A DNA stretch of 64,000 nucleotides, taken from the NCBI RefSeq assembly GCF_009914755.1, contig NC_060941.1. One strand, given 5' to 3'. Of the stretch, positions 1 through 64,000 are shown piece after piece (position 1 is the stretch's first letter; each line of letters begins with the position of its first letter). Source of the DNA: the human T2T-CHM13v2.0 reference genome, Homo sapiens. The notes beneath the pieces are model-generated. The model searched no databases. It was not told the DNA's origin and saw only the letters and a list, made by a program, of their open reading frames with translations. A program made the translations under genes and the position numbers.

Positions 1-21
1 TTGAATAACACAACACATTAG

Positions 22-152
22 TCCATTTATGCCAGAGGTTGCAATTTTTTGAATTTTTGCATAAGTGAAAAATCAGACCTTGTCGATGACATTTAACAGG
101 AGGATATAAATAATTTCCACATGCTTAGCATGGAACACTAGGCATAAGTGGG
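22..152 (-). mobile_element. MER85 (piggyBac/PGBD3-derived MITE)
   Basis: Terminal inverted repeats (T)CCATTTATGCC ... GGCATAAGTGGG. The minus strand reads CCCACTTATGCCTAGTGTTCCA..GCTAAGCATGTGG..TTATTTATATCCT..AAGGTCTGAT..GCAAAAATTCAAAAAATTGCAACCTCTGGCATAAATGG, matching the recalled MER85 consensus. Flanks TTAG/CTAA resemble a decayed TTAA target site. Confidence 0.9.
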
Positions 153-965
153 CTAACACAATTATGAAAGCATAGCTATTCAAGTAACTAATTATACAAC
201 TGATTTTTTTTCCTCATCTCTAAAACATAGTAAGGGATCAGTTATTTAAAAAACACAACAGTGACAAGTATTTTATTTTTAACTCAGTTTTGGTTTGTTA
301 AGGCTATTGCTTGGCATAAAAATACAAAAACAGGAGGAGAAACAAGAATACAAACATGAAATAGAACCAGTAGCAAAAGAAAATGAAGAGGAACAAGAAA
401 ATGCAAAGAAAATACACAATGGAAGAAAGGAAAAAGAACAGGTGTGGGAATTAGAAGGCCTATCATATGACACTTTTTATCCCCTCCTCGATTCATAAAA
501 TTTCAGTAACTCCAAGAGTATCACAACAAAAAACAAGCAAAAGGATACACAAATAGTCACCCTCTAAATTTTGTTAAGAATGAGATAATGCTGCCACTCA
601 CGCCTAACTCTGGCACCAGCAGGAGGAGGGCACACTCCAGAGATTGCAGAAGGGGGAGGACTCCTCTTTGCCCTAGGTGTACCACCACCACTGCCACCGA
701 GGCCTTCGTTACAGCACCCACAGGTTCCTCCCCTCCCCAGAACGGGATGGGCCCTGCAGTGCTCCTACTCCCCCTTCCCGGCCCCCAGACTTCCTACTGC
801 TACCACCACTAGTGCCGATGCCAATACAAGCAGTCATCCTCAACGTACCAGCCCACCCTACCAGGATCCTACCACCAGGTCCCCGTGGGTGCCCTCCTAC
901 CGCTCCAGTCGAGCTGTGGTCTCCATCTCCAACACCAACTGCATGAGGCAAGCTGCAGAGCCACG

Positions 966-1064
966 TCATCTGCTCGACCTTACCACAGGCAGCGACTCCT
1001 TCTCCTCCTTCAGCCTGGCTTGGAGCAGCTGGGCAGGCAAAGCAAGAAAAACCCAAAACAGGAC
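966..1064 (-). pseudogene. BAGE-like peptide reading frame lacking an ATG ([32 protein letters not shown])
   Basis: Manual translation of the minus strand aligns with the recalled BAGE protein [33 protein letters not shown]... There is an in-frame TGA at 1067-1065, and the nearest ATG (1081-1079) is out of frame. Confidence 0.75.
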
Positions 1065-1619
1065 TCAGGGATTGGAACCATTAGAGCCTCACCTCGTTAT
1101 GCTGGTGACTGGGTGTCAGGGATCAGTTTCATTGAAGACACTCACACCCACCTTCCAAAGTCCAACCTCTCCTTCTGGCAAAAGCTGGCCAGGAACTGGG
1201 GCCTGGGGTGGGAGTGAGTGCCTTTACTGAAACCGGCCCCTGGCCAAGTCCAGCTGGCCAGGAATTGCTGGGCCCACCAAGGCTGCCCTCCTCCAGGAGC
1301 CTGAGTAGGAGAAACTCAGACCCAGCCAGCCCTCCCCACCCAAGGGCTGATTCCCATTCCTGACACCTCCACCCACAGTGCCCTGTCTCCCACTTCCCCC
1401 ATGGTGCATACTACTCCCTGCCCGGTTGTCAGGTGGTCTTTGCAACACAAAGAAACCACAGTGGGTGTGGAGGCCCTACCGTGCAATCCAGCTCGAGTGG
1501 AGAAAATCGCCTTCTAGAGTCTGGAGTCCGAGAAGAGGAAAACGATCCCTTACTTGGAAGCTACGAGAAGAAGGAGGCCACTGTTGTTGCTGCCCCTGCC
1601 ACCTCCTCAGCTTGCCAAT

Positions 1620-2200
1620 GCCGCTGGCAGTGTAGCCCCCATGGCACCCCTAATCTGCCCCCTGCCACTAGCAGTGTAGCCCCCGGATAGCACATCCAAC
1701 ACACCCTACAGTTTCAGGCAATGTAACCCCAATACCCCCCTGCAAAAGCCCCCCCACACACACCTCAGGGAGCATACCACCCAATAGTGCCCACAATCTG
1801 ACCCAGCCACGGGCAGTTCAGCTCCTAATGGTGCACCCCCCAGTCACAGACAGTGCAGCACCCAACAACGCCCCTAAACCACCCCCCACTGCCAGCACTG
1901 TAGCCCCGGATAACTCCACCCAACCCACTCCCTGCCGCGGGCAGTGCAGCAGAAGATAGCGCCCCTAATCCTTCCCCAGCCACCAGCAATACAAGCTAGT
2001 GTACACAATCTGCCTCCCCCCACCACCCCTGCCACCACGGGCAGTATAGCCCCAGATAGCCAGGCAACCTGCCCCACCACCAGCAGTGCAACCCCAGAGA
2101 GTGCCCCAAACCAGACCACTGCCACAGGCAGGGTAGCCTCTAGCGGTGAACCCCAATAGGACACCCAACCCTTGCCCCCCGAGGCACACAGGGCAGGCCC
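1620..2200. repeat. Degenerate C-rich minisatellite, ~40-50 bp unit (GCAGTGTAGCCCC..GATAGC..CCC)
   Basis: Recurrent motif at ~1626, 1671, 1717, 1771, 1811, 1849, 1894, 1940, 2040, 2083 and 2127. Confidence 0.75.
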
Positions 2201-2547
2201 AGAAATCTCACCTACCCCATCACATTTCTACCACTGTGGTTGAGCTGCAGTCTCCGACGTCACCACCAACCACAGCGAGGCGAGCCATGGTGGCACAGGT
2301 TCCAGCCTCCAGCATGTGGCAGTGCCTCTTCCTTCTAGTCCTCCTGCTGCTGCTGACCGCTCTCCTACTGCTCTATCGCTACCACCAACCTCAGCGAGGT
2401 AGTGACCTAGGCTCCAAGCTCCATCCATCCTCCACCCTCCAGCAGGCGGAAGGTTGCGGCCTCTTCCAGTCCTCTAAGCTGGACACAGAGTTGCTCCTCC
2501 GCTCGACACAGAAGAGCCTGAAACGACCTGACACCACCTCAGCATGC

Positions 2548-2760
2548 TTTATATATGAGGTTATGCAAACGCAGTTCCTGGACTACATGTTCTGATTGGA
2601 TGAGAAAAAAAACCTCTAGGCCTACTCTGATTGGACTTTATTTTCATGCTGTGATTGGTTGTGTTAAGACTTGCTCTCATCCAATCAGAACATGATCATT
2701 CCCATTCCTGACACCTCCACCCACAGTGCCCTGTCTCCCACTTCCCCCGCAGTATATAAA
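2548..2760. promoter_or_regulatory. Bidirectional TATA/CCAAT core promoter with an octamer-like site
   Basis: TATATAAA on the minus strand (2555-2548) and the plus strand (2753-2760). ATTGG at 2595, 2630 and 2654, CCAAT at 2681, ATGCAAAC at 2563-2570. Perfect 20-bp inverted repeat at 2586-2605 / 2675-2694. Confidence 0.7.
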
Positions 2761-2779
2761 TGATGCTGAAGCAGCAACA

Positions 2780-2950
2780 CGTTTTTTCAAGTTCCTGTAT
2801 CTTCATGTCGAGTTGCTCGCTGCCCAACGTAGAGGACTAGGAATCAGGAGTCGGTGGCCGTATGCTGGAGGCTGGAGCCGCGGGAGTGCAGCTCGCCTCG
2901 CTGCGGTTGTTGGCAGTGAGGGAGAGAGAGCAGCGCGGCTGGAGCGGGTA
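2780..2950 (+). ncRNA. Putative rightward BAGE exon-1-like first exon
   Basis: Downstream of the plus-strand TATA. Contains TAGAGGACT..TGCTGGAGGCTGGAGCC..GCTCGCCTCGCTGCGGTT..GGAGCGG|GTAGGC, homologous to the left arm and to the recalled BAGE 5' UTR. CpG-rich. Confidence 0.45.
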
Positions 2951-4175
2951 GGCGAAGGAAAGCAGTTTTGGGATAGATAGAGGGGAGTAAAGAGGGTAGT
3001 TAGGGCCAAAGGGAAAAAAGGATAGCTTAGCTGGAGAAGGCATTGCAAAAAGATGGCAGCGAAAAGATGGTGGGGAAAAAAGTTTTTGCGTAGATGGAGG
3101 TGTAAAAAACAGGGTGGGGAGCGGGAGGGAAGGAAGGTTTTGCAGAAAGACGGTAGGTAAAAAGTTTAAGGGTAGATGGAGGGGGAAAAGAGGGTGGCAG
3201 GTGGGCGGAGGAAAGAGAGGGAGGTGATGGGGGAAAACGGGGCGAGCAGTAGGCAGAGAAGGTTTTGTGAAAAGATAGTGGGGAGAACATACAGTGAGGG
3301 GGGAAAGTTTTTGGGTTGAGCAAAAGAGGGTAGCAAGTGGGAGAAGGAAAAAGAGGGTAGCCAGCAGGAGGAAGACAAGGTTTTGTGAAAAGACAGTGGC
3401 AGAAAAGAAAGACGGTGAAGAAAGAAAAGACGGGGGGTGAAAAGTGTTTTGATAGATGGAGGGGGGAAGAGGATAATGAGGAGGAAAGAGGGTGGCGACA
3501 GGTAGCAGGGATGGGGGTTGGGAAAACAACGGAAAAATAGTTTGGGGCAGAGGGAGGGGAAAAAGGGTGGCAAGCAGGATAGGGGAAAAAAGAGCACTAG
3601 TGGTAAAGGGGGGAGACTTTGAAAAGATGGTGGGGAAAGTTTTGGGGTGTAGATGGAGGGGGAAAGAGGGAGGTGAATAGCCGTGGGGAGAAGGCTTTGT
3701 GAAAAGACGGAGGGAAATGTTTTTGGGTAGATGGAGAAGCGAAAGAGAATGGCAAGGAGGAACGGGGAAAGACGATGAAGAAAACAGTTTTTGGTTGGAT
3801 GAAGCAGGGAAAGAGGGTAGTGAGCAGCAGGAGTGGAGAGAAGGTTTTGGGAAAAGACGGGGGAAAATGTTTTTGCTTAGATAAAGGAGCAAAAGAGGGT
3901 GATGAGAGCGGGACGGGGAAAAAGAGGGTGGCCAGGGGTAAGGGGAAAAGACGGTGGGAAGAAACTGGGGAAAGGGTTTGGGTAGATGGATGGGGAAAAG
4001 GGTGTTGAGCAGGAGAGTAGAGGCGGCTTTGTGAAATGAGGGTGGGCAAAAAATGATGAAGAAGTTTGGGGGCAGATGGTGAAAGAAAAAGGGTGGTGAG
4101 AGGGAGGGGGCCAAAGGCCGTTTGGAAAAGAAGGTAGGGAAATAATGGTGGGGGACAAAGGTTTGGGGTAGTTTT
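2950..4175 (+). repeat. Purine (G/A)-rich degenerate tandem repeat, ~80-100 bp period
   Basis: Recurring AAAAGA(C/T)GGTGGGG..AAAG/TTTTTGGGTAGATGGAGGGGGAAAAGAGGGTGGC units with strong C depletion on the + strand. Confidence 0.8.
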
Positions 4176-4187
4176 TGTGATAAGATC

Positions 4188-4956
<769 letters not shown>

Positions 4957-5159
4957 TGGAAACCTAACTTTATTTTTTAGTGTAGTATTTGTATATATAC
5001 TTTAATAGCCCTGAGTTTTAATAAAGTTGCTTTTAAAAATGTATCTTATATTTCAGAAATATACCCTAAGTCATGTGATTAGTTGGGTGGCATGTTGTTT
5101 AGTTTTTACAATTGAAGGATTGTCATTCCTTTGTACAAAAAAAAAAAAGTGAATTTTTA

Positions 5160-5430
5160 TCATATACTAGAGGAAAGAAGGCAGATACTAAATAATAAAT
5201 ATTGTATGCTTCCACGTAAATAAAATTTGAAATTATATAAAGACAGAATGCATTGAACTTTTCTGGGGTTGAAGTGGGGAATTCATTGGCAAAGGTCGTG
5301 CAATAAATGTGTAGGTGAAGGGAATATTCTATATTTGATTGTGTAGGTGATTAGCTTTATAAATTTGTAAAACTGAACTGGACTAAAATGTGTGCCTTAT
5401 ACGCAGATTATTCTATAAAATTGATTAAAA
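5160..5430 (+). mobile_element. Ancient L1M 3' UTR fragment
   Basis: Resembles L1ME/MC 3' ends (TATTGTATGCTTCCA..GGAATATTCTATATTTGATTGTG..TTTGTAAAACT). Confidence 0.55.
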
Positions 5431-6262
5431 CTAGTTAGAAGAGAATCAGTCAAGGGGAAAAGAAAGAAAAGGCACGTGAAAAAATAATGCCAATGCACTA
5501 GAATTGTCTTTGATGACATTAAATATAGCCTGGTCTTCTGTTAATTCTTTTTAAAATTTACGTAGATTTCTCAATCCTTTGATACTTTTTCCTCAGCACA
5601 TCTTATATTCTCATATATGTTAATGTATGGCTACATAAGAGAGGGCTCTCTTACAGTTGGACTTGGAACAGCTTGATATTTATATCTAGAGATGCATCGG
5701 AAGCATAACACTGACCCGTGAGCAAGATGAAAATGGCATGTGCTAGTTAGTGATTCATAATGTGTTGCTTTAAGTTTAGTGCCAACTGGTCTACATCGTT
5801 GAGAATGTTTAGTTTGATAGTTTACACAACTTGGCTTAGGAAGTATATAACCAACAATGTATGAGGGAGCCTGCTGTAAAGACTTTTCTGCACTTCCCTT
5901 TAATTATTATAGTAAGCTCAAATCTTGAAGGTTCATAATATACAGACAAAATGTGTCCGTGAGACTGAGAAAGGATCTTTAGGGAGAAAGGCTCTGTTCC
6001 TGAAAGACAGACTTTCAATGATTTCCTGCATTTTATTTCTGTTGTACTTTACATTTACCTTTATTAAACACTAATAAGGTGGTTCTTATAGGGCCTCATA
6101 GGCCTTTTTAGTTTTCCAACCTATTCATACTTGGTGCAAACCTAGTAATTTTTTGCGTGATAGTATTGGGATTTTACTCGGAGGCTAGGCTTCACACTGT
6201 AAAAACAGCTTTTTGGAATTGTATCATTTTCAGTCTTTGCATCGTGTTCCACTGTCCCAGCC

Positions 6263-6280
6263 ACACACACACACACACAC
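6263..6280. repeat. (CA)n microsatellite
   Basis: Direct observation. Confidence 0.9.
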
Positions 6281-8555
6281 CAGATATGAAGACTACAAGC
6301 AACCTCAAAAGGTGTAACACATCTATAGTAGATGTTTTTACCTCTTGTAAAATCTAAGGAAAATATACTAAAAGTGAAGGCATCAGTAAAACAGTATCAT
6401 TTTAGGTTGACCTCGAGTATTTCAACATCAGTCTAGCTTCAGAACAATACATTTGCAAGGGGAAATGGGGTACTTTTGTGGTTTTTTACACCTGTTATTT
6501 CAACTGAAATTGAAAAAAACTATTTTGAACTAACTATAACCATGAAAAGAAGCTTTTATCAGTATTGAAATAAAATAACAAAATGCATTTGTGGGTCTGA
6601 CCTCAAGACGCATTTTAAATAGTCAATACTACCTCTAACTCTCATTCCCCTTTCTCTGAGCATCAGCTTTATTCTTATTCCATCTTACTTAATTTGGCAC
6701 TGACAGATACAGACTCATTCTTACAACATATACCATCAGAAGTGAAACCTTCACACTCTCCAACTCTTGAAAAATCTGAGATGCACTTTGACTATTCTCA
6801 GATCATGGATCTATTACTTGGATCAAAAAGTACTGCACAGGGAAGTAGATACTATGATCTCTGACATTACAGTTTCAAGGCTGGAGTGAGAAAGGGATAG
6901 CTCCCTAATGAGGGAGTATCATAGAAATGATATTTTCATGGTCATACTTTTGTGAACTAGGCAGACATCCCTTCATGTCAACTACATCTCTACTTTGAAC
7001 AGATAAATATCCATGCATATACAAAATTATATAGTAATATAAGCATGACTTTTCATTAAAATTTTAACCAAAACAGTCTAGGTGAATAAATACCAATACA
7101 GGAGATAGTTTTGCTTGAATGATCTTTACCCTTGGGGAGACATACATAAAAGAATGTCATACTTTGTTATGAAATGACTGTCCACCATATTTATGAGTAA
7201 ACTTTCATAATTTCTTTATTGTCTAAAGTAAGCACAAAAACCCTTTTAATTAATATCCCTTTTTAATATATAGAATAAATATAAGAAAATAGCACAAATG
7301 GTATTATGCCAGCACATGGAAACAGTTTCTGTTAAAAGTCAATCCTGTATTTTGAGAACTTGACAAAATCATAATTGAAAATAGTGTATTGTCTTACATG
7401 CAGATGTTGTGTAATCAGGGACATCCAAATCAACTTACATCCAAATATTTCACAATTAGTCTTATTCTGTGAAGTATTATAAAACCACGCTCTCAGGAAT
7501 ATAAAAGCACAAAGGGAGCCAGGACTCCAAATAGCCATTTATTCATTTCCTAAGGTTAGGTACAATGAGGACTGCATTTTCAACATTATCAGGGCCATAC
7601 AGACATTGGAGCTTAAGGATAAGATCCAATTTCATAGCAGTCTGTTAAAGGATAAGCCAGTGTAATGACCCAAGTGTTCACCATAATAATTACCATCTTG
7701 AGTGTTGATGCTATGAATAGAAAGGAACACTGCATCTCTAAAATTAACTATGGTTTATATGACATGAGACCAATTTGATGGAAAGAAGGCGAACTGTGAA
7801 TGGTAATTTTGTTTTTTTAGTTGTTTTCATTGTGTGTACTCATATCTGAAAATACAATACCATATAATTAGAAAAGTTATAACAAAATAAGACTGGAAGC
7901 CTTAACTTTTTATATCAAATGTTCTGCACACAAATATAGCCTTTTACTGATGATCTATGGCTCCAAAATATTGGTAGCTATAATTATGCTTTGTAAAACA
8001 GAAGCTATGAATGCCTTACTGCAGAAAGACACAAAGAATCATTTCCTTACTCACTCACTGCTAGTAGACCCTGATGCACAGCATTTCCTGCCCAGATACC
8101 TGATTATTAATCCAGTTTTTGTTAGGGGTATACTAACATTAACTAACGGAGATTGGTGTTTAAACCAGTTAATGTAAAGAAATGCTGTAGGAACTGAAAT
8201 ATTCCTTTTAAATTAACAAAAGTGTTCTTTCTAGATAAAGTTACATGAGGACCCAAATGTATACCAGAAAATCATTTGATGAATATGGAATTAATAAAAG
8301 AATGTTTTGTTATATGGTTTTAGTACTTTGTTGGTGCCAGGTTAAAGACATGTGGCCCTAGATAGGATAACTCTACAGAAGAGAATTTAATTTGTTTACC
8401 TGCTTCACTAGAAATCCAACAATTAAGGCAGTGACTCTATTTTCCAATATTCATTTCCTCCATTTTCTCATCTCTTTTTGATTGATGGTATCATTTCGTT
8501 ATTTCATTTTCATTGACATGGAATTCATTTTGGCTAAAATGACTTTTTGACTATT

Positions 8556-8586
8556 TGTGTGTGTGTGTATATATATATATATATTT
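8556..8586. repeat. (TG)n(TA)n compound microsatellite
   Basis: Direct observation. Confidence 0.9.
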
Positions 8587-8789
8587 ATGATTTTAAAATC
8601 AATGAACAATATTGTTTCTCTGTTTCCAAGATTATCCCTCTATATTCTCTAAAGTAGATACTGTGAAACAGTCCAGATAATGAGTCTAGGAATGGCAGTA
8701 CGAAATGCTGTAAAACTGGAAGCAACTTAGTAGGTAATCAATAGGGAAAATGAAAATATAATTGACTCTAGTTAATGTAATGATGCATT

Positions 8790-11700
8790 TATTTTACATT
8801 TTTCTTGCCTTCCTGAGATAAGTCCTGCCTGGTTATAGTATATTATATGTTTTATGTATTGCTGAATTTTGATCATTAGCATTTTGCTGAGGATTTTTTC
8901 CATCTATTTTTGTTAAAGATATTGTTCTGTGTTTTTTTTTTGTTTTTTTTTTTTGATGCTATTGTCTGGTTTTGTTACTAGGGTAATACTAGCTTCACAG
9001 AATAAACTGGGAAGTGTATTCTCTTTCTTTTTTTTCAAGAGTTTGTAAATAATTGTATTAATTCAACTTTGAAAGTTTGGTAGAGGCATTCTTGGCTAGA
9101 ATTTGTTGCTGTTGTCATTGTTTCCTGAGCTGGTGGTTTTGATTACTAACTTTATCTCTTTACTTGATAAGATTTTATATTTCTCCTTGACTCATTTTTG
9201 CTAATTTGAACCTTTCCTTAAAATTTGTCCGGTTCTTAAAAAATATCTAAATTTTAGATATAATTGTTCATAGGTACTTTTATAATAATTTTTTATTTAA
9301 GTTTAGTGTCCTTTTAAAATTTTCATTAATACTTGAATAGTTTCTCTTTCTTGTTGGTCGGTCTGTCTAAATTGTGGCCACTGTTGATGTGTTCAAAGAA
9401 ACAATTTTTGGCTTTGTTGAGGTTCTCAATTGTTTTTCTATTTTGTATTTCACTAATTTGTATATCCCTAATACTTTCTTGTGGTTGCTGTAGTTTTAAT
9501 TTGCTCTTCTTTTTTCAGTGCCTTATGGTGGCAGGTTAGAGAATGTTATTTTTGAGTATGAGAACTACTTTTATTGCATCACATAAGAGATATTATGCAT
9601 TCTTAAAGTATTTTATCTTTTTTTAAAGTATTTTCTAATTTATCTTATTCTTTTTGGACCCATTGGTTATTTAATAGCATGTTGTTTAATTTCCACATAA
9701 TTCTGAGTTTCCCAAATTTTCCTATTGCTGATTTATTATTTTACTCAATTATTGTCTGAAAATATACTTTGTATTATTCCAATGTTTAAATTCATTGAGG
9801 TCTATTTTATGGCCTGGGATATGGTATTCCTGGATAATGTTGCGTGTGCACTTGAGAATCTACTGTTGTTACAGTGTTCTTTAAATGTCTAATCACTCTA
9901 GTTATTTTATAGTATTGTTCAAGTGTTCTATTTCTTTGTTGATCTTTTGCCTAGTCATTTTATCCATTTGTGAAAGTATTAAAGGCTGCAAGAAGTATGT
10001 TAAATTGTCTAAAGTTCATTTTTGGAGGTTTCTATGTCAATGGATTTTGAAGTCTTTTCATCACACATATGTATGCTTGTAATTATTTATTTTTGAGATA
10101 TTGGCCCTTTTATTTTTATGAAATATCTCTCTTTACCTCTGTAACCCCTTTTGTTTTAAAGTGTATTTTTTTCTGATATTAATGTAACAATTCCAGCTTT
10201 CTTGTGGTTACTGCCTGCATCGTATAACTTTTCTATCGTTTTTTTTCTATGAATTTTCATCTTTGGATCTGAAGTGTGTCTTCTGCAGACAACATGTAGA
10301 TGGATCTTGTTTATTTAATTTGTTTTACCTCCAGTCTGACAATCTTTTATTTGAATATTTAAATTCATTTTCACTTGAGGTTACTAGTATAGATTTACAT
10401 CCATCATTTTACTTCAGTTTTCTGTATACCTTATGTCTTTTCATTCCTCTATTCCTCCTTTACTGCTTTCTTTTGAATTAGGTATTTTTTATAAAACATT
10501 TAATTTAAATTTAATAATATTTTATCTATATTTTTTCAATGTTTCCCTTAATTGTTACTTTAGGGTTTACTGTAGACATCTTATCACAATCAATTTTAGG
10601 TGCATAACAATTCTAGTGGCATATATGTATATATAAATTTTACTTTTGTTCACTTTTGTGTACTTTGGCTCTCCTTTTTGTGCTATTATGGTTGTACACA
10701 TTACATCTATATATGCTATGTACCCAATAATTTATTGTTATAACTGTTACTTGATATGGTTTGTTTCGTCCTCTCCAAAGTTCATGTTGAAACTTAATTT
10801 CAATGTGACAGCATTAAGAGCTGGAACCTTGAGGATATGATTAGGGTATTAGGGCTCTGTCCTCATGGATGATATGAGTGTGTTACAGAAGGGCTGGAGG
10901 GAATTAGGACATTAGGACCCTTTGCCTTTTCATCCTTTTCACTGTATGAATATACAGCATTCACCCCCTCTGGAGGATGGAGTATTCAAGGCACCTCAGC
11001 AGACACCAAACCTGCCAGCAAATTGATCTTTAAATTCCAGCCTGCAGAACTATGAGAAATAAATTTCTTTACAAATTTCTCAGTCTCTGGTATATATATA
11101 TGTATCAGCATGAACAGACTAACACACTTGACATAATTTTATGTCTTAAAAAGATAAAAAGAAACGTACTATGTATTTACGGCTTTTGTTATATTAGCAG
11201 TCTTATTTATTATTTCAGGTCTTTTCATTTGTTCAGCATTTGAAACTTCTTCCTGACACCAGAAGGGCTCTTCTTAGCTGTCTTTTTCCTGGGTTATTCC
11301 TGGTAAACTAGCTGACCTTTGTTTCAAAGCATATGTCTCTAATAAAGTGCCAGTCTCTCTTATTTGCTTTTTACCATCACTTCATTGTTTTTCGAAGTAC
11401 CCTTATGGTTGAATTTCCCCAAACTCTTCTTTTGGGAAAAGCTTTACACTCTCTGCTGTATGTTCTGCCCCTTCCTTTGGGCAAAACTTCTGAGCTTTGG
11501 CTCTGGTGATTGCAGCAAAGAGAGCAGCATTCTCCTCTCGGAGTGACAGCCCTACTTCGAGACTGGGTCACTGGGATGAGAAGTAGCCTTTGGTAATCTC
11601 AGCTTGCCACTCCTGGAATGAGAACTTTGCCTTACAGACAAACCAGAAAGAAGGCAATCAGGGCTCAGTGTTCTCAGTGTGTTGCACCTAAACAGTCCTC

Positions 11701-12130
11701 ATTCCATGAATTAGAGCTGGTAGGAAGAAGTGACATCCTACTTCTTGGCCACATTCAACAAAAGCTTAACCTCAAGAAAAGGTAGTGGCAGCAGGTGGGG
11801 GTTGAAATGAAAAATTCTGATGTACTGTTACTCCCAGAAAGATACTATATCCCCCCAATGGGGTCTAGTAAAAATCCTGTGTTTTTGGCTACATTGCCTT
11901 GAGTAGAGTTTATATCAAGATAGGCTGTGAGAAAGAGAGGTAAGAATGGGTTGTGGATCAAATGCAAAAAAACTCTCACTGTTCTTAGTGAGTTTCAGTA
12001 GATTTTCTTGAATAAATACTTCATCATTTTCTATGTACCATTATGACTTTTCAAGTGACATAGGTGATGGTTGTTTTATAATTTTCAACAATTTTATAAA
12101 AGATCCATGGAACTCTTCACATTGCCTTTC
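8790..12130 (-). mobile_element. Old L1M element (decayed ORF2 and 5' region) interrupted by a MaLR LTR
   Basis: T-rich L1-antisense motifs such as TTTTGCTGAGGATTTT..AGGGTAATACTAGCTTCACAGAAT and TTGTTTAATTTCCACATA..ATTCCAGCTTTCTTGTGGTTA. Boundaries approximate. Confidence 0.7.
10752..11124 (+). mobile_element. MaLR solo LTR (MST/MLT1A-type)
   Basis: TGATATGGTTTG start, CAGACACCAAACCTGCCAGC..CCAGCCTGCAGAACTATGAGAAATAAATTTC, GACTAACACA end. Confidence 0.85.
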
Positions 12131-13597
12131 TAGAGGTGGAACTTCTGCATTTATTTCTTATGCAAGGAAATTCTTCTGAAATATACTTTGGAATCTCACT
12201 CTCTACAGCAAATTGGGTCTCAGTGTATTTCTTTCTCCAAGAGAAGTCTGCTAGATACTCAAATAATTTTTGTTTTATATTGTTATGTTTGAAAGGTTGT
12301 TTTGTTGTTAAACAAAAGACAATAGGAAGATCAACATGAAACCCTCACATTCATTGTATGAATATTATCTCTTCATTCAGAAAGAGTTAAAATATATTTG
12401 AGTGCTCATAAAGCTTTAAAAAGAAGTGGATTAAGTAATCAATCTCCCTAGGCAGATAAAAAAGCACATGATATTTTGGTATTCCCCAACTTTTATTATT
12501 TAACTTTCATGTTCTAGCAAATAACTTTCAACAATTTGTCAACTTATTTGCAGTCATTTATATTTTATATTATTAATTCCATTATTTATGCATGTGTTGA
12601 ATAGACTTAAATATATAGAGTAGATGTTGACACTCGAATTTGTAACAAAGTGAAAAATTACTTTGATACGTATTTCTTTTTTTCTGACAAAATTCTGAAG
12701 TGCTTTTCCATCTCTTCTAAGACAACATATAGAAAACGTATTTTTTTCTCATTATTAAATATATGACTCGGAATACAGCAAAACTAATTGGCTATAAAGC
12801 AAACCTTTAAAAGAGAAGAGTTTGATGAAAAATACAAGCATTCTTAGTTATACGTAAGATCCCACAGAGCCAACTTTTTCCAGATTTATGTCCCAATTTT
12901 AAACTTTAATTCCTACTGTCTAAGCATTGTGGCTAAAAGTATGAGATAATTAATTACTCCTGACATCCAACTTTTGTGATCACAGTAGGTGACATTCCTT
13001 TGAAAAAAATAACTTGAAAATTTTCTGGTAAATGTTACGTTTGTGTGTGGGTGCAGAGTTTCATTTTCATACCAAGCTCACATATCAAAGTTGAGTGTTT
13101 TAATTATCTTTTAAGACTATGTCCTTGGATGCTATGCTATATGCCAATATTTATATATGTTGAATATACTTAACTTTCATTTAACTTACATAGACATAGT
13201 GCTTAACTTTAATCAGAGATTCCTAATTCTGATGAATGTTGGTAGAAAATATGCTGCAAATAAAATATGTTAGAATAATTTTTAATAAAAGGATAAAAGG
13301 AAAGAAGCTAGCAGAAGAGCCAGCACCACAGAAAGCAAAGTCACATTCTGGATCCAAGCAATGTTTCCATGAGCAAAGAACCAGCAAATTGAATTCACGA
13401 GACAGGGAGCAGAAGCAAGAGAGTGAAGAGGAAGTAGACTTCTTTTTGTTTTTGTGTCTTATTTGCTTTCTCATGAGAAGAGTGTACTAGTAGTAGAAGT
13501 AAGTTCTATGAATGAGACCAGAAAGACGTAGGTAGAATATCTGGACCCTCTGTATAGGATAGGTAGTTATTATATTGTGTGTTCTGGAGGTAAGATT

Positions 13598-13710
13598 TAT
13601 ATAATTTATATAATTTTATGAAATTTATGAATTTATATAAATTATATGAATTTACATAAATTATATGAATTTTTATAAATTATATAAATTATATGAATTT
13701 ATATAAATTC
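13598..13710. repeat. AT-rich minisatellite built from a self-complementary unit (AATTTATATAAATT)
   Basis: Repeats of ~19 bp ATTTATATAAATTATATGA, with a perfect 16-bp palindrome GAATTTATATAAATTC at 13695-13710. Confidence 0.85.
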
Positions 13711-14379
13711 AAGCCCACAATAGTATCAAGGCCTATTAAGCAAACATCCATTAGACAGCAAGAAAGACTAAGGCTTTCAAACAAGCGTCAATAGTTAAAT
13801 GTGAAGCAAACATACAGACATTTGATACTGTGACAAAAATAATGAGGTTTATCATAATATATTTTCTTGTTTAGTAATTATATATAGCTACATACTAGTT
13901 TTTCAAAACTTAACTAATTCTCTTTAAATATATTTCTATGAAATTTCTTGCTATACTTGGGATACAGTTGAGTGTAAACTCATTTTGTAGGATTTTTTTT
14001 TTTAAATCATGAAACAACATAGTGATAAATTTAAATAGTTTTGCCAGTTGAATCATGTATGTGATAAAAAGGCTTTATATTTCTGATTCCTAAATCAGGG
14101 CATGGCAGTACAAATCATAAATCAAGTATTCTTATGTCTGTTGTATAATTATAGAAGAATAATGCCCAAACCTTTTTTGAATGAGGGTATGTCATGAGCA
14201 TCAAAAGGGGAAAAAAAGTATGAAAATCCGTGAGAGTTTTACTCTGGAGAGTCATATAGATTGTGTGTTCTTTAGCTAACATTTTAAAACAAATATCTGA
14301 AATCACTTGCTTAACCCCTTTGAATAATATATATTATTGCCCTTAAGAGAAATTTGGTAATCTACTAAAGGTCCGTTTC

Positions 14380-14802
14380 ATATAGCCCTGACTTCTCTCT
14401 CCAGTCACGTGCCCTTACTGGTGTCTATGACCCAAACACACTAGTCGTCTCTCAATTTCACTAAGATGTTTTGCATTCTTCTCACAGCTTTTATGTCTGT
14501 TGCTGCTTCTTCAAGGCATACTTATCTGATATTTACTAGCTACTGTCTATTATCTTGAATCAGCTTAATGGTTTATTTTCGAGGAGACAAGGGCAAATTT
14601 TGCTGCTCTATATTCCCATAGTATTGTGGTCTTCTCTTTATTAAAAACTCATCGGGCTAAAAATTGTTTGTGATTCCCATTTATTTACTTGCTAGATTCT
14701 GAATTCCATGAGGACTGGAAATGCAACACTTTTATTTACCTGTGTATCTCAAACTTTGTATTCTTCCTGTGAGACAGTCATGTATTTATAAAAATGAATG
14801 AA
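14380..14802 (+). mobile_element. L2 3' fragment
   Basis: CTAGATTCTGAATTCCATGAGGACTGG..TGTGTATCTC..AATGAATGAA, typical of an L2 tail. Confidence 0.55.
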
Positions 14803-15214
14803 ATTTTTGTGTCTATAGACTGCATTACCAATACCTCTTGCACTATGAAATTTTCTTTAATTTCAAAAAATCCAAACATTATTTTTTTCTCGTTTATATA
14901 GTTTGAAATTCTTTTCTGGCAATAATGTTTCACCTATAAAAAGACCTATTAAAATTTATTTAATACTAAGGGGAGGGATAAAATAACTATGCATTTTTGG
15001 TCGAAAGCACAGTTGTGTCTGATACTTTAATTATGCTGTCTAATTTAACTTTTCATAAATACCCAGAATATCATTCATGATTTAAATACCAACTGCCAAA
15101 ATGTACAGCTATCAAGTGGAAGACTCAGCTTTGTGCTATGCCACATTTTCTCTTCTTTCCTTTTTGTGATGGTCTTCCAAATTGTGGAGAAAGAAAACAT
15201 TTCTATTTGTGATT

Positions 15215-15750
15215 GTTTCTGCTAGTTATTTCTGCAAAACAAACTACTCAAATTCAGTGGCATGATGCAATAACCATTTTGTCATCATATATTCTGGGGT
15301 CAGGGGGTTGAAAATGCAAAGTGGGGTGACATTTCTGTGGTCTACAGTATTTGGGGCCTCTGAGAAGTCCTAGATGTCTAGGAATGAATTAAACGTTGGA
15401 CAATGAAATCTTCTGAAAGCCTCTTCATTTACATGTTTGGCTCTTGCATTGTTATGACTTAAAGGCTGGGCTCAAAATAATCTCTTAACCAGAGTGTCTG
15501 AATATTGCTTCTTCATGTAACTTGAGCTTCCTCACAGCATGGAATCATACAGGTAGTTTGCCTGAGTGTTTCAGTTAATGGGTCAATGTATTGCCTTTAA
15601 TAATCTTGCCTCAGAAGTCACATAGAATTACTTTAATGCTCAGTTGGTTTAAGCAATCACAGCCTGTCTCACGGGGAAGAAACATGATGTCTACCCTTTG
15701 ATGTGAGGACATTCAAAGTATTCGTAGCTATATTTTAAAAATGCCACAGT
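15215..15750 (-). mobile_element. MLT1-type MaLR LTR
   Basis: CAAAACAAACTACTCAAATTCAGTGGC..TTCTGGGGTCAGG..GCTTCCTCACAGCATGG..GCCTCAGAAGTCACATAG, an MLT1 pattern. Confidence 0.65.
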
Positions 15751-17099
15751 TATCTTCTTTTTAAAGAGATACCATATCTTTATTATCAGCTATAGAATCA
15801 GGATTTGAAAATAGTTCTTATGCTACATATGCATTTTTGTTATCATTCTTGTTGTTATAATCTTTTACAGGAAGGGTGAAGGGGTAAGGGTTATGTTTCA
15901 TTCTTTCTCAAATTTTGTGCTCTATAAGTATTTTTATTTTTTGTCCATAATAGATTGTGGTACAAAGGTGACTCAAAACTAGAGTGTAGAAACATAAAAA
16001 AATATAAGTTTTCATATCCAAGCTGTTGATAAGATATTCAAATATAAAAAAGGTTTTGAATTTGTTTTAAAAATTAAGTCTTCTAATTTTTCAAAAAGAA
16101 CTAAGATAATTGTCCACTAATTGCCCATTAAATTTCCTCCTTAGTTCTACTTCCACAAAAGATATTACCATCTATGATTAATTTGGATTTCAGAGGAAGA
16201 AAATATAGTCTGAGGAAAATGGATTGTGGAGCAATCTCAATGCTAACTACTATAAAATAGCTTATTACTTGAAAAATGAGGATATTGTATGAATTTTCAC
16301 TAGTCAATTGGTAGCAAAAACAAAATTTAAGTGATTGTAAATATGTCATATTTTAAACTATCTTGTAAAGATGTTATGTACAGAGATATTATATGTTACT
16401 AGCATCTGGATTCAGAAAAATATGTAACTGGAACCAGGTTTAAGTTGGGTAATTGTAGTGTGTCTAATAATTTTAATACAAGGTAAAAACATTTTCTGTT
16501 GAAAATCAGTTTTAATATTAAGTTAGGTTTTATTTATATTTTGAAAATTTAAGGACTCTTGAATATTCTTAAGTAAATTGCAATTTAATGCAATTGTAGT
16601 TATACTCAGCAGTATAGTGACACTTGATTAAAGCCATTATAAAGGAAACATAATCCCATACTGATGATCTTCACATTTCTTTGGGTTAAAGACCAGTTTA
16701 TTTCATTGAGATTACAGTTCAGGAGAAAGGTTATTGACTACATGTATCTATAGTATTGTCTAAGCAACAGGAGTTTAGTTTGCATGTTTAGTATTTTTGA
16801 GAGCACATCAATGTAATGAAATGTATTTAAAATTATGCCCATATATACATAATTATATATATTTATTTATATATTTTTTACAACAGTGTTTTTCCTTGGA
16901 GATGATTCAATCAAATTGCAGCAGAGACACTTCTAATTAGTTATTAGGAAGTACAATCTAGGATTGTTTTCCTGAACGTTTGTGACTAGCAATGTTCTCT
17001 TACAGACGTGGGGGTCTGGACACTTGGACCTTAAATTGGAAATGGTTAAAACAGTGTTAGCCAAAGAATGACAATGGTTTGTTTGCCAAGTCTTTTTGT

Positions 17100-17400
17100 T
17101 TTGTTTTGTTTTGTTCTTTTGAGACGGAATCTTGCTCTGTCACCCAGACTTGAGTGCAGTGGCGTGATCTCGGCTAACCGTAACCTCTGCCTCCCGGGTT
17201 CAAGCAATTATGCCACCTCAGCTCCCTGAGTAGCTGGGATTACAGGCAACCGCCATCATGCCCAGCTAATTTTGTATTTTTAGTAGAGATGGTGTTTCAC
17301 TATGTTGGTCAGGCTAATCTTGAACTCCTGACCTCAATGAATCCATCTGCCTCAGCCTCCCAAAGTGCTGGGATTACAGGCGTGTGCCACTGCACCCAGC
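17100..17400 (-). mobile_element. AluS
   Basis: Full dimer with 16-bp TSD TGCCAAGTCTTTTTGT (17084-17099 / 17401-17416). Confidence 0.95.
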
Positions 17401-17481
17401 TGCCAAGTCTTTTTGTGTTAGTATTGCTGTTGAATATATCTGGTGTTTTCATTCAAGAAAACACTTAAAAGCCATTTTAGG

Positions 17482-17752
17482 GGCTGGGCGCGGTGGCTCA
17501 CGCCTGTAATCCCAGCAGTTTGGGAGGCCGAGGCGGGCGGATCACCAGGTCAGGATATCAAGACCATCCTGGCTAACACGGTGAAACTCCGTCCCTACTA
17601 AAAATACAAAAAATTAGCCTGGCATAGTGGCGGGCGCCTGTTGTCCCAGCTACTCGGGAGGCTGAGTCAGGAGAATGGCATGAACCCGGGAGGCAGAGCT
17701 TGCAGTCCAGCCTGGGCGACAGAGCCAGACTCCGTCTCAAAAAAATAAAAAC
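17482..17752 (+). mobile_element. AluY with an internal right-arm deletion
   Basis: TSD AAAAGCCATTTTAGGG. The junction TTGCAGTCCAGCCTGG lacks the GAGCCGAGATCGCGCCACTGCAC segment. Confidence 0.95.
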
Positions 17753-20700
17753 AAAAGCCATTTTAGGGTAAAAGAACCTTTCTCAGAACTATCACTGTAC
17801 ACATCTTCCTGTTTCACTGATCCCTCTTCTCTCCTTTAGTTTTAACCTTTTGTGATAGCTCTTTATGCATCTTCTTCTGAGGTCATTGAAGATGTGTTCT
17901 GTCTTACTGGTTTCTGTTACCACTAAGTACTTCTTATTTCTAAACAGGTGGTTTGATTTTATGACCACTCAGACAACTCTAAGTAAGATGCAAGCATGTG
18001 CTACTTCTCCCTACTCTACACTCATAAACTTCAAACAATTCCCTCTTCTGTCTGCATCTTCCGATAAGGATATAGACTTAGAACTTTTAAAATCGATGGC
18101 TAACCACTCTTTACTGCAAGAGTGGTATACTATATTGGACCATGATTATGGGCAAGATCACCTAAACAGAATGGATAACTTTACACTCTGTGTAAGTACT
18201 CACTAGGCACTCTCCTAGTAGTGTCTCTACTTGATAGAGCAAAGTAATAGAAGAAAAATGAGCAACTTCATTCTCATGATTTCTAATATGTCATCATAAA
18301 TATGAGGTCCTTCATTTCTGTTAAGTAGAAAACCAATGATGATACTGCTTACAGAAAACCATCTGTCCATCTTCATCTGTATCAACAAACTTCCAGGCAA
18401 TTTGCATTGGCACAAGCTGTTATTTGTCTTTGCTAATGTTTAACAATAAAATTCTCAATGACATACTTGATACTCTGGAAAGATAGTATTTTTATTCTTC
18501 ACAGGGTAGAACATGCATTACAAATTATGTAATTAGTAAAATACGTGCAATGAAATGGTTTCAATTTCCTGTATGAATAGTTTTTATGATGGTTATCTAA
18601 TAATCTAAAATATTTATATTTCAATTAGTGTTTTACTTAATACTTTATTACTTCCTTTTAATCAATCAAAAAGGAGGTATTACCTGTCCAAAGGAAGCTT
18701 AGCTATGTATTATGCATTGGAGACTACATTAAGGAATTCACTAGGCAATGAGTTCTAGGTGTTAAAAGGGGCATTAATTTAAAAAAATATTAAAGATGCG
18801 AAATTTTTAAAGCCTCAAAGACGTGAATAAAAGGTTTAAAGAAGAAAATACTGTGTTGATCGAACAATATTTATTTTTTCCCAAATGACTAAGCTTTCAA
18901 ATCAGGGACTAATCATGAAAGACCACATGACTTATTTTTAAATTAAAAACGATACTGAAATATATTTTTCTGGTTGAAGAGAGCTTTATTCTAAAAAGAA
19001 AAAATGTCTATGAAGCAAAAAAAAAAAGAAAACATATGCTCTTTTCTTATGTTTGCTCAAGCAGAATTTACCTCTGCAACTCGTATAATCAGCGCTATAA
19101 TTATGTACAGATATATTTTGATACTTCAAAGCATCTATAAAATTCCCTAAATGAAAATTATTTTAGATTAAATATATTAATGACCAAGACAGCTTTTTTT
19201 GTTTATAAGCAAATTAGATTATATTGCTTATGAAAGTTTTTTATATTTTTATTCCATGGATCATGCAAAAAATCATGTTAGACAATGAAAGGATATCGTG
19301 TTTTCTCCTTTTTGCCTTATTACCATTTTTTTTCTGTGCTTAGTTCTGCCTTTGCTGTATAGTGTGGAAATATAAAAAATTACAAGAATTGCTCAGGTGT
19401 CTTTTTCAAACCTCCAGGTTGCCAATATATTCACTTCATCACTCTTATCTGATTCCCACACATTCCTCTATGATCCTACAGAGCAGTTACGTTTCTTATA
19501 AAATCTAACAGACCACCCAACTATGGTTTGCAACATCAAACCGTCATGCTTCTTGTACACAATATATTAGAAAATTGGGTTTTTACATATCAGAGTAGAA
19601 ATATATTTCACACATATTTGAGGCATACTGTTATATTCCTAAGGAAATAATATTTTATTTAATTGAAGCCACATGATTTTTACTATGATGTAATTACTCA
19701 CTGACCACCAAGTCTACAGACAGCCTTTACCAGAATCAAGATACACATAGGTAAATTATTTTGAATATCTTTTGAAATCTGGGGTGCTCAATTTGATCCA
19801 TGCAGATTACCTTAATTAGCATACATCTATTGGTCATTGGCATACTTTTTAAAATGAGATATAACATTATACAAATATCTGTAAGTTCTCTACAGCATCT
19901 TTTCCTAGCAGCATTTTACAGCGGATAAAGGAGGTTGCCAGTAGATAGACAAAACAAAAAATAGAAACACTTCTTAAGCATACTTTTTTTTACATGTCAT
20001 AACATGAATCTACTATCTTTTTTTATTTTTACTTTTGTATTCTGAAAAAATGTTAAAATTGGTTATTACCACTGTCTCTCTGTTCTTTCCTAATAATGTC
20101 CTTTTCCTCTATTGTCAGCATTTTAAAAAACATTCTTGATCTCTAACACCTTTCTAGAAAATTCTGACAAATTAAGTGGCAGCTAGAACAAGAGGAGATT
20201 TAAAGAATTATTGTTGACAATGAAAATAATGAAGTACATATTTAGCATGGGCATGTTGCATGTTGACAATATATCATTGCATAAATGTTTGAAATATTTT
20301 TCCTTTATGAAGTAATTGTCATCAAGATCGAAGCTATTGAATATATTTGCTGTATAACTTTGTATAAAATAGATTTATATTGCTTTGAGCTGAACAGATA
20401 TTTGCAATGAAATTGTCCTTGTCCATGTTATTTTAATTTTGTCTACTGTCATTGGCAGAAATGTATCTAATACCTTATCTCTTTCCCCAAATCACATACA
20501 ACTGAAAGATGCTAGATGTTAAGAGTTCTGGTAAAGTAGTCTTCTAAAATCCTTTTTCATTTGTCTAGAGAAAAAAAAGTACCAGAATTCAGGACAGATT
20601 TTTCTTCAAGGTATCAAGAGTAGACCATATAGATTTTTTCAAGTAAATTTCTAAAGCTATATTTTAGAAATCAAAAAAGAAATATTTGCATTAAAACCAT

Positions 20701-21318
20701 TATTCCCTTAAATTTTTAGAGGATTCTGTTTGACTTTGGCATGAGTAAAGTCCATTCTCTTATTTGCAGTGCTATTAGATATGAGGAGTTTTAGCAGAGA
20801 TCGTGGAACAACTGCTGCCTATCAGGGTGTGAAATCAATGACATGGATTCCTGTAGAAACTATTTACTTTGCTATATCTCCTCAATATATGTATATACAA
20901 ACAAGATCTTTGACGCTGGCTTGAAATCCACAGCAAGAGGTACACCAGGAAGCATCAAAAACTATTAAGTATATACAAAAATAGTTGAATGCATACCTCA
21001 GTTAGCAATGTTAACAGAGTTTGTGTCCCACAACCATTAGATTTTGCTACTCACAATTATCAGACCAAATTAATATGAACTCAACATCTCCACTCAAAGA
21101 CAGTATCATTGCAAATATCTGCTCATTTCAAAGCAATATAAATATGTTTTATACAAAATGGCACATAGTAAATGTATTTGATAGCTTAAATCTTGATGCC
21201 AATTACTTCATAAAGGAGCAAATATTGTCAAATATTTATGTAATGATGTATTATCAACATGCAGCTTGTGTTCCTTTAACATAGTAAATGCTTTCTTCTG
21301 AGAGAAAAGGGGCCTTGA

Positions 21319-21707
<389 letters not shown>

Positions 21708-22629
21708 TAGAACCTCTTTCGTGCAAGCCAGACATTGTCCTAAGCATTTTAGAGACACTATTTCATGTATGTGTTTGAAAAAGTTATCCCTATGAAAGCT
21801 AATGTTTCTGAACTGTGAAAGATAGCTTATTTGCTCCTTTAAATTCATGTGCCACTTTTTCCCATTACCTTTTTTAACATACATTATGTCTTCTGGGTCC
21901 TCTGACTTCTAAATGGCCTCAGCTCATGGTGAACCCTTAACAGGAGCTGCGAAGGATGAAGAGTTAGACCAGCATACTAATTCATCTTGCTTCTTCCCTG
22001 TAAGTAGCTACATCTTTAACGACTGATTCAAACAAAGCATAGACTGTACAGGATGTTTTACTTCTGATTTTGAGTAATGCACCTTCTCCTTCAGATGTGC
22101 TTGTGGTAAGGAAATGGCTGCTAGGAAGTGACAGGTTACTTTGCTATCCTTTGTGGTATCTCTACCCAAACCCTAATCCATCCACTTGTAATTAACCCTT
22201 CAGGAATTATACTGGTCTCCGTGTTCTATGTGTACTGCTTATGAACTGACATCTGTGTAAACTATTGAGAATTCAAGAAGCTTAACTCAAACATTGAACA
22301 TCTTACGGAAATAGAGGGTGTGTCTCCACATTTCTATGAATATTAAGAGTGTTGATTTTTACTCTGTTGATTTTTAGCTTCTGTAAAGGTAATTTTTATT
22401 TTTTTATACTTATTTTTATGTATCATATGACTATTAATTGCTCCCAGGTAATGTGGACTAAAAGGGCTTTCTTAGTTGACACACACTCATGCACACACAC
22501 ACACAGATATGTATGCACACACGTGAGACATTTGCAATTGTAAAACCTACTATGGAGTGAAAAGGAAAGGGCATAGGCAAAATGCCATGGCTTACCTACA
22601 ACTACAATTTGGATATTAGATATTTATTT

Positions 22630-25090
22630 TTTGTTCTTTCTTCATAGAACTGCTTTGACTGCTCAGGCTTTTAGGGGCTCCAAATGAATTTTAGAATAGT
22701 TTTTTTTCTAGTTCTGTGAAAAATGGTATTCATAGTTTCGTAGGGATAGCATTGAATCTATAGATTGCTTTGGACAGTATGGTCATTTTAACAGTATTGA
22801 TTCTTCCAATTCATGAGCATGGAATAATTTTGCATTTGTGTCATCTATGAGTTCTTTTACCAGTGTTTGATAGTTTTCTTCTTAGAGATCTTTTGCCTCC
22901 TTGGTTAGATGTATTTCTAGGTATTTTAATTTTTGTAAATATTTTAAATGAGATTATGTTCTTGTTTTCAATCTTAGCTTGAACGTTATTGGGGTACACA
23001 AATGTGACTGATTTTTGTACATTGGTTTTGCATCCTGAAGCTTTCCTGAAATAATTTATCAGTTCAGGAGCCTTTTGTTGTCTTTAGGTGTGGAATAATA
23101 TCAGGTGAAGAGAGAGAGTTTGACTTCTTTTTCTGTTTGGATGCCCTTTTTTTTTTCTCTTGCTGATTCCTCTGGCTAGCACTTTCAGAACTATGTTGAA
23201 TAGGAGTGGTGAGAGTGGCCATCCATATTTTGTTCCAGCTCTTAAGGGAATGCTTCCAGTTTTTGCCTGTTCAGTATGATGTCAGCCATGGGTTTGTCAT
23301 AGATGGCTGTTATTAGGGAGCATGTTCCTTTAATATCTAGTGTCTTGAGAATGTTTATCATGAACAGATGTTGGATTTTATTGAAATATTTTTCTGCATC
23401 TCTTGAGATGGTCATATTTTTTTTTTGTTTTAAATTCTGTTTATGTGGTGAATCACATTTATTAAATCCCACGTGTTGAACCAACCTTGTATCCCAGTAA
23501 TGAAGCCTACTTGATCTTGGTGAATTAACTGATGTGCTTATTGAATTTGGTTTCCTAGTAATTTGTTGAAGATTTTTGCATCTCTATTAATCAGAGATAC
23601 TGGCCTGTAGTTTTCTTTGTTGTTGTGTCTTTACCAGGTATTGATATTAGGGTGATGCTGGCTTTGTAAAATGACTTGTGGGGGAGTCCTGTCTTCTTAA
23701 TTTTTTGAAATAGTTTCAGTAGAATTTGTAACAACTCTTCTGCATACATCTGGTAGAATTTGGCTGTGAATCCAGTTGGTCCAGAGTTGTTTTGATTAGT
23801 AGGTTTTTTTTTAATCACTGATTCAATTTCAGAACTCAATATTGGTTTGTTCAGTGTTTCAATCTCTTTCCCATTCAATCTTGGAAGATTGCATGTTCTC
23901 AGGAATTTATTTCTTCTAGATTTTCTAGTTTGTGTGCATAGAGGTGCTTATAACAGTCTCTGAGGATATTTTGTATTTCTGTGTGATTGGTTGTAATGTC
24001 ACTTCTCATTTCTGTTTGTGCATAATTAGACCTTCCCTCTGTTCTGTTAATCTAGCTAGTGGTCTAAAAATCCTGTTTATATTTTCAAAAAATAAACTTT
24101 TGGTTTTGTTAATTCTTTGTATGGGTTTTGGGGTCTCCATTTCATTCAGCTCCACAATGATTTTAGTTACTACTTCTCTTCTGCTAGCTTTGGAGTTAGC
24201 TTGTTATTCTTTTTCTAGTTCCTCTAGATGTGATGTTAGATCATTAGTTTGCAATCTTCCTAAATTTTTGAGGTAGGTGTTTAGCTATAAACTTTCCTCT
24301 TCACACTGCTTTCACCATATCCCAGAAATTTTAATATGGTTTGTCTCTCTTCACTTATTTCAAAGAATATTTTTCACTTCTGCCTATATTTTGTTGTTTG
24401 CCTGAAAGTTATTCAGGAGCAAGTTGTTTAATTTCCTTTCAATTTTGTGATTTTAAGATATCTTCTTGGCATTGATTTATATTTTTTCCTCTGTGTTCCG
24501 AGAATGTGGTTGGTATGACTTCTATTTTTTTTAATTTATTGAGATTTGCTTTATGGCTGAGCATGTGGTCCATCTTGAAATACGTTCTATATACAGATGA
24601 GAAAAATGTGTATTTTGTCGTTGATGAATGGACAATTCTGTAGATGTCTATTAGGTCCAGCTGACCAAATGTCAAGCTTAAGTCCAGAATTTCTTTGTTA
24701 GTTTTCTGCCTTGATGATTTGTTTAATACTGTTGGTGAGTTGTTGAAGTTCCCCACAATTACTGTGTGGGCTGTCTAGGGCTCCTTGTAGATCTAAAAGT
24801 ATGTGTTTTATGAATATGGGTGCTCCAATATTGGGTGCAAATATAATTAAGATAGCTTAGTCTTCCTGTTGAATTGAAACCTTTATCATTACATAATGCC
24901 TTTCTTTGCTCTTTTTTACTGTTACTGGTTTGAAGTCTGTTTTTTCTGATGTAGAAATAGTGACTCCTGCACTTTTATATTTTCCATGTGTGTGGTAGAT
25001 CTTTCTCCAACCCTTTGCTTAGAGCTTATGGATGCCATTACATGTGAGATGGGTCTCTTGAAGACATCAGATAGATGGGTCTTGGTTTTT
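22630..25090 (-). mobile_element. L1 (older L1PA/L1PB-type) internal ORF2 fragment (endonuclease to reverse transcriptase), disrupted
   Basis: ORFs 24439-24756 (LDLIDIYRIVHSSTTKYTFFSS..KMDHML, endonuclease), 23591-23878 (GPTGFTAKFYQ) and 23242-23484 (ISRDAEKYFNKIQHLFM, RT), with frameshifts and stops. Confidence 0.93.
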
Positions 25091-25267
25091 ATTTGTTTTA
25101 ATGTTGATCATATTTTAGAAAGGTATTGAGAAAAGTTGTCTTTCTGATAAATGTCATACTTTAGTAAGTAACAACTTGAGATTCACATCACAGAATTTGC
25201 CTTAGAGGTTGAGCAATAATAGCCTTTTTTTGACTAGGCTTGTAGCTTCTCTAAAATTTCAGAATCT

Positions 25268-25574
<307 letters not shown>

Positions 25575-26928
25575 TTATCTCTCAAAAAAGTTTTATATGC
25601 AACTTTTTTAAATAAATGTTTTACTAATATAAAGATGCATAACATATAACGCACAAGTAATACATTATTAGTTCCCTTTTCAGGGGGAGTTTTTGTTAAT
25701 TTTTGTCAAACTCTTAAATCCATAGATAACTGACTGCAGTTAGCAAATAAGTAGAGTTTCAATATGAATATTGGTTACTACTTTTATATACATTAGTGGT
25801 AAGATAAAAGTAAAATTAAAACCTTTACTTGTTCACCAATGATGCACTCTTCTGAGAATCATAATTTTTTAATACAAGGATAATATGTCCGTGTATGTTA
25901 GGGTGGTTCACAATGTAATGGTTACAGACATAATTTAAAAAATAATCTGCATTATTAACATACTTTTATTCATTCTTTATTTTTACTTTTATTAATTACT
26001 TTTGTTCTACACAATCAACAAAATATTAAATTGAACCCTGATATGTGGTGTTAATTTTCATGCTGTAACTACTCTCTTCATGACTGAATTACAAGCTACA
26101 ACCTGAGACCATTAATAGGAAGTTGGAGAGATGCACATTGGCTTGCCATTATATAGTGTTGCCATGATACAAACATCATCTATGTAAATATTTTCGGTAG
26201 CATAAATCACAGCAAAATATAGCGAAATACTTAGGAAGTGATGAATTTAAGTAATTTATTTTCCTTATTTTTAATATAATTTAATTATAAATTAAAATGT
26301 TTATTTTTAATAATTTCTGTGTCTAAAAATGACCTCAAAATATTTCTAAGAATTTAATAGTTGGATCTCATAAGTTGATATGAGATAGCTCTCAAACACA
26401 ATTGTGTATAACTAAAAAGTCTAGAATTATAGCTAGTTTTAGTCAGAAAATAAAATGATGTGGTCAGAATTTTAATTCTCTCATCTAAGGGAATAGCTAA
26501 GATTTAATTTTACATCTAGATTGGGTCACATGTTCATATCTGGACGAATTAATTACAACCATCCAGTTAGAATACACTAGTCAGAACTGGGTCATGGACA
26601 GCTTCTAGAATTTGCAGATTTATCAGGTTCACCTAAACCTCATTGATTCAAACTTAAAAACATTATTCCATCAAAGAAAATTGGCGAAAAGAACTGCTAA
26701 ACAATTATTGCATACTCTTTCCAAAAATATACACCTACAGTATAAAATACTAATAATGAGAATATGTTTATTGAAAATTTAGTATATTTCAAACACTGCT
26801 AAAAACTTTTACATATTATCTCATTAGATCAAATAAGACAACTTTATCATTAATATTATTTATCTTCATTTTAAATATGAGTAAGTCTCTAGTTATGTCT
26901 TTCTATTTAAGATCATATATGGAAAGTA

Positions 26929-26978
26929 TTAGGATGGTGCAAAAGCAATTGTGGTTTTGCCACTAAAAGCAATGGCAG
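26929..26978. mobile_element. MADE1 (Hsmar1-derived MITE), truncated
   Basis: TTAGGATGGTGCAAAAGCAATTGTGGTTTTGCCACTAAAAGCAATGGCA matches one arm plus the centre of MADE1. Confidence 0.8.
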
Positions 26979-28916
26979 ATGACTTTTAGTTTGTAATAGT
27001 AGATTGTAATCTGTGTTAAAATCTGTATTCCAATCTTGACTCCAAAACTTACATTTTACATATAGAATGCAACACACTTAGTGAACCCCACATTCTCATC
27101 ATTAAAAGTCCATTCACTTTTGTTCATGGCCCTTTTGATCATAGCGTCATAGAATATTTCAGCTGCACAACAAAGCTACCCATTGCCTAGAACATGAAAA
27201 TAAGTGAGAGGTGCTGTCAATCTAGGATAAAAACAGTAGAACATGGTTCTAATGTATGAAGAATGTCTTCTTTAGGAGATCAATAAATAGTAAGTTGATT
27301 AGACAAAAACGTGATTGACTAAGTTTGAATAATGAAAAAAGAAAGAGAAGACTAGAGTGGCAAGTAATAAGCTGAAGCTGGGGACACATGAAAAATTAAT
27401 AGAAAAAAACTTATTGAAAGAAAAAGTTGCAAATGCCTTTATTTTTGTTTATTTTAGGTCTATATGGCTTGAATAAGCTTTTCTTCCCAAATCCATATAT
27501 TCCAGGTAGATACAGTAAACTTCATTAGATTTGCTTCCAATAGTTTGTAGTCATTGTTTAATTGGGGATTTTTCTGCTACTCCAAATATCATATGGAATC
27601 CCAGTCATCTCTTAGTGTCTTTTTTAAAAATGAATTTGCCAATATTTTATAGGTAATACAAGTCCAGAATAGTAAAATTATCCAATAAAGGCAAGCCAAC
27701 TAATCAATTAATCTGAAAATAAAATTGTCACCTGAAATTCTACTATGTAGGGGTCATTGCTGTTAAACATTAGGGCCCTCCACTATTGTGGGGCCAATTT
27801 AGTTCTATACACTTTCTGATACTCTCAACTGTGTCACTATAACACGTATCCCTTGTCCCGATCACCAAGTCTTTTTCTTATTCTTCTACTCTCTCAAATT
27901 CTTAAAATGAGACCCAACATTGTCTGAAGGAAAAACTTGGGGCTGGGAATTAGGATCTTATCAATGAAAATGAAGTAATCTAAAGGTCACTGGATATCTT
28001 TAGATATTTATTAACATAGATGAAATATGGCTAGCAACATAGAAGCAGAAGATATTGTGAACAGAAAATAAGAAGATGAAATTATCTAAAATAGGAAGTA
28101 TAAAAAAAATCAAGGACATTGGAAGTGAGCCTGGGGGAGCAAAGTTACTCTATCTTTTAAGTAATAATTTTCTTTATTTCTTTTAATAATACATTATTTA
28201 GAAATTATAAGGCTAAGTATTAAAACTTGTGATACCAGTGTGCTCAAATTATGTCTACCCATTGGAGATTCTCACTTTTATCTTTTCAATTTATATTTTA
28301 GAAAAATTACTTGTCCCTGTTTAACTGTATATTCATCCCAATATAAAATACATAAATAAAATGATATAGTAGACTCAATACTTTAAAAAAAAAACTTAAA
28401 TTCTAACATTCTGTAGTTCTTACACATCTCATTTGTAAAACAAGTAACTGATTTTTAAATTAATGCCCTATAAATAGGTTAAATTTATTTTTAAATTTGC
28501 CCTCCAGAGAAAAGGGTTGTAGCATTCTATTTTCAACATACAAAATCAATCTAGATATTGAAATAACCTTGTCAATGGCAGATATTCTAACAGATGATCT
28601 AACCACTAATTTTTGCGTATGATTTATAGCAATTTTTTATTTGAATCTGTAGGATGTAAATACTTTTTACGCTGAACATGTCACCAAACAGTACAAGACT
28701 TTAAGCTAAAAGTAGCTAGGAAATACATAGGGACTCTTAAGGTGTTTGAAACAAAGATTTTACAAGGCTTATCGTCTGCTGAAAGAAAAAAAAACATTTC
28801 TTCATTTCCGATAATGTCAGAATAGATAGGCCATTGTTGCACACATAACTGATTCTGACTGTAAGAGTGAGTTATCCCAAGTGAAATCCTCTAAATGCTT
28901 GCTTGACGCAATAGGA

Positions 28917-29003
28917 TGAAAATTTGCAAGCAAGAAAAGTTGAAAAGCAAGCCTTGGGGCTGAAAATTTGCAAGCAAGAAAAGTTGAAAAGCAAGCCTTG
29001 GGG
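28917..29003. repeat. Perfect tandem duplication (43 bp x2, period 44)
   Basis: TGAAAATTTGCAAGCAAGAAAAGTTGAAAAGCAAGCCTTGGGG at 28917-28959 and 28961-29003. Confidence 0.95.
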
Positions 29004-30812
29004 GAAGGAACAGAGTATCAACATCACAATAAAATCTGCATTTGCCATTTTAAGTAGGATCCTGTAGCAGGATGTAGAGGAGCCTGCTGTGTTTAAAAAT
29101 GATCTTTTGCCCTTATGTGTGTATGTTTCAGCATTGAAATAATCAGTCCTCTTTCAAATATAATTTGATAGCATAATTAAAGTACCCCACTAGCACAACT
29201 TTTGAAGCTAAGCTTTTCATTTTTCTAGTGCACTTAGAAATTTTTTCACTTGTATTTGATACCCCAGACCAATTGACTTAGAATTCCCTGCCTGATATTG
29301 TAAAGAATTTACTTCTATTATGTCTTTTAACACATAAAATGTTGTAAACTGTCACCTCTAATTATGGTAGCATGCAGGCAATGAAGCCTAACAGGACATC
29401 TGACTAAACTAGATGTGACATGTTAGTATCACAATACACCAAATTTGAAAGAATGCCCTTCTTTCACTTTATATTAGAAAATATTTGATTTTGCTTTGTC
29501 ATATTTTTTGCTTTTCTTTTAGGATTCAGTAATATATAAAAATACCAAGTTTTAAAGTTGAGCGAACCCAAGACCTAAGGCCTTGAAGTAATTAACAAAT
29601 GAGATGACATGTGTTTGCCTGTGCATATGCATTTAAGCATATTTATGAATACAGTCATGTTGGAGGCTTGATTTACACAGCATCTTTTAGATATTCAGAG
29701 GTTACTTTGGAGCAGCCTATACTTTTGACCTTTAGCAATGTTCTTGCAAACCAGTCATTCAATTCTACTGGAATGAGATTAAAACAATCCAAGTATGGCT
29801 GTGTATTGATACGCTTCTCCTTGTGTCCCTCTCCCCTCCCAGCACCCCAAGGCTCTGGTAAAGAAATTTCTGTTTTTGTTCTCCAGACTCCTTATATAGG
29901 TCTAATCTATTACTCTTTATTCACCAATGTCTGTATATTGTAGTGACTAATTTCTTGTTAATTCTTCTATGGAGACTCTTCTGCAAAATTCTTGAGAAAA
30001 TGATTTCATTAAGTCTTACATTCTGGTTGCAGTTTATGTTTGGCCCTTAGATTTTGGGATTCAAGTCTACCATTCACAGCCTAGAGAGACAAACATGATA
30101 GACACAAACATGATAGATAGCAGTTGTTTTCTTTTGGATAATGGAGTTAAGATTTCTTCCATATAAACAGTTGGGGGAAAAGCAGACATATTTATTAGGC
30201 CCTATTTAAGAGTTTATTGATTCTGTTTAACAAATCATTAAAAACTTCAAAAAAAAAAAAACAAACGGTGTGGAAGGAACTTTCAATGCTGAACATTAAA
30301 CATTGAAACTTGAACATTAAAGCTCGAACATTGGCTTTCAAACACACCAACAAAACAATTATTATATGTATGTAACTTTCACTGTATGAATTTACATGCC
30401 AACTTGTAGATTTCTCTTTGTAGAGAAGAAAACATGAAAGATTAATATATTGCTTTATAGGCCGTTAACAAGTGCTGTATTTTATCCAGCAGTCTTATTT
30501 TAACATTTCTCCCCACATTATCTTTATATGCCAGTTCCACAAAATGTATTTTAAACCAGTTTTACCTTCTTTTTGGTTCCCTCATTAATGAGTTGTGTAT
30601 AATCTTAAAATATGTTTATCCTAGGTTTGTGTGAGAATCATCTTTTTAATATAAAACTTCTAAATTTTGGTTATGTCCTAGATAACAGATGAAAAGAAAT
30701 TATTATACTTGAAGCATTTTTTTATTCCAATTAATCTCGGTAATAAATCTATTAAATTTAGCTCAAGAAATATTTGTGGAATGACTACTTATACAGGTAA
30801 TGTGATAGCACC

Positions 30813-31565
30813 TGAAAGGGGAAAGGTTTCCTTGTCCACCTTGCAGGGCATGTGACAGGGGAAGTGGCTTGCTTCTTCAGTGCCCTGCTGCTCAAACCTC
30901 TCCGGGAGGATACAGATGGGCAGGCTGTGGGGCTCCGACCCCAGGGCAGCGTCCAGGAGTGAATGTTTACAGCTCCTGAAGCCCCAGTGGGCAAGTGTTA
31001 TAGGGTGCTCTTTTAGTTTTGCCGTCTATAGGATTGTGTTAACCACCTCAATTACACCCTCTACCTTGTTGCAAGGACAGAGGGCTTTCTGTACCCCAGG
31101 TTCTTACCTTGATGTACTGGAAGAATTGGCTCACACCTGGGCTTGGAGAATTAGTACAAGGTTTTATTTAGTGGCAGTCTCTCTCAGCAGATGGGGGAGC
31201 CAGAAGGGAGATGGTTTTTCCCTGATGTGGGGCCGTGGAGCTTCTCCAACTGCTCTGGCCAAATTCTGCATCATTCTCCTGGTGGATGGCCTGCTGGCCT
31301 GCCGGTATCTTCCACCTGCGTGCTCCTCTTGACATCCTCTTTACGTCTAGCTGCTTGTGTGTCTGCCTGCTAGGATCTCAGGGATTTTTATAGACACAGG
31401 ATGGGGCATAGCGGCCGAGGGTGGTCTTAGGAAATGCAACATTTGGGCAGAAGGCAGGTGAAGCCCTAGCCAGGGACCATGCCCTCCTTTATCCAGCTCT
31501 TCCCTTCCCCACTTCTGTATCATTTAAAGGGACCATGACCTTCCCTTCCCAGCACTCCCACGTCA
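30813..31565 (-). mobile_element. ERV1 solo LTR (LTR1/LTR27/LTR28/MER52/MER61-related)
   Basis: GC-rich 753-bp block bounded by TG..CA, with repeated GGGAAGGGAAG..ATGGTCCCT in the U3 on the minus strand and minus-strand AATAAA near 31163. Exact subfamily uncertain. Confidence 0.8.
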
Positions 31566-34500
31566 CAGCCACTCATAAAAAGTGTCTACCATCTGGTCGC
31601 TTCACTCCAAAAGATCCATGTAAGAAAATTTAAAAGAAGATATACAAGATAATAAATGATAAACATTTATAGATAGTCATAATAAAGTGGATCATAAGAA
31701 AGGTGAAAGGCTGTAGAAACTGATTAAATAAAAATAACTACAAATTCAGAGAATATACCATTTCTTCTAAAAAGTACGTATTCAACTTATGTTAAAAATG
31801 ACACTGTAACCACTCTTCTACTCTCAGTGAAATCAACTTTTCTGTCAAATTTAAAGGATGATACTGTACAGCATTTCTCACTAACCATATTTTTTCAACT
31901 TTTTTCTTTCTATTCTAACAACCCTTTAATTTTCTCAACGTTCTTGGCCGATGCCTCTTACTTAATGCACCAAGCATTCAACAGTCAGCTACTTGGAATG
32001 TGACTGATATGGTGGATATGGATGTTTCCGCTGCCATTAAGGACATCAATTATAACTGAACAGTAACCACAGACAAAAAGCCTTATGAGATAATAACTAG
32101 TTCTCCATAATTTAACACTCTCAGTAAAAACAAGCCATGATTTCATAATGTAACATTCTTTATTTTGGTATAAATATGAAAAAATCAGATTCATAATACA
32201 TTTGTCTTGAATTTTTTTAACTCATAAAGAAGAACTTTATCAGGAATGTTCACCACTTCTACTGCCTCAGCTTTCTATTAGGTATGATTTTAGATGCAAA
32301 AGTGTTTTTTAAACGAGGTTTTATATTGATCTCCCATTATACTCAAGCACTCACTAACATAAAAAACTCACAAGTACATAGTAAGTTTGAAGATAACAGA
32401 TTTATAATTTTGATTTTCAATAGAAAGTATTTTATCCTAATTTACTTAGAAGATAATAGCATATTTAGAAATGAAAAATAGTTTTCACTTTTTAATGCAA
32501 CCAGTTAAAAATAGTTAACTGACTCTCATAAGGGAAAGGTATTTTGTAGTACTTAAGACAAAAAGATATACTTGTAAATATTACAGATATATTTTAAAGT
32601 TGACAAAGTATTCTCAGCCATTTTAAGTCATAATCTGTCAAAGACAAAATTATGCCACTACAGAGGATCCAAGATGATAGGTCTGATCTGTCAGTCATGA
32701 AGGTTTATAACAAATAGTATAGATTGAAGCAGATCAAGCATGAAGTCCAAGAAAATTGTCTAATGCTGTGTTGTGTTGGCAAATTCCAAAGGTGTGGAGA
32801 TTATAAAATTAGAAAGTGGCAAGTGAACAGTTTGAGAGACAGTGGGCTCATCAATGGAGACATGACATAAACAACAGAATTGCTTTACAAAAGGAAAATG
32901 GACATTTTTCAGAGACTATCATCCCACCTATAATTGCTTTAACTAGTGCACAAATGACTTCCTAAGATGACAGGTATCAATCTTTCATCAACCTTTCTCT
33001 GCAGTGATGCATAGAATAGATGGTGTTAAGGTATCCAATGGAAGTGTCAGGGTCAATAACATAGGACGTAATAATATAAAATCACTGCAATACTTATTCC
33101 ACTGTTAGAAAAAAAGATAACAAAAATAACATACCAGATTACTGGCATTGAGGTTGAGCATGACTTTGCAGGAATGACCAGGGCCTAAAATATGCCTCTC
33201 ATTTATTTCAGTGGGTATTTGTGAAGCCAAAACTCAGTTCATATATTAGACAAGGTGTTGGAGAAAAAAGAATGAGAAAAAGAGAGGTGTGGTCCCTCCT
33301 TGCTGTCACAAAGTTTACTCAAGTAACGTGTACTCAAGCAAGCAAGCAACATAGCATATTGCAATAGTGTTTCAATAGGAAAATACAAGTTAACTGCAGC
33401 AGCACATTTAGGAGAAAACAATTTTCCAGGAAGGATTTTCGGAGACATAGTTATTACAGGAGTAGTTACTCATCATACTTAATACATACGTATATTTATA
33501 ATAGGTTGTACTTTTGTATACTACAATTCAAATACGCCAACTTATTTTCTTTAGTCTATACGAGTTTATTTTCTTTATGCAAGTTTATCTTGCCCCATTA
33601 CTTCTATTATTTAAAAAAAGAAAAATACATACATATATATGCATATACACATCTATATGTATATGATAACTCAGTCTCTACTGATTTAAAAATAGTTAAT
33701 ACTAATCAATTCAAATGTTCTCTCAAAGTCAACCAAAATTAACAGCCCCTGCTCAGAAATCATACATAAATCTAAAGTCTTCACGCTTATGCTGTACTAC
33801 ACTTCATGAATTTTTGTTTACGGAAATCAATATTTTATGCCAAAAATAGAATGCTCCTTAGAAAATAATTGAAAGAAGGAAATTCATTGTATAACAGAAG
33901 AGTAGCAGTTGATTGAGATAAAGAGATTGTTACATGCATGAGTTAAAATGCTTAATTGTGTTTGGATCCTATATCAGAACTAATTTCCTCTCTTTTTAGG
34001 TTAGCATTGAGGTGAATCCCTTGATGATAAAGCCATATCATCACCTGTTTTATTCTAAACAAAGACATTTATAAAAATGGTAAACCTGATTAAATTTCAT
34101 AGTATTAAGAAAGATTCTTGTGTAAGATTGTTATTAATTTTTACAATGCTCCTAATGTCAGCTGAGGTAAAATTAATTAGAACAACTGTATCTTAGGAAA
34201 ATAGAGTCAATGAGCAGAGATTATCACATATTTAAAGGAAATAAGAGCAGATGAAAGCTGTTCCTGAGGAACGAAGTAAAGAGAGTTTGAGACAGTGGAA
34301 GATGGAACAGGAAGAAAAAAATAAGATAAAATGGTGACATCTCTTAAAATTGTTTTGGAAGAGTCATTTACACACTATGGATGAATAGCAATTTATTCCT
34401 GGAAATGCTTGTTGCACAGGTTGTGCAAATTCTCAGTTATGGATAGATTTAGTTATTGATCAGTCATACTGCTTTCGAGAATTTTAATCGTTTAGATCTC

Positions 34501-36309
34501 TTAAAAAGTTCCCATGTATATAAACAAAGTCCATTTACTTGATGGCATTATATTAGCCTCAGGATATTTGGAGGACTTGCATACTTGGAGACAAGGGCAT
34601 TCCAGACATCAGATGTTTTCAGGACAACCCTCTCACTCAGTGAAACAGATTGTATGTTTTTTCCACTGTGGCTTGCTCCTATTTATTTCTATTTCCTTCA
34701 GCCCAGAAAGGATTATTGTAATGTATCAAGTTCATCAGCATTTTTAAAATTCTTACATTAATCTATTTAAATTGAGGTTCTATTTTACCTCAAAGATATC
34801 TATTACCTGTATTTATCCAATTGAGTTCTTGCCACATATATATATTTTTTTAATTCTGCAATTCCTCTGAACTTTTTAAGAGATCTTCACTTGCTGGTTA
34901 GAATAATCCTCAAGTTTTTCTAATCATAGCACTTTTATTTTCTCATTCTTCCGATTGAAATTCTATCCTCTTCATTTACAAAGGTGAATATATTTGGAAC
35001 TGTCATCTCCAATGAAAAGCAATTAGAAACCCTAGAAAAGATATTTGAAATAATTATTACAAACCATTTTACAATTTGTTAATTTTTCCAGATTTCTATA
35101 AAAAGCAAATGCAAATAGGAAAGAAACAGGAACTGGGCCTTCATATGTTTTCCAATCTGAGCTGACTTCAAGACTTGAAGATTAGCTAGCGGTAAACAAG
35201 ATAAAATAAATTTAAAGAGGATGATAAATGTAGAAGTTATCAAAGATTACAATTTTTTAAAATCTCAAAACTTTTGTTTAAAGAGATTCCCATCAAAGGA
35301 ATTTGTATCAAAAAGAAAATGAATAAAGCTGAAATGTAATTAGAATCAATAAGAAAATATCAGAGCTGGAAGGACATTAATAAATCCTTAGTAAAAATAG
35401 CATTATACAGATGAAAAAAAAGTCTGGGGTCAAGAAACTTAATTGATTTGTCTAAGGTCATGTTACTTTTCAATTCATTTCCAAGACCAGTGTTTCTCCA
35501 AATAGAGATTAATGAAAAGAAGAAAGAAAAAGCAGATCTCCACTTTTCACAATACCGAAATTGTGCCAGTACTGTTAAGAGAAAAATATGTTTTTAAGAA
35601 CTCAACAAACATTAATCAAATGCCACTGTATTCTGGATAATATGGTATAGATTCAGTCATTTCTGTTGTATCCACATCATGTCCTTCAAGAATCCAACGA
35701 AGTTATACTCTCAAAGAAGCATTAGATGATATCAAATGAAAATACACTCTTTAATCAACAGGATCAACTAAAGGGGCGTGGGGGAAAGGGGTTGATCTGT
35801 TCAGTGTATGCAACAGTGAAGCAGTTGGAATTTCATAGAAAGAATAACTCCCAGGGCAGAAGGAGATTTGAACTTCGTATCTACAAAGGAGAAAGTCTTA
35901 TGATGGCAGGCTTGCAGGCTTTGTTACATTGAGAATATAAAAAGGAACGAATTTAAAAGTTTTAGTCAAACTGAATTAGAAAAATAGAGATACTCTGGCC
36001 TGTACTTAATGTAACACCTCTTGGCATCCCTCAAAATTTTGGTAAGATATCTAAACCTCTCAAATCTTAGTGACTGAAATTATCATAAAAATTAGAGCAC
36101 AAGAGAGTCACGATGTCTTAGTGTGATCAGCAGGACACATATCGGGAAGCTCATTGTTAAGTAGAGTCCTTCAGAGAAGATAGGCAAAAAAGAAGTATAC
36201 AGCAGATAAAATCTTTTCAGTAGAGCAAACCTCGGGGAAAATTGAAGTAAGTGAAAATTGATCCGTGCCTTAAGTTTTTAAAAAATTAGTATTGAACAAA
36301 TTAATAGAT

Positions 36310-36870
36310 ACTTTTCTGACTTTTCTGATTTCAATATTTGATAACCTATTCTTCTTGAAAATTGCTCTCTTCTTGATTTCCATAATACTGATCACCACTA
36401 GTTTTTCTCCTTTGTTATTACTTTTTATTGGCAGAAGAAGCCGTTGAGATTCTGGATTTGATAGTAGATGAGACAGAAAAAAAAAAAGGCAGAGTACCTG
36501 AATTGTTTGGTTTCTTAGTTGCTGGTAGAAAAAAGTGTAATGACCTCCCACCCTACACAAAATCTTTTGGACAGCCTGGACCAACTTCTTCCATTTCCTT
36601 TCCTCTGTCCGCACCATAAATACTAGTGTTCTTCAGTGTTTGGCTATATTCTCTTTTCTTCTATATTTTACACTTCACTGGGCAATTGTATCAACTTTAA
36701 TTTAATTGACCCCACTATTATATTAATAGTAACTCCTAAATCTTCCTTACTAGCACATATGGCATCTTTTTATTCGTACACACCCAAGCAATAATAGATC
36801 TTGACAATCAGATGTTGTACAGGACGCTGATATTTAACATGCCTAAAATTCAGTTCATTAATTTCTTCTA
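36310..36870 (+). mobile_element. L2 fragment
   Basis: Decayed L2 ORF2-like text (TTCTTCTTGAAAA..CTCTTCTTGATTTCC; TTTAACATGCCTAAAATT). Confidence 0.4.
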
Positions 36871-39800
36871 AGAAAGTTGTAATAAAAATGCTAAGAAAAG
36901 TTAAAACTACTGATATTGGATTAGGAGAATTTTATGAGGAAGTATTTTTGTGGTTTCTCCATGTATTACAACTACATATGCTAATTGATTTTTTGTGTGC
37001 CAGGTAATTATCTTAGTAGGAATATAAGGTGCAGAAATGACACAGAGTCCTTACAGAGCTGGCATTCTTATCAGCACAAAAATAACTATCTAGAAACAAA
37101 TAAATATACAACAAACTTCTAACAGTAAAAGATAATGTGTGTTAGGGAAGTAGAGTTGGGACAGGGATATTTCAGATGGAATTATCCGAAAGGACCTCTC
37201 TGAGATCTTTTGAAAAGAGAAATGGGTGAGGTAAAGAAGAAAATATGTCAAGCTTCACAGGAAGAGTAAGGCACATTTTCCTAAGTAAATGCATTTTCCA
37301 ATTTAGTAGTAAATTGTATGTTGTCTAGATAATTCTTTTTAATAAATACGGAGAAATACTGGGCATGAGTGTTTTACTCTGAGAACATATGCACTGCATT
37401 TAAGGTTAAGGAAACACTGGCTCAAAAATAGATATATACTCACATGGAAAAAAAGTAAAATAGATTTAAGACAATGAATTGTTTAACTTTTATCTCAATT
37501 AGATAAACATATTTGTACATCTTAACCAAGTTAAATATTCACCTTTAAATAAAAGAGTTTTTTTTAAAAAAGTAATGAATATAGTGCAAAAAAATTGTGG
37601 ATTTGAAAGTGAATTAGGTTTCAATTTTGACATAACAGGAACTTCCTTTGTCATTTTTTAGTGTTGTGTTTATATTTATAGCTTACACACTTTCTGCAAA
37701 TACATTAGACTCAAATATTGACATTAATTGTCATGTTTAACACAGTCAACTTAAAATATGAGATACAGGATAAATATTTTATGTGAGTCAATAACTATGT
37801 TCATTTCCCAATGCTTGAGAAAAAAATTCAGGCACCAGTTATTACCTATTATAGTGGTTGATGTGAAAACCTAAAGAAAATTCTTTTGTAGTACAAACTT
37901 TTAAAAAGTTTACCAAGATTATCTCTAAAATGATACAATGATAGATTTCTTCATGGAAGAATAACGATATTTAAAATAACAAGGAAGCTTGAAAATTTTA
38001 AGTACAGATAGATTATCAGTTATAAATGGTGTGAAATGATAAATGTTATTTGTATAAAACCAGAAACAATAAAGCATTTTTATCTTCTGTAATAAAATCT
38101 CAAAATTTATGGAAGTCAACTCTTATTTTAAAACAATATGTGTTTACAGCCCTAATATTTTGCATATGCATATTTAGGTTGGCAGCCTATGGAAATGCTT
38201 ACTTATGCATAGTATATGAATTTCTAGTAATCATTTATTATAAAGAAATATGAATAAGTGTGCGTTAAGTGCAAAACTGATGTTTACCTCCAAATAATTT
38301 ATATTAGTAATTTGCTCCAGAATGGTTCACCTATTTTTGCTAAGAGAACGTTTTGATCTAGTTTTCTAATTACAAATAAGTCAATATTACACCCTCACCT
38401 TATATTTAATGTTTTGTGTTTAAAACTTTTTCCTTATCCTTGAAGATAGATAATCCGGTTATGAATATAATCTTTACAATATATCTGGAATGCTCACTTT
38501 ATTTACATTTGGAAGCAATGTCTTTTAAAATGACACAATCATATATAAAATAATCTGAAAATTAATTGGAATCGATAATGCACTTATAAATTTTAATTAC
38601 ATACTACTATCTTATTAAAAATTAAACTTATGATTATGTAAAAAGTGAATAAACTCTTGAGAAAATCAAGACCATGTGAATATTATTTCAGGCAGGTTGG
38701 ATAAAGAAATTTCTTATGATTGTATGTCTTTCATTAGTACATGACCCAAAAATTAAAAGTATATATTTTCATACATTGTTTTCAGTTTTTAATCAGGAAT
38801 AAAACATGATGAATGACAGATAGCTATTTCTGATATATTTAAAAATCAGTAAATTCTATATTGCAGTAATGTGCTAATATTCCTTTTAGTCAATCTGATA
38901 CATTCAAGACAATGGAAATTTTGAATTATAACATCAAAATGTCATTTTTATCATTTTAATATTTTTACTGAGGTGTCACAATAAAAAAATATTGGGAGAT
39001 GAAAAGTTTTAATAAATATAATTAAAATGATTCATGCAATAATATTTAACACTTTGTGCCACCACATAGAATGTATGATTGCATAAGTTTAAATATTCCA
39101 AAGCTTTATGCAATTATGTAAATTAGATGTGACATTTTATCATTAATAAAAACATATAGTGAATTTTAAGTTTCAGTGCCTTCAAGCTATTAAGTGGCAG
39201 AATCTGTAAACAAGGTATAACTTTCTCATTAAATTTACTCTATATCAAATTGAATCTGAGATCAGATTATATAAAAAACACAAAATAATACCATAACTTT
39301 CAAGTCAAAACAGTATTTCAACTTTATAAAGATGGAAGATGTACAAGAAGAGAAAACTCCTTAAAATTATAAATCAAACATCTAATGTTTAGATTTTATT
39401 CAACACTAAGGAGACCTTTTTATTTTTTAATATGCATGATTTCACTTTATTTACAGAAATTTTTGATACATAAATGAAATAATTTGTTACTTTATAAGAG
39501 AAAAATTTGTTATCTCCTTTTTTCAAATATATGCTTCGATTAATACTGTTTGATATATAAAGCTTGATATCCATAGAATGTTTCAAGAAGATTGCCTTTT
39601 GATATAAATGAAGTACATATAAAATGTATATTAAACTACCGGCTTCCAAAAACAAATATAATGGTTGTACTATAAAAACATAATTTTGAATCCTGAAATT
39701 GTGGAAACAATTTATAATTCATTTTTAGTATAACTAGTTCCTAAACTGTAAATTTAAATAATAATTGATAAATTATAAATAATCGTAAATTATAAATAAA

Positions 39801-40795
39801 TTGATAAATTTTAAAGCAAGTATCCCATTTATTTGACAACATTTATATTGGGTAATTAACAAAATTTTGTCATTGTAACACGAAGCCATTTTCTCAAAAT
39901 TATAAATGAGATCTCAGTACACCCAGTTCACATTTCATTACCTCCTTCTTTAGAGTATTTCCCAATATATAGCTCTTTACAATTTTATAATATTTTGACA
40001 TGTCTTTTTATGGTGTAGTTGGATGAGTCCACTATTTGTTTATGTACAGAGTTCAGCATGCAGTTTCTGCCACTTAATAACTGGTTAATCTTAAACTAGT
40101 TTTTATGCTTTCATCTCAATAACTATTATGGGAAAAATAATTTCTAGGGGAGATTTGTTGAAATGTTAACAATGCATTATTATGTTGGCCCTCCTATGTT
40201 TGTGTATATGGGCATTGCATACATAGGAGAAGGATATCATGAAAATTCCAAACAAACATATAAAAAGACATGGTAAATATCTACCTTACAAAACAAGAAC
40301 TTGTCATATTTTTGAATGTCTATATGCAAAAAGATACGACATATTTAAAGTCTAAACAAATATTAGAGACATAGGGCTCAAGGAAACCAAAACACTTAGC
40401 TGAATAGATAAAGGCCATAAATCATCATAATAATAAACAAACACAAATGCAGAGAAGTAAGATAGTACTGTGACTGGTATTAACACTGAGAACATCTGTT
40501 GAATACTTTTGGCCTAGAACTGAATCTTAGTGGATATATATATATATTTTTTTCTTTTCTTTTCTTTTTTTTGCACAGATTGAGAGATAAACTACCAAAC
40601 CTGGAACCCATAAAGGGTGAAAAGTTAGTTTAGAGATGAGACCCCCACAGGGAATGATCTCCTGAGTGCACAAAAGTGCCCACTTGTTAACAAAAACAAA
40701 AGATAATGTATTTGCCCATGTTGACAATAATATTGAGTAGAAATTGAAAATAAAAGCTAAAAGTCTCCACTAAGTTTCCAGAGACACAATCTAAT

Positions 40796-41062
40796 TGTTA
40801 CCGGTGGAGTGTGTCTGGATCCTTGGTATTTTGAACAAAGAACTGGACAAAATGCACAAACAAAGCTAGGAAAAATGAAGCAACAAAAGCAGAGATTTAC
40901 TGAAAATGAAAGTACACTCTACAGGGTAGGAGCTGGCCTGAGAGAAGGTGCTCAAGAGCCTGATTACAGAGTTTTCTGAGGAAACCCTCTAGAGGTTTCC
41001 CATTGGTTACTTGGTGTACACCCTATGTAAATGAAGTCATAGCCCACATCAGAATGATTGTT
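40796..41062 (-). mobile_element. MER51-family LTR fragment
   Basis: TGTTACCGGTGGAG..GAACAAAGAACTGGACAAAATGCACAAACAAAGC..GAAAGTACACTC..CCCTCTAGAGGTTTCCCATTGG. Confidence 0.75.
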
Positions 41063-41329
41063 TCTCAGAATTGTTGAAAAATGCCAATTCTCAGATTTGG
41101 GGCAGTGGCCAAATAAATTAAAAAGCAACCTGTAAATGTCATTCTAAAATAAGTCAAAATTTAAAAAATAAACAATATGAAAATCGATGTAAAAGAAAGC
41201 AAAACATAAAATTATAGAAATAGATGAAAATATTAACTATTTTTAAAATATTAATGGTAAAATGCCTTAAAAAATTCCCTCTAAGAAAAAAAAAATTGCC
41301 AGTTGAGTTTCAAGCCTAAAGACAGTTTC

Positions 41330-41440
41330 ATGGCTGAAGACTATGAGACAGGCTAAGGTAAGAGAATTGCCTGAGCCCAGAAGGTTATGCCCAACGTTGG
41401 CAATCTAGCAAGACCCTGTCTCTAAAACAAACAAAAAAAT
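41330..41440 (+). mobile_element. FLAM/old Alu monomer fragment
   Basis: GAGCCCAGAAGG..GCAAGACCCTGTCTCTAAAACAAACAAAAAAA. Confidence 0.6.
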
Positions 41441-41867
41441 TATCAGACTAAATAAAAAAAAATCCAAATTTACGCTATTTAAAAAAACTTTCTAATGCTT
41501 AAAGATGATCAAAAGTAAAATAACTGAGAAATATCTCAGGTGAGTACTAATCACAAGAATCTTACTCTACGTAGGCTATTACCAGTAGAATAAACTTCAA
41601 GGTAAAACAATGAGAACAAACAAAAACAAAACCTGTAACTCAAGATCAAGACCAATACAGACTCAAAAAGTTTTAGTACATATTAGATATATTTGTTTTA
41701 AATTTACAGTAATAAAAGAGCTTAAAAATATACAAAGCAAAAATGATGGAACAAGGATAGCTATAAGTCAATGATAGACTAAATGCATATATAGTTCAAT
41801 ATATGTATAAAAATTTAAACAACAAAATTAATACGTTTAAGCTGAATAGAATACATAGAATGCAGCC

Positions 41868-42236
41868 TGTATTAGTCTGTTTTCACAATACTACAAAGAA
41901 CTATCTGAGATTGGGTAATTTATGAAGAAAAGAGGTTTAATTGACTCACAGTTTTGCATGGCTGGGGAGGCCTCAGGAAACCTACAATCATGGTGCAAGG
42001 CAAAGGGGAAGCAAGGCACATCTTCCCACAGAGGCAGGAGAAAGAGAAAGAGCGAAGGGGGACGTGCCACACTTCTAAACCATCAGATCTCCTGAGAACT
42101 CACTCACTATCAGGAGAACAGCAAAGGGCAAATCTCCCCCCATGGTCCAATCACCTTCCACGTGGTCCCTCCCTCAACACATGGGGATACAATTCGAGAT
42201 GAGATTTGGGTGGGGACACAGAGCCAAACCGTATCA
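41868..42236 (-). mobile_element. THE1 (C/D-type) MaLR solo LTR inserted in an old L1 fragment
   Basis: TGTATTAGTCTGTTTTCAC..GAGGTTTAATTGACTCACAG..GGGACACAGAGCCAAACCGTATCA, with 5-bp TSD CAGCC. Confidence 0.92.
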
Positions 42237-43153
42237 CAGCCCTTCCAAACTAAAGTATATATATTGTTTCAAAAACCCATGATATATTTGGATAAGTAAT
42301 CATGTGCTGGTCATATCTTATTAAAAAATTAGTATCATAGGCCTTATTATTCAGCCATATTCTTATCACTATAGACATTAGTAACAACAGTAAAATAACA
42401 TAAAAGACGCTTTGGACATAAAAATTTAATGAGCACATACGAAAATACTAATATAAATAAAATTCCTTAGAACTCAGTATGTAAATATTACTTCTTGAAA
42501 CTTGTAAAAGGCAGATAAAGCAGTACATATAAATTTGTATTACACAATATATGGTAATTAATTATAACAGATGGGATGAAAAAAATCATCATTACTAAGA
42601 TGTCAAATTCCCCAGATTAATCTGTCAAATTTTACTGTATTTGGTGGAATATCATTATGTCATATCTCATTAAATGTCAATGACTTTCAACAAGATAAGA
42701 AGTTCTTGTTGATAGATTGATCATCTCCCAATAGGCAGCCTTAGTACTCCAGTTTTTCTTAGTGACTCACTGGCTACTTATTTTGGGCTGGGGATTACTA
42801 TGATGGAGCTGTATGGCCCTGGAAAGAAACAGATGATTATTTGAAAAACATGGTAGCATTTTATCCTGTTGAGCATTTTTCCAATTGTAATCTTTTTATA
42901 TAATATTAAAACATAGCCTTTTCAAAAGTTAATTAATATACTAAAAGCCATTAAAATATCCTAATTTGGAAAATCAGACTAGTTTTAATTACCCATACAA
43001 TTCTAAGGTTTATGACCTCTGAAGTAATGTTCCACAACTGTTTTGTAATCAATCTGTAATTATTTTTGTGATGTCATAGGTACAGTAGCTGATCCCCCTC
43101 CAAAAAATAAACAGCTTTCAAAACATTTGTTATTATTTATCATTGTCTATGCA

Positions 43154-43327
43154 TGTATTCATTTTGTGCTGCTATAACGGAATACCTGAGACTATGTAAA
43201 TTATAAAGCACATAAATTTATTTCTCACCAGTCTACAGACCAGGAAATCCAAGGTGAAAGGGCTGGTAAAACTTTTAAGGGCCTTCTTGATGCATAATGC
43301 CATGGCAGAAAGCAAAAGGGTGAAGAA
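43154..43327 (-). mobile_element. MST/MLT1A LTR fragment
   Basis: GTGCTGCTATAACGGAATACCTGAGACT..AATTTATTTCTCAC..AAATCCAAGGTGAAAGGGCTGG. Confidence 0.7.
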
Positions 43328-43623
43328 AGCTGGGTGTGGTGGCTCACACCTGTAATCCCAGCACTTTGTGAGGCTGAGGTGGGTGGATCACAAGGTCAGG
43401 AGATCGAGATCATCCTGGCCAAAATGGTGAATCCCCGTCTCTACTAAAAATAGAAAAATTAACTGGGTGTGGTGGCACGTGCCTGTAATCCCAGAAACTT
43501 GGGAGGCTGAGGCAGGAGAATCACTTGAACCGGGGAGTCAGAGGTTGCAGTGAGCCGATATAGTGCCACTGCACTCCAGCCTGGCGACAGAGTGAGACTC
43601 CGTCTCAAAAAAAAAAAAAAAAC
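43328..43623 (+). mobile_element. AluSc
   Basis: AGCCTGGCGACAGA diagnostic. TSD AAAA(G/C)GGTGAAGAAA. Confidence 0.93.
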
Positions 43624-44613
43624 GGTGAAGAAAATAAATCCAAATTATTCTATGTGTCATATTAAGTCAGATCTATCCTACTGTCCATATGATAAAAGAG
43701 CTGTAAGTAAAATTAAATCTAAATAAAACATGGTTTAAATGAATTTGACATTTTATTTTTCTTAAGTGAAAGTATGCCAGTATATTTAGAACAGTTCCAT
43801 GAGTATAAAACCCTTACACTCTCCATAAAATTATATTCAACCACCATTTGACTGCAGTTTGTTGCTTCATAGTCTGAGAAAGGCTCTTCCACTTAAATAT
43901 TGCACCTATTTTCTAGACCTGGGAAAAATAGTACATGCCAGTCAATTAGGTATATTTAAAAGAGTATTCTAAAAATGCTTATCCAGCGCTTTTTGTTTAT
44001 ATTTCATTGGTATAACTATGTCTCCTAGCATTCTTGGCTACAATGGGCCCTGAGAGACACATTTTTTAAAGCTGGAAGATGGTTTTCTTTACAATAATTA
44101 TGGTTATTTTACAGAAGACAAAAATGCAACTTAGGCTATTATCTGTGAATGTCACATGAATCAAGTGCATTTATTTGCCATTGTTTATTTATTGGTATAG
44201 GTCCTAACCTTGTGACTTACTCCTCTATACCAAAGTGAGCAGTGAAGATGTTCTATACAAAATCTCTCCATGGGAAACATTTATATTCTTATCCTACTTT
44301 AGTAACATCCCTTTTTGGAATAAACACACTCTGCAGAATAAAACAGAAGCCCTGCTAGAACTTTTTTCTCTTTCCCTTAAAACAATTATAGTCAATTTTA
44401 AGAGACTATGATAGGGTTCTCTAAGTGGACTTGATGATGAAGGGCTACTAGTAATGCCTGTCTTTATACTTTGTGGATCAGATAATGTCATACTGACTGA
44501 GAGAAATAAATATTCTGGTTACATGGGTTCCATGATACTTACATTAGTACCAAAGGCTGTTTCTCGAAAATATCTAAAAAAGAATAGAGATTCCTTCAAA
44601 AATTTGATATACA

Positions 44614-44913
<300 letters not shown>

Positions 44914-45058
44914 TCCTATATACAATGTCTATACTCATTAATAAAATTCAAACTATTTCTAAACCATTGAATCACTTGCCCCAGCTACAAAGTCCCATAT
45001 GAAAGAATCAAATGGCCAAATTTAAAGCAGAGGAACTTGCCCTGGATTTTAAGAATGT

Positions 45059-45061
<3 letters not shown>

Positions 45062-45092
<31 letters not shown>

Positions 45093-45368
45093 AGATGGAG
45101 TCTCACTCTGTCACCCAGGCTGGAATGCAGTGGCACAGTCTTGGCTCACTGAAACCTCTGCCTCCCAGGTTGACACAATTCTCTGCCTCAGCCTCTCAAG
45201 TAGCTGGGATTAGAGGTGCCTGCCACCACGCCTGGCTAATTTTTGTATTTTTAGAAGAGATGGGGTTTCACCATTTTGTCCATGCTAGTCTTGAACTCCT
45301 GACCTCATAATCCACCCGCCTCTGCCTCCCAAAGTGCTGGGATTACAGGCATGAGCCACCGAGCCCAG
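45062..45368 (-). mobile_element. AluS
   Basis: Long poly-T followed by a full antisense dimer. Confidence 0.93.
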
Positions 45369-46644
45369 TGGAATTTTTCTAAAAATGACTTTCTTAACTC
45401 ACAATATATAAGTCCCTTAACCTCATAGGTAAGTCTTATTTTCCAGATATAAATGAAATTTCAATGTTGAAAAACAAAGGAGCATGACATACGCCAAGTA
45501 TACAAGAATAGCTATCGAATTCATTCAAGATGAAATTTAGAGCAGAATATTATATAATTATTTTAAATAAAAGTAAAGGATATGACTTAGGGTGGTGGCC
45601 CATGGTACTTGTTGAGTTGAGAGGTATTATTAACACTCTTCAACTGTGATCGATTTTTCAGTAGGTTAATGACCAGTTTGAAGTATTTGAAGAATTAATT
45701 TCTCTTTGTAGTCTACAAGGAAAAAATTCAAGTGAAAATATTCTCACTTGAATTTTTTCAAATATGTCAAGTTAAAACTAATTTCGTACATCCGGAAATG
45801 GAATCTGCTAAGATGGTTTACAAATATTGGTGGTAAAAATGTATGTGCATCAAAAAGTACATAATTGGAAAAATTTATAGTATGTGAAAATGCAAGGTAT
45901 ATAAAATCTTTTGTCATTCCCTATTACCAGCATATAGTTGAAAAAAAGTCTGAATCTCCTAATCACGTGAACTTCATTCATTCTTGTCTGTGTAACCATT
46001 GTCAATTCTATAAATATTTTTATGGAAAATTGAAGAATCCTAACCTACCTGCATAATAATTAGATCATTTAGCAGTGGTAACATTTTATACTAATTATTT
46101 GGACAGATCGACATGATTGAAATTTTTCTAAAGAAGAATCACCCCAATCACTTCATTGAAAGGCTTTGAAATTAGCTTTTAGTGTAAACATTTGTAGATA
46201 TTTATCAAAATTAATTCAAAAATTACAAAGCAAAATAGTGCTTATATGAAAATTGTTGACTACTATAATGTAATTTCAACAACTAAACAATAAATCATTT
46301 AGCAAAATGCCAATCTGCTATACATTCTCTCTGTGCTTTCATAAGCTATAACAAAAAGGTAGTTCTTCATTCCCATGCAAATTTGCAGTAAAATGTATTT
46401 TCTCTGAGTTCAAACTACAATTTCAGGACTGGTACTTGAAAATTGATGTAGCTATAAAAGAAAGTTTAATATTTCAAAGTGAATGTAATTATACAATTGA
46501 GAAACTCCTACCTCACCTTTAACTGGAAGTGACAACTCTTGCAATATAATAATATAATGATATGCTAAAAGGCAAATATCAAGGGAAGAATCTGGTAGAA
46601 TGCCTTCCAAATGTTTTGTGTGTTCAATTAAAATAATATGCTTA

Positions 46645-47016
<372 letters not shown>

Positions 47017-48653
47017 TCATTATAGATGAGTATTAACAGATAAGCATTTGCAATCAATTTTGATGATAGGTAAAATAAACCCTGAATCTCAATTAAGCAA
47101 AATGCTGTTTCCCAGTAAAGAATTCAATTGTTTTTATCAGTAGATTCATAAGTCTAATTATTATTTTTTTATTTTGGTCAACAAAAATATGGAAATGTGT
47201 CTTCTTGTTTGATATATAAGCAGACATATGATATCCTCAATTTTGCCTTTTGGCCAATGAAGCCTAAAACTTTTACTATCTGATATTTTACCAAAATAGT
47301 TTGCACCCTGCTTTGTCATTGACTGTTTGTCATAAATTATCAACTCAAGTGTTCTTGAGTAGAAAAGTTTTACCTATCTTCTACTTAGGTACAAGCCAGT
47401 GAGGCTCTGTAGAGTGCTTAACACCTTTGCTGATAACTTATACACTATCATTTCCACATTGCTCTTTGATCTTTCCTTTAAACATTCTTGTCATTCGTCC
47501 TTGCTTTAGAGCCTCTGCCCTAGATAATCTTTGTCTAAATCTCTTGTCTTCTAACGTCTGTCTCTTTCTCACCATTTAAATCTCATAAATAACATTAGCT
47601 CTTCAGAAAGACCTTCTCTAAGCACTATATACAATGCTGCCCATCCCACCAGACCCCATAAGTAATATCTCTAAATTTTCTTCAAAATATGTAACACTAT
47701 ATTAATAAATGTATTCATTTATTTGTATATTTATTAAAAGTTGGTCTCCCAGTTTTCTCTATGATAGTATTTTATAAGAAAACAATGATTTTTTTTCCAA
47801 TTAATGAATGACTTAATTAGATTATACTTTGTGACTGTAGGAACTATGACATAATCTTAGCACAGTGGTTAATACATATTTAATAATGCAAAATGGATCA
47901 TTAGTTAGATTCTACTTGTTGCTAAAAGTTTCTAGTCAGAAATAAAGGAACTAACACTTCTGTACTCATAAATTAATAAAAAGTCACTTTGAATTGACTC
48001 ATTACTTTTCATTTATCATGCACTCCTCTAATTTTCCTTCCAATTTGTTTTTTATTCTGACTTAATGCATTTTTTTAATCAATCCTGCTCAACAAATCAT
48101 ATATGTGATAGGAAGATAACAGGTTCTCACAGGTCCTGAGAATAACCTTGTACAAAAATAGATTTTTGATTTAAATTGCCTATTACCATAGAGTCAAAAT
48201 ATGCTTTTGTAAATCTATAATCTGACAAATAACTAGTAAGTTATTTGAACTTAACTAGTCAGTCCACTACAAGTAACACTATAACTGGTATTTTGCTTTT
48301 AATTTAGCTACCTCAGACTTGTCCTTATTTTTAATAATAACTATTTATCTAACCTGCCAAGACCATGACAAATGACCCCAGGGTATACTGTGATTGAATG
48401 TGAAATTTCTGCAGTGAGAAGAATCCCGCTAGGCAATGTTAAGAAAGACACCAGAAACCTCTGACCCTTCAGTTTAAGTCTAGTTGGTTTCCCATTAATC
48501 CAGAAGTCCTAAAATAAAGAAGAAATGTGCCACCTTTATACATGCAGACGCATACACAGGATATGCCAATAAATGGAGCATCTAGTATTGCGCATCAGAT
48601 GCAAAATTACTAGGGGGAAAAAAAAGCAAAGCACATGCTGCTTTTTAAAATAA

Positions 48654-48971
<318 letters not shown>

Positions 48972-49244
48972 TGTAGAATTATATTTTCAAAGATGCATGG
49001 GTATATGTCAACTCAATTAAAGAATAGAAAAATTATTTTCATAAATTATACACCTTTTAAAATGTGGTTTCCTCATTGATTTTTAAAGTAAAATATATTT
49101 GTACAAATGCATTTTTGTATGTTTTTTCTTTTTGATTCCCCAAATATATATACATTTTAGCTTTTTTATAATATATATTATAAAATATATATGTCATATA
49201 TATTTTATTTTATATACAGCTATAAATAATGAATTTATGTACAT

Positions 49245-49356
49245 TCAGCTTTATTGAGGTAGAATTGAAAAATAAAACTTGTACATATTTAAGGCTGAAA
49301 ATGTGAGGATTTATGTAGGTATACATTGTGAAGTGGTTATCACAAGCTAAGTAGCA
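49245..49356 (-). mobile_element. L1M 3'-terminal fragment followed by (TAGA)n
   Basis: CAGCTTTATTGAGGTAGAATTG..TACATATTTAAGG..TATACATTGTGAA. Confidence 0.6.
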
Positions 49357-49869
49357 TAGATAGATATAGATATAGATAGATATATATCTTAGAATATTTT
49401 TAAAATAAAATATTGGTATTTTCAAATGTTGATTTAGAGTATTAACTGGAGTTAGGCATTTCTGTTTTATTGTTTGTAAATTATTGGCCCCCTCCGCAAA
49501 ATTAAATCAGCTGAGACAAAACATGTAAAATTAAAATGAATTTGTGTTAGATAGAATTTTTGCATAATTGTATTTGAAACAAAACTTACACAATGTCTAA
49601 TTGCATTATAAGTGAAATAAGTATGTTAGTGATATAATATTGGCATGATGAAATGCACACAATCTGTGCTAATAGTCTTATATTTTGTTACATAAAATAA
49701 AATTATTAAGTAGTATCAACATTTGATTCTGATATTATGTATTAGATAAGACAGACACTCAGGAAAATGACATGTTTCAAGTTATATTTAAAATTAAATT
49801 TTATATATGGTTCTCTTAGAAGTTTTAGGAGATGCAGGACAGTTTATGAATTTTTGATTATAAAATTAA

Positions 49870-50050
49870 TTTCAGACAGCTTGGGATCAAAACTTATCAA
49901 GTACTAATTTATGATTTTAGGCAAATTACTTAACATTTTGTGCCACAGTTTCCTTATTTTGAAAATAACAATAATATTTATATTGTCTTTAGTAATATTG
50001 TGAAGAATAAATGAGTTAATTAATGTATAATACATAATAAGTACTATAAA
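49870..50050 (+). mobile_element. MIR
   Basis: TTAGGCAAATTACTTAAC..TGTGCCACAGTTTCCTTATTTTGAAAAT..TGTGAAGAATAAATGAG core. Confidence 0.7.
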
Positions 50051-52829
50051 ATTGTCAGGATTTTTTTTTTTTAGGTATTATCAGTTTAATTCAGTCATTG
50101 ACAATCTTTCCTAATTCAAGGTGCTAAGATTCATACACATTAAAAACCAATGTAATTATCAAATGATGTCTTCTAACTTGATTAAAAATTTTTGGCTTTA
50201 TTCTCTTGTGAGAAATAAATGCTGTAAACAAATGACAAACTTAGATGGTGGTTGGAATTACTATCAGCTCTGACAATGAGGCACAGAGCCAACTACACTG
50301 AGGAAAGCTGTCTGGATATAAAATAGGTTCAAACTAATAAAATGTAGAACCGCTAGAGACAATTTCTTGAAATAAATTATGAAGATACTCTTAATGACAT
50401 CCCCCCGTTAAAGATTATAATTAGTGAGAATGAAAAATACTAAGGTCCTTGTATACATGTATCAAAATATTGTTATGTACCCCAAAAATATGTGTAATTA
50501 TTGCATGTCAACTAAAACTATAATTAAAAAGCAGAAATACAAAAAAAATTCCGTAGAAAACTCAATAATGTTATACTGTCTTCAGGGTTTTATCTAAAAA
50601 AAATCCTTTTTACTATCTATATGTGTATCAAAATCATCATTATTTACATCTTATATATATATATACAATAATATTTTTAAACAAAGGTTCATGCTAATAA
50701 AATTAGAACTACCACAGAAAATTTCTTAAGATAAATTATAAAGATTATTTTGACTATGTCCTTTCCAACAAGGACTATGCTTAGTGAAAAAAAAAAATAC
50801 TGAGGACAATTACATTTTTCTTCTCTATATCCTGGCATATCCTCGCTGTTACTGAAGGCTGAAGTTAATAGGTTGGGGTCATCACCATTGCAATTCAGTT
50901 ATTAGTTTCATATCCCATAGAGTTACTAAAAAGTGTGTCATGTGGGAAAAAAATCAACAAAGACTATCTACAAATGTTGAGAATCTAAAAGTTGTCATCT
51001 TGAGAAGTCAGTGCTGTGAAAAAACAAAAGAAAATATTTATAGCATGTGGTTCTCAGTCAATTACAAACCACAAGATGTTAAAGGCATGCTGGTTTGCTA
51101 GGCTGGCAGTGTTGATCTGCCTTTAGGGATGAGCTGATGCAGATGTACATAGTAGTCATGACCAAGAGGACGTTCGTATTTATTCCCCTCAGCTTCACAA
51201 AACTTTAAACAGGCTTGTTCCTGCTTTAGGCCACTGACCTTCCTTTTTGTATACCATTTGATTTAGAACACTTGAAACTGTAAATTCTTTGTCTGTCCCT
51301 TTGATATATGAGTCCTAATATTAGGAAATGCAATTTTGCAGCCAAAAAATCTGAGTTTTTGAATTCTGTTGTATTTCCAAAACATATAAAGCAGCTGAAA
51401 TAGTCAAAACCATAAAGAATTTTAAAATCTGGGTTTAAATATGACACTGGATATTGATAATGACTATCTCTTAACTGCAAAGCCAGATCAGACATTAGCT
51501 CCAATTTAAGCAAAAATAAATTTCAGAAGTAAAATATACTTTGGACATGGCTTATTCAAATATCTGTATGTAAGGGAAGACAATTAGTCTCATAAACTTT
51601 CAGTTTTAAGTAAACTGGTGCACACTGTGCTTATTTAAAGTTTGTGATAATACTTATTGTGAATGATATTCACAGTATATCACGATTTCTGTGGACCATA
51701 TAATTCTTCAAAGAACAGTTAAATTTGAAGATGAATACCTGTGTCTAGCCACTATCACCTGGATATTTCTGCCTTGTTTACGCTAACAAGCTTCAAGGAA
51801 ATATCCTAATGAGATATCTTGCTGTGACAATCTGCTAGCTAAGCTACTCCGTGCAGACCAATGTCATTATTTTAAATATATGTACCCCTGCCTATGAATT
51901 CATGATTTCCATTTTACTTCTGTCTAATCAAGCTTATGTATATACCCATGAAAAAGGAACCCAGATGCCTCAAAATGATCTAATCCTGATTTCAGCTTTG
52001 CATTGTAAAACTTTTGCTTGGCTTTGCATTTGTAATTCAATTTGCTGATAAACACCTTGGACATCTTTTCTTTTAACAATGTGCAGCACTGATAGCTTTT
52101 GTCCATTCTCCTTTATTTGGTGCATTTAAAAAATTATGAGAAGTTCATTTACTTATATATCTCTACTACAAACAGATCAGCAAAGGAAAGGAAACATAGC
52201 ATATATTCTAACCTAATTTTAGCCAAAAATTCCTCATAAAGACTATCAGCATGTTTCTTATTTTAGCTTTAAAAAACTGTGATTTTAAAATAACTAACTT
52301 TCTGAGCATTTAGGATCTAGAGAAGAGTCAAAATATATATGACAAATAATTAATTTTGCCCAACATCTAAACTAGTGGTACTCAATTTTTTTGGCAGAAA
52401 CTCATACTAAGAAATGCAGTTTACATACCAATCTAGTTCACACATAAACATATCTACAATAACACTTCCCTAGAATATAGCAAAACTGGTTGTTTCATTT
52501 CGTGATAACTGGCTCTAACCAGTTAAAGCTGATAAGATGTCATGAATTTGAGTGACCTGAATGAACATTTATTTATTACAACAAACTAAGGAGTCTTTCC
52601 TGATGAATGGACAGTGCAGACGTATAAACTCATTTCACTTAATTTGGTGTTCTAGTTTCGGCTGTTAATTAGCATAACTATTATGAATTCCCTTTTTTTT
52701 AATCACTTAGGGAACCCTGATCGTATGCTGCAGAGACTTTGTAAATTTCTTAACTGTTGAGTGTTCCCTTGCCTGGCAAGTTAATAGACTCAGCAGCTTT
52801 GTAATTATTATTACAGGTAATAGTATGAT

Positions 52830-52865
52830 TAGTCGTAGTCATAGTCGTAGTCGTAGTCGTAGTCA
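52830..52865. repeat. (TAGTCG)n hexamer microsatellite, 6 copies
   Basis: Four TAGTCG and two TAGTCA units. Confidence 0.9.
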
Positions 52866-53137
52866 TAGTAGTACTTAGCCCTGGTCTTATTTTATCAGAC
52901 ATTTTAGGAGATCCACCAAAATTGCCTTGTCGGCCTCACTTAGTGGTGCTGGTGTTGCCAGCCTTAAGACCGGAAACAACATTCTTACCTGTGCCTTTTG
53001 GTCCTCTGTTTTGGTCTTCAGGTACAATTGCAGTGGTGACTAACTAAGATTTGATTGTTCTTGGAGACCCCCTTAAATTTATTACATTTACTGGGACGGT
53101 TTGAGGAGCTGTAGCTCTGAGTTACCACAGCTCATGA

Positions 53138-53437
<300 letters not shown>

Positions 53438-54289
53438 AATATGGTTTTGACCATCAGTCATCTGTCACTGAGCTTTCAGTCTTATTTTGTTTCTTATTTT
53501 TCGGTGATTGCTTGGGAAAAGAGAATCGGTTGCTCTCTTTTCTGGTGCTTTCCTAAGTCTGTCTTGTAGCTGTCATAGATAACGTTTCGGTCTGTTATGT
53601 GGTTAATATAGGAACTACAGTGTCAAACCGTTATTACCCTGTACCCTCACTCTCCTGTGGGGACTTTTTAATTTGACAACAGTCGGACTTTTAAATTGCT
53701 TTTAAAGTCTGTCATTATATATGCATAGTCCAGGAATATCTAGCCCAGGTCCACATAAAACTAAGTAGAAAAAAAACAATGAAACTGATTACAAAGTCTC
53801 TTAAATTTCATGGTAACTCTAATGCTAATTGGTTTACTGAAACTTATAAATAAATAATTTTAAAATAGCACAAAGTTCACAAGGATTTTTTAAAATTAAT
53901 TACTAATGCTTAAAATGTCTAGCTGGCTTCTTCTAAGAATAACTGCCTGGTTGTGTCTTTTATTATGGGAACAATATCTTTTTTTTCTTTTTAAAAAAAG
54001 GAAACTTTAGCTGCATTAAAGGTTAACACTTCGGTTACTTATCTCTTAGTTAAGAGAGAATAAAAAAGGCAAGTCATTCGGTGACTAAAAATTGTTCTAT
54101 ATTTGTAAAAAGGTATTAAATTTCTATAAATATAACTAATCAAAGTAAATCTTAAAAAATTAAATATTTTTTATGAAATAATTGTCACTTCAAATTTGCT
54201 GCAAATTGGATAAGGCTAAAGAAATATTGTAAAAAAGACATTTTTTTCTTACAATTTCTGGTATCTAATATGTTATCTTGTTCTTTTTA

Positions 54290-54895
54290 AGGCTTTATTG
54301 AGATATAATTGATATAAAAATAACTGGACATTTTAATGTATACATTTTGATGAATTACTGTCTTTTGTGTTTGCATGCTGCATGCTCACACATCTGAGTG
54401 AGTGTGTGGGCGTGGTGAAAGCACATAAAATGAAATCTATCCTCTTCAACTTTGGAGTGCTAAATGTTATATTGTTAACTATAAATATAATACTGTACAG
54501 CAGATCTCTAAAACTTTTTCATCTTGGGTAACCAAAACTTTATATCAATTGAGCAACAAGTCTCCATTTCCGTATTCACCCATTCCCTGGCAGCCACCAT
54601 TCTACTCTCTGCTTCTATGAGTTTGACTATTTTAGATATCCTGTGTAGACGGAATCATGCAACATATGTCTTTTTCTGACTGGCTTATTTCACTTTTCAT
54701 AATGTCCTCTACTTTCCTCCTTGTTTTCACAAAAGATAACATTTTCATCTTTTTAAATACTGAACAATATTCCATTGTTCGGTGACATATCACATCTTCT
54801 TTATCTTCTTTTTTGTCAGTGGACATTTAGGTTGTTTCTATATTTTGACCATTGTAAATAATGCTGTAGTATACATGGGAGAGCAGCTACCTCTC
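54290..54895 (-). mobile_element. L1MA/MB ORF2 C-terminus and 3' UTR
   Basis: ORF 54632-54826 (TMEYCSVFKK..EDIMKSEISQSEKD) is the L1 ORF2 C-terminus. Minus-strand AATAAA near 54294. Confidence 0.85.
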
Positions 54896-55025
54896 AGAGA
54901 TTACTTTGATTGTGCTGATGGTTTCACAGATGTATGCGTATTTTCAGACTCATCAAATTGTATACACTGAATATGTGAAGGCTTTTGTATATCAGTTACA
55001 CCTCAATAAAGGTGTTTAAAAAAAC
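54896..55025 (+). mobile_element. L1M 3'-terminal fragment (sense)
   Basis: TTGATTGTGCTGATGGTTTCACAG..CTCATCAAATTGTATACAC..CCTCAATAAAG plus an A tail. Confidence 0.75.
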
Positions 55026-56025
55026 AAATAATTTGTTTGATTCAACGCAGGTATAATTTGCTACACAAGTTAAGCTGTTGAGTTTGTCATACTTTTTCTA
55101 TTATTGTAATATTCTGCTAAAATTATTACAACTACAGTTTTCATAAGGTTCATCCAGAGAAGTTTATTTTCCCATCAGCCCAATATTAGCAAAATTGGTA
55201 ATTACTTCTTCAGGCTCAAACCTTCCAGCAACCAATTTTTTTAGCTAAAAAAATCTTTAGTTAAAATAAGCATCATTTTATAGCATATGACTGTTATTAC
55301 CTTATTTCTTATATGACATGAATATCATAGTTATAAAATATAATATTCTTTCTATAAAGCCAGATAGCTTAAAATATTGACAGTTGTTCCATATCACAGG
55401 AAATCACTAACAACATGTTTGCACTCAACTAATTAAGAAAAAAACGTCCTTGAACTGTTTGAACTAGTTACACTTGTCCTGCTGTGAATTTCAAATTATT
55501 TGGTTAAAACAACTCTCAATTTCCTCAGATAACTACAAAAACTATAGATTGTGCTCTTTATGACTTGCATATGTATGCACCGAGATATATTGTATCACAA
55601 TATTGATTGTGGAGATAAATAAGTCTACTATCTTAAAAGAGTTTATATGCTCTGTTGAAATTTTTGTAAGTCTATAATGGTAGTATTTCACATGATCTAC
55701 GTACATGCCTGTTGAAGTATAAAACTTTCAGGCTGTATCAGAGATATTTGTATCCACTGATTCCTGACAAGTTTTCTTTATTGGCCTTGATACTCCTATA
55801 TTTGAATGCTGCATTGAAGCTCTATGACAGAAGCAATCATAGCAAAGGAAGCCATATGTTGTCCCTGAGATACAGGTTCAACAAAATTTCTTGCACATTT
55901 TTTCTTGCAAGAGTACTGAAGAACAGAATCACTTTATTCACAATTCCAAAACAGAATTTACTTATCACAATATTTTCTATACTATTTAGTCTCCTGTTTT
56001 TATTTGGATAAATGCTCCAAGGTAA

Positions 56026-56473
56026 GTGTTGAGAGAAAAATTTTCACGTATGTTGCATGTTGCTGTTTGTCTCATATTAAGAGCCTTAGAAAATAGAAGG
56101 GATGTCTCCTTCCAGAGTGAAGGGTAGATATGCTTCCTACCCATTATAAGAGATCCACATTCCCTAAAGCTCAGCTTCTCTCTGAACACAACTCACTGTG
56201 TGTGCTGGCTTCTACCTGAGCCCATGTGTTTCTTCCCACCGGACTCTGGGGCAAGGGAAAGTAACCCATATGTATCTCCCCATTGGACTCTGGGGCAAGG
56301 GAAAGTGACAGGAATGTACATATGCTTTTACTGCTTTTGCAGCATTATCAGTAATAATGTCCTTTGTCTCTCACCTAGAAATATTTTATCTTCTCCCATT
56401 GTCCATGAAATTGTGGCAAGCTAACTTGTTAACTTGTAAGTAGATTAAATATTTAACCCTTTGAAATCCTTGA
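56026..56473 (+). mobile_element. ERVL-type solo LTR (MER77/MER68/MER21-related)
   Basis: 3' end CCATGAAATTGTGGCAAGCTAACTTGTTAACTTGTAAGTAG, plus an internal 44-bp tandem duplication. Confidence 0.65.
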
Positions 56474-57454
56474 TTGTAGGTTAAGAAGACTCTATGTAAA
56501 ATTAATAAGGAAGCCAATTGATTTTCCAAAATATGACACACCTGCCCACAGGATTTTTTTTAATGATTCAGCCTTGTACAAATAAAAGAATATAATTAAT
56601 TGTTGCTGTGATCAGGGTATTATTAACAGTTTTAGTAGAGTAACTATTTTATGGATAGTGCATTAAAGTGAAATTGAAGCTATATGGATAAACAAAACAT
56701 ATCCACTAAAAATTGAAACCCAAGATCTAAGTATTGACCAAAAATATCTGACCATATATCGTTCCTTGTATCATTACTCTACAATAGAGATTAAGGAAAG
56801 GACCATAAGAAAATTGTTGCTTACTTTGACCATACAGCCTATAGTGGCAATTCCCTATGAAATATCAAAAATGATTATTGTGTTTATCACTGCTGTCATT
56901 AATCAATCAAAGCTTGTAAAGGACCATGACTATTGAATATCCCCAAGATTACAAACCCTTACTGGACACAAAGTGAAGACTTTTTCCTGATCAATGAAGA
57001 GTAAAATTCATTTTATCCAACTATATGCAGGTCATTTGATTTCTGTCCTCTCCAGGATACTAATTTTTAATGCTTAATAAGCACAGCGTTCATGAACTCT
57101 CACTTTCTAGCACTTAAAAACTGACTTTTTGCCTTCTGCAGATGACTTGGTAATTTTTTAAATGGTGCATGTGCTCTTTCATGGAGTTAATAGAACTCAG
57201 CATTGTAAAAATGTTTAACTCTGGTTTTGTGTTAATTCATCAATAGAATATATCTGAAAATAAATTCATGAATCAATTATATTGTTACTATTATGATACG
57301 GTCTAATATTTATAACTTATTAAATTTTATTTTAAATAATACTGATGATGAACCTTAGTTGAGTTCATGAACTATTAGTAGATTGTGGCTTGCATTTTGA
57401 AAAACATATTGATATTAGTTCCTTGTCACTTGTATTTCTTATGCAATTTATTGG

Positions 57455-57660
57455 GTCAGACTGATGTTTGAATCTCTGTTCCAACACTTAGTAGCTTTGT
57501 TACCTTAAAAAGTATACTTAACAACCTTAGCCTATGTGATTATACGTAAAACATGCTCATAATAATAGTTACCACTTAAGTTTTTTTAAGAATCATATGA
57601 GAAAATTTGTAAAGTATGTAATACAGTGCCTAGAACTTACAGTTCTCAATTAGTATTTTA
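57455..57660 (+). mobile_element. MIR
   Basis: GGGTCAGACTG..TTTGAATCTCTGTTCCAACACTTAGTAGCTTTGTTACCTT..GTAAAGT..ACAGTGCCT. Confidence 0.65.
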
Positions 57661-58721
57661 CCATGATTATGATCATAGAATTACCATGAGTGTTATTAAT
57701 ATAATTGTAATAAGTGAGAATCAATTTTTGAAATTACCGTATTAAACAGTGCCATTAATTGTAAAGGATATTTTTTGGCAAATGAAATAACACTCACATA
57801 CCAAAAATGTTAATTTATAAAGATTTCAGTGAGTCATGTAATGGATTAGTTCTTCGTTGGTAATTTTATGAGAATTAAATAAATTTACCTGTAGCTAGAA
57901 GGTTTGCCTAAGTGTATATTCAAATCTCTTACTGTACCTCTGGGACCATACAATGTTCTCTTATTTTGTAGAATTATTAAGCAATATAATGTAAATGAAA
58001 GAATCCCGCTTCCTTTGACATTCTTTGAACCTTAATAAGGGGTTGCCTTGTTATGGTAATAATATGAGATATGTTAAATTATTCTCTTATAAAATTTTTA
58101 TTCTCAAGGATCTTCTATCTGTTATAAGGAATAAAATCTATGTTGTTGCCAGTGCAGCTTTTTATCTGTGAAGGTCAGATACTTGATGAAGTTTCTAGTA
58201 AAGCTGCACACTGGAGTATTTTTATTTAAGTTTGTAATGGGAGGAACATTTAGATTCGATGAGTAAAGTGATACAGAAGTATTTATAAAACTTGTTGACA
58301 TTAGATAAGATGTTAAAAAGATTTAATAATATAATCTATAATATATTCTATAATAATAATAATATAATCTATAATATATTCAAGAAGGACAAATCAAACA
58401 GCTTAGTATAAAGCCAGTTGCAAATGTGCAGAATTTGATTAAATTACATCAGCCAACGGAACTCTGATCCATTTATATACATGTCCCAGGTGGAAAGTTC
58501 CAGTGGGTGACTAAGATAGCCTGGATTTTAAGACAAGATGTATTGAAATCAACTTTACATCTGTACTTCCAGACTCTGATCTTCTAAGAAAATATGGTAT
58601 TGACCAATGACATGGAGAGCTGCCTATGTGTTTTTCTTCTACAATCAACTTGTGAACAATGCTCTTTACTTTCATTATATTAAGTGAACTAATAACTTTA
58701 CATCATTTTACTGAAGGAGAA

Positions 58722-58949
58722 AATAAGCAACTTTGGAATTTCACATAGAGGCAATTTTGAAAATTAAACCACAATTAGTTTATTTACATTTAAAGCATAT
58801 AAATTGTATATGTATATACATATATATATACTTTATATGTATATACATATTGTATATGCATATACAATTTATATGCTTTAAATGTAAATAATCTAATTGT
58901 GGTTTAATTTTCAAAATTGCCTCTATGTGAAATTCCAAAGTTGCTTATT
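58722..58949. repeat. Near-perfect palindrome (99-bp arms, 30-bp AT-rich spacer)
   Basis: 58722-58820 is the reverse complement of 58851-58949, with 2 mismatches by manual pairing. Confidence 0.95.
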
Positions 58950-60084
58950 GCATGTAAAGCATATAAAGCATATAAAGCATATATACATATAAAGCATATA
59001 AATTCAGAATGTAATACAACTATTCTAATTTGGGAAATAAATTGTTGACAAATAACGCATGCACTTTCAGCAATATTTTCAAACAGAAACAAGTTTTATA
59101 TAATGACAGATATATTTAATTAACATATTGGTTATTATAATGTTTTGGTTGTTTTAATGTTTGCAACTCTGAATGAGAAGAAACTAGCTTTGATATTTTA
59201 ATTTATCCATTACAACCACAAGTGAATCCCCAAACCCCATGTTATTTGTTTACTTTTGTTGATCTACTTGAAAGCATCATGCCATTGTTTTTTTAATGCC
59301 TAAGACTGCTTGGTGAATTTGAGCCTTCAATTATTTTAATTATCTGAAATCTCTAACGTTTTCACTTTTTTCTTATTTATTTTGTAGTTTAAAGGTTAAT
59401 AAAATGTTTTTTCATTGTGAATTCAGAGAATCATGGATTGTTATCCACGGATAAGATAAAAATCTATTATTTTTATCATGGATTCAGAGAATCAGCACAT
59501 TCAGCTATGCTCATTATTGTTTGTATAAAAGCAACTGACTCTCTAAGAAATCCTTATTACATCATCATTTTAGCTATTTTTATTTATTAAAAATAATATT
59601 TGTTAATTTAGTGCATTGCATGCAATCTTAATGTGCTTTATAAACGCCTAGATAATTTAATCTTTAACAATGAAGTGAGGATAACTTTATACATGATTAT
59701 TCGCTCAGCAATAAAGCAAAAAAATTTGAAATATTTGTTAAGATCTACTAACAGCAAAAATTGCTAAGCACTTGAAAATACTTACAACTAACGTTGTGTT
59801 ACAATTAATGTAAGTGTTTCCACTCAGATATATGAGATCCCCCTGAAAGTTATAAAATAAAGAGCTTTTATAAGCTTTTGATGTTGGGTAAATTTGGTCC
59901 TAGGCAACTGTTCTAATATTTTAACATTTTAAATATTTTAATAGGTGGTTCCTGAATTTTTAGGATATAAAACATCATTTAAAAATAAATCAGTAATAAA
60001 ATATTTAGCAAATTTGTTTTAAGAGATTTTAAGAAGCACAGTTTTTCCTGTTTTTTTCCCTCCGTATATTGTACCCAAAGTCAA

Positions 60085-62800
60085 AATGAAAGCCTCCCAC
60101 TAAGATAGAAACAAGACAAAGATGCCCACTTTCATCATTGCTATTCAACATTATATTGGAAGTTCTAGACAGAGCAAGTGGGCAAGGACAATAAATAAAA
60201 GGTCCCCCAATTTAAAAGGAAAAGATAAAGATATATCTATTCACATATGACATGTTCTTATATGTAGAAAAATCTCTCAAAATCCACAAGAAAGTTACTA
60301 AGAAACAAATTCAGCCCAATTGCCAGGTGCAAAATCAACATACAAAAATTGAATGTATTTCTACACATTTGCAATGAACAATTTGCAAAGGAAATTTAAA
60401 TAGTAATTCACTTTACAATATCATTCAAAATATTAAAATACTTTAGAACAAATTTAACCAAGAAAGTTAGATTAACAAATATTTTAATATACACTGAAAA
60501 ATATAAAGCACTGATGAAAAAAACTGAACACTTATTTAAATGGAAAGGCAGCCCATGTTCATGGGGTCGAAGACTTAATATTTTAAGACATCAGTACCAC
60601 ATACAGTTACCTACAAATTCAAGCTAATCCATATCAAAATTGCAACAGCCTTTTATTTTTTTGCAGAAATGCAGAAAGCTGATCCTTAAGTTATGTGAAA
60701 TTGCAAGGGGATCCAAATGGTCAAAACAATTTTGAGAAAGAACAAATTTAGAGGACTCACAATTTCTAAATTTTAAAAATTATTCCAAAGAAGCCCTAAT
60801 AAAAACCATTTGGGATTTGTATAAGGATAGTTGTATAGATCAATTCAATATTTGAGTCAGAAATAAATTTATGTGTCTATTAGCAGCCGATTTCTGAAAA
60901 GGGTGACAAGTCTATAATAGAAAAGCAGCATCTTCATCAAAATGTGTTGGGCCAACGGGACTTCCACATTGAGAAGAATGAAGCTGGTCCCCTACTTCAC
61001 ACCATATAAAACATTAACTCAAAATGAATCAATGATGTAGATGTAAGAGTTAACATCAAAAACCTTTTAGAAGACAAGACATAGGCATAAATATTCTGGG
61101 CCTTAGATTTGTCAATGGATTTTTACATATGACACCAAAGCATGAATAACTATATATATATATATATGTATATATAATTAAATATATATGTATATTTGAC
61201 TTTCAAGAGACTCATGTACCTGTTCATTAAGCATCAATTATTGTGAACATTACACAGATTTAGGATTTCTTTAAGAATTCTATTTTTTAGCCGGGCGCGG
61301 TGGCTCAAGCCTGTAATCCCAGCACTTTGGGAGGCCGAGGCGGGCGGATCACGAGGTCAGGAGATCGAGACCATCCTAGCTAACACGGTGAAACCCCGTC
61401 TCTACTAAAAACACAAAAAATTCGCCCGGCCTGCTGGCAGGCGCCTGTAGTCCCAGCTACTTGGGAGGCTGAGGCAGGGGAATGGCGTGAACGCGGGAGG
61501 CAGAGCTTGCAGCGAGCCGAGATCAGATCGCACCACTGCACCCCAGCCTGCGGGACAGAGTGAGACTCCGTCTCAAAAAAAAAAAAAAAAAAAGGAATTC
61601 TATTTTTTAAATTGTTATTGTGGTTAAATATGTATAAAATAAAATTTCCTATTTTACCTTCTTCTCAATGGATAATACACGAGCATGCATAATACAGCAG
61701 CAATGTATAATACAAAAGCAATGTATAACAGGACAGATTGCATCCAAATGTAGAAGTATGTATATACATTTGAAAGTCAAATATATATATTTGATTTTAC
61801 AAAATTAAAATATTTTATTTATTAAAGGATATGATCAAGAAAGTGAAAAAGTAAAGCTACAGATTGGGATAAAATATCTGTAAAACACATATCTTATGGA
61901 AACTAAATACCTAAGATATAAAGAACTCCTAAAACTCAACAAAATAACATATGAGCCAATTTATTAAATGACCTAAGGACTTGATAAACATCTATACAAA
62001 GAAGATATACAAATAAGCACATGCAAACATGTCCAATATTATTAGTGTTTAGGGAAATCTAAACCATAAGATACTACTTTATACCTACTAGGATAGCTAT
62101 AATAAAATAAAAGAAAATAACGCGTGTTGGCAAGGATGTGGAGGAATTAGAACAATTGCACCTTGCTGGCAGAAATGTAAAATGGTACAGTCACTGTTGA
62201 AAAGAGTTTTATGGTCTCTCAGAAAGCTACACATAGAATTACCACATAACCCAAACAATTTTAGACTTTGTTATATACCCCCCAAAACTGGAAACAAAGT
62301 TTCACATACCTGTATGTCACTGCTTATTGTGGCATTATTCACAGAGCCAAAAGATGAAAACAATCCAGGTGTTCATCAACAAATGAATGAATGGACAAAA
62401 GGTGATGTATACATATAGTAGAATATTATTCAGCCAGAAAATGGAATGAAGTTCTGATGTATTGCCATAACAGGTATAACCTAGAAAACATTATACCAAA
62501 TGAAGAAAGCCAGACATAAAAGGGCAAATATTTTCTGACACACTTGTATAAAATATCTAGAACAAGTAAAATTATAGAGAAAGAGATTAGAGGTTCTCAG
62601 GGGCTGAGGGAAGAGAGAATGGAAAGTTATTGTTTGTTATGAAGTTCTATTTGGGTGATGAACAAGTTATAAAAATAGGTAATGATTATGGTTTCACAAC
62701 ATTGTGAATGCAACTCATGCTTCTGAATTATGCATTGAGAAGAAGGTAAAATAGAAAATTTTATTTTATATGTATTTAACCACAATAACAATTTTAAAAT
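60085..62800 (+). mobile_element. Old L1M (L1MB-like) ORF2 3' half through the 3' end, interrupted at 61150-61790
   Basis: CCCACTAAGAT..CAAGACAAAGATGCCCACTTTC..GGAAGTTCTAG..; ORF 62182-62418 (LHIELPHNP..ALFT) is L1 ORF2-like; the 3' tail ends ACCACAATAAC plus an A-rich run. Confidence 0.88.
61290..61593 (+). mobile_element. AluY, CpG-rich (young)
   Basis: Many intact CpGs, GGCGTGAAC and GAGCTTGC diagnostics. TSD GAATTCTATTTTTTA. Confidence 0.95.
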
Positions 62801-63599
62801 AGAATTCTTAAAGAAATCCTAAATCTATGTAATGTTCACAATAATTGATGCTTAATGAACACATACATGAGTCTCTTGAAAGGCAGAATTAACATTCAAT
62901 TAAACTTTCCTACTTCATAGCAGTGTAGTATCTTCTTTGAAATTATTTATATTGGCATTTATTACTAAATAAAAGCGTATATTACTTGTAACTGATAAGC
63001 ATTATTATATGCTGGGGAAATAGAAGGTAAAACAGGATTGTATGTCTCAGGAAGCTTCAAAGGAAGAAAATAAATAGGGTGGAAAGAAGGACAGAGAGAG
63101 ACGAGAGAATTGAGAGAATCATTTTCTTGAGAGACAAGAAAATATGTAATTCAATACAAAGATCAGATAGCAGAAGAAACAGCTACTTTATTATAGCAGA
63201 ACAGATTGCATCCAAATGTAAAAGTATGTATATAAATTTGATATTCAGAGAAAATGACTACATGTCTAATAGAAAAGATAGAAATAGATTTTGAAGGGTA
63301 TGAACAATCTTTGAAAGATTTGAAATAGAATGAAGATTAGTTGACCAGATATCTTGCCTATAATTGAAGTGATGAGGGATTATTTCAATTTTGGGATGAT
63401 CATTTTGTAGTTGGAATAATGTGTCCTGATATTTTATGTAGACAGAAATCAGATAGCTTTTTCTTCAGATTAGCATAATGGAAAGAAAAAAATGCATGGG
63501 CCTTTAGAATAATGTAAAAAATCTTATTGAACTGTGAGCCATGGAATATAAGCTGAAAAAAGAATCATACTAAGAAGAGGATTTTTGAAATTGGGGATA

Positions 63600-63990
63600 A
63601 CCTATGGCTTAATAAATTCAGGCTTCTGATAAAATCAGAGTAGGAGTATTTGAACAAATAAGCTGTAAGGTGGAAAGTAAAGGAGTTAAGGAATTGAATA
63701 TTTGCATGATTGATTTTCCAGCTAAAATAATTATAGGTATAAAAAAGATATGTCCCTGGAATAGGTATCTGAAATGATGGCGAGGAATAGTTATGAGAAA
63801 CAAGAAGTTCAAGAACAGAGGTATGGTATTGGATGCATCATTCACTAGAAGTTTTCAACGAAGATTATAAAATAAATTAAGGTTGAGAAAAAGTCTGTGG
63901 GCCTGTTGCCAAAGTTTTAAATATGACAACAGGGGCCCCAATATTGAATTTCAAAGATGATAACCTCAGGTAAAGGAAAAAAATTGTTAA
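63600..63990 (-). mobile_element. Probable ancient L2 fragment
   Basis: Purine-rich decayed LINE2-like text. Weak support. Confidence 0.3.
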
Positions 63991-64000
63991 AATTGAAGTA

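What the first reader, a model, noticed from the sequence alone, without database searches (positions are those of the whole stretch)
2205..2955. Head-to-head inverted duplication of a BAGE exon-1-like promoter module: candidate portable bidirectional germline/tumour promoter cassette
Seen: reading outward from the centre, both arms share CCAATCAGAACATG, TATATAAA..ATGCTGA, GTCGAG, TAGAGGACT, TGCTGGAGG(C/G)TGGAG, CCTCGCTG.GGTT and a downstream donor-like site. The left arm carries the exon unit twice, and a further copy lies near 880-1060. Established: BAGE genes are methylation-controlled cancer-testis genes formed by segmental-duplication shuffling with KMT2C fragments. No KMT2C exons are recognisable in this window. 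Inference: this is a non-transposon, self-symmetric promoter/first-exon cassette that can drive two divergent transcripts and capture whatever lies next to it, here a repeat-rich desert. It is the best candidate for an under-described system in this window.
Basis: partly seen in the sequence, partly recalled or inferred. Interest (0 to 1): 0.8.

Follow-up and report, generated by a model that had tools for sequence, protein, structure and literature searches.

The report
REP522 palindromic repeat promoter copy
The inverted repeat is real, but it is one slightly damaged copy of REP522, a known palindromic human repeat already reported to act as a cancer-activated promoter, so it is not a new system.

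Summary
The head-to-head repeat at 2205-2955 is real. It is not special to this locus. The same module occurs at 40 or more loci on 12 chromosomes.

In better-preserved copies it is a cleaner palindrome. Six CCAAT boxes sit at fixed spacing around a centre. On each side lie an outward TATA box, a first-exon-like unit and a splice donor. Arrays beyond the arms are G-rich on the outward-reading strand.

Published BAGE primers match exactly on the arm homologous to the window's left arm. The right arm is the annotated UBBP4 exon 1. This fits REP522, which print describes as about 1.8 kb, largely palindromic, interspersed, enriched for cancer-activated promoters and present at BAGE.

The window copy is degraded: 51 bp copied from 1350-1400 replaced two right-arm CCAAT boxes. 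CpG retention favours the right arm, so activity is probably mostly one-directional here. Verdict: already known, low interest. I could not align the window to the REP522 consensus, so the family name rests on indirect evidence.

The parts
890..1060 (-). Third, distal copy of the exon-end and donor unit (..CTGGAGCGGTAGGAG.. on the minus strand)
   Evidence: Inverted pair I4, 900-923 against 2924-2947, 79%; direct reading.
1350..1400 (+). Source of the 51-bp patch copied into the right arm
   Evidence: Direct repeat D18, 51 of 51 identical. In 14 of 15 other copies compared (L032 gave no match) this 51-mer matches only at the site homologous to 1350-1400.
1600..2204 (-). Degenerate repeats, C-rich on the plus strand and so G-rich on the outward-reading minus strand. 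This is the 'intron 1' side of the left arm and is colinear with BAGE intron 1 sequence.
   Evidence: Repeat families D10 and D11; GC skew -0.27 to -0.44; L041 positions 1304-1697 align to window 1918-2321.
2205..2345 (-). Left arm, outer exon-like unit with a donor-like site (GGG|GTAGGT or TAG|GTGAGA at about 2210-2216)
   Evidence: Pairs I1 and I2; the CTCACCTAC stretch is kept in the 14-copy alignment.
2381..2490 (-). Left arm, inner exon-like unit. This is the homologue of the start of BAGE exon 1.
   Evidence: Pairs I5 and I7. BAGE primer +32f aligns at 2453-2478 (-) with 7 mismatches. L041 is colinear with this region.
2548..2555 (-). Left-arm TATA box (TATATAAA on the minus strand)
   Evidence: A TATA-like motif sits at this position in 13 of 24 left arms.
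2586..2694 (.). Palindromic CCAAT core. Boxes at 2595-2599, 2630-2634 and 2654-2658 (minus sense) and 2681-2685 (plus sense), around a short asymmetric centre near 2660-2675.
   Evidence: I3 is a 20-nt perfect inverted repeat. Four of the 7 CCAATCR sites in the 64-kb window fall within 95 nt here. This is the best-conserved segment across copies.
2698..2748 (+). Patch found only in this copy. About 83 bp of the right inner arm, holding two CCAAT boxes, was replaced by an exact 51-bp copy of 1350-1400.
   Evidence: all 13 other aligned copies lack the patch, and 12 of them keep the canonical right inner arm. Also.
2753..2760 (+). Right-arm TATA box (TATATAAA), 36 nt upstream of the annotated UBBP4 TSS
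   Evidence: A TATA-like motif sits here in 16 of 24 right arms.
2789..2947 (+). Right-arm first exon, which is UBBP4 exon 1 (NR_176224.1). It is CpG-dense, and its donor is GCGG|GTAGGC at 2948.
   Evidence: Gene table supplied with the finding. CpG observed/expected 0.91, 13 CpG in 159 nt.
2948..4170 (+). G-rich degenerate tandem array in UBBP4 intron 1. Units are loosely 80-150 nt of the ..GGGTAGATGGAGGGG.. type.
   Evidence: Repeat families D1-D16; self-matches at 66-75%; GC skew +0.56 to +0.79.

Best explanation
Window 2205-2955 is the promoter core of one copy of REP522, a known, largely palindromic, interspersed human repeat.

Shown here, the ancestral module:
- Six CCAAT boxes sit at about -68, -34, -10, +14, +38 and +71 from a centre.
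- Each side then carries an outward-facing TATA box at about +/-105-120.
- Beyond that comes a CpG-rich first-exon-like unit ending in a splice donor.
- Beyond the arms, the sequence is G-rich on the outward-reading strand.
- The inverted duplication predates the spread of the family.

Shown here, use of the arms: in this window the right arm is the annotated alternative first exon of UBBP4. At BAGE loci the homologue of the left arm carries BAGE exon 1.

Inferred mechanism:
- NF-Y-type factors bind the CCAAT cluster, and TATA-directed initiation can proceed outward on either side.
- The donor at the end of each arm splices to whatever exons lie downstream.
- DNA methylation and H3K9me3 keep most copies silent, and loss of these marks in tumours or early embryos switches copies on.
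- At this locus the module is probably used mainly rightward. The right exon keeps CpG-island density, the left arm has decayed, and the right arm still has its TATA box despite losing two CCAAT boxes to a 51-bp patch.
For: Family-wide module:
- The 131-nt core finds 40 distinct loci on chromosomes 2, 7, 9, 10, 13, 14, 15, 17, 18, 20, 21 and 22. Only 40 of 65 candidates were scored, so this is a lower bound. 30 of those loci also match in the reverse orientation.
- Arm-against-arm alignment was made for the window and 16 of 23 other copies; my centre-finder failed on the other 7. Scores were 91-207 in those 16, against about 21 +/- 2.3 for shuffles. Typical spans were 8 to about 100-325 nt from the centre. 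The window itself scored 52.

Motif census over 24 copies:
- 3 or more CCAAT boxes: 20 left arms and 17 right arms.
- TATA-like motif: 13 left arms and 16 right arms.

Age and conservation:
- In a tree of the arms, left arms group with left arms and right with right for 20 of 24 copies. No copy's two arms are sisters (support values not examined).
- The core 2574-2697 is 94.3% identical between a 9-copy group and a 5-copy group. Flanking segments are 67-84% identical, or 72-90% with CpG-prone columns removed.

Link to BAGE:
- The de-converted BAGE primer +32f hits 14 genome sites, against 0 for the reversed control.
- Primers +32f and 99f match exactly, 67 nt apart, in L041, L042 and L043, next to a 3+3 CCAAT core.
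- L041 read on its minus strand is colinear with window 1918-3407. BAGE exon 1 therefore corresponds to the window's left arm, minus strand.

Link to REP522 (passages read):
[quoted passage not shown] - REP522 RNA rises at the 8-cell stage (PMC6545021).
- RepeatMasker class Satellite/telo (PMC4240582).

Directionality:
- CpG observed/expected is 0.91 in exon 1 (2789-2947) and 0.44 in the left arm.
- Right arms hold 0.69-1.06 in 17 of 24 copies. Left arms are 0.64 or lower in all 24.
- GC skew changes sign at the centre.
Against: - No direct alignment to the Repbase or Dfam REP522 consensus was possible. The family name rests on the BAGE link and on matching descriptions.
- The region is not among the masked stretches listed from NCBI's file. 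That mask covers only 10% of the window, so it is clearly not a full repeat annotation.
- Homology between copies runs for about 6 kb (window -1740 to about 4296), which is longer than the 1.8 kb quoted for REP522.
- One paper calls REP522 'mostly telomeric', whereas the loci found here are mostly pericentromeric or acrocentric.
- NF-Y binding is inferred from CCAAT motifs only. No held paper contains both REP522 and NF-Y.
- High core conservation could partly reflect its lack of CpG (3 of 124 columns flagged) or gene conversion rather than selection.
- No expression or CAGE data were available to me for either arm of this locus.
Confidence: 0.85

Rival explanations
1. This particular locus is a truly bidirectional promoter. 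Besides UBBP4 exon 1, an unannotated minus-strand transcript starts near 2509-2525 from the left arm and splices from a donor near 2210-2216 into upstream DNA.
For: - The left arm keeps TATATAAA at 2548-2555 (-) and three CCAAT boxes.
- By consensus match, its donor-like sites are at least as good as the annotated right-arm donor: 6-7 of 9 positions against 6 of 9, from my reading.
- The homologous arm is the working BAGE first exon at other copies.
Against: - The supplied RefSeq table has no minus-strand gene starting here.
- Left-arm CpG observed/expected is 0.44-0.48, against 0.91 for the right arm. This suggests long-term germline methylation of the left arm.
- The same asymmetry holds across the family: left arms are 0.64 or lower in all 24 copies.
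Confidence: 0.25
2. The main importance of the palindrome is structural. It would be a hairpin- or cruciform-forming, recombination-prone element that marks or seeds pericentromeric duplications and inversions. Promoter use by UBBP4 and BAGE would be incidental.
For: - A well-preserved core folds as a near-perfect long hairpin: L041 680-940, -70.7 kcal/mol, z -12.2.
- One of 19 copies with both flanks fetched has its core flipped relative to its flanks (L038).
- Several copies are truncated inside the module: L030 ends at 2839, L032 starts at 2221, L040 starts at 2505.
- The window copy carries a templated 51-bp patch.
Against: - The CCAAT boxes keep fixed positions and the TATA boxes are retained.
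- Right arms keep CpG-island density in 17 of 24 copies.
- TSS use is documented: UBBP4 by annotation, BAGE by primer numbering, REP522 promoters by CAGE.
- These features are what a promoter, not just a hairpin, would keep.
- The window's own core folds weakly (z -2.66), yet it still hosts an annotated exon.
Confidence: 0.12
3. The module derives from a retroviral LTR or another transposon promoter that was duplicated head to head.
For: A TATA box with upstream CCAAT boxes and a downstream donor is also typical of some LTR promoters. This is general knowledge, not tested here.
Against: - The only description found calls REP522 an 'unclassified interspersed repeat', and RepeatMasker files it as a satellite.
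- Copies are colinear over 6-10 kb, like segmental duplications.
- ORFs of 90 aa or more in 1-4300 are only three low-complexity frames.
- LTR termini, target-site duplications and polyadenylation signals were not looked for.
Confidence: 0.04

Closest known systems
REP522 (RepeatMasker/Repbase family, class Satellite/telo)
   Same: - Largely palindromic, multi-copy and interspersed.
- Contains promoters.
- Present at the BAGE locus.
- Silenced by H3K9me3, and active in cancers and at the 8-cell stage.
- The module here is palindromic, multi-copy, carries an annotated TSS and underlies BAGE exon 1.
   Different: - Not aligned to the consensus here.
- The window copy has lost two right-arm CCAAT boxes to a 51-bp patch.
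- The window copy carries the left exon unit twice.
- Homology between copies reaches about 6 kb, not 1.8 kb.
BAGE gene 5' ends (BAGE loci on chromosomes 13, 18, 21 and others)
   Same: They have the same palindromic CCAAT core, which is 89-92% identical to window 2570-2700. BAGE exon 1 is homologous to the window's left-arm exon unit.
   Different: - The published BAGE primers do not match the window: 7-8 mismatches out of 24-26.
- BAGE-type copies have lost canonical TATA boxes and are CpG-poor on both arms, at 0.12-0.38.
- The gene fed here is UBBP4, from the opposite arm.
NF-Y-dependent bidirectional promoters of ordinary human gene pairs
   Same: CCAAT boxes lie between divergent start sites a few hundred bp apart, with CpG-rich first exons.
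   Different: - Here the two sides are copies of each other and each has a TATA box.
- The unit is repeated at 40 or more loci.
- Only one direction is annotated at this locus.
- The class features are recalled, and NF-Y binding was not tested.

Membership tests
REP522 | Largely palindromic architecture | tested here: met
   Arms align in the window (score 52) and in 16 other copies (scores 91-207), against about 21 for shuffles. GC skew is opposite on the two sides. The description comes from PMC4896275.
REP522 | Interspersed, multi-copy | tested here: met
   40 loci on 12 chromosomes, a lower bound. Further BAGE-primer sites include one near the end of chromosome 5.
REP522 | Unit size about 1.8 kb | tested here: inconclusive
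   Copies are colinear over about 6 kb or more. Where the REP522 model would start and end could not be determined.
REP522 | Present at the BAGE locus | tested here: met
   PMC3560060 places REP522 at BAGE. Exact BAGE primer sites sit on an arm of the same palindrome in L041-L043.
REP522 | Significant match to the Repbase or Dfam REP522 consensus | not testable with these tools
   No repeat library is on hand. Rfam has no family for it. Only sub-threshold hairpin-type hits fall on the cores of other copies.
REP522 | Contains transcription start sites | tested here: met
   UBBP4 exon 1 starts at 2789 (supplied RefSeq table), 36 nt after TATATAAA at 2753. CAGE data themselves were not available.
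BAGE gene | BAGE exon 1 sequence (published primers +32f and 99f) | tested here: not met
   The best sites in the window have 7-8 mismatches. L041-L043 match exactly.
BAGE gene | Downstream exons derived from KMT2C (MLL3) fragments | not tested
   No KMT2C sequence was available from a tool. The feature is recalled, not checked.
Bidirectional promoter | Two divergent start sites in use at the same locus | tested here: inconclusive
   Only the plus-strand start is annotated here. The other arm is used at BAGE loci. The CpG asymmetry argues against equal use.
LTR retrotransposon | LTR termini, target-site duplication, match to an LTR model | not tested
   No repeat library was available and I did not look for termini.

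The most novel reading that the evidence does not exclude
The six-CCAAT palindromic core of REP522 may be a selectively maintained promoter driven by NF-Y-type factors.
- Its right arm would have stayed unmethylated in the germline at most copies: CpG observed/expected is 0.69-1.06 in 17 of 24 right arms, and 0.64 or lower in all 24 left arms.
- That would make it a standing germline or early-embryo promoter network feeding pericentromeric non-coding and pseudogene transcripts such as UBBP4.
- Left-arm use, as in BAGE, would be the methylation-gated exception.

Neither the CCAAT-cluster anatomy nor the left/right CpG asymmetry appeared in the open texts I could search. The two key REP522 papers were not readable.
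Probability: 0.25. Interest if true: 0.5.

Novelty: already known. Interest (0 to 1): 0.22.

Why it matters
Filing this as REP522 removes a false lead from the scan. It explains two things at once: why a far-upstream UBBP4 exon looks like BAGE exon 1, and why the module recurs near centromeres.

Three smaller points may be useful to people who study repeat-derived promoters:
- The module has a fixed six-CCAAT layout.
- UBBP4 and BAGE use opposite arms of it.
- The two arms retain CpG very differently.

Together these give a concrete, testable picture of how one palindromic repeat supplies first exons to unrelated transcripts, and of which side is likely kept open in the germline.

Tried and rejected
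- Rfam on window 1-6000 and on four other copies. It returned only Alu-derived hits (SRP, mir-1268, mir-3135) and sub-threshold hairpin hits (MIR4372, MIR6288, Phe_leader) on the palindromic cores. There is no family for this element, so these hits are uninformative.
- A second link to REP522 through hsa-miR-5701, which a preprint says overlaps REP522. The one miR-5701 paper I opened printed no sequence in the passages I read. I dropped this line.
- Kaczkowski et al. 2016 by DOI and by PubMed id: not held. Horie et al. 2017 was not looked up. I know both only through citing text.
- Literature searches that led nowhere: 'HSREP522' found 0 papers. 'BAGE + promoter + CCAAT' returned 90 papers; none of the 12 listed looked relevant by title or abstract. 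'REP522 + NF-Y' found 0 papers.
- Tandem Repeats Finder on 500-4400 found only one short 18-nt array. The G-rich arrays are too degenerate for it and show up only in the repeat finder and blastn.
- Whether the palindrome extends into the flanking arrays: blastn at word size 7 found no minus-strand match between 1600-2200 and 2950-4170. The arrays share strand composition but no detectable sequence.
- ORFs: three ORFs of 90 aa or more, all low-complexity, including a 450-aa frame across the G-rich array. I rejected them as coding and did not search them against Pfam.
- Chance or low complexity as an explanation of the inverted repeat: rejected by the shuffle controls.
Only four short loci were added, so the census of BAGE-type copies is incomplete.
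Full report

Yes.

- The repeat finder reports five inverted pairs inside 2205-2955. One is a perfect 20-nt pair, 2586-2605 against 2675-2694. A sixth pair links 900-923 to 2924-2947.
- A local alignment of the right arm against the reverse complement of the left arm scores 52. In 300 shuffles the mean was 19.0 +/- 2.2 and the maximum 28.
- blastn gives 73.5% identity over 83 nt, E 1e-4.

So the arms are truly related but old and diverged.

**2. It is a repeat family, not a local oddity.**

- The 401-nt centre (2560-2960) gave 79 matches in the genome.
- The 131-nt core (2570-2700) gave 70 matches at 40 distinct loci on chromosomes 2, 7, 9, 10, 13, 14, 15, 17, 18, 20, 21 and 22. Only 40 of 65 candidates were scored, so this is a lower bound.
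- 30 of these loci also match in the reverse orientation, so the core is palindromic there too.
- Most loci lie beside centromeres or on acrocentric short arms. A few are in chromosome arms: 9q at 100 and 107 Mb, 13q at 23 Mb, 22q at 21-33 Mb.
- Close copies are colinear with the window for 10 kb or more at 89-95% identity, like segmental duplications. More distant copies (70-83%) share roughly window -1740 to about 4296. Some are truncated inside the module.

**3. Anatomy of the ancestral module.**

A 14-copy alignment of 2100-3050 and a motif census of 24 copies show the canonical form:

- Six CCAAT boxes sit at about -68, -34, -10, +14, +38 and +71 from the centre. All read outward as CCAATCA/G-type boxes.
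- An outward TATA-like box follows at about 105-120 on each side.
- Next comes an exon-like unit that starts ..TAGAGGAC.. and ends at a GT donor.
- Three or more CCAAT boxes are present in 20 of 24 left arms and 17 of 24 right arms.
- TATA-like motifs are present in 13 of 24 left arms and 16 of 24 right arms.

Arm-against-arm alignments were made for the window and 16 other copies; my centre-finder failed on 7 of the 23 others. Scores in the 16 were 91-207, against about 21 +/- 2.3 for shuffles. The best, in BAGE-type copies, span 8 to about 295 nt from the centre. A BAGE-type core folds as a near-perfect long DNA hairpin (-70.7 kcal/mol, z -12.2).

Outside the arms the sequence is C-rich on the left and G-rich on the right. 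GC skew runs from -0.27 to -0.44 on the left and +0.56 to +0.79 on the right, and changes sign at the centre. Both outward transcripts would therefore be G-rich. The two arrays share no detectable sequence.

**4. The palindrome is older than the family's spread.**

In a FastTree of 48 arms, left arms group with left arms and right arms with right arms for 20 of 24 copies. In no copy are the two arms sisters (midpoint root, support values not examined). The inverted duplication is thus a property of the family founder, not an event at this locus.

**5. What is particular to the window copy.**

- All 13 other aligned copies lack this patch, and 12 of them have about 83 bp of right inner arm with two CCAAT boxes between the innermost right CCAAT and the TATA box. 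The window instead has an exact 51-bp copy of its own 1350-1400.
- The source 51-mer sits at the homologous upstream site in the other copies, so the direction of copying is clear.
- As a result the window's right arm keeps one CCAAT box, and its core folds only weakly (-30.4 kcal/mol, z -2.66).
- The annotated UBBP4 exon 1 starts at 2789, 36 nt after TATATAAA at 2753. It ends at a GT at 2948 (supplied gene table).

**6. Relation to BAGE.**

- A BAGE methylation paper prints primers named by position from the BAGE start (PMC3757347, passages read).
- The de-converted +32f primer hits 14 genome sites: 11 exact, 1 with one mismatch and 2 with two mismatches. The reversed control hits 0.
- Five of these sites lie within about 220 nt of core matches.
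- In three fetched loci (L041 on chromosome 18, L042 on 21, L043 on 13), primers +32f and 99f both match exactly, 67 nt apart. They sit on one arm of a symmetric 3+3 CCAAT palindrome.
- L041 read on its minus strand is colinear with window 1918-3407. BAGE exon 1 therefore corresponds to the window's left arm on the minus strand, with a BAGE-equivalent +1 near 2509.

So the two arms are each used as a first exon, but at different copies and for unrelated downstream genes. The window itself is not a BAGE gene: the primers have 7-8 mismatches there.

**7. What it is called.**

[quoted passage not shown] It was H3K9me3-marked in human liver and transcribed when human chromosome 21 is carried in mouse (PMC3560060, passages).
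- REP522 RNA rises at the 8-cell stage (PMC6545021, passages).
- REP522 is enriched in lncRNA exons (bioRxiv 10.1101/189753, passage).
- It is discussed as a cancer marker (PMC6925957, passages).
- RepeatMasker files it as Satellite/telo (PMC4240582, passage).

A palindromic form, many interspersed copies, embedded promoters and presence at BAGE all fit the module found here. I could not align the window to the REP522 consensus, so I give the assignment about 85-90% confidence, not certainty.

**8. How it most likely works.**

Shown:
- The motif layout and its conservation.
- An annotated start 36 nt after a TATA box.
- Use of the opposite arm by BAGE.

Inferred:
- The CCAAT cluster binds NF-Y-type factors. 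This rests on recalled consensus knowledge. No held paper links REP522 and NF-Y.
- TATA boxes set outward starts about 270-300 bp apart.
- Each arm's donor splices to whatever lies downstream.
- Methylation and H3K9me3 gate activity.

Conservation supports function. The core 2574-2697 is 94.3% identical between a 9-copy group and a 5-copy group. Flanks are 67-84% identical, or 72-90% without CpG-prone columns. The core's lack of CpG, or gene conversion, could explain part of this.

**9. Is it bidirectional here?**

Not shown, and the CpG record argues for a bias.

- Exon 1 (2789-2947) has CpG observed/expected 0.91. The left arm has 0.44.
- Across copies, right arms hold 0.69-1.06 in 17 of 24. 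Left arms are 0.64 or lower in all 24. BAGE-type copies are low on both arms, at 0.12-0.38.
- This pattern suggests long-term germline protection of right arms only. It also fits the reported hypermethylation of BAGE loci in normal tissue.

**10. Verdict.**

The interpretation as a portable, symmetric promoter and first-exon cassette is essentially right.

The details added here are modest:
- the six-CCAAT layout,
- opposite-arm use by UBBP4 and BAGE,
- the arm-specific CpG retention,
- the 51-bp patch,
- one flipped core.

They may or may not be in the two key papers I could not read.

Noticed in passing
window 2698-2748 and 1350-1400: An exact 51-bp direct copy of 1350-1400 replaces about 83 bp of the right inner arm, including two CCAAT boxes. 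It is found only in this copy. All 13 other aligned copies lack the patch, and 12 of them keep the canonical arm. The junctions show 2-3 nt of shared bases, which looks like a template-switch repair.
   Followed up: partly
L038 (G000:C18:14799700-14809699), about 4887-5106: The palindromic core is inverted relative to its flanks, compared with the window and 18 other copies that have both flanks. This is as expected from recombination between the inverted arms.
   Followed up: partly
arms of 24 copies (window plus L022-L044): CpG retention is strongly one-sided. Right arms have observed/expected 0.69-1.06 in 17 of 24 copies, and left arms are 0.64 or lower in all 24.
   Followed up: partly
window 4288-4623 and 4627-5007: Two tandem Alu elements sit at the right end of the shared unit. 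Homology to diverged copies stops at about 4296 and in some copies resumes after about 4614, so at least the first Alu looks like an insertion into the unit.
   Followed up: no
G000:C5:181841401-181841426: An exact BAGE +32f primer site lies near the end of chromosome 5. It falls outside the pericentromeric and acrocentric pattern of the other sites. The locus was not fetched.
   Followed up: no
window 2837-4189, minus strand: A 450-aa stop-free ATG frame runs across the G-rich array. It is low-complexity and Pro/Ser/Leu/Phe-rich, and is almost certainly a by-product of strand composition.
   Followed up: no
L013 1546-1676, L014 1635-1768, L036 4906-5039: Sub-threshold Rfam hits to plant miRNA and leader models fall exactly on the palindromic cores. 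They reflect the hairpin only. A preprint says hsa-miR-5701 overlaps REP522.
   Followed up: partly
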